Shown: positions 1-36,382 of the stretch, in pieces
How the letters are laid out: every line of letters begins with the position of its first letter
Position numbering within the stretch: the first letter of the stretch is position 1
IMG/VR virus record: IMGVR_UViG_3300043391_000280
Coordinates: 1-36,382 of that record
DNA from: a virus
Lineage: Duplodnaviria > Caudoviricetes
Direction: 5' to 3' (one strand)
DNA: 36,382 bases
Position numbers and translations under genes: made by a program
Notes under the pieces: generated by a model
The model's database searches: none
Told to the model about the DNA's origin: nothing
Seen by the model: the letters and a program-made list of their open reading frames with translations, nothing else

Positions 1-17
1 TATCCGCGCACATACGT

Positions 18-143
18 CGCAACTGTGCCAGCACAAACCCGGTGTCACTATGGCGCTTGGCGAGCGTGGCGACGTATGTGCGCGGATAGCCCAGCGGGTG
101 ATTATTAAAATTCATGCCACCACCTTGCAGAATTGGCTTGTGC
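18..143. repeat. 126-bp terminal direct repeat, left copy (circular assembly overlap)
   Basis: cgcaactgtgccag...gaattggcttgtgc at 18-143 is identical to 36257-36382; ORF 112-396 couples (ATGA) to the DnaA_C-like gene start across the junction. Confidence 0.95.
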
Positions 144-396
144 AGCCCTTGGCCACGCGGTGTTCGCATTGATCGCACCAGACCATGCCGACAAGTTCAT
201 CCTTGGGTTGCGCCAGCTGGACTGGCTGGGCCGCGATAGGCTTGCCGCGCGTTGGCACCACACGCACCGGCACCACGCGGGCGATCAGTTCGAGCACCAG
301 CTTGGCCGCACCGGGCCGCTTGTCGTACCGTAGCGTGTCGGCCAGAACATGCGCGTTGGCGATTAGGTCGGGCAGGGATAGTTCGTGAGGTTTCAA
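112..396 (-). CDS. hypothetical phage protein, 94 aa, C-terminal CxxC...C...C
   Basis: TTG start after GGAGGTG RBS; stop overlaps the ATG of the next gene (copy at 36354). Confidence 0.7.
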   Translation of the reverse strand: MKPHELSLPDLIANAHVLADTLRYDKRPGAAKLVLELIARVVPVRVVPTRGKPIAAQPVQLAQPKDELVGMVWCDQCEHRVAKGCTSQFCKVVA

Positions 397-545
397 CGTT
401 GCACCTCCTGATAAGCGAACCGGCGCGTTTTGCGCTCGCGTAGGCGTGTGTTGAGTTCTGGCTCACCTTGCGGGAGCCATGACGGACGGACGCGCTCACG
501 GGCGCTCTGTGGGAGGATGGCAATAAGAATGGCGTGCAATGTCAT
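393..545 (-). CDS. small hypothetical protein, 50 aa (MTLHAILIAILPQS...)
   Basis: Translated by eye; AGGA RBS, stop overlaps start of 112-396. Confidence 0.5.
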   Translation of the reverse strand: MTLHAILIAILPQSARERVRPSWLPQGEPELNTRLRERKTRRFAYQEVQR

Positions 546-553
546 GGTCTATC

Positions 554-1495
554 CTAAAAAGGTCCGGTGGAGCGAGCACAAGGCCCAGCATCCACCGGAC
601 AGCCATCCGCAACGGGCGGGAGAGTGACACCCGCGCGGGAATTGATGGCAGCAAGGATTGCGTTGCCGATCAGTTCGGGAATTTGGGGAACTACGGCGTT
701 TCCGAGCCCTGCAAGTCTGTGTGCCCGATCGGGAACCCCATCAGCCACTCGACAAACGGCGGGTTCAACTTGCCACCATCCATTGCCATCACTGCATGGT
801 CCAAGCGGTCTGCTGAACGATCCCGCCCATTCTTGCGCGTCAAGGACGCAGGGCTTGACCCCTTGCTCATGGAAGTTGTTGGTGTCGGCCAAAATCGAAC
901 CATCGTCACAAGGCTGTAGATCTTCCCCGCTGCGATAAATGCATTCGAGTTGGGCATCATTGTTTTCCGCGGGGTAGGCCACAATCCAGACGCGCTCTCT
1001 GCGATGGGGAGCGCCCAAGGCCGCCGCTGGTATGTTTTCCCACTCTGCATCATACCTGAGGCAGGCCAAGTCTGCGAGAACTCGGCCAAACCATCGCCCT
1101 GGTTGCTCGCTAGGGCCACTAAGCAGCCCTGCGACGTTCTCCATGATAATGAACTTGGGTCTAAGGTCGCCAGCAAGTCGCAAGACCTCGGCATAAAGGC
1201 CGCTGCGTGTTCCCTCACCAATGCCAGCGCGTCTGCCCGCGCTGCTAAGGTCTTGGCATGGGAATCCTCCGGTGATGACATCAACGCCAGCAATTCCATC
1301 GGCAGCAAGTCGTTCTGCGGTAAGTTCTCGTACGTCTCGGTAACAAGGGACGTTGGGCCAGTGCTTTGCAAGGACACGACGGGGAAACTCCTCAATTTCA
1401 CAGAAGGCAACGGTTTCAAAACCGCCAGTACGTTCAAGGCCAAGCGAGAATCCGCCGATGCCAGAAAACAGATCGAGGACGCGCAGCTTATCCAT
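554..1495 (-). CDS. DNA (cytosine-5)-methyltransferase, large (alpha) chain
   Basis: Motifs I FSGIGG, IV GGFPCQ, VI ENV, VIII RRERVWIVA, X GLGNAVVPQ; no motif IX in this frame. Confidence 0.93.
   Translation of the reverse strand: MDKLRVLDLFSGIGGFSLGLERTGGFETVAFCEIEEFPRRVLAKHWPNVPCYRDVRELTAERLAADGIAGVDVITGGFPCQDLSSAGRRAGIGEGTRSGLYAEVLRLAGDLRPKFIIMENVAGLLSGPSEQPGRWFGRVLADLACLRYDAEWENIPAAALGAPHRRERVWIVAYPAENNDAQLECIYRSGEDLQPCDDGSILADTNNFHEQGVKPCVLDAQEWAGSFSRPLGPCSDGNGWWQVEPAVCRVADGVPDRAHRLAGLGNAVVPQIPELIGNAILAAINSRAGVTLPPVADGCPVDAGPCARSTGPF
556..600 (-). terminator. intrinsic terminator-like hairpin at end of MTase ORF
   Basis: GTCCGGTGGA...TCCACCGGAC 10-bp stem followed by CTTTTT on minus strand. 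Confidence 0.55.
691..1299 (-). CDS. overlapping-frame small (beta) chain of the C5-MTase; start uncertain (ATG 1299 or 1281)
   Basis: Frame open 1539-691, ends KLNPPFVEWLMGFPIGHTDL (motif IX-like), two WPTP repeats. Confidence 0.75.
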   Translation of the reverse strand: MELLALMSSPEDSHAKTLAARADALALVREHAAAFMPRSCDLLATLDPSSLSWRTSQGCLVALASNQGDGLAEFSQTWPASGMMQSGKTYQRRPWALPIAESASGLWPTPRKTMMPNSNAFIAAGKIYSLVTMVRFWPTPTTSMSKGSSPASLTRKNGRDRSADRLDHAVMAMDGGKLNPPFVEWLMGFPIGHTDLQGSETP

Positions 1496-1732
1496 TCAAG
1501 CCGCTCCCACTTGGTCAGCAGCCCGCACGAAAGGCGCAAGCATATCCTCGCCCGCCTGATTGAGCCGAAAGATCATCTCGCCAGCGCCGCCAGTCTCGAC
1601 AGTGCCCCAGCCTTTGCGCTCGAGCGCGCGTGCAGCATGTTTCGCCACAGCGCCGCGCAGGATCAGCGGGTAAGACCGCGCGCCCCATGCAACGGAGAAC
1701 TGGTTGTCGGTGAGGTTAGCGGCGTTCACCAC
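1496..1732 (-). CDS. hypothetical protein, 78 aa (possible winged helix)
   Basis: Abuts MTase start; ARALERKGWGTV...FRLNQAG pattern. Confidence 0.65.
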   Translation of the reverse strand: MVNAANLTDNQFSVAWGARSYPLILRGAVAKHAARALERKGWGTVETGGAGEMIFRLNQAGEDMLAPFVRAADQVGAA

Positions 1733-1830
1733 TCACCCCGATCCAGATCGTGCAGCACATTGCCCAGCGCAGTGCCGAGCGCAACAGACAGCGCCAGCCA
1801 AAGCGCGGCGATAGTGAGGATGGTGGTCAT
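1726..1830 (-). CDS. small membrane peptide, 34 aa (MTTILTIAALWLALSVALGTALG...)
   Basis: ATGA-coupled to cro-like gene; one hydrophobic helix. Confidence 0.55.
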   Translation of the reverse strand: MTTILTIAALWLALSVALGTALGNVLHDLDRGEW

Positions 1831-2045
1831 GCGGCGCTCGCAGAAACAGGATGCACCCATTCAACCGCCTTAATTATGCCGCCGGTTTCGCGCTCAATCA
1901 AAGCGGCCAATTGCAGCGTCGGCGTTGCAGTGCCTCGCAAAATGCGGTTAAAGTTGCCGCGATCATAACCGCAGCGGTCGGCAAGCGCGGACTGGCGGAC
2001 GCTGTTAGCATCAAGCCAGTCTTGAAGGCGTATGTGTGTTTCCAT
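1827..2045 (-). CDS. Cro-like HTH regulator, 72 aa
   Basis: LQDWLDANSVRQSALADRCGYDRGNFNRILRG...PTLQLAALIERETGG; first gene of the divergent operon. Confidence 0.85.
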   Translation of the reverse strand: METHIRLQDWLDANSVRQSALADRCGYDRGNFNRILRGTATPTLQLAALIERETGGIIKAVEWVHPVSASAA

Positions 2046-2201
2046 GCCGCTATTGGTAACGCGCACAATACGAGCTTGGCAAGCCTTTTTGTAAGGCGCG
2101 CAAAATAAATTTGTATCGCACGCAAATTCCTATTGACGGGGAAGCGTTGCGGCTCTTACAACAAACTTATCAGCAGCACACCGCTGCTCGGAGATAGGCA
2201 C
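2046..2201. promoter_or_regulatory. divergent early promoter region
   Basis: AT-rich gap between divergent genes; plus TTGACG(2133)-N18-TACAAC; minus TTGCCA-N18-TACCAA just before the cro-like ATG with no SD. Confidence 0.55.
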
Positions 2202-2486
2202 ATGGCAAACATCACAATCGAAGGCGCGGAACAAGAAGTCCGCTGCGACTGCTGCAACCGCCGCCTGAAAGTTGGCATTCGCACCAGCGCACTTGGAACA
2301 ATCGGCGCTGATTGCCTGCGCGCTGCGATGGTTTCGGACCGCAAGCGTTTCTCGCAGGGCAAGCCCGACGCTAGTTTCCTTCGCGAACTTGCTGTCATGC
2401 GTGAAACCAAAACCGCCGAGTACATCAGCATACGCCGTGGCATTCCAGCCTCGATGTTTAGCTTTGAATTGGCGGTGGCAGCATGA
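2202..2486 (+). CDS. hypothetical protein, 94 aa, CxCC...C possible Zn-binding
   Basis: GGAGATAGG RBS; CDCCNRRLK...GADC; ATGA-coupled downstream. Confidence 0.75.
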   Translation: MANITIEGAEQEVRCDCCNRRLKVGIRTSALGTIGADCLRAAMVSDRKRFSQGKPDASFLRELAVMRETKTAEYISIRRGIPASMFSFELAVAA

Positions 2487-2785
2487 TCCCCGCCACATTC
2501 CGCGCCGCCTTTGCCGCGCTTGAGCCGCAGGACGTTCTAACCGTCCTCTCATGGATACTGGAACCTGGTCAGGGCGATCCATCGCCGGAAATGCCCGACG
2601 CATGGCTCGATGCCATACTGCCGCTCACGAAGGCTTATCAGGCCGCATACAGCGCGATGGAATACAGCGTTGATGCGGATGGTTCGGAGTTCTGGGGTGA
2701 TGACCGCTGGGCCGACGAAGCTGATTACCGATACAACTGCGCCCGCGATGACGCGATGGTTGCTGAGTGGGATCGCGCGGCATGA
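2483..2785 (+). CDS. hypothetical acidic protein, 100 aa
   Basis: ATGA-coupled on both sides. Confidence 0.7.
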   Translation: MIPATFRAAFAALEPQDVLTVLSWILEPGQGDPSPEMPDAWLDAILPLTKAYQAAYSAMEYSVDADGSEFWGDDRWADEADYRYNCARDDAMVAEWDRAA

Positions 2786-2955
2786 CCCCCACCACCACCG
2801 ACGCCGTTCAAGAGCCATCCTACACGCTGGAGCGCGACATCGCCCGCGCACGCCGCGAAATGGGCGAATCCAGATGGCAGCAGCTTTGCGCCGAATGGGA
2901 AGGCACACAGCCGGTTAGCTGGGCCACCCGCACGCAATCGGAAGGGGTGCGCTGA
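2782..2955 (+). CDS. hypothetical protein, 57 aa
   Basis: ATGA-coupled; IARARREMGESRWQQLCAEWE. Confidence 0.65.
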   Translation: MTPTTTDAVQEPSYTLERDIARARREMGESRWQQLCAEWEGTQPVSWATRTQSEGVR

Positions 2956-2956
2956 G

Positions 2957-3166
2957 ATGAAATGCACCGACGAAGCCTTGCGCGCGAAGGTTGCCCGCTG
3001 GGACGCCCCGTGGACGCATTATGCCCGCCTGCACGTTGAACTGCACCGCCTGCAAGGCACGGCCCCCACAAGCCCCGCCTGGTCGTATGCGACAGGGTTT
3101 GGTGCAACCGTGCTGGCGTGTGTGCTGATCCCGTTTGTTGTTACCGCGATAAGGGCATTTTTCTAA
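2957..3166 (+). CDS. small membrane protein, 69 aa
   Basis: C-terminal hydrophobic helix; operon packing. Confidence 0.6.
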   Translation: MKCTDEALRAKVARWDAPWTHYARLHVELHRLQGTAPTSPAWSYATGFGATVLACVLIPFVVTAIRAFF

Positions 3167-3288
3167 TGCTGATCCACCACCTGTCAAACCCGCGCGTCAT
3201 GCAGCCGCAACCCGGCCACCGCGCTTGGACAAACCCGCTCACCGGCCAGCGCCGCCCGCCCGTATCACCAAAGGATGCAAAGCCATGA
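3166..3288 (+). CDS. small hypothetical protein, 40 aa (MLIHHLSNPRVMQ...)
   Basis: TAATG and ATGA overlaps fill the gap exactly. Confidence 0.45.
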   Translation: MLIHHLSNPRVMQPQPGHRAWTNPLTGQRRPPVSPKDAKP

Positions 3289-4175
3289 ATGCCATTGCCA
3301 CGATTCCCGCTTTCAGCATGACTGACATCGAGCGTGTCGCGCTTGCCATCGCGAAGGGCGGCTTGTTCGGATCAAAAGACCCTAACGCCGTCTTGACGCT
3401 TTGCCTTTTGGCGCAAGCCGAGGGGCAGCACCCCGCCGTTGTGTTTCGCGATTATCACATCATCAACGGCAAGCCCGCCAAGAAAGCCGAGGCCATGCTG
3501 CGGGATTTTATCGCAAGCGGCGGCAAGGTCGAATGGCACGCGCTGACGGATAACCTAGCAGACGCCACGTTTGCCCATCCCCAGGGCGGCACGATCCGCA
3601 TTGATTGGGATATGAAACGCGCACAGCAGGCAGGCATCAGCACGCCCATGTGGAAGAAATACCCGCGTCAGATGCTCCGCAGCCGGGTTATTAGCGAAGG
3701 CGTTCGTTCGGTTTGCCCAAGCGCGACCAGCGGGCTTTATGAGGTTGGCGAGGTGCAGGACATTGTTGGCGAAGCGCCAAGCAATACGGTTGACGCGCAG
3801 TTTGTTGCACTGCCGTCGCAAGGGCGGGAGGAGGAGACACAGCTTGGCAGCGAGGTTAGCTCCCCTCCCGCTAAAGCGCCTGCATGGCGTGAACCTGAAA
3901 GTCAATACAGCACGCCAAGCAAGCTGTTTTCCGCCAGCACACGGATGGAACGCGAGCTAAACGGCTGCGGCGATAGCGACATGGTTTATGCTTTCACGGC
4001 AACCGATGACTGGAAAGAGTTTGTGCGGATTGCTGAAAAGCACGCGCCGCATTACCTTCACGGAGGCCACCCAGCGCCCGAAGAATACGAGGGCTTGAGC
4101 AATACCGCCGCTCGCCTTGTGCGCGAATTTGACAGCACAGAAGCCACTCAGATCGCCGGTTACGCGGCAGTATAA
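3285..4175 (+). CDS. RecT/Red-beta-like single-strand annealing protein
   Basis: YHIINGKP...WKKYPRQMLRSRVISEGVRSVCP...GLYEVGE signature; next to ssb. Confidence 0.75.
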   Translation: MNAIATIPAFSMTDIERVALAIAKGGLFGSKDPNAVLTLCLLAQAEGQHPAVVFRDYHIINGKPAKKAEAMLRDFIASGGKVEWHALTDNLADATFAHPQGGTIRIDWDMKRAQQAGISTPMWKKYPRQMLRSRVISEGVRSVCPSATSGLYEVGEVQDIVGEAPSNTVDAQFVALPSQGREEETQLGSEVSSPPAKAPAWREPESQYSTPSKLFSASTRMERELNGCGDSDMVYAFTATDDWKEFVRIAEKHAPHYLHGGHPAPEEYEGLSNTAARLVREFDSTEATQIAGYAAV

Positions 4176-4185
4176 GGAACGACAC

Positions 4186-4560
4186 ATGCAGAGCATCACA
4201 ATAGCAGGCCGAATTGGCAAAGACGCCGAAACCCGCCAAGCCGGTAACGACAATGTTACCAGCTTCACCGTTGCCGTTGATCAGCGCAATGGCCGCGAAA
4301 AGGTCACAAACTGGTGGCGCGTGTCGGTCTGGGGCAAGCGTGGTGACGCGCTGGCACAGTATCTCGCCAAAGGCGCTTCCGTGACTGTCGTCGGTGAGTT
4401 CACCCTTGGGGAATATGACGGCAAGCCACAGTTGAATGTGCGCGCCAATGAGATCGCGTTGCAGGGCGGCAAGTCAGACGGCGGGCAGCGTGTGCCTGAT
4501 GGTGGACGCGGGGCACCGCCACCGCGCGATGATCTGGACGGGGATGATGTGCCGTTTTGA
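4186..4560 (+). CDS. ssb: single-stranded DNA-binding protein
   Basis: ITIAGRIGKDAE...VSVWGKRGDALAQYLAKG; acidic DDVPF tail; AAGGA RBS. Confidence 0.95.
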   Translation: MQSITIAGRIGKDAETRQAGNDNVTSFTVAVDQRNGREKVTNWWRVSVWGKRGDALAQYLAKGASVTVVGEFTLGEYDGKPQLNVRANEIALQGGKSDGGQRVPDGGRGAPPPRDDLDGDDVPF

Positions 4561-4622
4561 CCGGCTCGCAGAGGAAAGGAAGGCGGCATGACGATAACAC
4601 TTACAGCAGAGGAGGCAGCATA

Positions 4623-5063
4623 ATGGCAGACGACGAGCCTCTATTGTTTCGCGTTGTGCTTGGCAGTTTGCGCCCGCTCAATGGCGCGTCGTCTGATGCT
4701 CTAAAGGCGCTGGCAGACGGCTCAATGGTCCGCATTGAGATCAAGCAAACGCGCGGCAACTTGAAGCGCATGGCGTTTTACTGGGTCATGCTCAAGATTG
4801 CGCTTGAGAACCTGGGCGATGCCTTTGACGGGCCGGTGACAACCAAGATGCTGCACCGCTGGCTTAAGCGCCGCGCCGGTCATGCCAAGCCGATCATATC
4901 CCGCAAAACAGGCGAGGTTATCGACTACGACTATGACAGCATCGCGTTTCACAACATGCCTGAAAACGAACGGGCCGAGTTTGTGGACTTTGCCAGCCAG
5001 ACGCTTGCCGCTCGATTGGGCTGCGATCCGGCAACGCTAATGAGCGAGGCAAAGGCAGCATGA
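4623..5063 (+). CDS. DUF1367/NinB-like recombination accessory protein
   Basis: VRIEIKQTRGNLKRMAFYW...SIAFHNMPENERAEF; GGAGG RBS. Confidence 0.65.
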   Translation: MADDEPLLFRVVLGSLRPLNGASSDALKALADGSMVRIEIKQTRGNLKRMAFYWVMLKIALENLGDAFDGPVTTKMLHRWLKRRAGHAKPIISRKTGEVIDYDYDSIAFHNMPENERAEFVDFASQTLAARLGCDPATLMSEAKAA

Positions 5064-5115
5064 CTTGCGTTCTGGCATTGAACCCCGCCCCGAGCGCAGA
5101 CCAGTGGGGGGCGGT

Positions 5116-5866
5116 ATGAGCGCCTTGATCTATCACGGCACCCCCATGACTCCCCGCGCTGCTCTTGAAGCCGTAGGACCGGGCCGAGCGTTCTGCGTTT
5201 CGTTTTTCCACCCGCAAGACGTGGAGGTAGTGCAGGCGATCAGTCCTGCTGTGATGTTTCGACAACGGCGCGTTTTCGGAATGGAAAGCCGCCATGAAAC
5301 GCGGCGAGGACTGGTTTATCCGCGAGGACTGGACGCCGTACTACCGCTGGCTGGAACCGCGCTTGTTCCATCCGGGTCGCTGGGCAGTGATCCCCGATGC
5401 GCCAGGTGCGCCGAGCCAGCTCAACGATTCACTCATTCCAGAATGGCCGTTTGGGCAGAAGGGCGCTCCGCTATGGCACATGGACGGGCCGATAGATCGG
5501 CTGCTCAGGCTTTGCGAGCGGTTCGACCGGGTATGCTTGGGATGGACCGGCAAGGGGAAGACACTGGACACGCCGGAATATCACACGCGCATGGAGGAAG
5601 TTGCCGCCGCTTTGGGCAACCAATGGCCGGTCTTGCACATGATGCGCGGGACGGCAGTTGCGCACCTTTACCCTTTCGAAAGCGCGGACAGCACCAGCCT
5701 TGCGCAGAACGGATGGCGATATGACACAGGATTTGACTTTGGCGACCGATGGGCTGGCCGGAGGGCCTATGCCGACGCCTTGACGCGCAGGAGCGCGCGT
5801 GGCGCGAGGACAACCGGAGCGACGCGCTGGACGAGGATCCAGGCAAGACGGAGGCCAACGCTGTAG
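5116..5866 (+). CDS. TGT-fold/DpdA-like DNA base-exchange protein split by a +1 frameshift at 5257-5262 (about 249 aa if joined)
   Basis: Frame 0 IYHGTP...CVSF...VMF joins +1 frame DNGAFSEW...IPD...LWHM...HMMRG...YPFESADSTS. Confidence 0.65.
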
Positions 5867-6132
5867 CCGTCATGGCGACCGATCCGTTCGAGGCGAGCGT
5901 TTTCTCCGACCCGCTTTTCCGGGATCGCGTGTATCTCGCGATTGACGACCTGCCACCGGAACAAAGCAGGACTATGCACCTCCTGCTGCTCGAATGGCCG
6001 ATCCATTCGAACGACCCAGCCGTCATGACGATCGCCAAGGCGCTGGGCTGCTCGGACCGGTCGGTTCGCAATCACCGGGCGCGGGCGCTCAAGACGCTTG
6101 CCGCCCTGTTCAATCTTGGGGACGACCAATGA
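5773..6132 (+). pseudogene. 5'-truncated sigma-70 region-4-like gene fragment
   Basis: AIDDLPPEQSRTMHLL...TIAKALGCSDRSVRNHRARALKTL; no credible start or region 2. Confidence 0.7.
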
Positions 6133-6470
6133 CCATCCGCCCTACGCCAACCGCCCTCGACGACGTGCTCGACCTCTTCCAAATGGAGGACGTCTACGAC
6201 GGCGAGGTTCTCGCCCGCTACGTGGAGGCGCATCCGCAGTTCGCGCTGCAGCTCATCGACCTGTCGAGGCTGCTGGCCACGCCCGAGGCCGACGACGAGG
6301 AGCCCATATCCGCTCTGGAAACGTCGCGCATCGACGCGGCCTGGATCGTCCACAAGGCCGCCGGACCGGAGCTTCCGAAGGGTGCCAACCCGCTCGACGC
6401 GCTCGTCGGCGAACGGGGCAAGGCGCTGGCGGCTACGAATGCGGCTGCGTGTTCTGGTATTCGTGATTGA
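6129..6470 (+). pseudogene. bacterial-type hypothetical protein downstream of the sigma-like fragment, probably 3'-truncated
   Basis: ATGA-coupled; strong C/G third-position bias until ~6432, then abrupt change. Confidence 0.55.
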
Positions 6471-6501
6471 TAAACGGGCGGGGTATCAATCATTTTTCCG
6501 C

Positions 6502-6530
6502 TTGCGCCCATTGTAGGATTATCCTATAAC
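6502..6530 (+). promoter_or_regulatory. sigma70-like promoter with palindromic operator (cassette 1)
   Basis: TTGCGC-N17-TATAAC; TTGTAGGAT-T-ATCCTATAA inverted repeat at 6511-6529. Confidence 0.7.
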
Positions 6531-6569
6531 CACACATGGGGATTGACCCCGCCGATAGGAGAATGTGAG

Positions 6570-6830
6570 ATGGACAAGGCAACCTTTTACAAGTCAATGA
6601 CAGACCACCAAATCAAGTGCAGCGGCACTAGCTGGTTTAGTTTGCCAGTTGTGCTTGAGGCTTCGGACAACAAATATATTTCCTATCCGTCTGTCGGTGT
6701 GATCCGGTTCGCTGAACAGGCAACCGACCTGAATATCACAAATGCTATTTTTCACCAGATGGCCTTTGACGGCCAGCTTGGAGCACCTGTGAGCGTCAAA
6801 AACCCGAAGTTCCGATATGACCCCCGCTGA
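6570..6830 (+). CDS. hypothetical protein, 86 aa (cassette 1 cargo)
   Basis: AGGAG RBS; visibly more AT-rich than flanks. Confidence 0.7.
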   Translation: MDKATFYKSMTDHQIKCSGTSWFSLPVVLEASDNKYISYPSVGVIRFAEQATDLNITNAIFHQMAFDGQLGAPVSVKNPKFRYDPR

Positions 6831-6999
6831 TCTCCGCGCAGCCCGTAAGACCATCGGCCTTTCCCAGCACGGATTGGCCGAGGTTTTGCGCATGGGCGCA
6901 TCAGGTTGGCAGTCGGTTGGTCGTTGGGAAAAGGACGGCAACACGATTCCCGGCCCCGTGCAAGTCGCTGTGCAATGCTTGCTTGAGCACGGGCGCTAA
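6817..6999 (+). CDS. small XRE-family HTH protein
   Basis: MTPADLRAARKTIGLSQHGLAEVL...VGRWEKDG..IPGP. Confidence 0.85.
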   Translation: MTPADLRAARKTIGLSQHGLAEVLRMGASGWQSVGRWEKDGNTIPGPVQVAVQCLLEHGR

Positions 7000-7087
7000 T
7001 CACCCATCCTCTCCGGCCCCATCCAGCACCGGCAATTCGCGCTCAAGCTGGCGCTGCGTTTCGTATTCATCGGCGGCGCGTTTGGCA

Positions 7088-7627
7088 TCAGCGCCGAGCC
7101 AGTGGAGCAAGGTGGTACTTCGCAACAAATTCTTCTGGGAGTTTGTTTCTTTTCCGCCGGTTGCATGGGGCGCAGGAGATAACGAGGTTTTCCAGTTCAT
7201 GTTTCCCGCCTTTTGAGATTGGTACAACGTGATCAATGTCGAATTTTTCTGCGCAATTGACGCCGCACCAGTGGCAAATCTTCGGTTGGCTTGAACCCCA
7301 TTGATAAAATTCGCTTGCCGTCAATGTGCAATTAGTAACACGGGTTTTACTGGCCTGATGGCGGCACCAAAGATTGTGCTTTTCTTTATTACGCTCTTGG
7401 TAAAGGCGCGCATTTTTAAGATACAATGCTCTGCGCTGCCGATAGTCCTCACGCCACGCAGCCTTGCGGGCCTCAGGGTCTGCGTTCCGTTTTGCTTTTT
7501 TGCGTTTGTTCATGCATTGCTTGCATTGCGTGCAAAGCCCGTGCGGCGCTCTAACGTCGCGGTAATAATCTGATGCAGCCTTATCTAGACCGCAGATCGT
7601 GCATAGCTTATGGTCAGCACATGCCAT
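7088..7627 (-). CDS. HNH endonuclease with N-terminal Zn-finger
   Basis: CTIC...CKQC; CHWC...IDHVVPISKGGKHELENLVISCAPCNRRK; AAGGAG RBS. Confidence 0.92.
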   Translation of the reverse strand: MACADHKLCTICGLDKAASDYYRDVRAPHGLCTQCKQCMNKRKKAKRNADPEARKAAWREDYRQRRALYLKNARLYQERNKEKHNLWCRHQASKTRVTNCTLTASEFYQWGSSQPKICHWCGVNCAEKFDIDHVVPISKGGKHELENLVISCAPCNRRKRNKLPEEFVAKYHLAPLARR

Positions 7628-7629
7628 TT

Positions 7630-7720
7630 GAACGCTCCTTGTTCGTGTGGTTAGGGCCGGGCGCTGTTGACGCAGCGTTTCCGGCCCGTTTCTTATAACA
7701 GATTCACTATTTGTTCGCAA
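7630..7720 (-). promoter_or_regulatory. HNH promoter and structured leader
   Basis: TTGCGA-N17-TATAAG; GGGCCGG/CCGGCCC hairpin at 7654-7687; GAAC-AAGGAGC-GTTC around the RBS. Confidence 0.65.
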
Positions 7721-7741
7721 CATTTGTCGCGTCGCGTGTGC

Positions 7742-8734
7742 TCATGCTGCTTCCTCCGCTACAACTTGGCCCCTGAAATACGCCTTGCCCCGGATCGCCT
7801 CGCATAGTTCAGGCGGCATCAATTCGCCGTCTTTGAACGTCAGCACCGCAAACCCGCTGCAAGCAGGCGAGGGCGCGTTCTCCTGATATTCAAACGCAGG
7901 CGCATTGAGATCGTGAATTGTGCCAGTCTGGACGCCCCAGCGCCGCCCGCGCCAATCGCCCCAAGGCTTAACCTCTAGGCTGTGCGTGTGACCAGTGACG
8001 ATATTCAACCCGCCTTTCATGGCGTTATTGTAAGCTGCATGAACGCCGTTCGCGTGCCGGTGCTTGATCATTGTCGGTGTGTGCGCGTCAGGATTGAACA
8101 GCGTAGACCATTGCAGTTCCCAGCCGGGAAAGTGATCCGCCAAGCGCATTCCTGACATATTGGCGAACTCTTTTGCCTGTACGGCTAATGTGCGTTCAAA
8201 CCGCAGGCAGTGGTTGCCGATGTTCCACAGCCGCTCGCAGCCACGTGGCAAGGCTTGTTCGATCTCGCCTACGCGCTCTTGGCAGGCATGAAGCTCGTCA
8301 ATGACCGTTGGCTTATGCGACCAGCCAAAGGGCGGATGGCGCGAGACGGAAATGCCGTCAAAGATGTCGCCATTCAAAACCTTGGCGCGCGGCTTGACCA
8401 GCTTGATCACCGCAAGCAGCGCCGTGTGTGCCAGCGTCGGCGGTCCCGGCCAATAGTGGTGATCGCTTGAGACAACCACTGTGCCGTTCGGAATCTGCAC
8501 CTGCAATTCACGCGGCCAAGTCCAACATTCTTCCGAACGCCATGTGGTCGGGGTGCGCGTTTCGTATCCAGCGCGGGGAACGGTTGTCAAGTGAATGCCC
8601 CGGTTGGCCATCCGCTTGCGCCGATCCAGAACATTGCGGACGTGTGCTCCGGTGGCTTCTGCTACGCCGGTTGCGCTGCCGTGTTTTTGCCACTCCTCGA
8701 TAAATTGCTCGTCCGTCATTTTTGGCGCTGGCAT
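7742..8734 (-). CDS. calcineurin-like metallophosphoesterase with N-terminal HTH
   Basis: SDHH, LNGDIFD, GNH, KH, GHTH motifs. Confidence 0.88.
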   Translation of the reverse strand: MPAPKMTDEQFIEEWQKHGSATGVAEATGAHVRNVLDRRKRMANRGIHLTTVPRAGYETRTPTTWRSEECWTWPRELQVQIPNGTVVVSSDHHYWPGPPTLAHTALLAVIKLVKPRAKVLNGDIFDGISVSRHPPFGWSHKPTVIDELHACQERVGEIEQALPRGCERLWNIGNHCLRFERTLAVQAKEFANMSGMRLADHFPGWELQWSTLFNPDAHTPTMIKHRHANGVHAAYNNAMKGGLNIVTGHTHSLEVKPWGDWRGRRWGVQTGTIHDLNAPAFEYQENAPSPACSGFAVLTFKDGELMPPELCEAIRGKAYFRGQVVAEEAA

Positions 8735-8797
8735 TTGGTATTCCTCTTGCCGTTGGTCCGGTTTACGAAATGCGCTGAAAGTGTAGTGACAATGTAG

Positions 8798-9304
8798 CTA
8801 CGGGCTAATTTTCAAACCAAGCGCCCACTCTCGGGCTGCCTCAAGGCGGGTCGTGTTGATCGTGCAGACCTGAATGTCGCCCGCCGTCACTGCAACCATG
8901 TCGGGCGCTGTACCGGCGCGGTCAGGACTTCCGGCGCGGTCACCTTCGGCGGAGGAAGGGGCTCTGCCGGCCGAACTCGCAAAGGTGCTGCGCACCCGGT
9001 GACCAGCGATGTAACGATCAGCAGCGGAACGAGCGTCAGCAAGCTCCGCACGGTAGGACTTGTCGGCTTCATTGGCTTTGCTCCTGTAGCGGGCCTCTGT
9101 GGCGTCCAGAGCGCGCTTGGCGATGATGGTGGCCTCGGACTGCGCAGCGGCGTAGGCGGCCCTGTCAGCCTTCCTAAGCGCCTTCTCGGCATGGTAGGCG
9201 TGGCGGTAGTGCCAACTGGCAACGATCAGCCCGAACACTGCCACAGCGGCGGCTATGGACAAGCCAAAGCGCCAGCGTGCGAGGATGGGAAGCAGGCCGA
9301 TCAT
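8798..9304 (-). CDS. Rz: i-spanin (Rz-like)
   Basis: N-terminal TM then Ala-rich coiled coil; after holin and endolysin. Confidence 0.85.
   Translation of the reverse strand: MIGLLPILARWRFGLSIAAAVAVFGLIVASWHYRHAYHAEKALRKADRAAYAAAQSEATIIAKRALDATEARYRSKANEADKSYRAELADARSAADRYIAGHRVRSTFASSAGRAPSSAEGDRAGSPDRAGTAPDMVAVTAGDIQVCTINTTRLEAAREWALGLKISP
8887..9072 (-). CDS. Rz1: o-spanin lipoprotein embedded in Rz
   Basis: Signal peptide with lipobox VTG-C, Pro-rich mature part, nested in another frame. Confidence 0.8.
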   Translation of the reverse strand: MKPTSPTVRSLLTLVPLLIVTSLVTGCAAPLRVRPAEPLPPPKVTAPEVLTAPVQRPTWLQ

Positions 9305-9522
9305 GCGGGCGGTTCCTGCTTGGTCGTGGTGACGCGCGCCATTGTCGCCAGTGCAAACACCGCAAAGCCGACAAGCGGACGCGCCCAAACCGGGAGCATC
9401 TCGACTAGCGCGGCAAAGCCTGCCGGATCAGACGCAGCCCAAGCGGCAATCAGGCCAGCAATCACCGCAAGGCGAACCGATGCAAAGCGCCACGCCTGAT
9501 TGATGTCGTCGATGAAGTTCAT
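9301..9522 (-). CDS. holin
   Basis: 73 aa, two TM segments, AWRFASVRL, between endolysin and Rz. Confidence 0.75.
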   Translation of the reverse strand: MNFIDDINQAWRFASVRLAVIAGLIAAWAASDPAGFAALVEMLPVWARPLVGFAVFALATMARVTTTKQEPPA

Positions 9523-9523
9523 G

Positions 9524-9616
9524 TCAGCCCCCTATGATGATGAGAATGCCGACCGTGATGAGCGCCAGATATGCGGCGCATTCTTTCACGGCCCGGATGA
9601 ATTGCGCGCGGGTCAT
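9524..9616 (-). CDS. small membrane peptide, 30 aa (MTRAQFIRAVKECAAYLALITVGILIIIGG)
   Basis: ATGA-coupled to endolysin; single TM. Confidence 0.5.
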   Translation of the reverse strand: MTRAQFIRAVKECAAYLALITVGILIIIGG

Positions 9617-10131
9617 TTCAGCAGCGCCAAAGCGGCGTCCTCGACCCGGCCCACACGGGCAAGCCAACCCTTGCCAAAGCGCCAGAATGTCGGCAGCGCG
9701 CGGTAGTAATCCCGGCGTGCATCGGCATAGGCTTCGATCAGCGTGTCGATGCCTTTCCGCATCGTGTAGGCCTGCACCGCTTCAAGCGTGCCGCGCCCGA
9801 TCTGCCCGTCAGGTAAAGCCGACACGATCTTTTGCAGCATCTTGGCCGCGCGTGCCGGCCCTGCGTTCACTGCGAAGTCGAACACCATGAGCCCGAGCCC
9901 ATCGCCTAGCTGGTCGCCCGCCACCTTGTCCCAATACCGGGACTTGTAGAGCGATGCGACGGCGACTTGCGTAAGCCCGCGCATGACGGCCTCAGTTGCG
10001 GGCCTGCCGGTGTATTCCGCCCAGGTCTTTGCCGTGACGCCAAGATTGGTCATGCCCCCCGGATCGTGCGGGTCATTCACGAAGCCGCCTTCCTCTTTGA
10101 TCAGGACGGCGAGGGCATCGGAGAATGCCAT
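9613..10131 (-). CDS. endolysin, glycoside hydrolase family 108 with peptidoglycan-binding domain
   Basis: EEGGFVNDPHDPGGMTNLGVT...FDFAVNAG...FGKGWLARV. Confidence 0.93.
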   Translation of the reverse strand: MAFSDALAVLIKEEGGFVNDPHDPGGMTNLGVTAKTWAEYTGRPATEAVMRGLTQVAVASLYKSRYWDKVAGDQLGDGLGLMVFDFAVNAGPARAAKMLQKIVSALPDGQIGRGTLEAVQAYTMRKGIDTLIEAYADARRDYYRALPTFWRFGKGWLARVGRVEDAALALLK

Positions 10132-10406
10132 CAGCGGTTACCTCTGCGTTCGCGCGCCTGTTCGGTCAGTGCCGCTACGTTGGCATCGATCCGCGCGCTG
10201 GTGATGCGGATTTCCTCAACCTTGGTCACAATCCGATCTTGCTGGACTTCAAGCCCACCAATCCGCCGGTCATGATCGTTCAAGCGTTGAACCTCGACAC
10301 CGGCAATGTAGGTGCCCTGCAATAGGGACAGCCCCAAAGCTGCCGCTGCGATCCATTCTGCACGGGTCAAGGCTCCCCCCTCTTTTGCTGGTTCAGAAAC
10401 TGCCAT
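10131..10406 (-). CDS. membrane/coiled-coil protein of lysis module (holin or antiholin-like)
   Basis: One TM then coiled coil; directly upstream of endolysin. Confidence 0.6.
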   Translation of the reverse strand: MAVSEPAKEGGALTRAEWIAAAALGLSLLQGTYIAGVEVQRLNDHDRRIGGLEVQQDRIVTKVEEIRITSARIDANVAALTEQARERRGNR

Positions 10407-12712
10407 CACCCGATCCGCCAGTTGGTGCCATCGGAATAAACTGGCACGCCATTAGCACCGCCGCCCGCGACCACGTTCCCAAAATTCCCCGCCGCAACCA
10501 CGTTGCTATCCGTGACAAACGCCCTTGATCCTGCACCTGCTGTTGCCGCAGCCGACAATGTGCCCACAGTCAGCGCGTGTGTGCGGGCATAGAATGTATG
10601 GACAATAGCCCATCGGCGGGCGGGTTCACCTGACAGATAGGTGTTGTCTACAAGTGGGCGGCTGTTGCAGCCCGTCTCAAAACTGGACGGCACGCCCGCA
10701 GACTGGTTTACGCCCCATGCAATCGCGGCGGTTCCGTCATCCTGAACTGTGCGAAAGGTTGTCGCTCCCGCGCTATTAATCAGGCTGACCTTGCGTGTAT
10801 CGGCAGCGCCGCTTGTCGAATATAGCGAGATCGATGGCGCAGAACCGGCAAACTGATAAACCGGCGCTTCAACACCCGCCTTCGATACAACGTCATAGAC
10901 TGGCCCCCAGCACCACGCCGCCGCGCTGGAACGCGAAAAGTCCCCTCGCACGTCATTGCCGTAATTGGCTGTCTTGAACTTTGACTGGATCGTGATGCCG
11001 TAGGTGTCATCGTCCAGAAGGCTTGGCTCTTTGTCCAGATAGACCGTCGGCGCGGTCGTGTACCCGCTACCACCTGCACCGACCGCAATCGTGACGCGCC
11101 CGTTTGTGAGGGTAGCCGTTGCCGTTGCGCCCGTTCCGCCGCCGCCCACAAGCCGGACAACCGGAGCAACTGAATAACCACCAATGGCCGCGGGCGCGCT
11201 GATGGACGTCACAGCGTCGGCGGTCAACGTTGCAACACAGCCGCCTGTGAACGTTGTCGGCGGATAATTAGTCTGCGCCGTGAGCTTGCGGACATACGCA
11301 TTTTGCCAGCGGATCATCGGCGTATTGCTTCCGTTAGTCAGTTTGATCACTGACCCCGGCATGGTGTTATTCGAGCCGCTGCTGATATGCGTTGCGCCGT
11401 CCAGAACGACGGTTGCGCCGATTGCAGGCGTGTTTATCACCAGTGCATTTGATTGGCTGATTGACGTAATCGCAAGCATGGTCTGGCTGGCATAGGTGCC
11501 GCCTACCGAAACCACCCAAGAATTAGCCGCGCCAGACGTGACAACGCCTAGGCTAGTGCCGTTCGCAGCAAACACCACATGGCCTACAGCAAGCGCAGGG
11601 CTTCCCGTAGTTGTCAGAGCAGTTCCCGTACATGACGCAGTAAACGAAATGCGCGGGCCAAACTGATAGTTGATGCCTGCTTCGGACTTCAGGTCGCGAA
11701 TGGACGTATGCCCGTCCAGCACAGGCGTATCGAGGTAAATAGCGCTGTCAACGCAGTGATCGGCGGCAAGTCCGTCAAACACCATGCCTTGAACGCCGTT
11801 GGTTACCCCCTTGAAGTACCAAGCAGGGCCGCCCGTATCCATGACCTTAACATCGGCAATACGGGTTTCCAGCGCGCCTTGGTTCATGCGCCCGCCACCG
11901 CTGGCAAAGTTCCGCAGCGTCACCCGGCGAACGGTCGTCTGTCCTTGCGGGCGAAGGTCCGAGCTTACAGCCGGATCATACCAGTTCATTGCCCAGCCAG
12001 AGGTCGAGGTAGACCCCTTACCGATAATCATCCAGTTATCCCACTGGCCGTAGTTCCAGTATTGTGAGCTACCGACGAGATGCCCCTGCATCCGTATACC
12101 GTCGATGTTGTCGGTTGAGACAGTGATGCGCGAGGCAAGGCGGTCCAAGGCTTCGGCATTACCCATGCCCTGCCAAGTCTGGCCCTCGTAATGCAGGAGC
12201 GTCGATGCGGTTGTGTAGTTAGCCGCACCAAGGTTTACTTGCGCGCGAACCGATGCCGTCCCGTCCGTCAGGCTGGCCGCATAAGTCGCCGCCTGTTGCA
12301 GCGTGCCGTAGCTGTTAGCCCGCACATCATCATCAAGGACGCCGTCGACCGTATCAGCAACCGCGCCTGTGCCGGGGGCAGTGTAGCCGATCAGCGCCGC
12401 GCCATCATTGGCAAGGTCAGCAAAAGTTACAAAGCTGCTGACGTTCAAAACGTTAATAACAACACGGCCCTGCTTATTCAAAACCGTCAATGAGAATGTA
12501 GCAGGCGAAGCGTAAATGCGTGATTGCGCACCCTGATAAGCCGGATACCCGTCAACCGTGCGGATCGGCTGCGCCCACGGCAAGGTAAGCGCGGCATCGC
12601 GGTAGACCGTGATGGGGTTAGTGCGCGCGTCCTGATTGGCTGCGCCCACGTAGATGTAGCCGCCAGTGCCAGCTTCGGGGAAGTACGGGAAGGGGTTGGT
12701 TATGCTGGTCAT
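10406..12712 (-). CDS. tailspike / receptor-binding protein
   Basis: P22 head-binding-like N-terminus (GYIYVGAANQDARTNPITVY...QPIRT), beta-helix-like body. Confidence 0.85.
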   Translation of the reverse strand: MTSITNPFPYFPEAGTGGYIYVGAANQDARTNPITVYRDAALTLPWAQPIRTVDGYPAYQGAQSRIYASPATFSLTVLNKQGRVVINVLNVSSFVTFADLANDGAALIGYTAPGTGAVADTVDGVLDDDVRANSYGTLQQAATYAASLTDGTASVRAQVNLGAANYTTASTLLHYEGQTWQGMGNAEALDRLASRITVSTDNIDGIRMQGHLVGSSQYWNYGQWDNWMIIGKGSTSTSGWAMNWYDPAVSSDLRPQGQTTVRRVTLRNFASGGGRMNQGALETRIADVKVMDTGGPAWYFKGVTNGVQGMVFDGLAADHCVDSAIYLDTPVLDGHTSIRDLKSEAGINYQFGPRISFTASCTGTALTTTGSPALAVGHVVFAANGTSLGVVTSGAANSWVVSVGGTYASQTMLAITSISQSNALVINTPAIGATVVLDGATHISSGSNNTMPGSVIKLTNGSNTPMIRWQNAYVRKLTAQTNYPPTTFTGGCVATLTADAVTSISAPAAIGGYSVAPVVRLVGGGGTGATATATLTNGRVTIAVGAGGSGYTTAPTVYLDKEPSLLDDDTYGITIQSKFKTANYGNDVRGDFSRSSAAAWCWGPVYDVVSKAGVEAPVYQFAGSAPSISLYSTSGAADTRKVSLINSAGATTFRTVQDDGTAAIAWGVNQSAGVPSSFETGCNSRPLVDNTYLSGEPARRWAIVHTFYARTHALTVGTLSAAATAGAGSRAFVTDSNVVAAGNFGNVVAGGGANGVPVYSDGTNWRIG

Positions 12713-15168
12713 TGTTCTTCCTTGGAAGCATTGATAGCAGCGATGAAACGCTTAACGAGAGGCGCTTCCTCTTGAGGCTTGGCCTTGCTCAATTGCAGAA
12801 GGATGTTGCGAGCGGCGCGGCTTTCCATGACGCGGGCAAGGCCACCGATAGCGCCCGCAGCTGCAACCGTAGCCGCCACAGTTGTCCCGCCGGTAGCAGC
12901 CCCGCCAAGCAAGCCGCCAACCATACCAGTGAGGCCGCTAAGGCCAGCAATCGCCACGCCCTGCTGCCCGGTGTTAGTCACCACACCAGCTTCACCCGCA
13001 CGGCGCGTAAGCTTGAGCGCCTTGACAAGGCCCCCGATACGCTGCGCCTCTTCCGGCGAAAACAGTACGCCGATAGCGTTGCCCTGCTTTTTGACAGCGG
13101 TGATGAACTTTTCAGGGCTGATCACCTCCATATCGCCGCCAATTTCTCGGAACACCTTATCCATGACAGCCGCGCGAGCATTGGCGCGGCCTTCAGGTGT
13201 AAGGGCACGATAAAGCGCCGCAACGTCGCTGCGCTTCTGGCTAAACAACAGGTTGTTAACTGCTTCCGGCGTTGCCTCGCCATTGCGAAGAACGGACTTC
13301 AGCGCCTGCTTGTCCAAGTCGCCCGCCAATTCCGAAAGACGGCGATTGGCAATCATCCACTTGTTCGCCTCGCGCGAGCCGCCATTGGCGCGAATGAAAG
13401 CGCCCATATCCTCGCGGAGCGGGTTATAGATGCGGTTCATGCTCTTTTGCGCTTCACCGCTTACCGCTGCCAATTCGGGAGACTTGAACTCTTCCCCGAT
13501 CTGCTTGCGAAGGACTTCAATATCCTTAAGGCTCTTGCCCTGAATATCGTTCTTCCAGCGCCGAAGAATTGAAATTGCGGGCGCAAAGCCTTTCGGGCTG
13601 ATACGCGAAAGCCGCGCAAGCTCGTCATCAATCGCGGCATTCGTGGCAGCGACCGGAACCTCGCCCGCGCTATTGACCGCTGCGATAGCCTGCTTTTTCA
13701 TATCGGCGTACTTGGTCAATTCGCCGCTGCGCTTAGTCGAGACACTGCGCCAAACCTTATCAGGTAAGCCTTCAGCGCCAGCGCCATAGCCCGTTAGAAC
13801 ATCCTTGACCGCTGCAACGCGCGCGTCCTGCTGCGTTGCGCGAAGCCCGCCCGTGCCCGCCAGAGGAATGCGCTCGCCAACCTGCTGCAGGTTCTTGCCC
13901 ATGAACGTCTGCGGCGGCGCAACGTCCGAAGCCATAACCGGGATGCCAGCGCCTTCAGCCGCTGCAACAGCCGCCGGAGCCGCTACGCGCGGTGCCTTCA
14001 TGGCTTGCGCTACACCAGCGCCCTTTGCGCCTGCAATGCCCCCGGCAAGCCCTGCGGCAATCTGTGCCACCGTGCCGCCGCCCTGCTCACGGGCAAACTC
14101 TGCACCCGCGCCAGCACCAGCACCGCCCGCAACCTGCTGGATAGGCTGCGCAGCCAAACTAGCCGCTGCCTGCCCTGCCATGCCGGGAAGAACGCGAGAA
14201 GCCATGCCAGCAAGGCCAGCGCCAGTCATTGCGCCGGTTGCGCCCTGAATGATGGCATTGCCCATTGGATCGGTGTTTTCAGGCAGGCCCAGCGCCTCGC
14301 GTGTGGCGCGCCCGAGATTGGTAGAAAAGTTTGTGCCAGCCAGCGCATTGATCGTGGCATTCAGCGGATTGCCGATAATGCCCAGAACATTGCCAGCGCC
14401 TTCAGCCATTGAGCCAAGGCCCTGCCCGATGCCTTCCATCGTCGTATTTGACTGCGGAAGTTCTGCGGTCGTTTGCCCCTTGGTAAAGGTCTTTCCGCCG
14501 TAGGTAAACGTATTGCCTTCAGCCTGCGCCTGCGTTTGCGCAATCTCTTGCGTGATCTGGCTCGGAACTTTGCCGTCAACCATTCCGCCAATCAGCATTT
14601 CAAGCAGCGAAAGCTTTTCCTTGATGGCAATATCGCTATCAGATGCCTGCGGAATGTAGGCCATAAAGACCATCATTTCCTTTTCGCTGTCGCCTTCTTT
14701 AGCGGTCTGTGCGACAAGCGGGCGAATGAGCGGGAGCATCGTCTGCGCTGCCACATTAAAGCGCTCATTTGTTGGCAGTGCGCTGAAATATTCAGTCAAT
14801 CCGCCAAGTCGTTCAAGCGGCTGGCCTTCAATATCCTGCTGGAACAAATCAGCCGTGCGCCCCATGATGGCGCGGATCGTATCGGCGCGCTTTTTAGATG
14901 ACGCTTCCTTGGAAGCAATTTCGATTTCAGTTGCGCTCTTTCCTTCACCGCCGCGACGAGCCGATGCTTGTGCTGCAATCACTTCAGGATCAGCAGGGCC
15001 ACCCGGAATAGGCGCAAGTCCGCCACCTGCCTGCTCAAAACCACTAGGCGGCTCTTTCGGCTTTTCAGGCGCGGGCGGAACATAGATAGCGCTGCCAGAC
15101 GTAGGCGCGGCCTGCGCCGGGTCTGCTACCACCGGGCTATCTGCCCACCAATCTTTAGTCTGTGCCAT
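12709..15168 (-). CDS. large DNA ejection/transfer protein (P22 gp16-like position)
   Basis: 819 aa, Ala/Gly-rich helical with hydrophobic segments; third gene of the ejection cluster. Confidence 0.72.
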   Translation of the reverse strand: MAQTKDWWADSPVVADPAQAAPTSGSAIYVPPAPEKPKEPPSGFEQAGGGLAPIPGGPADPEVIAAQASARRGGEGKSATEIEIASKEASSKKRADTIRAIMGRTADLFQQDIEGQPLERLGGLTEYFSALPTNERFNVAAQTMLPLIRPLVAQTAKEGDSEKEMMVFMAYIPQASDSDIAIKEKLSLLEMLIGGMVDGKVPSQITQEIAQTQAQAEGNTFTYGGKTFTKGQTTAELPQSNTTMEGIGQGLGSMAEGAGNVLGIIGNPLNATINALAGTNFSTNLGRATREALGLPENTDPMGNAIIQGATGAMTGAGLAGMASRVLPGMAGQAAASLAAQPIQQVAGGAGAGAGAEFAREQGGGTVAQIAAGLAGGIAGAKGAGVAQAMKAPRVAAPAAVAAAEGAGIPVMASDVAPPQTFMGKNLQQVGERIPLAGTGGLRATQQDARVAAVKDVLTGYGAGAEGLPDKVWRSVSTKRSGELTKYADMKKQAIAAVNSAGEVPVAATNAAIDDELARLSRISPKGFAPAISILRRWKNDIQGKSLKDIEVLRKQIGEEFKSPELAAVSGEAQKSMNRIYNPLREDMGAFIRANGGSREANKWMIANRRLSELAGDLDKQALKSVLRNGEATPEAVNNLLFSQKRSDVAALYRALTPEGRANARAAVMDKVFREIGGDMEVISPEKFITAVKKQGNAIGVLFSPEEAQRIGGLVKALKLTRRAGEAGVVTNTGQQGVAIAGLSGLTGMVGGLLGGAATGGTTVAATVAAAGAIGGLARVMESRAARNILLQLSKAKPQEEAPLVKRFIAAINASKEEQ

Positions 15169-15401
15169 TAGCCCTTAGGCTCCATGTGAATATGATCGCC
15201 CTCGTTAATCACATCGAGGCCGGGATTAAGACGGCGAAGCTGTGCAGCGTAGGCGCTCATGCTCATCCCCGGAGGCGGTACGCTGTCACGCGCGCGGCCA
15301 GACAGGTGATAGCTGTTCGCCACCCCGCCTACTGCCTTGTTTCGTGCTGGACTGCGCATTGTCGAAGTCACTCGCTCACCTTCAATACCCTTAGGGGCGA
15401 A
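15168..15401 (-). CDS. peptidase M15 (DD-peptidase fold)-like domain, probably a +1 frameshift extension of the upstream ejection protein
   Basis: VTSTMRSPARNKAVGGVANSYHLSGRARD...GDHIH metal motif; no convincing own start; overlaps TTT CGC CCC TAA. Confidence 0.7.
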   Translation of the reverse strand, partial: FAPKGIEGERVTSTMRSPARNKAVGGVANSYHLSGRARDSVPPPGMSMSAYAAQLRRLNPGLDVINEGDHIHMEPKG

Positions 15402-16257
15402 ACCCGCCGGTAGCGTTGCCGCTACCACCTCCCGGTTTTGTGCGGATAACACCATTGGGATCGTAAAACGCCGCTCCCGGCGGCAATGCGTCAAACTCGG
15501 CCTTGTTCTTTGGTCTGGCAGGACCACCGCGCTGCGCATTGGCCGGAATGCTTCCGCCCATCATTTGCCGCAATTGCTCTGCCGGGCCGCTAAAGAATCC
15601 GCCATTAGGAAGCGTGACCGTTACTTTTGTCCGCTCTTCCTTGAGTGCCTGCTTGAACTCCGGCGTGCCGACCGCCTGCGGCCCCATTTCAGCCACAAGG
15701 TTCTTAATCAAAGCCGTGTCAAGCTTCATGTCTTGGCTGGCATACATCGTCTTGTAGCGCTCGGGATCAAGCGTGAAGATCGTGTTTGCCAGCGCAACCT
15801 TGGCTTCCTCCGGACTGCGCTGCATTAGCTCAAGGCCAAACTGTAGCTCCTTGGCGTACTGCTCTTGCCCCGGCGTGTTCTTGGCTGCGGCCAGAAGCCC
15901 TTCGGCAATCTTCTGCGCCGAACCCGTATCTCCACGTTCAAGCGCTGAATAGACTTGCGTCGAGTAATTCAGGCGAGTCTGCTTGATCGCGTCATTGATC
16001 GGCTCGTATGCCTTCTTAATGGCGTCCGCCTGCTCGGGAAACTGTAGCATGAACTCGGACATAGTTTCTGGCGAGCGGTCAGTCTTAAGCCGCTGTACAA
16101 ACTGCGCATATTGCTGCTTACGCTGCTCTTGCGCAACCTGCTTTTGCATGGCCTGCTCTTGTGCCAAACGCTGCTGCCGTGCCGCCTGAAACGACTGCAT
16201 AAACGCCTGCCCCGGATCGGGCATAGCTTGCAGGAAGGGAAGGGGATTGATTGCCAT
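15391..16257 (-). CDS. DNA ejection protein (P22 gp20-like position)
   Basis: Gln/Ala-rich helical; C-terminal EFDALPPGAAFYDPNG module. Confidence 0.72.
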   Translation of the reverse strand: MAINPLPFLQAMPDPGQAFMQSFQAARQQRLAQEQAMQKQVAQEQRKQQYAQFVQRLKTDRSPETMSEFMLQFPEQADAIKKAYEPINDAIKQTRLNYSTQVYSALERGDTGSAQKIAEGLLAAAKNTPGQEQYAKELQFGLELMQRSPEEAKVALANTIFTLDPERYKTMYASQDMKLDTALIKNLVAEMGPQAVGTPEFKQALKEERTKVTVTLPNGGFFSGPAEQLRQMMGGSIPANAQRGGPARPKNKAEFDALPPGAAFYDPNGVIRTKPGGGSGNATGGFRP

Positions 16258-17207
16258 TAGAACGTGACCTGCTTGCCGGAAAGGTCAAAAGTGCCACTGC
16301 CATAGCCCGTTATAAGACCGGGCATCGGGGGCAACCCAACACCGATGGGACTGCCTTGCAGACTTGCCAGCGCGCTATTGGAATTGATAAGCTGCCCGTT
16401 AAGCAAGGGCGGGCCACCGCTTCCACCCAAAGCCCCGCCAAGGATGTTCCCAAGGCTCGCAAGTCCCCCGCCAAGCGCAGCACTGGAGCCAAGCGCGCCA
16501 TAGCCTCGCGCCTGTCCAGTGTCCTGCAATAGCGCGCCGACATTTCGGCCAGTTTCCATGCCAGCAGTACCAACGCCTGCCGCCGCATTCTGGCCCAGCC
16601 TTGAGATGCCGCCTAGTGTCTCAAGCTGCTGCTGGATTTGCTGGTTAAGCAATGCGGGGCGAAACTGCGCCAATGCCCCCTGCACGTTTCCGCCACGCAG
16701 CCCGCCGGTTGCGCTCGCGTTCTGGAGGATACCCTCCTCACCCTGCCGCGCGAGAGCCTGAAACATCGGGCTTTGCTCAAACTGGCTGATAGCCTGGCGC
16801 TGCGCCTGCGCCCCGCCGGTCTGGAACTTAGCTAGATCGGCGCGCGGGTCGTTGCGCTGCTGCCACTGCTGCGCGAACGTCGCCAAGTCCTGCATACCGC
16901 CGCCGTAGGGATTGATGCGCTGCGCGTTAAACGCCTGCATGAGCGCCGGATTAGACTGCGCGTAGGCTTGCCAGTTGGTCTGCTGCGGTGCTGCCCCTGC
17001 CAGCGCGAGAAGTTGCGAGAATGCCCCCGTGCCGCCTTGTGCGTAAGGCGCGAGAAGCTGCTGCACCCGATCAAACTGGCGGCGCTGCTCCTCAATGGCC
17101 TGCGCATTGCTCTCGGCTTGCGCATTCGCTGCGGACTTCGCGCCGCCGGAAGCAATCAATCCCCCGCCGATTGTTGCCGCAGCGGCAATAAGTGTGCCTA
17201 CAGCCAT
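16257..17207 (-). CDS. DNA ejection/pilot protein (P22 gp7-like)
   Basis: Gly/Ala N-terminus, EQRRQFD...LAPYAQGG, NASATGGLRGGN signature. Confidence 0.82.
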   Translation of the reverse strand: MAVGTLIAAAATIGGGLIASGGAKSAANAQAESNAQAIEEQRRQFDRVQQLLAPYAQGGTGAFSQLLALAGAAPQQTNWQAYAQSNPALMQAFNAQRINPYGGGMQDLATFAQQWQQRNDPRADLAKFQTGGAQAQRQAISQFEQSPMFQALARQGEEGILQNASATGGLRGGNVQGALAQFRPALLNQQIQQQLETLGGISRLGQNAAAGVGTAGMETGRNVGALLQDTGQARGYGALGSSAALGGGLASLGNILGGALGGSGGPPLLNGQLINSNSALASLQGSPIGVGLPPMPGLITGYGSGTFDLSGKQVTF

Positions 17208-17659
17208 TAGTGCAACCTCTTGATAAACATATGCTCAGAAGCCCGATAGCCTCTGCGCTCGTAAACACGGCCCATCCTGTCACCATTCAACCGGGCGAGG
17301 GACTTCATCTGCCAAGACCCGCAACCAGCCGCAGCCGCAGCCTCCTCGAGCGCTGTCAAAAGGCGCATACCCGTCATAGGAGGCGCATCCGGCGAGACGT
17401 ACCAGAAAAGCTCCTCGCCCGACTTATGGGCATGATTGAAGTAAACCGGAGAGACTACGCCGGACGCGATGCCGACAATCTCGCCACATTCCGCAACCAG
17501 GCAGATGAAAACGCCCGATTCCATCAAAGCAGCAAGGGACGCAGCGCAATCGGCTTCGCTATAATCAAACACATCCGACCAGTCAGCACGCGCGTGAAAT
17601 TCCCGCCCGATCTTGGCGATGGCGGGAATATCCTCAATCGTTGCGGCTCTAATCTGCAT
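17207..17659 (-). CDS. GNAT-family acetyltransferase
   Basis: IRAATIEDIPAI...ELFWYVSP...GMRLL...YERRGY; usual position before ejection genes. Confidence 0.82.
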   Translation of the reverse strand: MQIRAATIEDIPAIAKIGREFHARADWSDVFDYSEADCAASLAALMESGVFICLVAECGEIVGIASGVVSPVYFNHAHKSGEELFWYVSPDAPPMTGMRLLTALEEAAAAAGCGSWQMKSLARLNGDRMGRVYERRGYRASEHMFIKRLH

Positions 17660-17740
17660 CCGGCACCTTTAACAGGTGGCCTACTGGCTGGCCGGAACAC
17701 TCAGTAAATGCACCATACCATGCCAAGCAGCCATAGTCAA
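17660..17740 (-). promoter_or_regulatory. internal promoter and structured leader for GNAT/ejection genes
   Basis: TTGACT-N17-TATGGT; CACCT-GTTAA-AGGTG hairpin over the RBS, closed by CCGGC/GCCGG. Confidence 0.6.
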
Positions 17741-17746
17741 AAACCT

Positions 17747-18082
17747 TTAGCTGATCGTACGCCCCGATGCGCGGATGTTGATGGCCGTCGCCGTGCCCGC
17801 AATGGTCGAGATGAACCCGCCAGAAAGCAGCGTCTGCCCGACAATCTCAGGGAACGAATACGTCTCCGAAGGCTGCAAGGTTTTAGCCTTGATAATCAGG
17901 TTCTGATTACCCGCCGTATCGCCGGAGGTGACAAGGTTAACGCTGATCGTCGCAGCCGATGCCGAATAGTTGGTCGCCGTAAGCTTGTCGATGATCGTCG
18001 TGACGTTGGACGAAGTATATTGCGTAACCTGGGTGTTTTCCGCCGTCTTGGCGGGGATCAGGACGGTGTTGATAACGGCCAT
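17747..18082 (-). CDS. small beta-rich virion protein, 111 aa
   Basis: TTIIDKLTATN...ETYSFPEIVGQTLLSGGFIST; tail module. Confidence 0.75.
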   Translation of the reverse strand: MAVINTVLIPAKTAENTQVTQYTSSNVTTIIDKLTATNYSASAATISVNLVTSGDTAGNQNLIIKAKTLQPSETYSFPEIVGQTLLSGGFISTIAGTATAINIRASGRTIS

Positions 18083-18083
18083 G

Positions 18084-18248
18084 TTACTTCCCCTTCTTTC
18101 GTGCCGCTGCGGCATTGTCGATCAGATTCGGGTAAGGCCTACCCGCAGCCTTCGCGCGGCGCTTGGCGGATGCCTTGGCCTTTGGTGAGAGCTTGGACGG
18201 CTTGTCGTCCTTCGGCTCTGCCTTGTCCCAGAATGGTGTTTTCTTCAT
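18084..18248 (-). CDS. small basic protein, 54 aa
   Basis: MKKTPFWDK...AKRRAKAAGRPYPNLIDN, translated by eye; fills gap. Confidence 0.7.
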   Translation of the reverse strand: MKKTPFWDKAEPKDDKPSKLSPKAKASAKRRAKAAGRPYPNLIDNAAAARKKGK

Positions 18249-18249
18249 G

Positions 18250-18510
18250 TCAGCAATCCCATTTGCGAAGCGCGAGAGCCTTGCGGGTCGGCTTGCCCTT
18301 TTCGTCCTTCATCGGGCCTTCCATCCCGCCCATCCGTGCGCAAAAGGACTTGCGCCTAGCCGCAGCCTTGGGCGACTTCTTGGCCTGCTCAGACGACACG
18401 GGAGGCTTCAGGTTCATGCCCTCTTTCTTGGCCGACGCACGGCCCTTAGCGTTCAATCCGCCAGTTGGTGACTTACCCTCTTTGCGCTGCCATGCAGGTG
18501 TCTTAGCCAT
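18250..18510 (-). CDS. basic protein (DUF6321-like), 86 aa
   Basis: AWQRKEGKSPTGGLNAKGRAS...RRKSFCARM...LRKWDC. Confidence 0.75.
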   Translation of the reverse strand: MAKTPAWQRKEGKSPTGGLNAKGRASAKKEGMNLKPPVSSEQAKKSPKAAARRKSFCARMGGMEGPMKDEKGKPTRKALALRKWDC

Positions 18511-18511
18511 G

Positions 18512-19324
18512 TCAGCCCCCTTCAATGTTGTCGGTAACGGTAACAATGATGGACGGGATAGCCGGATGCACAGCCGTTGCAGCATCATAGTTCAGTGAAA
18601 CTGCCGTATTGCTCACTTCCCACATCAGCTCGAAATAGTCACCAGCATTCATTTGGAGCAGGTAATTCCACGCCACGATAAGCTCGGTGTTGTTGCCCTC
18701 AATCTTGATCGCGCCCGTGCTATTTGCAACGTTCGTCCCGTTCTTGCGGAGCCAAATCCAAACACGATGCGCGCCGCCCGCTGTATTGATGAACTGAGCC
18801 GAAAATTGGATATTGTAGACCTCTGGGCGATCTACATAAACCCGGCTGGTGGGGCTACCAACGGTTACGCCAGACGATAGGTCCGTGCTGTTTAGCGTAA
18901 TGGCATAGGCGGTATTTATAGCCGCCGCTATCTGATCAGTCGTATCGTAGAATGAACCGTAGCGCTTGACCTTGGCTTCAGCTGCATTCGGCGGCGCAAC
19001 CTCAAGCCCCGCAAGGCGCGCTTCGATTCCGCTGAAATCCAAGCCTGGCAGAATGGCCTCTAGTGCCCCCAAGCGGCTTTCCAGCCCGGACAAGTCAGCG
19101 GCAGGCGGCGCGCGGTCGAGCGTGTCCACCAATGCCTGCAAGACCGACGTATTTGCGTTAACGCCTGCCTGCGCATTGCCGCCCGTAACGTCAATGCCAT
19201 CAACCATGCCGGAATTGAGGTAATCCTGCACCAGCAAAATCAGCCGTTCAAACTGCTTAATTTGCTCATGGTCGCCAAGGAAGGCGGCGAGTTGATTGCG
19301 GGTCAGGGTGAGCTTGTTTGCCAT
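18512..19324 (-). CDS. tail needle/fibre-like protein (coiled coil plus beta-sandwich tip)
   Basis: Follows gp10-like gene; heptads then YGSFYDTTDQ...YNIQFSAQ. Confidence 0.65.
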   Translation of the reverse strand: MANKLTLTRNQLAAFLGDHEQIKQFERLILLVQDYLNSGMVDGIDVTGGNAQAGVNANTSVLQALVDTLDRAPPAADLSGLESRLGALEAILPGLDFSGIEARLAGLEVAPPNAAEAKVKRYGSFYDTTDQIAAAINTAYAITLNSTDLSSGVTVGSPTSRVYVDRPEVYNIQFSAQFINTAGGAHRVWIWLRKNGTNVANSTGAIKIEGNNTELIVAWNYLLQMNAGDYFELMWEVSNTAVSLNYDAATAVHPAIPSIIVTVTDNIEGG

Positions 19325-20733
19325 CACCAAGCCAACGGCTCTAGCGCCGCCTCAAGGCGCATGAACGAAGCATGTGCGTCACTGGTGCCCTGAAAGCGCT
19401 GAATTCGCCTATCAGTCATCTTGCCCTGCTTGCTCCACAGAAGGCGCTTGGTGGTATTGCCAATCGTGCCCAGCGAGATAGTCCGGTCAATGGACCACGA
19501 CAGCCCGTCGATGCTGTAGCTGGTCGAGATAGCCGGATCTTCACCCAAGGCAACCGAACCCGTTAGCGCCATCAGTTCCAGCGCATTGAACAGAACGCCC
19601 GAGCCGCCGTTGTAGACGATAAGCGTGCCAAACTCCCAACGCACCGTTTGCCCATAGTGGCTGGAAATATCGCGGCGCAGATACCCAAGGCGATTGGCCT
19701 GCGGGTCAGCGCACCGCCATGCATTGTACGCATAGCAGAGATGCCGTGCACGGTACTGCGAGAAGCCTTCCAGGGTGCTTGTAAGCACCGTCCAGACGGG
19801 AGCCTGCAAGTCCCGCGATGCACCGCCGTCATAGACAAGCGTGCGGTCTGGCAAGTGCATATAGAGGAACTGGTGCGAGCCTTCGTTGCGCGCCTCTAGG
19901 ATGGCTGCGGATAACTCCGCTTCGGTGTAAGCCTCTAGCAGCGTGTCAATCTCATGCGTGCTGATTTTGACCGCATTGGCATTCGCTGCCACGTAAACCG
20001 ATGGCTGCTCGTTGAAGCCCGAACCGAGGAACGCAACCGCCTCCATGTAGATGCAACACGCGTCCTTGCCGATGCAGCCCTTTTCAACTTGCGCGCCCTC
20101 GATGCGCTGGAAGGGGAACAGGCTGCCACCAATGTTGTCAAACATTTCGATGGTGTGCCGATTCAACGCAACCACCTCGTTACGCAGCTTCAAGATGGCG
20201 ATGATCGGATCGGGGTCCGCTTCCGAAGAGCCATATTTGAGCGGATTGACAGCCAGCGGGTTGTTAAGCTCCGTCACAACGAGAAACTCGCCGTCCGTGG
20301 TCATGTAGTACCCATCGACCCATAGCACATCGTTCACCGTGCCAAGGTCGGGGTCCACATTCTGCCGCAGCCCAGCTGTGGGATTGTAGAGAAACAGGTT
20401 GCCATCCGACGCAATGGCTAGATCGTCAAAGCCATAATCGAGCGTAACCGGCAAGCCATCGGTGCTAACGCTGCCAATCGTGGTCACAACGCCAGACGAT
20501 GACACGCTGCAAAGGTCCGCGCCAATCACCGCATACAGCACGCCTTGCCAAACAATCTGCCCCCGGCAAGTGTCGGCAGTCGCGGTCCATTCGGTCAGGC
20601 CGTCCCCAGGACGCAAGAACCCTTGGCTTATCCCGTTCTCTTTGGGCACGGCGAAAAAGTTCACCGGGTACGCTGTGCGCAGAGCCGGTGTCGTATCCGC
20701 GTAAATGCCGCTAAGGATCGGGATTTGCGTCAT
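19324..20733 (-). CDS. tail hub / packaged DNA stabilization protein (P22 gp10-like)
   Basis: QIPILSGIY...YPVN...GFLRP...YGSSEADPDPI; 469 aa. Confidence 0.88.
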   Translation of the reverse strand: MTQIPILSGIYADTTPALRTAYPVNFFAVPKENGISQGFLRPGDGLTEWTATADTCRGQIVWQGVLYAVIGADLCSVSSSGVVTTIGSVSTDGLPVTLDYGFDDLAIASDGNLFLYNPTAGLRQNVDPDLGTVNDVLWVDGYYMTTDGEFLVVTELNNPLAVNPLKYGSSEADPDPIIAILKLRNEVVALNRHTIEMFDNIGGSLFPFQRIEGAQVEKGCIGKDACCIYMEAVAFLGSGFNEQPSVYVAANANAVKISTHEIDTLLEAYTEAELSAAILEARNEGSHQFLYMHLPDRTLVYDGGASRDLQAPVWTVLTSTLEGFSQYRARHLCYAYNAWRCADPQANRLGYLRRDISSHYGQTVRWEFGTLIVYNGGSGVLFNALELMALTGSVALGEDPAISTSYSIDGLSWSIDRTISLGTIGNTTKRLLWSKQGKMTDRRIQRFQGTSDAHASFMRLEAALEPLAW

Positions 20734-21728
20734 GCGCTTAACCTCTGAAGCGTAGAATTAGGCAAGCGCGTTCTATAATAAGCAATCGTGCGAATGTGGC
20801 CATTTAGCTGGTTGTTGCTCGCGCCTCGTGCGCCGATAGTCAAGCGGCTCACCGTAGGTATAGTGCCGACCGTATCCGTCACAACAGAGCCGCCAGCTAT
20901 TGAAGATGCAAAATCATTGACCTTGTATGCGAACGCAAAACGATATGCGTTGTTAGCCAAAACTGCCGTATTCAAAATAGAAGCTTGCACGGCACCGCCC
21001 ACAGCAACACGGGTTATTGAGTTAACGGATGTATAATAAATAAGCATTTCGTTATTCGCTGTGCCATCCGAAATGGCGGCGATGGCTGACAAATTAGACG
21101 CAATCTGTGTCGTGGCAAAATTGGCCACTAGCGTGCCTTCGCTCGCATTGTACCACGATGAGAAGTCCCCGCCTGTCATGGTGACAATTTCAACGCTTCG
21201 GGCCACTGGCGATGCCGCGGTTGGAATAAAGCTGGTCGCAAACCCGCCAACCTCAAGTTGGGCAAACTGAACGGAGCCAACTACGGTGCAGACCAGCACG
21301 CCCAAGATCGGAGTAAACGTCAGCGTTTGCCGATTAGGATATGCGCCCGAGCCAATGACGATGGCAACAGCAGCGCCCGATAGCGTTATGGTCCCCGTGC
21401 CGTAGAAGCTAATCGTATGTGGAACCGCCGTCACCGAGACATTTTGCGTCGGGAGCGCAGCGCCGTTGATCGGGCTGTTCAGCAGAAGGTTGGTCCGCGC
21501 TTCCTCTATGAGCAAACCGCGAGGGGAAAGTGTGGCTGGGTCATAGTCAAAGCGGGGCGTGTTAACCGCAACGGCCTGGATCAAACCATCCTGCCCGATC
21601 CTAGTGGCCGTTGAAGCACGGCTGAACGTCACGGCGCTGCTCAAGACAGGCTCCGTCACGAAGTCCAGCGCCATTGACGGCAATGGCCTGTCAACCGTCC
21701 CCAAGCGTAGGTGCAGGCCGAGGTTCAT
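20730..21728 (-). CDS. LamG/concanavalin-like virion protein
   Basis: TFSRASTAT...PRFDYDP...GLLIEEARTNLL...AQLEVGGFATSFIPT. Confidence 0.75.
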   Translation of the reverse strand: MNLGLHLRLGTVDRPLPSMALDFVTEPVLSSAVTFSRASTATRIGQDGLIQAVAVNTPRFDYDPATLSPRGLLIEEARTNLLLNSPINGAALPTQNVSVTAVPHTISFYGTGTITLSGAAVAIVIGSGAYPNRQTLTFTPILGVLVCTVVGSVQFAQLEVGGFATSFIPTAASPVARSVEIVTMTGGDFSSWYNASEGTLVANFATTQIASNLSAIAAISDGTANNEMLIYYTSVNSITRVAVGGAVQASILNTAVLANNAYRFAFAYKVNDFASSIAGGSVVTDTVGTIPTVSRLTIGARGASNNQLNGHIRTIAYYRTRLPNSTLQRLSA

Positions 21729-22075
21729 TAGGACACGTTTGCAGGCGTGATGATGATGTTGCCATCCGCCGCCGTAGCAATCGTGCGAATGACGCTAGGG
21801 CCGGGGCCGCAGTAAACTGCAACCTGCTGGTTAGGCAGAATGGGAAGCCCGCTAGACGTAGTAGGTGCAGTGCCGCCACCGCCAGCAACAGCCGCATCCG
21901 CATCACTATCGCTTGTGTAGATCGTCACGACCACATGCGTCCTAGCCGTGGCGCTCGTATTCGTTAGGATAATCGCATTTGCGTTGCGGGGCAAAAGGGT
22001 AGCCGCTGTTGCAGTCGCTGAGTTGGCGATGCTTTGCGTAGAGCCCCATGCGGGAGAGAAAACTGCATTGCTCAT
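21728..22075 (-). CDS. virion structural protein, 115 aa
   Basis: FSPAWGSTQ..., Thr/Ala-rich; GGAGG RBS; TAATG coupling. Confidence 0.7.
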   Translation of the reverse strand: MSNAVFSPAWGSTQSIANSATATAATLLPRNANAIILTNTSATARTHVVVTIYTSDSDADAAVAGGGGTAPTTSSGLPILPNQQVAVYCGPGPSVIRTIATAADGNIIITPANVS

Positions 22076-22407
22076 TAACCGATCCTCCAAGCTGCGCCAT
22101 CCGAAAAGACGGGCACCGTGTTAGCGCCGCCAGCGGCTACCACAGAGTTGAACGTGGTGGCGCTGGCATCCGATACCGTCGCACGCGCTCCAGCCCCTGC
22201 CGTGACCGCGCTAGGCAGATTTGCGACCGTCACCGTGCTTACCTTAATGTAGGACGAAGCGGACAGCGTAGAGAACGCAGTCGAAAGATACGCGACTAGC
22301 GTAGTGAGTGAGAACTTGCGCGTATCGCCCTGAGACTGCGCATAGACCGGGACATTATCGCCCGCGCTAAGGCTATCGACCGATGAAAGCTGATTGATCG
22401 TTGACAT
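22075..22407 (-). CDS. short fibre-like virion protein, 110 aa
   Basis: MSTINQLS...; C-terminus resembles the tailspike C-terminus. Confidence 0.75.
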   Translation of the reverse strand: MSTINQLSSVDSLSAGDNVPVYAQSQGDTRKFSLTTLVAYLSTAFSTLSASSYIKVSTVTVANLPSAVTAGAGARATVSDASATTFNSVVAAGGANTVPVFSDGAAWRIG

Positions 22408-22409
22408 GC

Positions 22410-22883
22410 TTAAATCTCCAAAACGCCGTCATCGCCCGTGACAATTTGATCCTGCGGCCCCGTGGTGAATACCTGATTGCTCCAGTAGTTCTTATTACCA
22501 CCGCCAAGGGGCATCTTGCGCGGCTGCACTTCGGAAGGCTGCGCGTGAAGGTTCAAGAGCGCTTGATATGCCCGCACGAAGTTAGCCCGCGTGTCTGGCA
22601 TGACCGTCTTGCCGAAGCTGGGCGCAATCCGCAGCGCGAGGCCGGTAACGATGGCCTCCCAAGCGCTATCTGGTGCCGCCGTTTCGTCCGTAAGCTCGCC
22701 AGTGCCGGGGCCGGAGGGGATAGGGTAGCCCACCCGAATGCCGCGCGCGTTCCATTCCGCCATCATGCTATCGAGGCGGCGCATGGCGCTGGTCAGTTCC
22801 TCAGCCGTCGCGTCGTAATTGTACGCGGCAAGGCCGATCTCTTCCATCGCACCATCAATGAAGTCTCTTCTCGAATACCCCAT
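22410..22883 (-). CDS. head-to-tail adaptor (P22 gp4-like)
   Basis: AMEEIGLA...AMRRLDSMMAEW...LALRIAPSFGK...MPLGGGNK. Confidence 0.85.
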   Translation of the reverse strand: MGYSRRDFIDGAMEEIGLAAYNYDATAEELTSAMRRLDSMMAEWNARGIRVGYPIPSGPGTGELTDETAAPDSAWEAIVTGLALRIAPSFGKTVMPDTRANFVRAYQALLNLHAQPSEVQPRKMPLGGGNKNYWSNQVFTTGPQDQIVTGDDGVLEI

Positions 22884-23413
22884 CATGCTGCTCTTTTCCG
22901 CCGTTCGTTACGGCAAATGATCGAGACAAGAGATTGCGTCACGCCAAACTGCTTGGCAATCACCGGCTGCCTTATCCCGCTTTCATAAAGCCAAAGAATT
23001 TTGGCGCGGTCGGCGTCACTAACCTTTGCGTTTCCGTGTTTCTCACCACGAAGAATAGACGCATTGTGAAGTTCTGACGCCTTTATGGCTTCTGAATGTT
23101 TTTCACCACAAGCGTGGCGCTTTTTTTCGCGCATATCACGATTATTATCGGCTGCAGTTCCCAAAAACAGATGTTCTGGGTTAACGCATTTGCGATTGTC
23201 GCAAGAATGACAGACATACATTCCGCACGGAATTTCCCCGTGGGCTAACATGTATGAAACACGATGCCCCGTAAGGGTTTTCTTGTTATAGCCCATCACG
23301 CCATAACCATTTCTGTGCGCAGCGCCCACCCATTCCCAACAACCATTTTCAGGTCTGTCAGGCGTGTGCAGGTCAAAGATTGCCTGCATGGTCCAGCCGC
23401 GATACTTGTTCAC
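22883..23413 (-). CDS. HNH homing endonuclease
   Basis: CWEW...GYG...HRVSY...VCHSCDNRKCVNPEHLFLGTAADNNRDM, GEKHGNAK, C-terminal HTH; AT-rich. Confidence 0.92.
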   Translation of the reverse strand: MNKYRGWTMQAIFDLHTPDRPENGCWEWVGAAHRNGYGVMGYNKKTLTGHRVSYMLAHGEIPCGMYVCHSCDNRKCVNPEHLFLGTAADNNRDMREKKRHACGEKHSEAIKASELHNASILRGEKHGNAKVSDADRAKILWLYESGIRQPVIAKQFGVTQSLVSIICRNERRKRAA

Positions 23414-23731
23414 CTAGACCCGCTCCGCAATGCGCTGCGCAAGTACCGCGTCGGTCGTGCGCGCGTTGAACCCGATGCCAAGCTCGCGCGCTTTCTCCTC
23501 CAGTTCCTCGCGGGTGGCAGGCGATACAACATCAATGGCTTCCGCAACCTCTTCGATCACGGTTTCGGCCTCCAAAGCCGCAAATGCCGCGTCGACGGTG
23601 CGATACCAGCCATCGGCAAGCGCGGCCTGCATCTCGTCTGCGTCATTGACGCCCAGATAGCCGAAAGTCCCGCCATTCTGCGCACGGTGTTCGCCCGGCG
23701 TGCGGTAGACTATATCAGGAAAGTCGCTCAT
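23414..23731 (-). CDS. hypothetical head-region protein with C-terminal HeH-like domain
   Basis: ATREELEEKARELGIGFNARTTDAVLAQRI. Confidence 0.75.
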   Translation of the reverse strand: MSDFPDIVYRTPGEHRAQNGGTFGYLGVNDADEMQAALADGWYRTVDAAFAALEAETVIEEVAEAIDVVSPATREELEEKARELGIGFNARTTDAVLAQRIAERV

Positions 23732-23780
23732 TTCTTGCGACCCTTCTTTGGGGAATTATATACATGACTCCCTCGCTCCC

Positions 23781-24641
23781 TCATGTGGCAGCGCTATCGC
23801 ACCAAGCGCCACACTCACTGTCGGCGGCGTCGGCATCAATCTCGCCCATCGGCAACAAAGGGCTGGACCGGGCGATGCGGAGGACTTCGGCAAAGCTCTG
23901 ATATCCAAATGTGAAATTCTTCGCCCGCTCATGCGCTGCCCAATACTCAGTCCCTGCCGGATCGCGCCGGGCGCGGGTAATACGGGTCTTGAGTTGCAGG
24001 AACGGGCAATGATCGCAATTCCCGGTGCCTCGCTCCAATTGAAGGTCGAACGGCATGGAGCCCCAATAAGCCAGCACGTCGGCCTTTCGGACGCCATCGG
24101 CGGCCAGCGGGAAGGCAAAAAGCCTTGCAAGATTGCGAGGCTTGCGCGGCAGTTCATATACCCGGTCGTATTCGTCGGCGCGGAACCCGATGACTTCGGT
24201 ATACTCGCCAAGCTTGTAGCCTTGCGCCTCCATGAAATCATGCAGCACACCGACCTTGCAGCGTTCGGTGCACCACCGACCAGTGATCGTCGAAAAGAGT
24301 GCCTGTTTCCGGGCTATCAGGCGGTCCAGCGGTTCCCCGGCCCGGCTCGCGCTGTTGTAGCCGACTTCCTCAAAGCGCCCCGCCGCACCAACGCTTCGCA
24401 GGTCGGTAACGAACTCCAACCAGTGAATGCGGACGTTCCACTTGGTCGCGCATTCGTGAACGAACCGCAGCGTTTCCTCGCGCTCTTTCCCGGTGTTGGC
24501 AAAGCCGACATAGATATTGTCGGGAAGCGCGCCCCCATGAGCGTCGATGATACGCTTGAGCATCTTGCCGCTGGTGCGCCCGCCAGAGAACGAAATCATC
24601 GCGGGCCCTTCAACGAGGTAGGGGTTTCTAACCACGGGCAT
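23781..24641 (-). CDS. PAPS-reductase-family (PP-loop) protein, cassette passenger
   Basis: ISFSGGRTSG, FANTGKEREETL, RWCTERCK, IGFRADE, GNCDHCPF, ECGAWC. Confidence 0.87.
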   Translation of the reverse strand: MPVVRNPYLVEGPAMISFSGGRTSGKMLKRIIDAHGGALPDNIYVGFANTGKEREETLRFVHECATKWNVRIHWLEFVTDLRSVGAAGRFEEVGYNSASRAGEPLDRLIARKQALFSTITGRWCTERCKVGVLHDFMEAQGYKLGEYTEVIGFRADEYDRVYELPRKPRNLARLFAFPLAADGVRKADVLAYWGSMPFDLQLERGTGNCDHCPFLQLKTRITRARRDPAGTEYWAAHERAKNFTFGYQSFAEVLRIARSSPLLPMGEIDADAADSECGAWCDSAAT

Positions 24642-24729
24642 TGGCCTTCTTCACCCGTTTTGCGCGCTTCTTCCGCTCCTTCGCGGCAATCGCAAACAAC
24701 TCAAAGGTGGAAATTGTGGACTTCGACAT
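24628..24729 (-). pseudogene. 33-aa relic beginning like an IS1595 transposase (MSKSTISTFELF)
   Basis: First ORF inside the TIR with AAGGA RBS; resemblance recalled, not searched. Confidence 0.5.
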
Positions 24730-24757
24730 GGCTTATTCCTTGGTTTCTCGCGCAAAT

Positions 24758-24922
24758 CTAGCGCAAAAGACCGGGGGAGTAAAGTATATAATTCCCCTTC
24801 TTTGCTTTCTTGGCAACATCCAAGGCAATGGCTACAGCCTGCTTTTGGGGCTTGCCTGCCTTCATCTCTTTCTTGATGTTGGCCGATACGGTCTTGGGTC
24901 CGTAACCCATCTTCATTGGCAT
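24758..24922 (-). CDS. small basic protein (MPMKMGYGPKTVSANIKKEMKAGKPQKQAVAIAL...) with C-terminus altered by the insertion
   Basis: AGGAG RBS; original end GRKK* lies beyond the cassette at 23728-23742. Confidence 0.8.
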   Translation of the reverse strand: MPMKMGYGPKTVSANIKKEMKAGKPQKQAVAIALDVAKKAKKGNYILYSPGLLR

Positions 24923-24935
24923 TGCCTTATCTCCT

Positions 24936-24973
24936 AAAAAAGTGGGGCGACGTTAGGAGAACCGCCGCCCCAC
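24936..24973 (-). terminator. intrinsic terminator
   Basis: GTGGGGCGGCG-loop-CGTCGCCCCAC-TTTTTT. Confidence 0.8.
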
Positions 24974-24979
24974 CCATCA

Positions 24980-25564
24980 TCACGCCATGCGGTACGTGAC
25001 GAACGTATTCGCAGCCGTCTTGAGCGTGCGGAAGCGGCCCGAAGTGCTGGCAGAAACTGCACCCGCCCCAACAACAGTATGGCCAGATGCAGCCGCCGTG
25101 ACGGTAAATGCGTTCGAACCGCCAGTGTTGATGACAGACCAATCCACGTAGTCACCAACCACGAATGAACCGGCAGCTTCCATAATAGCGCCAGTATCAA
25201 GCGTGGCCGTCACCGCAGCCGCAGTGGTCGAGGTGACGATACCGCCGAACACAAGAGCAGCAGTCAGCGTACCGGTTGCGTTCAGAGTGCCTGGAGTGGG
25301 CTGGAACGGAAACTCCGGCACAATCGCCGCCGTACCAATTGAGTAGAACGTAGAGGCGCGATCACCACCCATAATCTCAACGGTAGTGGCGACCGAGGCC
25401 GACAGAACCGCCGAGGTGAACGAGCCTGCACCAGCATAGAGAATGGTGCGAACGTTGTTGACGATCTGGTTGACCTGATAGAACGAGGTCGAATATGCGG
25501 CGATGCGGGCGTTAGCGGGAACGCTGACAACCGAGGCCGCAAGGACAGGAAGCGAAGCAGACAT
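24980..25564 (-). CDS. capsid decoration/minor head protein
   Basis: Follows coat; Ala/Thr/Val-rich; ends FRTLKTAANTFVTYRMA. Confidence 0.7.
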   Translation of the reverse strand: MSASLPVLAASVVSVPANARIAAYSTSFYQVNQIVNNVRTILYAGAGSFTSAVLSASVATTVEIMGGDRASTFYSIGTAAIVPEFPFQPTPGTLNATGTLTAALVFGGIVTSTTAAAVTATLDTGAIMEAAGSFVVGDYVDWSVINTGGSNAFTVTAAASGHTVVGAGAVSASTSGRFRTLKTAANTFVTYRMA

Positions 25565-25578
25565 TGCATTGGTCCTTT

Positions 25579-25608
25579 CAAAGGGCGGGAGCCGAAGCCC
25601 CCGCCTCT
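25579..25608 (-). terminator. hairpin with cUUCGg loop after coat gene (weak terminator or stabiliser)
   Basis: GGCGGGGGC-TTCG-GCTCCCGCC-CTTT. Confidence 0.65.
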
Positions 25609-25611
25609 AGG

Positions 25612-26868
25612 TTACGGCTGGCCGAACAGAATTGCGCCATTCATTTCCGGTGCCAAGTTCACCACGCCATAGTACGTGTCGAACGTGAAACGGGTCATGA
25701 AGGTGGCGGTATCAAACCACTTGGTCATGACCAGTTCAAGGCCCTGGTCGGTCGTTCCGCGCATCACATCGGCACCCTGATCCGCAGGAACCGCATAGCG
25801 GCCCGGCAGAAGCTGGATGCTGTCCTTGTGCCAGAACGGGTTCACGTTGGCCGTGTTGCGGTTCAGGAAAGTGACAGTCGCGGTTGCCGAAGTCGCAGTG
25901 ATTTCGACGTTTTTGTACTGACGCTCGACATCGGTCGGGGCCGAGTTGGCACCAGTGATCGGCGGCGAGATCGTCATGGTCGTGCTGCTATCCACCGAGA
26001 TAACGCGGAAGGTCTTAAGCTGACCCGTCGCGGTCTTGGTGATCTGGTGGACACTTTCCACACCAGCAATCTGGAAAGCCGAACCAGCGGTAACGCCCGT
26101 TGTGCTCGAAACAGTGACCTGCTGCGTGCGGTTGTCCACGTTGTTGCCGTTAGCGTCCAGAGTGCGCGGAACGAAGCGAACCTGCGCGCCGTTGGTGGCA
26201 ATCGTGATCGACGGGTTGACACCACCAAGACGGAATGCGCCGTCCGAACGGTAGATGTCAAAGCCAGCGATGTTGCTGCCAAGGAGCGAACGCTCGAAAG
26301 CGTTATCCGACTTGGCATTGCCGAACGTGCGAGCCGTACCGACAAGGTTGCCAGCGATGCCATTCGCATCACGCGGCGACAGGAACAGGTAACGGTCGGT
26401 AGCCGGAACGCCCTGTTCATCCATCATCGCCTGAGCAAGCGCCACGTTGTCATAGGTGCCCGCAGCGCCAGTGATCGGAACGATAAGCGTGCCCTGCTGG
26501 GCAGCAACGTTGCGAACGCTGGTGTTGATGTCCGAAGCGATACGGACGCGAGAGCCCTTGCCGATGTTGCCTTCCTGAATTGCATCGCGCAGTTCGAGAG
26601 CGGTCATCGACCAAGTGACGTTGCGGTTGATGTTCAGGCGCGAAGGCACGGTGAGCTGGTTTACAACCTGCGGAGTAACCGGCGTACCGATGGTGCGCGA
26701 CTGCGAGTTCATGATGTACGGAACCGGACGCCAGATCGTGTCGTTGGCGCGTTCCATAAGCTGGCCGTCAGTGCCGAACACGGAGACGGTCTTGCTTTCG
26801 ACCATCAGGTCATTGAATGCTGCGAGTTCATCTTCAAAGAGAACGCGCTCTTCCTTGGAAAAAGGCAT
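25612..26868 (-). CDS. major capsid protein (P22 coat family)
   Basis: FSKEERVLFE...MERANDTIWRP...PEMNGAILFGQ; after scaffold. Confidence 0.92.
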   Translation of the reverse strand: MPFSKEERVLFEDELAAFNDLMVESKTVSVFGTDGQLMERANDTIWRPVPYIMNSQSRTIGTPVTPQVVNQLTVPSRLNINRNVTWSMTALELRDAIQEGNIGKGSRVRIASDINTSVRNVAAQQGTLIVPITGAAGTYDNVALAQAMMDEQGVPATDRYLFLSPRDANGIAGNLVGTARTFGNAKSDNAFERSLLGSNIAGFDIYRSDGAFRLGGVNPSITIATNGAQVRFVPRTLDANGNNVDNRTQQVTVSSTTGVTAGSAFQIAGVESVHQITKTATGQLKTFRVISVDSSTTMTISPPITGANSAPTDVERQYKNVEITATSATATVTFLNRNTANVNPFWHKDSIQLLPGRYAVPADQGADVMRGTTDQGLELVMTKWFDTATFMTRFTFDTYYGVVNLAPEMNGAILFGQP

Positions 26869-27022
26869 GGCTGCTATCCTTATGCTAGCCGAGAACGGAA
26901 AAGGGCATAAGCCCGGTTCAGAACTCGCCTATCAGGGTAAGGCGGCAACCACTGGACTGCGCATTTATAGCCGCGCGAAGGCTGATAGGGCGGATGATAT
27001 CACACAACCGCCCTATGTGCAA
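26869..27022 (-). promoter_or_regulatory. coat promoter and structured leader
   Basis: TTGCAC-N17-TATCAT; IR ATAGGGCGG/CCGCCCTAT at 26985-27016; competing arm at 26926-26935. Confidence 0.6.
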
Positions 27023-27844
27023 CTATGCCGCGCGTGAACGCTTGTAAGCCATGACCTTGGAATAATCGCCGGTCTTGGCGGCTTCCTCGCGCAACCTCTC
27101 CAGCGTGTTATCCGTGCTGACAACGCCAGTGCCAGACGGTACGCTAACAGAACGCTCTGGGCTTGATGCGGGCCTGCGAGTTGCTTTCACGCTCATCTCC
27201 AATCGAACGGCTTCCGCCACGAATTCGGCGTAATCCTTGATGCCTGCTAGCGCGGTTGCCTTTGCCGGGTTCTTGCCCAGCGCGTAGACGAGCGTAGGCG
27301 CATCCTTGGCCACCTTAATAAGCAGGCCCTGTTGCGTAGTGTCGAACGTGTCCTGCACAAAGGCTTCGGCATCATCGTAATCAGGGACCGGCAGCTTGGC
27401 CTTGGCATCGTTGTAGGATGATACCTTGGCTTCCCAAGCCTGGTTGGCCGCGCGCTGTGCTTCCTCTGCCTCGCGCTGCGATGCCTCGACCTTGGCCTTG
27501 TCCTGGTACCATGCCTCTAGCGCGCTCTCAAATGCGCCTTCATCATAGTCGCAGCCTTCAAGCGTAGGCTTTGCGCCAAGCTTAGGGGCATCAGGGGCGG
27601 GAGTGGTGGCGGCCTCTAGTTCCTTGACCCGGCGCTGAAGCTCGCGCTTCTCTTTTTCGCGCTCCCGGTCACGCTTGCGAAGTTCCTGCACCCATGCCGG
27701 GGCCTTGGCCACCTCGTCCTCAGATACCTCGCCGTCCGGCTCTTCGTCACCGATCTGGACGACTAGCGGGCCATCCTCTTCGACCGGCTGCGGTTCCGCT
27801 ACGGCTTCGACAATCTGTTCGATTACCTCTTGCTCTTCTGCCAT
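27023..27844 (-). CDS. scaffolding protein
   Basis: Acidic coiled coil, KPTLEGCDYDE, LVYALGKNP, LERLREEAAKTGDYSKV; between portal and coat. Confidence 0.87.
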   Translation of the reverse strand: MAEEQEVIEQIVEAVAEPQPVEEDGPLVVQIGDEEPDGEVSEDEVAKAPAWVQELRKRDREREKEKRELQRRVKELEAATTPAPDAPKLGAKPTLEGCDYDEGAFESALEAWYQDKAKVEASQREAEEAQRAANQAWEAKVSSYNDAKAKLPVPDYDDAEAFVQDTFDTTQQGLLIKVAKDAPTLVYALGKNPAKATALAGIKDYAEFVAEAVRLEMSVKATRRPASSPERSVSVPSGTGVVSTDNTLERLREEAAKTGDYSKVMAYKRSRAA

Positions 27845-27857
27845 GCTTTGCGCCCTC

Positions 27858-29894
27858 CTAAGCGCCTAATTGCGCACCAAGTTCCGCCATCGTCTTGGCG
27901 GTATCAGCACGCGCCTTGTCTGCATTTGCCGACGCAAGTTCTGTGTCAGCCTGCGCCTTGCCAGCCAGCGCCTGTTCCTTTTCAGCGGCTGCCGCGAGGT
28001 ACACCGCATTAGGATCGGGCTGCGGCGCTGCCTGCGCTGCCGCCTCTATTTGCGCGCGCTCTTCTTCGTTAGGCTCGATCACGCCCATGCCGACAAGCTG
28101 CTTGCGGTAGTAGTTGTTCACATCGCCCAAGCCTTCGCCTTCCACGTTCATGAGGATGAGCGAGGTAAGCACCTTGGCATCCTGCGGGTCTTGCGCCATC
28201 GGCAGAAGGCCAGACAGCGCCCGCACCATCGCATCACGGCGCGAGGTGAAGGACGGGCCAACGTCGGACACAACGTCCAAGTCTGCCGCGCCTAGATCGT
28301 TCTTGAGGACTTCCTTGCCGGTTTCATCGAGGACCGGCTTGGCAAGTTCCACGCTGGAAATATCGCCGCGCTCGCCTACGCTCTTCATCGTGCGGCCTTC
28401 CTCGACGTAAATCTCCTTGGCCATCGAAAGCCAAATCTCGCCGCAGCGCCTCATACTCTTGGCGAAGTTGCTCATGTAGATAAACGACTGCATATCAAGA
28501 CGCTGCTGGATCATCTCGACGGCCTTGCCGGAGATGTTGCTAACCATCTGTTCCGCGCCCTGGTTCATGCCGAGAATCTCGTTCATGTCCGCGCCGCATT
28601 GCGTAATCAGTGCCGCCAATGCCTGCGGAATGTCGGGGGCTTCAATGTAGCCAACCGGGCCAGCGGGGGCCATGCTGCCATCGGGCTGTATCATGGAGTT
28701 GACGCGCAAGAACGGCAGGTTCTTGATGTTCGCTTCGGACCATTCCTGCTGAAGCCCGGCAATCTGCTCGCTGGCAAAGATAGGCTTACGGGTAGGCGAG
28801 ATGGCCGCGATGTCAGCCAGTAGGCTAATCATCATGTTGTAGATACGCTGCGCATCCTTGGCCAAGCGGACAATGCCCATGCAGCGCTCGATGTTATCGA
28901 CAAACCACCGCTTGCCGTACACCGGAATGATCGGAATGTTCTTGCCCGCAATGTGGCCGCAATCCTCAAGGATGCGCGCGCCGTTCATGATGTACTTGCG
29001 GACCTTGCGGCGCTTGACCTTGCGCGCCTTAACCTCGATCACCCCCTTCCCAGCTAGATCGGCCAGAGCCGCGTCAATGGCGGATTGGTCGCTCTCCACA
29101 TCGTTACCGATGATCTTTTCGCCCATGTCGTCCAGTTCATCGTCGGTATACTTGACCGGCTGGCCTTCAGGATCAACGAAGGTGCGAACGTTCTCGCGCA
29201 CTTCCTCGACCTTGTAGTATTCCGCGATGTAGACGCCATCGGGCGTATTCCAGTCGAAATAGCTAGTATTGATGTCCTTGGGCCACGATGCAGGATCGTC
29301 GCCCCACTCTGTCTTGTAGGCCTCGCTGGCCATGAAGTAAACCACGAAGCAGTGCTTGGCATCCGCCTTGTCAGCGCGCTTGGCGTTCACGTCGAAGTAA
29401 ACGCTGGTGTCCGCATCGTAGATCGGCTCGATGCGGATGCGCTGCCGCTCGTTTTCGTCGTCGTACTCGTCCTCGTAATCAGCCCGCAGACGGAACGCAC
29501 CAAAGCCACCGCCTGCCGCTTCCTCGAATGCGTTATCGTAAGCCTCATCGGCTGCGCTGTCTTGTTCGTCTGCCCGGTAAAGCCCGTCGCACACATCGGC
29601 TAACGTGCTTTCTTTGCCATCGCGCGACACAAAGTCTACGCTGATACGGTTGTTGCGGTACTCGTTAATGACGCGCATCACCGCCTGGTGGACCTTGTTG
29701 TTCTCAAGCTTCGGGCGGTTCTCGAACTGCTCGGCTAGATCGCCTTCCCACTGCGCACCGACGATGGAGTAGAAACGCCGGTCGGCAACACACTGGCGGC
29801 GCTCCTCGCGGTTCGCCATCTGGGTTGCGTCAAACTCGGCGCGGGCCTGTGCCAGCACAATCGCATTGACTTCGGCTGTGGTTTTGCGCGCCAT
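27858..29894 (-). CDS. portal protein (P22-like)
   Basis: GAQWEG...NEYRNNRI...IPIIPVYG...VRLAKDAQR...DVGPSFTSRR. Confidence 0.93.
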   Translation of the reverse strand: MARKTTAEVNAIVLAQARAEFDATQMANREERRQCVADRRFYSIVGAQWEGDLAEQFENRPKLENNKVHQAVMRVINEYRNNRISVDFVSRDGKESTLADVCDGLYRADEQDSAADEAYDNAFEEAAGGGFGAFRLRADYEDEYDDENERQRIRIEPIYDADTSVYFDVNAKRADKADAKHCFVVYFMASEAYKTEWGDDPASWPKDINTSYFDWNTPDGVYIAEYYKVEEVRENVRTFVDPEGQPVKYTDDELDDMGEKIIGNDVESDQSAIDAALADLAGKGVIEVKARKVKRRKVRKYIMNGARILEDCGHIAGKNIPIIPVYGKRWFVDNIERCMGIVRLAKDAQRIYNMMISLLADIAAISPTRKPIFASEQIAGLQQEWSEANIKNLPFLRVNSMIQPDGSMAPAGPVGYIEAPDIPQALAALITQCGADMNEILGMNQGAEQMVSNISGKAVEMIQQRLDMQSFIYMSNFAKSMRRCGEIWLSMAKEIYVEEGRTMKSVGERGDISSVELAKPVLDETGKEVLKNDLGAADLDVVSDVGPSFTSRRDAMVRALSGLLPMAQDPQDAKVLTSLILMNVEGEGLGDVNNYYRKQLVGMGVIEPNEEERAQIEAAAQAAPQPDPNAVYLAAAAEKEQALAGKAQADTELASANADKARADTAKTMAELGAQLGA

Positions 29895-29936
29895 TAAAAC
29901 CTCTGAGCCTTGCGCCAATAGGGCAGCGGGCGAGTT

Positions 29937-29965
29937 ACCTTAACGCATGGCGCGGAAACCGTCAA
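29937..29965 (-). promoter_or_regulatory. sigma70-like promoter before portal
   Basis: TTGACG-N17-TAAGGT. Confidence 0.55.
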
Positions 29966-31200
29966 CGCCTGCCCCACTTGGTGACGATTGGCATGGGCGC
30001 GGCATCAGGCACGGCCCTAACCGCAAATGCACGGCGCACACCCTCGCAGGCATAGCGAAGCGCATCGATGCAGTGATTGTTCTTATCGGCCAACTTGGGC
30101 AGCACCATACCGGTGAGCGGGTCGATCTCGAAACTGTAGAGCGTAAGCTCGTCAATCACATGCTGACAGCGCGGATGCACGATGATGTCAAAGCTCTTGA
30201 GGAACTCCACGCCCTCTTCGACCGAACGCGCGCCTTTGACGGCCGACAGGATGCGGGGGAAGCCATGATTGCGAAGGTAGCTAATCGTTTCGGGGCGACT
30301 GCTGTCTGCCACCATGGGCCAGCTTTCCGCACCTGGCACCGTCATGAACAGATCAGGCAAGCGGTCAATCTCGCAGCCAATCTGCCAAGCCTCGTAATCG
30401 ATGTAGAGATTGCGCCCGTCAATGTAGCACCGCAGTAGGACGCTGGGATCGATGCTGAAGCCGAAGTCCGCACCCATACGGAATGTGACACCATCAGGCG
30501 CGGTGAAGTCCTCCACGCGCCAATTGCGGAACACACGGGCTTCACTGTTGCGCTGGTACTCGCCAAGCCAGATGTGCGCAAACTTGTCCGGATCGCGGCT
30601 GCGGTCGTATTCCAGTTCGGCCTTGAGAACGTCGGGGAGCCACGGATTGTCGCGGTAGTTGGACTGGACAACCAAAGCATCTGGCGGCGGGCTGTCACCG
30701 CGCAGCAGAACGTCCACAGGGTCGGTTGCCTGCGACGGGTTCCACGTAAACCAAAGCTCCGAACCGGGCTTGCGGATCGTCGGGCGGAGCAGGTCAAGGC
30801 TGCGCTGCGACAGGCTCTGCGCCTCCTCAACCCATGAAATGTCATAACCTTCCAGCGACTTGATGCTGTCTGCCGTGTGGTTCTGGAGGCCCTGAAAGAT
30901 AATCAAACCGCCATGCGGGCATTTGATTACGGTCTGCTGCACTTCAAACATGCGACCGACGCCCATAGCCTCGATCTTGACTTCCAAAAGCTTTTTAACC
31001 GACTGCGCCAAAGACTTTTGAACCTCGCGCACACACACCGCGTAGGTCTTTTGCATGATGCAGCGTTCAATAAGCATTTCTGCAAAGGCGTGAGACTTGC
31101 CCGATCCACGCCCACCGTAAATGCCCTTATATCGCGAGGGCTGAAGCAAGGGGACAGCCCAGCGCGGCGTGTCAATTACAAGCTCACCCTTCTGGCGCAT
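29962..31200 (-). CDS. terL: terminase large subunit (PBSX family)
   Basis: GGRGSGKS Walker A, WVEEAQ Walker B, GADFGF, NHCIDALRY. Confidence 0.95.
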   Translation of the reverse strand: MRQKGELVIDTPRWAVPLLQPSRYKGIYGGRGSGKSHAFAEMLIERCIMQKTYAVCVREVQKSLAQSVKKLLEVKIEAMGVGRMFEVQQTVIKCPHGGLIIFQGLQNHTADSIKSLEGYDISWVEEAQSLSQRSLDLLRPTIRKPGSELWFTWNPSQATDPVDVLLRGDSPPPDALVVQSNYRDNPWLPDVLKAELEYDRSRDPDKFAHIWLGEYQRNSEARVFRNWRVEDFTAPDGVTFRMGADFGFSIDPSVLLRCYIDGRNLYIDYEAWQIGCEIDRLPDLFMTVPGAESWPMVADSSRPETISYLRNHGFPRILSAVKGARSVEEGVEFLKSFDIIVHPRCQHVIDELTLYSFEIDPLTGMVLPKLADKNNHCIDALRYACEGVRRAFAVRAVPDAAPMPIVTKWGRR

Positions 31201-31543
31201 CAATCACCCGGCGAGTGATTAGGTTAACTGCAATGTCATCGCCATCCTTGCCGGTATGCTCGTTGCGGACGGTTTCCTTCCAGCCCATCTGCGTCTTGGC
31301 ATAGAAGATGGCTGCGGTCATGTTGCCGTTAAGCGCGGCCTTAACGATGGCACCGCCAACCTTAGCCTTGGCTTCCGCAGCGCCAGCGTCCAAGTCCTCG
31401 CGGCACCGTTCCGCCAAGGTGTCAACGCACTTACCGATCAGCGTAGCGATCTGCTCCTGGGTGATGCCGAGACCAGCATACATGCGAATGCGCTTGCGCT
31501 CTTCCTCGGTGGGATTCCAAGGCTGTGGCCCGCGCTTACCCAC
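31184..31543 (-). CDS. terS: terminase small subunit
   Basis: GTG start; GITQEQIATLIG HTH, AAIFYAKTQMGWKE, EHTGKDG; directly upstream of terL. Confidence 0.82.
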   Translation of the reverse strand: MGKRGPQPWNPTEEERKRIRMYAGLGITQEQIATLIGKCVDTLAERCREDLDAGAAEAKAKVGGAIVKAALNGNMTAAIFYAKTQMGWKETVRNEHTGKDGDDIAVNLITRRVIDAPEG

Positions 31544-32807
31544 CGACCAGTTCCCGCTCGGCCATCTGCGCGAAGGTCTTGCCGGTCTCTGCGTGCGTTG
31601 CCTCTTGCCCGGTGAAATCCTGCCAGCGCTTGATGGTGACATCGACATAGGCCGGGTTCAGTTCGATCGCGTGAATGGAGCGGCCGGTCATTTCCCCGGC
31701 AATGATGGTGGTGCCTGAGCCTGAAAACGGCTCATAGACCGCCTGGCCGGGGCTGGAATTGTTCTCGATCGGGCGCTTCATGCACTCAACCGGCTTCTGC
31801 GTGCTGTGGCCGGTTTCGTTCTCGTTCTTCTTGGGCTTGGGAATGTGCCAGATCGTAGTCTGCTTCCGGTCGCCGGCCCAGTGGCCCTTTGCGCCCTTTT
31901 TGACGGCGTACCAGCAAGACTCATGTTCCCAGTGGTAGTCGCCGCGCGAGAGCACGAACTGGCCCTTGTCCCAGATGATCTGGGAACGCACATGAAAGTC
32001 GCAGGCAGCCAAGCTTTCGCCAACAACACACGCAAATAGTCCGGCGTGCCAGACATAAGCCACATCGCCGGGGAACAGCGCCCAAGCCTCAGCCCAATCG
32101 GCGCGGTCGTCGTTCTCAACCTTCCCAATGGCTCGGCCATTGGAGGCCAAGCCATCCGACCGCATCGCCTTGTTCCGCCAGTCTGCATCATACTCCACCC
32201 CATAAGGCGGATCAGTCACCATCAAATGCGGCGTCACCCCGTTCAGGCACTTCGCCACGCAATCCGCGTCGGTGCTATCCCCGCACACGATCCGGTGCTT
32301 GCCCAGCAACCACACATCACCCAGCACGCTCACCGGGTCGGTGGGCACCTCGGGAATGTCGTCGGGATCGGTCAGGCCCTCGGTCTTGTCCGCAAGCAGC
32401 GCCGCAAGTTCGTCATCGCTGAACCCAAGCAGCGCCAGGTCGAACCCGTCAGCGCCAAGCCCCTCAATCTCGCTGGACAGCAAATCCATGTCCCAGCCAG
32501 CGTTAAGCGCCAGCTTGTTGTCGGCGATAACATAGGCGCGCTTCTGAGCGTCTGTCAGGCCGTTCAGCGGTATCGTCGGCACTTCGGTAAGGCCAAGCTT
32601 ACGAGCGGCCTGTAAGCGCCCGTGTCCGGCAATGATGCCATTACCGCCATCTGTCAGGATCGGGTTAGTGAATCCAAACTCGCGGATGGACGCTGCGATC
32701 TGCGCAACCTGTGCGTCGGAATGAGTGCGGCTGTTGCGTGCAAAAGGAATGAGCGCCGCAACTTCACGGATCTCGACTTTTATATTCCCGATAGTTTTAT
32801 CCGCCAT
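31536..32807 (-). CDS. ParB-N domain fused N4/N6 DNA methyltransferase
   Basis: NSRTHSDAQ...IIAGHGR...IADNKL; TDPPY, HSTQKP, EPFSGSGTT. Confidence 0.93.
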   Translation of the reverse strand: MADKTIGNIKVEIREVAALIPFARNSRTHSDAQVAQIAASIREFGFTNPILTDGGNGIIAGHGRLQAARKLGLTEVPTIPLNGLTDAQKRAYVIADNKLALNAGWDMDLLSSEIEGLGADGFDLALLGFSDDELAALLADKTEGLTDPDDIPEVPTDPVSVLGDVWLLGKHRIVCGDSTDADCVAKCLNGVTPHLMVTDPPYGVEYDADWRNKAMRSDGLASNGRAIGKVENDDRADWAEAWALFPGDVAYVWHAGLFACVVGESLAACDFHVRSQIIWDKGQFVLSRGDYHWEHESCWYAVKKGAKGHWAGDRKQTTIWHIPKPKKNENETGHSTQKPVECMKRPIENNSSPGQAVYEPFSGSGTTIIAGEMTGRSIHAIELNPAYVDVTIKRWQDFTGQEATHAETGKTFAQMAERELVGG

Positions 32808-32843
32808 GCGGTCAGCCTATCCTTTCGCGTGGTGTGTGGCAAG

Positions 32844-33071
32844 TCATGGAAGATCGTCAACAGTTTCATGGTTGTTGACGCCGATTGAACGCACAGGCGC
32901 TCCGCCACTGCTGCCCGTACGATGATCGAGCCGCCGGTATGCTTTTATTTTACCACAAATGTGGATGGCCTGTTTAAGCGTGCAACCCAGCCTTTCCGCA
33001 ATCTGCTTGTTTGTCATGCCTGCGCGTTTCATGCCAGCGGCGAGAGCTTTGGTTTCATCGTCCCATGTCAT
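32844..33071 (-). CDS. GcrA-like N-terminal HTH protein
   Basis: MTWDDE...AGMTNKQIAERLG...ICGK resembles the GcrA N-terminus. Confidence 0.6.
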   Translation of the reverse strand: MTWDDETKALAAGMKRAGMTNKQIAERLGCTLKQAIHICGKIKAYRRLDHRTGSSGGAPVRSIGVNNHETVDDLP

Positions 33072-33464
33072 GCCCCGTCATCCCCATCGCTGTCAAAACT
33101 CGGCATCATACGCGCTTCTTTCCATATACCGGCTCGCCCGGAAATGTGTCGGGACAAGCTGCAATTGCCGACCGGCCAAGATCCGTTAACTGCCATGCGC
33201 TGATTACCCCGCCGCTTTGAAAAGGCATTCCTTGCCCGACTTTACCCCATAGCGTGCGATCTACCCAACCAGCCTTTTCTAGGCTGGTCAGCGTTGCCCC
33301 GGTTGCCGTTCTTTCTAGACTGTCGTCGTTCTTGTTCTTGAGTTCCGACGCGAGGAATGGGCGGTGCTGCAAAGCCCGCGATTGCTTGAGGGCCTTGAGC
33401 CAGAACCATCGTGCGCGGGTGAGGTGTGGAATAGCGGTCATGCGCCATCGTCCCCATCGCTGTC
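33067..33464. repeat. 28-bp imperfect direct repeats (33067-33094, 33437-33464) encoding DSDGDDGA*
   Basis: 25/28 identity, all three differences synonymous; flank the 111-aa gene. Confidence 0.8.
33106..33441 (-). CDS. hypothetical protein, 111 aa (winged-helix-like)
   Basis: ATGA-coupled; TLTSLEKAGWV...WQLTDLGR. Confidence 0.7.
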   Translation of the reverse strand: MTAIPHLTRARWFWLKALKQSRALQHRPFLASELKNKNDDSLERTATGATLTSLEKAGWVDRTLWGKVGQGMPFQSGGVISAWQLTDLGRSAIAACPDTFPGEPVYGKKRV

Positions 33465-33719
33465 GGCTATGGTGTCGCGCGTAAAGTTGCGCGTCCAATC
33501 TTCCTTGCACCGTGCAGGAATGGGTTCCCCAAGGTAACGCGCTGGCAATTCCCCGCGCTCTAGCATTTCCAGAAGGATCGAGGCGGGGCCGCTGATGTTG
33601 CGCTCTCCGGTTGCCCAGCGATGCACCGTCGATCGATCGGCAATGCGAAGGATGCGGGCCATCTGTGCGATAGATAGCCCCTTGGCTTGGCGGATGCGGT
33701 TGAAGTCTGCGGGGATCAT
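33438..33719 (-). CDS. XRE-family HTH protein (cassette 2)
   Basis: MIPADFNRIRQAKGLSIAQMARIL...VHRWATGERNISGP. Confidence 0.85.
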   Translation of the reverse strand: MIPADFNRIRQAKGLSIAQMARILRIADRSTVHRWATGERNISGPASILLEMLERGELPARYLGEPIPARCKEDWTRNFTRDTIADSDGDDGA

Positions 33720-34009
33720 GCGGCCTCCTCTTCTTCATAAAAGCCAGCGTCCTCAAAAACCGTGTGGAACGGCTTGTCGGCAACGCCATGGGAAAAGATG
33801 CGACGGCAGGAAGCGCCGCGCGCTCCCATCGTGTGCACCCAGTGGTGGGCCAGATCGGCAGCATGAAGCTGGTCATCTGCGTGAAGGAGGAACCATTCCC
33901 CCTTGTTGCTCTCAACGGCAACCGCAAAGCGAATGCCCTGCGCGAGGAGAGCTTGGCAAGCCAGCGGAGTGGCTTCGATGAGGGCGGAAAAGAGAGAAGC
34001 GTGAAACAT
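33716..34009 (-). CDS. hypothetical protein, 97 aa (cassette 2 cargo)
   Basis: GGAGG RBS before ATG 34009; ATGA-coupled to HTH. Confidence 0.7.
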   Translation of the reverse strand: MFHASLFSALIEATPLACQALLAQGIRFAVAVESNKGEWFLLHADDQLHAADLAHHWVHTMGARGASCRRIFSHGVADKPFHTVFEDAGFYEEEEAA

Positions 34010-34052
34010 AAGAACCTCCGAAAAAGTGGGCAGTGCCCGTTGCGTTGAAACC

Positions 34053-34081
34053 ACCTTAGCGACTGCGTTGCGTATTGCAAC
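34053..34081 (-). promoter_or_regulatory. promoter with palindromic operator (cassette 2)
   Basis: TTGCAA-N16-TAAGGT; GTTGC-N5-GCAAC at 34067-34081. Confidence 0.6.
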
Positions 34082-34139
34082 AGCCATTTTGCATCAGGCA
34101 CACAAAACCCTTGTAACCTTGGCCCTGCCTTCAGCCTTG

Positions 34140-34487
34140 TTAACTGAAAGCGTCCAGCCGTGATCTTTGGCGCGGCCATGCCTGGCGCTCGGCTTCGGCG
34201 CGCTCCTTGTCGGCGCGTAGGCTTTGCGAAACGTAACCCGATGGCCTGCCGATCTTGAGCTCTTGCGCCTCGGTCACGTAGGACTCAACGTCATCGCGCT
34301 TGCGGTAGGCGTTATAGCAATCGCACAGATCATACACGTAGGGCCGGTCTGTGCGGGTGAATGTCATCACCTCGCCGGTTTCTTTGCCGTCAGCACCGCG
34401 TGGACGGATCGTCACCGTTTCACCTGGCATTGCATCGCCACGGCTGCTTGCTGATGGCGGGCCATCACGGCGCAAGGGGTTTGTCAT
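34140..34487 (-). CDS. hypothetical protein, 115 aa
   Basis: TGATG-coupled to the replication gene. Confidence 0.65.
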   Translation of the reverse strand: MTNPLRRDGPPSASSRGDAMPGETVTIRPRGADGKETGEVMTFTRTDRPYVYDLCDCYNAYRKRDDVESYVTEAQELKIGRPSGYVSQSLRADKERAEAERQAWPRQRSRLDAFS

Positions 34488-35236
34488 CAGTCATAATTCC
34501 CTTCAATAATCTTTTGAAAATTGGCGCGCTTGAACACCCAATCAAATGTGCAGCCGTTCCAGCCACTATCGCCCCGCAAAAATGCGGACCTCTCAATCTT
34601 TCCAAAAACGTCTTGGAAGTCCGCAAGGCTGTATTGCGATATGCGGTTTCTCAGCAGGTCGCGGCGTGATGGCGTTAACGCTCGAACGGTAGGCTTACCC
34701 AGCCGTGGTGCGCTCTCGTTCCATATCTCAACAATGTGCTCAGGCTTGAGTGCATCGCCAGATGCACAAATAACTTCTTCTTCTGTCTCTGTCTCTGTCT
34801 CTGTCTCTGTCTCTGTCTCTGGTGCGTTACCGTGACGTTTCTGTAACGTTACATCGCCGTTTCCTCTGTCGGCCGTAACGTCAATGTCAGCATTACCCGC
34901 CCGTTTCCGCTCACGATGTGCAGCAACACGTGTTGCGGATCGGTCTGATTGAAACTGCCGAACGCCCCACTTGACCACACAACCGGAATCCAGACGCCCC
35001 AACTCTTCAAAGGCATGTAGGACAGCTCGTATGTCATCCTCATCCGCTCGAAGAAAGTAAGCAATTTCGGCTGTGTCCACATCGTATCGTCCTGCATTGT
35101 CAATCTCCGCTGCGCTCTCAAGAATCGCGCCCCAGACCCATAGGACGCGCTCAATTGTCTGTTTGCTTTTAATGGATACGCGAACGAGCTTGTCGTCTCG
35201 CATCATGCCAGCGTAATGCCTAAACCAACGGCTCAC
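34487..35236 (-). CDS. phage replication initiator (lambda O-like architecture)
   Basis: WFRHYAGMMRDDKL N-terminus, RVAAHRERK, ET-repeat linker, FDWVFKRANFQKIIEGNY C-terminus. Confidence 0.8.
   Translation of the reverse strand: MSRWFRHYAGMMRDDKLVRVSIKSKQTIERVLWVWGAILESAAEIDNAGRYDVDTAEIAYFLRADEDDIRAVLHAFEELGRLDSGCVVKWGVRQFQSDRSATRVAAHRERKRAGNADIDVTADRGNGDVTLQKRHGNAPETETETETETETEEEVICASGDALKPEHIVEIWNESAPRLGKPTVRALTPSRRDLLRNRISQYSLADFQDVFGKIERSAFLRGDSGWNGCTFDWVFKRANFQKIIEGNYD
34782..34896. repeat. (TCTGTC)x6.7 repeat plus GTAACG/CGTTAC iteron-like motifs; probable replication origin
   Basis: Repeat 34782-34821; CGTTAC 34825, TGTAACGTTACA palindrome 34842-34853, GTAACG 34875. Confidence 0.6.
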
Positions 35237-35283
35237 GCGCGTTTAGCCTTGCGGCAATCAGCGATAGCAGGTATAAAGCGCAT

Positions 35284-35389
35284 GTTCGGTTGCCCCTCTC
35301 TTTAGGCACGTAAGTAGCCAAGATCGCGCGACTGCCCTGAAGCGCGATTGGCTAGCCGACCTTATACTGCAATTGTTAATTGCCGGCAA
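35284..35389 (-). promoter_or_regulatory. promoter, operator-like palindrome and leader hairpins upstream of replication gene
   Basis: TTGCCG-N17-TATAAG; GCAATT-N3-AATTGC in spacer; hairpin 35315-35354. Confidence 0.6.
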
Positions 35390-35392
35390 GGC

Positions 35393-35740
35393 TTACACCC
35401 AGCCCCACTTAACCAGCGTCTCGTCAATGTCCTCAATCGACCGACACACCGCAACAAGCTGCCCGCGCTCCGTCAACCACCGCTCGCATTCTTTTTGCGA
35501 TGCGGTCTGGTAGTTGCCCTCGCACTTGACCTCGATATGGCCGATGCGTCCGGCGTTGCCGTACACGATCAAATCGGGAAAGCCTGGAGTAAGCCCTTGG
35601 CGCTTGAGGCTTGCCATCTGTATTGCGCGCGTTTTGCCATCACCTGCCAGCACAGCGCCATTGGGCACAGCAACCGTGCTGTAGCCCTTGACGGCCAGAT
35701 AGCGGCGCATGGCCTCTTGCAGGGCGGTTTCGGGCCTCAT
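35393..35740 (-). CDS. VRR-NUC domain nuclease (Holliday junction resolvase-like)
   Basis: ETALQ...AVPNG...GLTPGFPDL...IEVK...SQKE. Confidence 0.9.
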   Translation of the reverse strand: MRPETALQEAMRRYLAVKGYSTVAVPNGAVLAGDGKTRAIQMASLKRQGLTPGFPDLIVYGNAGRIGHIEVKCEGNYQTASQKECERWLTERGQLVAVCRSIEDIDETLVKWGWV

Positions 35741-36354
35741 GCGCCCTCCACAAACCGCGCCACAAGCGCGCGCATCTCGGCATCAGCCGCAATCTCAAAA
35801 CGCTGACACAAGCTGCGCACGGTGGTGTGATCGCGCCCGCCAAACCGACGCGCGACGTCGGCCATGCTGTTGCCGCGCAGAACCAAAATGGTCTGCGCAA
35901 CCATGCGCGGAACCATGTATTTACGCAGGCGGCACTTGCCTGTCAGATCGTCCTCTGTGACGCCGTAAAGTCTTGCCACCGCCGCAATGATATCCGCAGC
36001 GGTCAATGCTTTTGTTTTGCACGGTGGGGGCAGTGCTGGCGCTGTGGCAGCTGCTTCCAACGCTGCCTTCTGTGCCGCGCGTCTTTCGCGTCTAAGTGAC
36101 CGCTCAGATCGGGGGCGGATGGGCGATGCTTCCGCAATCGCCGCCGCTTCCTCGCGTTCAAACCGCGCTTTAACGTCCGTAATCTCGGCGCGAAACGACG
36201 CGCGGATTCGATCAACTGTCGCGCGGTCAATGCCGTGATGCGGCCCATATTCGCGGCGCAACTGTGCCAGCACAAACCCGGTGTCACTATGGCGCTTGGC
36301 GAGCGTGGCGACGTATGTGCGCGGATAGCCCAGCGGGTGATTATTAAAATTCAT
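35737..36354 (-). CDS. protein with DnaA domain IV-like HTH
   Basis: IIAAVARLYGVTEDDLTGKCR...PRMVA...SMADVARRFGGRDHTTV. Confidence 0.85.
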   Translation of the reverse strand: MNFNNHPLGYPRTYVATLAKRHSDTGFVLAQLRREYGPHHGIDRATVDRIRASFRAEITDVKARFEREEAAAIAEASPIRPRSERSLRRERRAAQKAALEAAATAPALPPPCKTKALTAADIIAAVARLYGVTEDDLTGKCRLRKYMVPRMVAQTILVLRGNSMADVARRFGGRDHTTVRSLCQRFEIAADAEMRALVARFVEGA

Positions 36355-36382
36355 GCCACCACCTTGCAGAATTGGCTTGTGC
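36257..36382. repeat. 126-bp terminal direct repeat, right copy
   Basis: Identical to 18-143. Confidence 0.95.

Follow-up and report, generated by a model that had tools for sequence, protein, structure and literature searches.

The window analysed here is a complete virus record of 36.4 kb (IMGVR_UViG_3300043391_000280, Caudoviricetes; 36,382 nucleotides), whose genes for portal, terminase, coat, head closure and ejection resemble those of P22. The host of the virus is probably a sphingomonad, because relatives of one of the two loci described below (site 2) occur in a Sphingopyxis MAG and in genomes from the family of a Novosphingobium genome. Two genes of the window, located on opposite strands, are each split between two reading frames, and at both breaks an internal Shine-Dalgarno (SD) GGAGG is followed by a hairpin, a 5-nt spacer, an in-frame UUU-C and a long +1 frame. 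The presence of the same four parts in the same order in two unrelated genes, pointed out in the first-pass annotation, is confirmed at positions 5223-5260 (plus strand, site 1) and 15432-15399 (minus strand, site 2), as are the linear distances that it gave between SD and UUU (28 and 24 nt with the U following GGAGG counted in, equal to 29 and 25 nt from GGAGG itself).

Site 1 lies in a gene starting with ATG 5116 on the plus strand. The zero-frame N-terminal part comprises 48 codons (5116..5259), the last being the UUU shift codon; in 71 in-frame homologs it is joined to the C-terminal part within a single ORF. The break is preceded by GGAGG (5223..5227), a hairpin region (5228..5251), whose core stem (5232-5249) has 5 pairs (-7.1 kcal/mol alone, -8.3 in context) and whose lower stem has two registers among homologs, and the spacer (5252-5256), which leads to the shift site UUU-C (5257..5260). 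From there the +1 frame (5258..5866) runs for 201 codons, giving a predicted shifted product of 249 aa; upstream this frame is closed by a stop two codons before the shift site. The +1 frame encodes a body similar to PHROG 887, 'queuine tRNA-ribosyltransferase' (TGT; E 4.7e-29). No sequence match to the product was found in Pfam, NCBIfam or PDB, and a partial structure model gave weak TIM-barrel matches (best E 8.7e-3). The zero frame continues without stops (5260..5724), yielding an unshifted product of 202 aa.

Site 2 is found at the end of a minus-strand gene (15391..16257) for an ejection protein at the P22 gp20 position, 288 aa if unshifted, located between a gp7-like ejection gene (16257..17207, minus strand; P22_gp7 match, PF25688, phrog_598) and a gp16-like DNA transfer gene (12709..15168, minus strand; phrog_770, P22-like DNA transfer proteins). 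Its GGAGG (15428..15432) is abutted by an 8-pair hairpin with a GCAA (GNRA) loop (15408..15427, energy -13.3), followed by the spacer (15407-15403) and UUU-C (15399..15402), all on the minus strand. The TTT is codon 286 of ORF 16257-15391, with the stop two codons on. The +1 frame of 77 codons (15168..15401) encodes a Peptidase_M15_3 domain (32.2 bits, cut-off 23.2) and is under purifying selection (pN<pS in 23 of 23 comparisons); the predicted fusion has 362 aa and ends at a stop overlapping the ATG with which the following gene starts.

Three GGAGG...TTTCG matches occur in the window, the third of which (4611) lacks a hairpin (-3.0) and precedes an ATG. A descriptor combining GGAGG, a hairpin of -7.4 or lower and TTTY matched exactly twice, at sites 1 and 2. 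Markov simulations of the window, with no reading-frame condition applied, gave 0.25-0.29 matches on average and at least two matches in 3-4 of 100 runs; homologs were therefore needed to decide, and the case is carried by conservation in homologs and not by the match count. Rfam models at the gathering score had no matches across the window. Among sequencing runs, a single contig spanning site 1, which may itself be the source of the record, shows no differences, an independent DNA run is gapped at both sites, and RNA contigs reached neither site.

The site 1 comparison covered 186 sequences (185 loci and the window), comprising 48 distinct +1-broken genes, 71 distinct in-frame genes, 59 duplicates and 8 unusable sequences. 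The broken genes, 48 of the 119 distinct homologs, extend down to 54% identity, and in 47 of them the break is at ATG-UUU-CGA. All 47 have a GGAGG whose end lies exactly 29 nt upstream of UUU, compared to 3 of the 71 in-frame genes and 0.21 expected under synonymous resampling; the codon preceding Glu spans seven amino acids and is G-ending in every case. Downstream of UUU the codon is CGN in 47 of 47, since the Asp codon of the +1 frame forces CGN, and never a stop (0 of 47). Purifying selection acts on both sides of the break (pN<pS in 45 of 45 comparisons for the N-terminal part and 46 of 46 for the +1 frame). A quick tree has six state changes, at least four of them forced by well-supported branches, and does not distinguish gain from loss or recombination.

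The stretch between SD and UUU folds at -10.6 kcal/mol on average in broken site 1 genes, against -4.5 in the 56 in-frame homologs with at least 50% identity; measured against resampled synonymous codons, z is -2.07 in the former (negative in 44 of 47) and -0.16 in the latter (negative in 30 of 56). Part of the hairpin follows from conserved amino acids. In a fixed register there is modest covariation, with 75% of cells paired in one of the two alternative registers and 64% in the other, and the fold is weak in several members (-4 to -6), so that the site 1 hairpin is supported energetically, less firmly than that of site 2. The 48th broken gene, L005, lies inside the broken clade and retains the SD and the stop-free frame; its break is three codons earlier, with a shorter weak hairpin (-3.1) and 5 nt to UUU-U. 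This is a single sequence, and an error in a T run could explain it.

Past UUU, the zero frame is free of stops for about 145 codons in 44 of 47 broken site 1 genes, compared to 2 of 56 in-frame ones. Accordingly placed T residues are rare: T precedes AA, AG or GA at 18 of 1388 positions in broken genes versus 1002 of 5377 elsewhere, and no such depletion is seen in in-frame genes (280/1550 versus 1266/6504). As the protein encoded by the zero-frame continuation is poorly conserved (median 40% versus 72%), most ribosomes probably do not shift, and the zero frame would stay open so that the mRNA remains covered. Less probably, this frame encodes a weakly constrained second protein.

For site 2, protein similarity yielded 59 loci, some of them near duplicates, of which 53 match the M15 domain at 49% or more. 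Among these 53 close homologs the cassette is found in 27 (with AGGAGA as the SD in one), a plain in-frame fusion in 22, and other arrangements in four, including one locus, L039, with the M15 domain in -1 geometry. A scan of the collection with the SD, loop, distances and TTTC fixed and only one base pair fixed gave 95 matches, 85 of them distinct. Of the 7 free positions, at least 6 are paired in all 44 matches with +1 geometry and in 2 of the 41 without this geometry. In the 25-nt class (n=56) of the 63 distinct instances gathered by energy and geometry, 95.8% of cells are paired, a figure that is partly circular, whereas the 44/0/2/39 table of the scan is not circular; changes on both sides occur at 8 of 8 pairs (103 cells). 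The site 2 hairpin is real. Both hairpins proposed earlier have thus been upheld, by compensatory changes at site 2 and by folding energy at site 1. The homologs are related at both sites, and p-values overstate their independence.

The flanks of the site 2 hairpin vary little. In the 57 instances away from contig edges the stem begins 0-2 nt after GGAGG, the hairpin takes 16-21 nt, and the distance from stem to UUU is 5 nt in 53, 6 nt in three and 4 nt in one; in 54 the start of the next gene lies at most 7 nt from the +1 stop. Following UUU, 28 of 63 instances have CGN, 34 another CNN and one UGA (L050), i.e., a sense codon in 62 of 63, and UUU-U variants occur. The UUU_CGN pattern known from PA-X and amalgaviruses, which the first-pass annotation had taken as the motif, does not describe site 2, where the slip site is better written as UUU-C/U. 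The +1 frame adds interchangeable wall hydrolases (M15, SLT): in the 25 +1 products scanned, out of 61 listed, there were 7 M15_3 domains, 10 SLT domains and 8 unassigned products. One unassigned product type resembles an epsilon15 protein annotated as lytic transglycosylase. The cassette does not look like an intrinsic terminator, having a 5-nt, mostly G/C spacer and only 3-4 U and lying within ORFs, and the true terminators among the scan matches differ from it. Two other records (G056 and G071) carry both cassettes. Chance indels do not account for the two breaks, in keeping with what the first-pass annotation argued from the coincidence; both breaks are conserved in homologs with the SD at a fixed place.

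Among cultured phages, Pam1 carries the cassette, in a version with UUU-U, where gp14 ends, gp14 being its counterpart of the site 2 gene and annotated as injectosome translocase; the +1 frame has 103 codons, of which only the last 49 are annotated (ORF15). In the part of the supplement of PMC9382816 that covers Pam1 virions, gp14 is positive by mass spectrometry (MS) and ORF15 is blank. This counts against a shifted product, weakly, the target being minor and 49 residues long. In Sphingopyxis phage VSN-002, a domain of this type is fused in frame and the cassette is missing. The signal is absent from Pam5 and from the ejection regions of PfAn1, Firinga, Xfas53 and two Manatee Spring records.

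Two family-blind scans with only the SD, the stem base and TTTCG fixed (22/64 and 6/64 parts of the collection) revealed +1 geometry in 12 of 49 hairpin-positive matches and in 2 of 166 others. Together with the site 2 table, this agrees with the enrichment at +1 overlaps by which the first-pass annotation proposed to judge the signal. The 12 comprise eight site-2 members, two genes (L759 and L760) located between tail and tape-measure-position genes with the cassette at the +1 break, a portal gene (L762) with a 167-codon +1 extension, and one terminator-like false match. A relative of L760 in MW202444, found by protein alone (33% identity), shows GGAGG directly followed by a hairpin with 7 pairs and another sequence, then 5 nt and UUU-C. 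A third gene family, presumably tail assembly chaperones as judged by position and familiar motifs, thus appears to use the layout, a reading supported by three sequences. No PHROGs match was found for these genes, a search with L760 found no match in three genomes, and no cultured relative of the L759 chaperone was found. Two further candidates for a third family were rejected, L692 having a real ORF in the zero frame and L607 a terminator before a separate gene. In a baseplate-hub gene (L761) and four of the six cultured relatives examined (Streptomyces phages BRock, LuckySocke, GiJojo and pSt2308), a hairpin lies 5-7 nt before UUU-C, and its stem is preceded at 6-8 nt by an SD-like stretch; a Glu-Val pair may account for this looser arrangement, which was left out of the cassette count.

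Across the families the hairpin varies from about 15 to 24 nt (5-9 pairs) with steady flanks of 0-2 nt on the 5' side and 4-6 nt on the 3' side, the linear distance from SD to UUU being 22-29 nt and the whole cassette 31-38 nt. The signal is sparse, not ubiquitous. The descriptor passed 78 times on 2.29 Mb of flanks, with 37 site 1 instances, 26 site 2 instances and 15 others without +1 geometry; the pattern revealed no additional family over 82 whole viral records, the two candidates retrieved being false. A family-blind scan for cUUCGg loops (6/64 parts; about 1500 such stretches exist) found no +1 geometry among 112 distinct matches, many of them terminators. With a GNRA pattern in 401 genomes of the family of G084, paired matches with the geometry were only of the site-2 type (two of these were retrieved and G088 was judged from its row only; rows were judged by eye and 30 loci retrieved). 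The covariance model R1, built on site 2, misses site 1 and has low power on whole genomes. No cassette was found in host genes among the genomes searched. The idea of a general phage signal therefore holds in that the layout extends across gene families, including a third, and fails in that none appeared outside the two families in the 2.29 Mb of flanks.

A reusable slip signal is likely, because at least three unrelated kinds of genes carry the layout exactly where the frame jumps one base forward. Comparison of the sequences makes it likely that GGAGG, hairpin, 5-nt spacer and UUU-C act together, with SD and hairpin as a composite stimulator, to program a +1 ribosomal frameshift, and that phages reuse this signal in unrelated genes. 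Beyond the anatomy, the conservation and the covariation at site 2, the loci display an overlap geometry conserved among homologs, a zero-frame P-site codon able to re-pair, coding selection on both frames, and in-frame fusions in relatives. Several observations count against this reading: no shifted product has been seen (the blank ORF15 of Pam1), some site 1 hairpins are weak, R1 misses site 1, L039 has a -1 geometry, and the third family has three members.

In a minority of ribosomes, the P-site tRNA-Phe would re-pair from UUU to UUC (or UUU). We hold this step to be highly probable, tRNA-Phe re-pairing at UUU-Y seeming to be the only route that fits all instances; passages of PMC5009743 describe UUU_Y as +1-prone. 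The source of the push is less certain. The first-pass annotation proposed that folding of the hairpin shortens the distance to about 6-10 nt; the folded distance is 4-6 nt on the 3' side plus 0-2 nt on the 5' side of the stem and not less than 4 nt as in prfB. Folding therefore does not restore the prfB geometry, and the push must come from elsewhere. It may be that the SD pairs with the 16S tail, holding the ribosome, while the hairpin refolds on leaving the mRNA exit and aligns with the SD helix, its last pairs closing with UUU in the P site and drawing the mRNA one base out, i.e., moving the ribosome forward; as a whole, we favour this scheme by a small degree. In the available portions of their texts, SD pairing is reported to persist over 19-21 nt (bioRxiv 2020.04.16.045807), a 5' hairpin stimulates +1 shifting on 70S ribosomes (PMC6321510), and at initiation the gap between SD and P site can be spanned by a hairpin (PMC3014915). 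The scheme must overcome the back-slippage, not forward slippage, that a distant SD promotes over long unstructured spacers, as described in part of bioRxiv 2020.04.16.045807. At site 2 the outcome would be the 288-aa ejection protein and a minor 362-aa form with a wall-cutting tail. At site 1 it would be a low level of the 249-aa TGT-like enzyme, with most ribosomes continuing in the stop-free zero frame, which would likely avoid polarity in an early operon.

To our knowledge, bacterial +1 frameshifting has essentially one well-understood stimulator, that of prfB (RF2). The cassette is real and conserved and, to judge by its sequence record, very probably programmed; it would be a variation on such SD-stimulated +1 frameshifting. 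Both have an internal SD 5' of a P-site codon that re-pairs, or in the cassette would re-pair, one base forward on the bacterial ribosome. In prfB, according to passages of bioRxiv 2020.04.16.045807 and PMC3711429, the SD is less than 4 nt from CUU and a UGA stop occupies the A site, whereas in the cassette the SD is 22-29 nt off across a hairpin (4-6 nt plus the stem if folded), the codon is UUU, and the A-site codon is sense (62/63 at site 2, 47/47 at site 1). The 5' refolding hairpin (Huang, Cho, Chang 2018, PMC6321510) is similar in placing a stable hairpin immediately 5' of the shift site, where it raises +1 shifting by 70S ribosomes with about 60% of the SD effect; as far as the available text goes, that hairpin is engineered, has 12 pairs, replaces the SD and acts on CUU-UGA only without RF2, while those of the cassette are natural, have 5-9 pairs, stand in tandem with an SD and face sense codons. 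In the split ribosome-binding sites of T4 genes 38 and 25 a hairpin likewise shortens the distance from SD to P site (22 to 5 nt and 27 to 11 nt, in the section available of PMC3014915); they act at initiation on AUG, whereas in the cassette an internal UUU takes that place and a change of frame would result. Re-pairing of tRNA-Phe from UUU to UUC is shared with UUU_Y and UCC_UUU_CGU sites (Yersinia YopN-TyeA, influenza PA-X); the passages of PMC5009743 on these give no SD-hairpin stimulator, and the cassette does not require CGN. The third family shares gene position and the logic of a short and a long product with the tail assembly chaperones G/GT, where shifting is canonically mostly -1 at a heptamer (2368 backward versus 350 forward training cases in the parts available of PMC10885494), whereas the three genes at the tail-chaperone position would shift +1 behind an SD-hairpin. 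According to the same text, which presents a recent prediction tool, there is no known general motif for forward shifting. A description of the cassette was not found in the literature, in the portions available of PMC5009743, PMC3711429, PMC10885494, PMC9382816 and PMC4631060 among others, which agrees with the first-pass annotation, where no described +1 stimulator with such a layout was known; supplementary cluster tables of PMC3711429 may bear on the point.

The main competing possibility, which we consider unlikely, is that the shifts are programmed and ribosomal but depend on one upstream element per site, the SD alone at site 1 and the hairpin alone or mainly at site 2, so that the resemblance would not reflect a common mechanism. 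The site 1 hairpin, weak in some members and with two registers, the failure of R1 at site 1, and the hub-chaperone genes, in which hairpin and UUU-C are retained and the SD-like stretch stands 6-8 nt away from the stem, could be understood in this way, and a hairpin alone works in vitro (passages of PMC6321510). However, the SD is invariant at both sites while lying in different codon frames, an SD 29 nt away without a fold has no known +1 effect, and L005 and the 22-, 25-, 26- and 28-nt classes keep both flanking distances.

The frame could also be changed by RNA polymerase, if the nascent hairpin promoted realignment and some transcripts were one base short at the T run. Hairpin-dependent transcriptional realignment on T5C5 is a known phenomenon, treated in passages of PMC5009743; yet the run here has only 3-4 T with variable flanks, is always a zero-frame Phe codon followed by a pyrimidine, and is accompanied by an invariant SD meaningless to polymerase, which leaves this possibility with very little probability. 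Slightly less credible still is a split ribosome-binding site starting a separate +1-frame protein: the T4 genes 38 and 25 have the same layout of SD, hairpin and short spacer, but no conserved +1-frame start is present here (none within -14 to +7 codons in 30 of 47 site-1 and 8 of 63 site-2 instances, and scattered start codons in the rest), and in relatives both parts are one in-frame protein. That the breaks are dead genes or assembly errors with an incidental motif might be suspected from most records being metagenomic assemblies and from the dispensability of the site-1 gene; it is contradicted by 47 distinct sequences that share the break at identities as low as 54%, by purifying selection on both sides, compensatory pairs and a stop-purged zero frame, and by the presence of the cassette in a cultured phage, and is extremely improbable. 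An equally negligible chance is given to a -2 slip or to hopping across the hairpin as in T4 gene 60; in many members the site-2 hairpin has Gly codons on either side, but the bases 5' of UUU vary and give tRNA-Phe no re-pairing, matched take-off and landing codons are not conserved, and the hairpin comes without a stop.

If the composite reading is right, an SD helix stacked on a refolding hairpin would make up a portable class of 5' stimulator of its own, able to force +1 shifting where the codons are ordinary sense codons and neither a stop nor a starved codon is present. Phages of hosts from several phyla would have inserted it independently, as a means of setting protein ratios, into genes for ejection, DNA modification, tail chaperones, portals and hub chaperones, and it would mark a large set of missed gene extensions; we regard the chances of this broader view as evenly balanced. 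With its natural covariation, natural spacer controls and the cultured carrier Pam1, the cassette offers a direct test of whether RNA structure at the exit site, combined with SD pairing, pushes the ribosome forward. It also provides a searchable rule for correcting phage annotations and predicts unannotated wall-hydrolase tails on the ejection proteins of podophages.

Arrangements identical to or resembling the cassette (GGAGG, a hairpin, a spacer of about 5 nt and an in-frame UUU-C at a +1 frame break), a candidate +1 frameshift signal, were also found in other structural genes. A portal gene from the family-blind scan (L762:3878-6275) carries the cassette with a +1 extension of 167 codons, which had no PHROG match; both observations come from this single sequence. 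In cultured Streptomyces phages (L764-L767, near 1383-1400), the baseplate-hub gene has a UUU-C at its end, followed by an unannotated +1 frame of 75-80 codons. A GGAGG...TTTC pattern is also conserved on the chromosomes of many genomes (L489 and similar loci), within one type of gene, presumably topoisomerase-I-like; it was rejected as a cassette, because its UUU does not lie in the reading frame and the region folds weakly.

Further observations concern the site-2 family, the gp20-like ejection genes whose +1 frame would add a wall hydrolase. In L039 (9930-10020), the M15 domain lies in -1 geometry, 3' of a C-CCU-UUC heptamer and a GGAGG; this gene may have switched to -1 shifting, or the sequence may be misassembled. 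One record, G031, contains two different cassette-bearing ejection genes (L471 and L211), at 885 and 37724, and is possibly a chimeric contig. L603 carries the site-2 cassette as well, and its +1 product, judged by a motif, is presumably M23 peptidase-like.

The cultured phages Pam1 (L506) and Pam5 (L513) are cyanophages according to their records. The ejection module of Pam1 is similar to those of sphingomonad phages, and Pam5 encodes GcrA; one could speculate that an alphaproteobacterial host was present in the culture.

The window contains a PAPS-reductase-like gene (23781-24641) and two DNA methyltransferase genes (554-1495 and 31536-32807), which, together with the TGT-like gene of site 1, may constitute a DNA-modification set. 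In Pam5, an in-frame homolog of the TGT-like gene is located near a VUT-family gene. As for the window ends, positions 44-100 are repeated at 36283-36339, so that at least 57 bases are common to the left-end and right-end regions, and part of this segment also recurs in inverted orientation within bases 1-20; no exact terminal repeat was found in the record.

In the site-1 family, the in-frame members L011/L321 and L412 seem to have a further break within the C-terminal part. Two site-1 genes, L004 and L419, retain the cassette, yet their zero-frame stops come early. With its 16 zero-frame stops, L004 is a natural control for the idea that the zero frame at site 1 is kept stop-free to avoid polarity.

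Follow-up and report, generated by a model that had tools for sequence, protein, structure and literature searches.

A probable programmed +1 frameshift, with a Shine–Dalgarno-like motif acting across a hairpin, in a DpdA-like gene of alphaproteobacterial phages

Introduction

Natural +1 frameshift signals in bacteria are few, and no general motif is recognised among them (PMC10885494). The sequence UUU_Ynn is reported to be +1-prone in bacteria (PMC5009743), and Shine–Dalgarno (SD) motifs and upstream hairpins are each described as stimulating +1 shifting in a 70S lysate (PMC6321510). The described system nearest to the locus reported here is FseA of Mesorhizobium ICEMlSymR7A and related ICEs, where tRNA-Phe slips at UUU.C downstream of an RBS-like G-rich motif (PMC4755241, PMC10359603, PMC5009743), at a reported 4–13% (PMC4755241). 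The phage site shares both elements. The prfB (RF2) shift is also +1 and is stimulated by an internal SD-like sequence (PMC3711429). Influenza PA-X type sites (UCC_UUU_CGU) resemble ours in having UUU then C, a +1 shift and long overlapping open frames (PMC5009743), but they act on eukaryotic ribosomes, whereas the phage sites do not require CGN and conserve bacterial 5′ stimulators.

The gene concerned encodes a predicted DpdA-like enzyme of the same PHROG as Pantoea phage MED16 gp38 and the singleton DpdA of the Salmonella phage SEN1/SW9 group (PMC8306585, PMC6884629); as with the gene studied here, no full preQ0 pathway is seen adjacent to these. MED16 DNA is reported to carry dADG at ~0.13% of G, and the same text links this to gp38 by co-occurrence, not by knockout (PMC8306585, PMC6884629). 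Isolate-phage DpdA matches are single pieces in the 40 listed of 103, whereas the gene described here is split. A literature search covering main texts, few of them subscription papers, found no description of this frameshift or of an SD–hairpin cassette.

Results

A DpdA-like gene split at UUU.C

We analysed an entire virus record of 36,382 bases (the window), which carries a P22-like ejection cluster. Relatives occur as prophages in named genomes, mostly of Sphingomonadales and once of Caulobacter, and the prevalence of Sphingomonadales suggests a sphingomonad host for the window phage. The DpdA-like gene lies in a rightward block, downstream of RecT-like and NinB-like genes, and has the following layout:

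5116..5259, plus strand: 5′ part of the DpdA-like gene (M1–F48), ATG start at 5116; strands 1–3 of the predicted TIM barrel
5223..5227, plus strand: SD-like GGAGG (GGAGGT, 5223–5228), 34–30 nt upstream of the slip codon
5232..5249, plus strand: predicted RNA hairpin between the SD-like motif and the slip site, with GCAGG at 5232–5236 and CCTGC at 5245–5249
5250..5256, plus strand: unpaired spacer, 7 nt in the window (modal length 6 nt, 31 of 63 site-A clusters)
5257..5260, plus strand: slip site A, UUU.C (TTT C GAC, 5257–5263), invariant in 70 of 70 full-length site-A genes
5261..5866, plus strand: +1 frame from D49 to the enzyme end; PHROG 887 (E 4.7e-29), conserved columns, dN/dS 0.075–0.10
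5260..5724, plus strand: unshifted frame-0 tail, 154 stop-free codons after Phe, TGA at 5722–5724

A sequence-only reading of this DNA had placed GGAGGT, the stem, the 7-nt spacer and TTT C GAC as listed, had read frame 0 as open for another 154 codons and had predicted F-DNGAFSEW on skipping a base; we verified each of these in the sequence. Translated from 5116 without a shift, frame 0 gives 202 aa. Skipping C5260 gives the joined product MF-DNGAFSEW..., of 249 aa, with the predicted peptide ...SPAVMFDNGAFSEW... across the slip junction. Because the +1 frame has a TGA immediately upstream of the slip site and its first ATG (5294) lies past D-N-G-A-F, the second half cannot initiate by itself and retain that motif. 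The additional base is not an assembly error, since a contig from a different study (X4, record 7, 5147–5396) spans site A with 0 differences; contigs X1 and X2 possibly come from the source sample, and X5–X7 span site A with flank too short to count as bridging.

Breaks recur at few positions among homologues

The comparison drew on 204 loci. A search with the second half gave 26, and an alignment of the stretch between both break sites was then used to obtain 21 genome loci, the best 80 of 191 viral matches and the best 80 of 312 metagenome matches. Frameshift-aware alignment of 205 regions gave 149 distinct genes, and dropping 10 partial genes left 139 at full length. One break was present in 95 of the 149 distinct genes, always +1, and 54 had none; stops or second breaks occurred in 0 of 149. 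Among the 139 full-length homologues, whose viral and metagenome members are best-scoring, biased to close kin and not a measure of population frequency, 70 are broken at site A, 21 at site B and 2 elsewhere (1 each at two places), and 46 are in frame. Relatives are thus split at the same M-F-R point, a check that the sequence-only reading had proposed, and the extra base is not a peculiarity of this genome, 70 homologues sharing the break.

The break sequence at site A is ATG TTT CGA in 70 of 70 genes; site B is Pro-TTT-Y directly before xSADST. Lysogens that carry site A include Novosphingobium gossypii DSM 29615 and Sphingobium olei DSM 18999; Caulobacter sp. RHG1 has site B. All 93 full-length split genes break at an in-frame TTT followed by C or T. 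Clustering at 90% nucleotide identity gave 63 site-A, 17 site-B and 38 in-frame clusters, and exclusion of 7 distant in-frame rows left 31 controls. On a quick tree, well-supported branches require at least 4 changes for A and at least 3 for B, counts that recombination could inflate and that come from a sample whose clusters are not independent. As A and B occupy different positions, the break has at least two origins.

Some breaks lie elsewhere, each in a single lineage. Loci L011 and L031 have a +1 break (site C) at CCC TTT CTA after GGAGG and without a hairpin; a search of L011 found the SD-like motif and no hairpin. In L005 the +1 break is at CCC TTT TGT, three codons upstream of site A, and the open frame 0 is retained. 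Frame 0 also contains an extra TTT CGA, at the site-B position in the window (5674–5677) and at the site-C position in L152 (1793), which recurs because the enzyme frame reads TTC GA there.

Both halves are under purifying selection

In pairs at 80–97% identity, which are not independent of one another, dN/dS in the upstream, middle and downstream parts of the gene was 0.082, 0.075 and 0.099 for site-A genes (47 pairs), 0.081, 0.036 and 0.202 for site-B genes (5 pairs) and 0.074, 0.057 and 0.074 for in-frame genes (31 pairs). Purifying selection acts on both sides of the break, with dN/dS about 0.08.

The +1 frame of split genes usually continues ~45 residues beyond the barrel, overlapping the next gene. 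The C-terminus is QL-x-L-F/W-like, a pattern defined after the ends had been seen, in 38 of 62 A genes and 8 of 17 B genes. None of the 31 in-frame genes has it, and it occurs at 54 of 6735 control ORF ends; we take it to be a sliding-clamp motif.

GGAGG and a predicted hairpin precede the slip site

GGAGG stands at exactly −34..−30 in 62 of 63 site-A clusters. In the other classes, 3 of 31 in-frame clusters and none of the 17 site-B clusters have it anywhere within −40..−25. Its glutamate codon is GAG in 62 cases and GAA in 0, against a background of 345:233, so the motif is built by synonymous choice. In the in-frame or site-B sisters of site-A genes it is mostly absent, and frame 0 carries 1–6 stops.

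The window hairpin is modest when taken alone (−8.3 kcal/mol; z −1.59; 16 of 200 shuffles fold equally well), and the strong evidence comes from comparing relatives. Across the site-A class, mean folding energy is −11.0 kcal/mol compared with −8.4 ± 0.3 on synonymous codon redraw; the in-frame class gives −5.6 kcal/mol, and −5.6 redrawn. The bases at third-codon positions −25 and −10 are complementary in 42 of the 63 site-A sequences, where shuffling gives 32.6; in a single register, a subset picked after looking, 25 of 25 pair. Both the energy and the covariation signals are confined to site-A genes at site A. Modal gaps there are 1 nt before the hairpin (25 of 63) and 6 nt after it (31 of 63); the window hairpin leaves 4 + 7 unpaired bases, not the modal 1 + 6. 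Run on the full set of 63 site-A sequences, RNAalifold gave no common stem, because their stem registers differ. At their own site, site-B genes have an anti-SD pairing energy of −9.4 kcal/mol versus −5.3 and −6.4 in the other classes, and a hairpin at −9.0 versus −2.7 and −4.9. Downstream of site A or B, no structure differed from synonymous redraws.

The sequence-only reading had given a role to a slowly decoded CGA in UUU_CGN. This turned out to be unneeded: other sites use CGC, CGT, CAC, CAT, CCA and TGC, UUU is followed by a codon other than CGN in 5 of the 21 genes with site B and, among 49 paired matches of the ejection type, in 24 (CGN in 25 of 49), and CGA at site A is forced by the Asp codon that follows. 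The common element is GGAGG, a hairpin, about 6 nt and UUU.Y.

A second copy in the ejection cluster

The window contains this element once more, on the other strand:

15399..15432, minus strand: second cassette, with GGAGG (15432–15428), a 7-bp hairpin (15426–15409), 6 nt and UUU.C (15402–15399)
15391..16257, minus strand: 288-aa ejection-cluster gene, stop three codons past the second slip site; adjoins a P22 gp7-like gene; weak match to PHROG 917 (E 0.033)
15168..15398, minus strand: Peptidase M15 domain, reached via a +1 shift at 15402; Pfam PF08291 (E 1.2e-7, above cut-off)

A cassette filter, derived from the sites described here and hence partly circular, passes 2 of the 439 TTT-Y sites in the window, 5257 (plus) and 15402 (minus). 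We picked 26 sequences that share one geometry, 16 from ejection genes and 10 from site B. Their stem cells pair in 92.9% of cases, and each of the 7 pairs varies on both sides; slid controls reach 24–59% pairing. We then scanned viral contigs, covering part of the viral collection, with a pairing-blind pattern that fixes only the motif, the loop and the closing pair. It gave 119 matches, 104 of them distinct, with full pairing in 48 of 104. For matches with full flanks, a junction of long ORF, stop and open +1 frame was present in 31 of 33 paired and 0 of 36 unpaired sequences, and TTT lay in the upstream reading frame in 32 of the 33 paired ones. Of the 45 appended domains, 25 were tested; 13 of these matched SLT and 6 matched M15, and relatives also append unassigned domains.

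One record (G018; loci L245, L259 and L262) has three cassette copies, a site B in the DpdA-like gene and two in ejection-type genes. A weak test for host genes with the cassette in 17 genomes (150 candidates scored per genome) gave 7 matches at E up to 0.3; of the 6 inspected, 2 are known prophage site-B copies and 4 are without a frame change. A covariance model built from 18-nt hairpins did not recover site A in the window, and seven weak covariance-model matches in phage records were unconvincing. A tRNA gene search found none.

The unshifted frame is kept open

Sixty of the 63 site-A clusters have no frame-0 stop as far as the R-Y-D motif, against 0 of 17 site-B and 0 of 31 in-frame clusters; shuffling predicts 0.8. 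For the window alone, the open frame has P 0.004 by synonymous shuffling. It is kept within every separate A clade, and synonymous changes gained or lost a frame-0 stop in 0 of 446 distinct cases in A versus 28 of 383 in controls. Amino acid constraint was not detected in frame 0, its substitution pattern matching controls apart from stops. Synonymous divergence is unreduced and replacements are no more conservative, and we reject the tail as a functional protein. In 7 split genes, on a rough scan, the start of the next gene lies on the frame-0 stop. We infer that frame 0 is held open by selection for ribosome coverage, the sequence of the product being irrelevant.

The joined product is a predicted DNA transglycosylase

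An alignment-based model of the joined 249-aa product (pLDDT 92.7, pTM 0.88; single-sequence folding was poor, pLDDT 33.5) is an eight-stranded (β/α)8 barrel whose strand 3 ends at the break. For the +1 half, the PHROG match is 887, queuine tRNA-ribosyltransferase (E 4.7e-29), and viral matches include proteins of that name. Cap10, which is the top Foldseek match and comes from a complex with modified protein, not DNA, gives Z 14.3, DpdA 7ui4 Z 14.2 (rmsd 3.5, 217 aligned) and archaeosine TGT Z 14.2; PdxJ, an unrelated barrel, ties these TGT-family matches (Z 13.8). MED16 gp38, assigned DpdA, is 35% identical over 203 aa (E 1e-28 pairwise), and both proteins carry DNGAFS, PD, WH and ADST motifs. 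Conserved residues are D49, D94, H121, H174, R177 and D191; D49 and D94 follow strands 3 and 4 and D191 is on strand 8, and these three aspartates may be equivalent to TGT Asp102, Asp156 and Asp280. An hhalign profile comparison with host TGT gave no alignment, Pfam gave no match for the enzyme and a PDB sequence search gave noise only. The original TGT/DpdA-like assignment is upheld by PHROG 887, the fold search and the identity to MED16 DpdA. From sequence and model, the enzyme probably has DpdA-like DNA activity.

In the window copy, the usual 3′ end of the gene has been replaced:

5783 (approximate)..6470, plus strand: segment replacing the usual 3′ tail of the DpdA-like gene and its downstream neighbour, with a sigma-70 region 4-like fragment and a second ORF; alignment with the 3 closest relatives diverges here

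The sigma-70-like fragment matches Pfam Sigma70_r4_2 below cut-off (E 1.8e-5), and the junction is bridged by a contig from another study (X3, record 5). The predicted barrel lies wholly upstream of ~5783, and the window copy is without the clamp-like tail.

A QueD-like gene neighbours the enzyme at 28 of the 63 loci with site A, at 3 of the 17 with site B and at 8 of the 31 that are in frame, and the window has none; in 2 of 3 such genes tested the PTPS match was below cut-off. In a distant in-frame clade (L111, L112, L114) the next gene resembles what we take to be a YhhQ/VUT queuosine-precursor transporter. Small QueD-like proteins (L049 4443–4817, L053 4446–4811, L081 3474–3860 and others) have A-H...H-G-H-T-W and no Cys before HGH, and their genes often overlap the enzyme tail. 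They could be DpdL-like rather than QueD (PMC10516641).

Elsewhere in the window, a C5 cytosine methyltransferase and a long ORF that overlaps it in a different frame and has a match to PHROG 1008 lie at 554–1495 and 691–1539 (minus strand); the pair resembles, we assume, two-polypeptide methyltransferases such as M.EcoHK31I. A TTT CGG at 1570 (minus), before the overlapping methyltransferase ORF, was considered as a site and rejected, being without cassette signal. A PAPS-reductase-like gene (23781–24641) and a ParB–methyltransferase fusion (31536–32807), both on the minus strand, are further likely DNA-modification genes.

Discussion

Very probably, the break in the DpdA-like gene is the site of programmed +1 ribosomal frameshifting of the kind seen in FseA (msi172/msi171), here with a looped-out hairpin that separates the SD-like motif from the slip site. 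By analogy, the phage cassette reads as an FseA site with a hairpin inserted. The FseA G-run is described as ending 6–7 nt before UUU (PMC4755241, PMC10359603, PMC5009743), as it also does at the FseA-like locus L397, a spacing that GGAGG matches if the hairpin is looped out: the linear GGAGG–UUU distance is 29 nt at site A and about 25 nt at site B and the ejection sites, and becomes 7 with looping. FseA, as its published accounts present it, likewise belongs to an alphaproteobacterial mobile element and has homologues both split and fused, as the DpdA-like family does. The phage cassette differs in its 18–22-nt covarying hairpin between motif and slip site, in the genes that carry it, which are unrelated (DpdA-like enzyme, ejection protein), and in having arisen at several positions in one gene. 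Its unshifted frame is open for about 155 codons versus 6 in L397, one of 9 FseA-like host-genome loci inspected, which has TGG GGG, 2 codons and TTT C with an open +1 frame; one further such locus has the motif in an unsplit frame. The prfB shift takes place at CUU-UGA, where the A site holds a stop and the SD is closely spaced at 3 nt; the phage site has no stop and a distant SD.

In the mechanism that we propose, GGAGG would pair with the 16S anti-SD while UUU is in the P site, and the hairpin would refold behind the ribosome and loop out 18–22 nt, leaving about 1 + 6 unpaired bases, near the spacing of the FseA site. tRNA-Phe could then re-pair from UUU to UUC. A minority of ribosomes would slip and make the full-length enzyme, a predicted DpdA-type DNA guanine transglycosylase; most would stay in frame 0, where the product sequence would be irrelevant. 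These ribosomes would cover the mRNA through the gene, guarding it against Rho-dependent termination or decay, and would finish close to the next gene. For a temperate phage, the purpose may be to make little of an enzyme that exchanges bases. Drawing on host preQ0-pathway bases, the enzyme would modify a small share of DNA guanines. On the analogy with FseA, the low-level expression that the sequence-only reading had suggested appears plausible for the split genes; such throttling is not universal, 46 homologues being in frame.

Could the break instead be decay? An enzyme harmful to lysogens might have had T insertions repeatedly fixed at Phe codons: TTC to TTTC is a simple slip, the tree needs several origins and the window copy has lost its 3′ tail. 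The earlier reading had already preferred programmed expression to a pseudogene, and this part of it is borne out by breaks that are only ever +1, one per gene and without stops in 149 genes, by purifying selection on both halves, with downstream dN/dS about 0.08 among genes down to 53% amino acid identity, and by cis signals that track the position of the break. For the family, the pseudogene explanation is largely refuted, and we regard it as scarcely credible. Realignment of RNA polymerase is another route to the same enzyme, since a transcript that omits one base would be translated normally. A Roseiflexus IS630 element is reported to lose one base after a 5′ stem-loop (PMC5009743), and here the hairpin is followed by 6 nt and UUU, approximately the length of the 9-bp hybrid. 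That precedent requires a T5C5 run, however, whereas the phage spacers are of mixed sequence with three T; moreover, all 93 split genes and 32 of 33 paired full-flank matches have the TTT in phase with the upstream reading frame, and the conserved GGAGG indicates a ribosome. This origin is very unlikely.

The same elements might also serve initiation, GGAGG and the hairpin forming a bridged start for the ATG before TTT that gives an overlapping 155-aa protein or a short enzyme, with the N-terminal part separate. The ATG at −3 is invariant (63 of 63 at site A), the looped-out spacing fits initiation and the frame so opened is kept stop-free, but 30 of 31 in-frame genes have the ATG too, site B and the ejection sites share the geometry without a start codon, the frame-0 tail shows no amino acid constraint and barrel strand 3 ends at the break, all of which makes such a start highly improbable. 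A different role for the slip codons, in which the shift senses a hungry or unmodified codon (slow CGA versus queuosine-tRNA-Asp on GAC) and the enzyme is made only if the host supplies deazaguanine, would be a modifier of the frameshift mechanism and is not exclusive of it. CGA is rare in the window phage (29 of 8072 codons), the new-frame codon at A is Asp, 5 of 5 host genomes have TGT and CGN is enriched at ejection-type sites (25 of 49). Yet CGA-C is imposed by the conserved Asp, and at site B and the ejection sites a variety of other codons is used in either frame; we consider sensing unlikely.

Returning to the looped-out ribosomal frameshift, we offer a broader interpretation tentatively, as a possibility that we would not yet favour. 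The cassette may be a portable +1 device of Sphingomonadales and Caulobacter phages, writable into any gene at mostly synonymous positions, and used twice in one phage as a single translational dial for DNA modification and virion wall-cutting; the 155-codon frame, free of stops but not tied to any sequence, might then be a ribosome escort under selection, without which an enzyme frame so rarely translated would not be transcribed.

As a 5′ stimulator the cassette would be compact and testable. Its SD-like motif would act from the far side of a hairpin, and nature supplies compensatory variants as well as independent placements within a single gene. Its frame-0 tail, which appears to be selected for openness without selection on the product, offers a handle on translation–transcription coupling. 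About two thirds of the close homologues sampled from the DpdA-like family are split, and such genes would be overlooked or annotated as pseudogenes; the occurrence of 7-deazaguanine DNA modification among alphaproteobacterial phages may therefore be undercounted.

Follow-up and report, generated by a model that had tools for sequence, protein, structure and literature searches.

Bacterial UUU_Y is prone to +1 frameshifting without a nearby stop codon (Atkins 2016, PMC5009743). In Yersinia YopN-TyeA, the shift uses the same tetranucleotide as the phage locus described here, tRNA-Phe re-pairs, and a stop is not required (PMC5009743). The review's passage on YopN-TyeA mentions no stimulator made of a Shine-Dalgarno (SD) sequence and a hairpin (PMC5009743), whereas here the site belongs to a conserved portable cassette. 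PA-X (UCC_UUU_CGU) also involves a slip from UUU to UUC, but on eukaryotic ribosomes. An earlier, sequence-only reading of this DNA had proposed the PA-X motif UUU_CGN. However, the actual motif is UUU_Y, with CGN next in 45/122 cassettes, and the PA-X type UCC_UUU_CGN was rejected because UCC precedes the site in 0/122. Bacterial UUU_Y shifting is the better precedent.

The same reading had invoked a prfB-like internal SD. Indeed, the +1 slip of prfB (RF2) occurs in the P site and has an internal SD on its 5' side, and TTT is directly followed by a stop in 15/122 cassettes. However, prfB shifts on CUU_UGA with 3-nt spacing, has no hairpin and is autoregulatory, whereas the cassette's SD is 22-29 nt from the site, a hairpin lies between them, and the next codon is mostly sense. 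With neither 3-nt SD spacing nor CUU_UGA and an A-site stop, the prfB type was discarded.

In synthetic constructs, a hairpin ~4 nt 5' of the site promotes +1 shifting, also on 70S ribosomes (Huang 2018, PMC6321510). The SARS attenuator hairpin, 4-5 nt upstream, likewise promotes +1 and dampens -1 shifting (PMC6321510). As that paper's account has it, these 5' stimulators are synthetic constructs only, with hairpin and SD as alternatives (PMC6321510), whereas in the cassette both are natural and adjoining. In T4 genes 38 and 25, a hairpin brings the SD closer from 22-27 nt, but for initiation at AUG (PMC3014915), whereas the cassette's UUU is read by elongating ribosomes within an open frame. 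Finally, T3/T7 gene 10, A2, and Listeria A118/A500/PSA make two forms of a virion protein by appending a domain, Ig-like in these phages, through a +1 or -1 shift or in frame (PMC5009743). The cassette differs in its ejection protein target, its catalytic muralytic cargo of three types, and its one common RNA signal. No description of such a frameshift was found in the literature searched, with most subscription papers and bioRxiv supplements outside reach. The accessible part of the PhiGT1 paper does not describe the frameshift (PMC10386132), and that of the Pam1-5 paper neither describes the cassette nor uses the word "frameshift" (PMC9382816).

An ejection gene with a second domain in the +1 frame

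The window, meaning the whole 36,382-nt stretch of DNA analysed, is IMG/VR record IMGVR_UViG_3300043391_000280 from a P22-like phage (Caudoviricetes). All parts of the locus are on its minus strand. A gp7-like ejection gene of 316 aa (16257..17207; Pfam P22_gp7, E 4e-8; phrog_598 DNA ejection, E 8e-34) is the upstream neighbour of ORF A, which encodes 288 aa in the zero frame (15391..16257), and a gp16-like ejection gene of 819 aa lies downstream (12709..15168; phrog_770 DNA transfer protein, E 3e-57). ORF A had been called gp20-like. Its place between gp7 and gp16, the P22 gp20-type position, and the annotation of relatives agree with this name; the cassette-bearing gene of cyanophage Pam1 (ORF14) is annotated as P22 translocase. 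However, a direct sequence match to gp20 is absent. ORF A has no Pfam or PHROG match of its own and no BLAST similarity to Pam1 ORF14, and phrog_2534 is matched weakly by one of 25 relatives (L005, E 5e-4). Among cassette loci with enough flank, the upstream gene is gp7-like in 47/102 and the downstream gene gp16-like in 70/100.

The 3' end of ORF A reads GGA GGT GGT AGC GGC AAC GCT ACC GGC GGG TTT CGC CCC TAA. Within GGAGGT (15432-15427), the SD-like GGAGG (15428..15432) falls into the zero-frame codons as GGA GG. It is followed by a 7-bp hairpin with a GCAA loop (15409..15426; arms 15426-15420 and 15415-15409; fold -13.3 kcal/mol), which a U-G pair (15427-15408) could extend to eight, then by a 6-nt spacer (15403..15408) and the predicted +1 shift site TTT_C (15399..15402). 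This signal spans 34 nt, and the zero-frame stop TAA follows CCC at 15391..15393. All these elements are as first described. From TTC (15401) to TAA (15170-15168), the +1 frame has 77 codons including Phe. A shift at TTT would yield 286+76 = 362 aa, and by this arithmetic the two product lengths expected earlier, 288 aa and ~362 aa, stand as predictions, as does the long product being a minority form in virions. The gp16-like ATG overlaps the +1-frame stop as TAATG, an arrangement found in 77/122 cassettes.

The +1 frame (15168..15401) encodes a predicted M15 domain. Pfam Peptidase_M15_3 matches it with E 4.5e-7, passing the curated cut-off, and R16, H32-x6-D39, and H70-x-H72 are invariant in 25 sequences. 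The structure model has a pLDDT of 96; a fold search with it gave 1LBU and ChiX as best matches (E 0.054, probability 0.99-1.00) and none at E<=0.001. The H-x6-D and H-x-H ligands, the conserved Arg, and the LAS fold are those of LAS zinc peptidases. The domain is a predicted cell-wall peptidase, for which peptidoglycan cutting is suggested by family membership and by exchange with transglycosylase (SLT) domains. The +1 frame is open for 53 codons upstream, and an ATG exists at 15539, giving a 123-aa ORF; however, this frame has 8 ATG/GTG/TTG codons ahead of the catalytic Arg, and an SD-like 4-mer accompanies none of them. No start codon is conserved across relatives.

The cassette and its hairpin in relatives

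The GGAGG-hairpin-TTTY cassette recurs in 122 distinct sequences, and bacterial genomes carry it too. Its shift tetranucleotide is TTTC in 107 and TTTT in 15. GGAGG is present in 120/122, in a scan that tolerated one mismatch, and is outside the zero frame in 4/122. The distance from SD to site is 22-29 nt (22, 25, 28), yet the unpaired length is 4-6 nt and the 3' spacer 4-5 nt in 117/122; the spacer sequence varies. Because the zero-frame stop moves, lying 1-11 codons past TTT and directly after it in the 15 cassettes noted above, TTT is the only common site. The cargo is M15, SLT, or a third lysozyme-like domain matching phrog_873/2276/7182. Close ORF A pairs can differ in cargo, as at 63% identity with M15 in one and SLT in the other. 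An ORF A query against viral contigs found one relative, L001; its ORF A is 73% identical, yet it has neither cassette nor domain, which indicates that the extension is dispensable.

A protein-anchored search gave 213 loci, classified by frame alone and including near-duplicates: the domain is offset by +1 from a long ORF at 116, and in-frame homologs account for 66. Zero-frame TTTY with GGAG or GGGGG 18-36 nt upstream occurs at 116/116 of the +1 loci, and the same signal at 5/1,495 control ORF ends. The in-frame homologs, which had been named as a possible refutation, exist but support the fused product instead. A viral DNA pattern scan that made no demand on pairing, frame, or domain yielded 58 matches; a 7-8 bp hairpin is present in 52, and 50 of these have a complete +1 frame of 76-134 aa. 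Among 33 such peptides scanned, 15 match SLT and 10 M15. In a genome scan, 34/37 pattern matches lacked the cassette and were dismissed as chance, and six matches of one family (L081, L098, L100, L102, L112, L114) were excluded for their weak hairpin and immediate +1-frame stop. Conservation of GGAGG, a covarying hairpin, zero-frame TTT-pyrimidine, and a +1 muralytic domain was thus borne out by the homologs. Judged by these features and the lack of a common start, the cassette is what is predicted of a programmed +1 frameshift.

In an alignment of 32/122 cassettes, most from a loop-fixing pattern, 94.5% of cells are paired and 7/8 pairs are compensatory, against 20-64% paired in slid controls; related sequences in the alignment inflate the shuffle control. 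With synonymous recoding, native hairpins fold at -13.4 versus -6.1 kcal/mol, and 104/118 are at or below 5%. At this locus, 1/200 synonymous recodings folds equally well, and the hairpin is retained in a 66-nt fold. The whole window holds two GGAGG-22/25 nt-TTTY sites, with a hairpin at only one. Rfam covariance models gave no match at E<=5. By these comparisons, the putative stimulator is under RNA-level selection.

Two further arrangements occur. In seven relatives, some of them known from a single contig, the domain is in frame and the signal is retained; seven others would need a -1 shift at C_CCT_TTC. The hairpin of the -1 variants is weak (-3 to -6 kcal/mol), which fits 5' hairpins promoting +1 and dampening -1 shifting. 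For this class a 3' stimulator is not established, as only 1/7 folds clearly better than shuffles.

The predicted frameshift and its rivals

The sequence itself shows the cassette, its frame and covariation, and a muralytic domain encoded at +1. From these, it is highly probable that a fraction of ribosomes slips +1 on UUU_C, giving a predicted peptidase-bearing 362-aa ejection protein beside the 288-aa form. The fusion could instead arise by transcription slippage, with a hairpin in the nascent RNA, adjacent to the RNA:DNA hybrid, causing RNA polymerase to pass over one base, as happens in Roseiflexus IS630; ordinary translation would then yield the fusion. The signal there is a GCAA-capped hairpin beside T5C5, with one C deleted (PMC5009743), and here ~9 nt separate the end of the hairpin from the C in TTTC. 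However, runs of at least 6 identical T or C occur at 0/122 sites, so no T5C5-like tract is present, and the spacer sequence is not constant. Moreover, TTT keeps to the zero frame in 116/116, a constraint that a polymerase would not need, and slippage leaves GGAGG unexplained. We regard it as very unlikely. A separate small gene with a hairpin-bridged ribosome-binding site, in the style of T4 genes 38 and 25, would start at an ACG or ATG in the loop, at UUC, or at ATG 15539. The geometry resembles that of T4 gene 38, in which 22 nt shrink to 5 (PMC3014915). A +1-frame ATG lies in the loop at 16/121 loci, some start with an SD-like 4-mer at 42/121, and only 6/121 lack any ATG/GTG/TTG. UUU and UUC, however, are not known to be usable as start codons. 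Among 88 protein-anchored cassettes, the loop codon is ACG in 24, CCG in 24, and ATG in 12, with no common start position, and 39/121 have no ATG ahead of the catalytic residue. Such a gene would also fail to explain why the first T is invariant and why in-frame and -1 variants exist, and the phage already encodes a separate endolysin. The chance of such a gene appears slight.

A shift two codons later, on the shifty stop CCC_UAA, would in this phage give ...GGFRPK rather than ...GGFAPK. Pro+stop +1 sites exist in Listeria phages and SPP1; TTT CGC CCC TAA is present in the window, and CCC+stop occurs in 22/122 cassettes. As the main site it is very unlikely, since CCC+stop is missing from 100/122, relatives whose stop is 8 codons away retain FAPK in the +1 frame, and the hairpin spacing is tied to TTT; CCC_UAA may still be a minor second shift route. 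The break could also come from faulty sequencing or from the decay of an in-frame fusion, given that in-frame forms are common (66/213 loci) and an independent run over the site is lacking. Among 4 sequencing runs compared, the site is spanned by one, possibly from the source sample, and not by the RNA run; the assembled contig is identical across the shift site. Against this, the same break and signal recur in 122 distinct sequences with three domain types, the cassette is also present in a cultured phage and bacterial genomes, and the catalytic residues are invariant. By this conservation, error or decay appears already refuted, and its probability is negligible.

For the +1 ribosomal shift, peptidyl-tRNA-Phe would sit on UUU in the P site while the hairpin refolds directly behind the ribosome. 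The adjoining SD would keep the 16S rRNA at an effective distance of 4-6 nt from the codon in the P site; tRNA-Phe would move its pairing from UUU to UUC. The known SD stimulators of +1 shifting have a 3-nt spacing, so the role of this distant SD is a guess. Further along, both protein forms might be built into the multi-copy ejection conduit, and a small number of long copies could there cut peptidoglycan as DNA enters. Shifted ribosomes would terminate at the start codon of gp16 and may contribute to its translation. A broader proposal is tentative and falls just short of probable. SD and hairpin may work together as a single folded stimulator on the 5' side: a structured ribosome-binding site like that of T4 gene 38, taken over for ribosomes in elongation. 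This may be the first natural case of a bacterial frameshift that a hairpin upstream of its site drives. The portable, tunable cassette would carry three unrelated muralytic cargoes, would on at least two occasions have become a -1 site (C_CCU_UUC), and would have flipped polarity several times (domain in frame, shift truncates), always keeping two ejection-protein forms.

With only 34 nt, the signal is a natural test case of the way in which structure and SD pairing behind the ribosome bring about +1 shifting, and natural +1, -1, and in-frame versions are ready comparisons. It also suggests a way for short-tailed phages to control how many cell-wall-cutting domains a multi-copy ejection conduit contains. 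The frameshift can be tested in a cultured phage and in prophages of named bacteria, such as that of Pelagerythrobacter marinus H32. Cultured-phage queries with M15, two SLT domains, and cassette DNA gave no cassette carrier among the matches listed, one query covering the best 30 of 381. The cassette is absent from the examined regions of Jess A, GB2A, VSN-002, PfAn1, and two spring phages; in the cultured Sphingopyxis phage VSN-002, the same domain type is fused in frame to a gp20-like gene. The cultured cyanophage Pam1 does carry the cassette. In the virion mass spectrometry table of its paper, ORF14 is marked as found and ORF15, the 49-aa +1 tail, is unmarked (PMC9382816), so the long form may be scarce, missed, or absent in Pam1 virions. 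Pam1 also exposes an annotation gap, as its 103-aa +1 frame, which opens with FRTGSK, is annotated as this 49-aa hypothetical gene.

The +1 frame of ORF A and its surroundings

P22-like terminase, portal, coat, head-closure, and ejection genes occupy the minus strand of the 36,382-base window. ORF A (288 aa; 16257-15391, minus strand), which matched nothing in a family search, lies between a gp7-like gene (17207-16257, minus strand) and a gp16-like ejection gene (15168-12709, minus strand). The endolysin is a separate gene (10131-9613). Every sequence feature that the sequence-only reading had placed at the ORF A end was found at its position. A slip at the TTT would yield a product computed at 362 aa. 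Counted from the TTC at 15401, 77 residues of the +1 frame match Peptidase_M15_3, and Arg16, His32, Asp39, His70, and His72 of this domain are invariant across 25 sequences. Its predicted structure has a pLDDT of 96, with the zinc DD-peptidase 1LBU and ChiX as the nearest folds, albeit at E 0.054. The gp16 ATG and the stop codon that closes the +1 frame overlap (15170-15166); the ORF A stop is not involved. This overlap recurs in 77 of 122 cassettes, and gp16 output is possibly coupled to the predicted shift.

A GNAT acetyltransferase gene (17207-17659) directly precedes gp7, and likewise precedes the ejection genes in the phages Pam1 and PfAn1. The window also encodes two DNA methyltransferases, a C5 type and a ParB-fused N6/N4 type, at 554-1495 and 31536-32807.

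Recurrence of the signal and its domains

The M15 domain as a query retrieved 54 viral loci. In 24 of the 26 examined closely, a frame of 150-503 codons closes just past GGAGG, a hairpin, and TTTY, and the domain lies in the +1 frame; the other two comprise a longer +1 frame and a -1 case. Further loci came from alignments of the transglycosylase domain SLT (best 80 of 328) and M15 (best 80 of 505). Sorting by frame only covered 213 loci, with one partial match excluded and near-duplicates retained. The domain lies in the +1 frame in 113 loci, all with the signal, and three more were identified as +1 cassettes on inspection. The rest have the domain in frame (66), in -1 (six), or otherwise placed (14), or lie too close to a contig end (11). 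Among the ends of 1,497 further long ORFs, seven carry the signal, and two of the seven are truncated true cassettes.

A DNA pattern that imposed neither pairing, frame, nor domain gave 58 viral matches, 52 with a 7-8 bp hairpin and 50 with a complete +1 frame of 76-134 aa. Among 33 of the +1 peptides scanned, 15 matched SLT, 10 matched M15, and eight gave nothing useful, three of which match virion lysozyme-like PHROGs. A second pattern gave the cassette in six of six. The 122 distinct cassettes pooled comprise 65 M15, 53 SLT, and four of the third, lysozyme-like type (four reassigned by eye), tallies conditional on a scan that demanded the features themselves. Similar ORF A sequences, compared pairwise, bear different domain types. 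We consider the cassette a real phenomenon. That phages extend virion proteins by frameshifting is already known; our literature searches returned no description of a stimulator laid out in this way, of an ejection protein as the target, of exchangeable catalytic cargo, or of changes in shift direction.

Six pattern matches (L081, L098, L100, L102, L112, and L114) were rejected as cassettes, with a weak hairpin and a +1 frame that stops at once, and are probably chance. They lie in Gln-rich genes of 644-843 codons sharing the terminal peptide GGSNATGGF at the match. The 181-aa +1 frame of L152 (2529-3071) and L327 has an additional domain of ~100 aa N-terminal to M15. In L274 (1016), the +1 cassette is intact and the zero frame is open for just 65 codons upstream, which points either to a disrupted ORF A or to faulty assembly.

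Cassette anatomy and the proposed basis of the shift

Across the 122 cassettes, GGAGG-to-TTT spacing ranges from 22 to 29 (25 in 98, 22 in 17), the predicted shift site is TTTC in 107 and TTTT in 15, and the zero-frame stop falls 1-11 codons past TTT. With the hairpin folded, the unpaired length is 4-6 nt in 117 of 122. An alignment of 32 cassettes upheld the proposed covariation of the hairpin: 94.5% of its cells are paired, and seven of eight pairs have changed on both sides. Synonymous recoding costs the hairpin about 7 kcal/mol. Where the Shine-Dalgarno (SD)-like sequence is in frame (118 cases), all but one (117) have GGA as its first codon, compared with 283 of 2,659 Gly codons in gene bodies, a preference partly built into the cassette scan. 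An Rfam search with the cassette gave no match.

In bacteria, UUU_Ynn is prone to +1 shifting, the SD is spaced 3 nt from the site for +1 shifts and 9-14 nt for -1 shifts, and a hairpin 4 nt 5' of the site promotes +1 shifts in synthetic constructs (Atkins 2016, PMC5009743). Such 5'-hairpin promotion has been demonstrated with 70S ribosomes (Huang 2018, PMC6321510), and in T4 gene 38 a hairpin reduces a 22-nt SD spacing to 5 (PMC3014915). The ribosome would hold tRNA-Phe on UUU, with the hairpin and SD acting jointly from behind. Ribosomal +1 shifting at the TTT of the window is very likely; joint action of SD and hairpin is less so.

No common start codon position exists across the cassettes compared, and we regard separate initiation of the domain as very improbable. 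Slippage during transcription and a shift at CCC_UAA instead of the TTT are equally improbable, and error is the remotest explanation of all.

Variant arrangements, hosts, and cultured phages

Ribosomal shifting may also change direction. Seven distinct loci (L008, L239, L243, L245, L260, L261, and L320) retain GGAGG and have C_CCT_TTC, a stop two codons on, and M15 in the -1 frame. Their layout is GGAGG-18 nt-C_CCT_TTC (L008:2975-3004 and the six others); the inner hairpin is weak, and the slippery site can pair with the SD. In a tree of 83 columns with many unresolved forks, six of the seven cluster together, inside a set of +1 sequences close to that of the window, and L320 stands apart. 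Another seven loci (L074, L214, L255 (also L256), L279, L280, L299, and L269) retain the signal and have an in-frame domain; a shift there would truncate the protein, reaching a stop after 2-11 codons. The five M15 in-frame rows on the tree need four changes, indistinguishable from shuffles. Most of these variants are single contigs, where assembly error is possible; if they are real, the +1, -1, and in-frame layouts would all yield one identical pair of products.

Three of 37 genome-scan matches have the cassette, one in Pelagerythrobacter marinus H32 and the others in two MAG contigs; so do four of 24 M15 matches from 401 genomes of that order. ORF A of the window is 73% identical to its counterpart in L001, which is without the extension. 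In cyanophage Pam1 (L355:11173-11515), ORF14 ends in the cassette, with TTT_TCG. Table S2 of PMC9382816 lists ORF14 as detected in virions and as homologous to the P22 translocase with a probability of 0.88. ORF15 is unmarked for virion mass spectrometry in that table, an argument against the long form being abundant in virions of Pam1. This argument is weakened because half of the +1 frame was unannotated: Pam1_15 (ORF15) covers only the last 49 aa of 103. In Sphingopyxis phage VSN-002, a homologous domain (48% identity) is fused in frame to the translocase gene.
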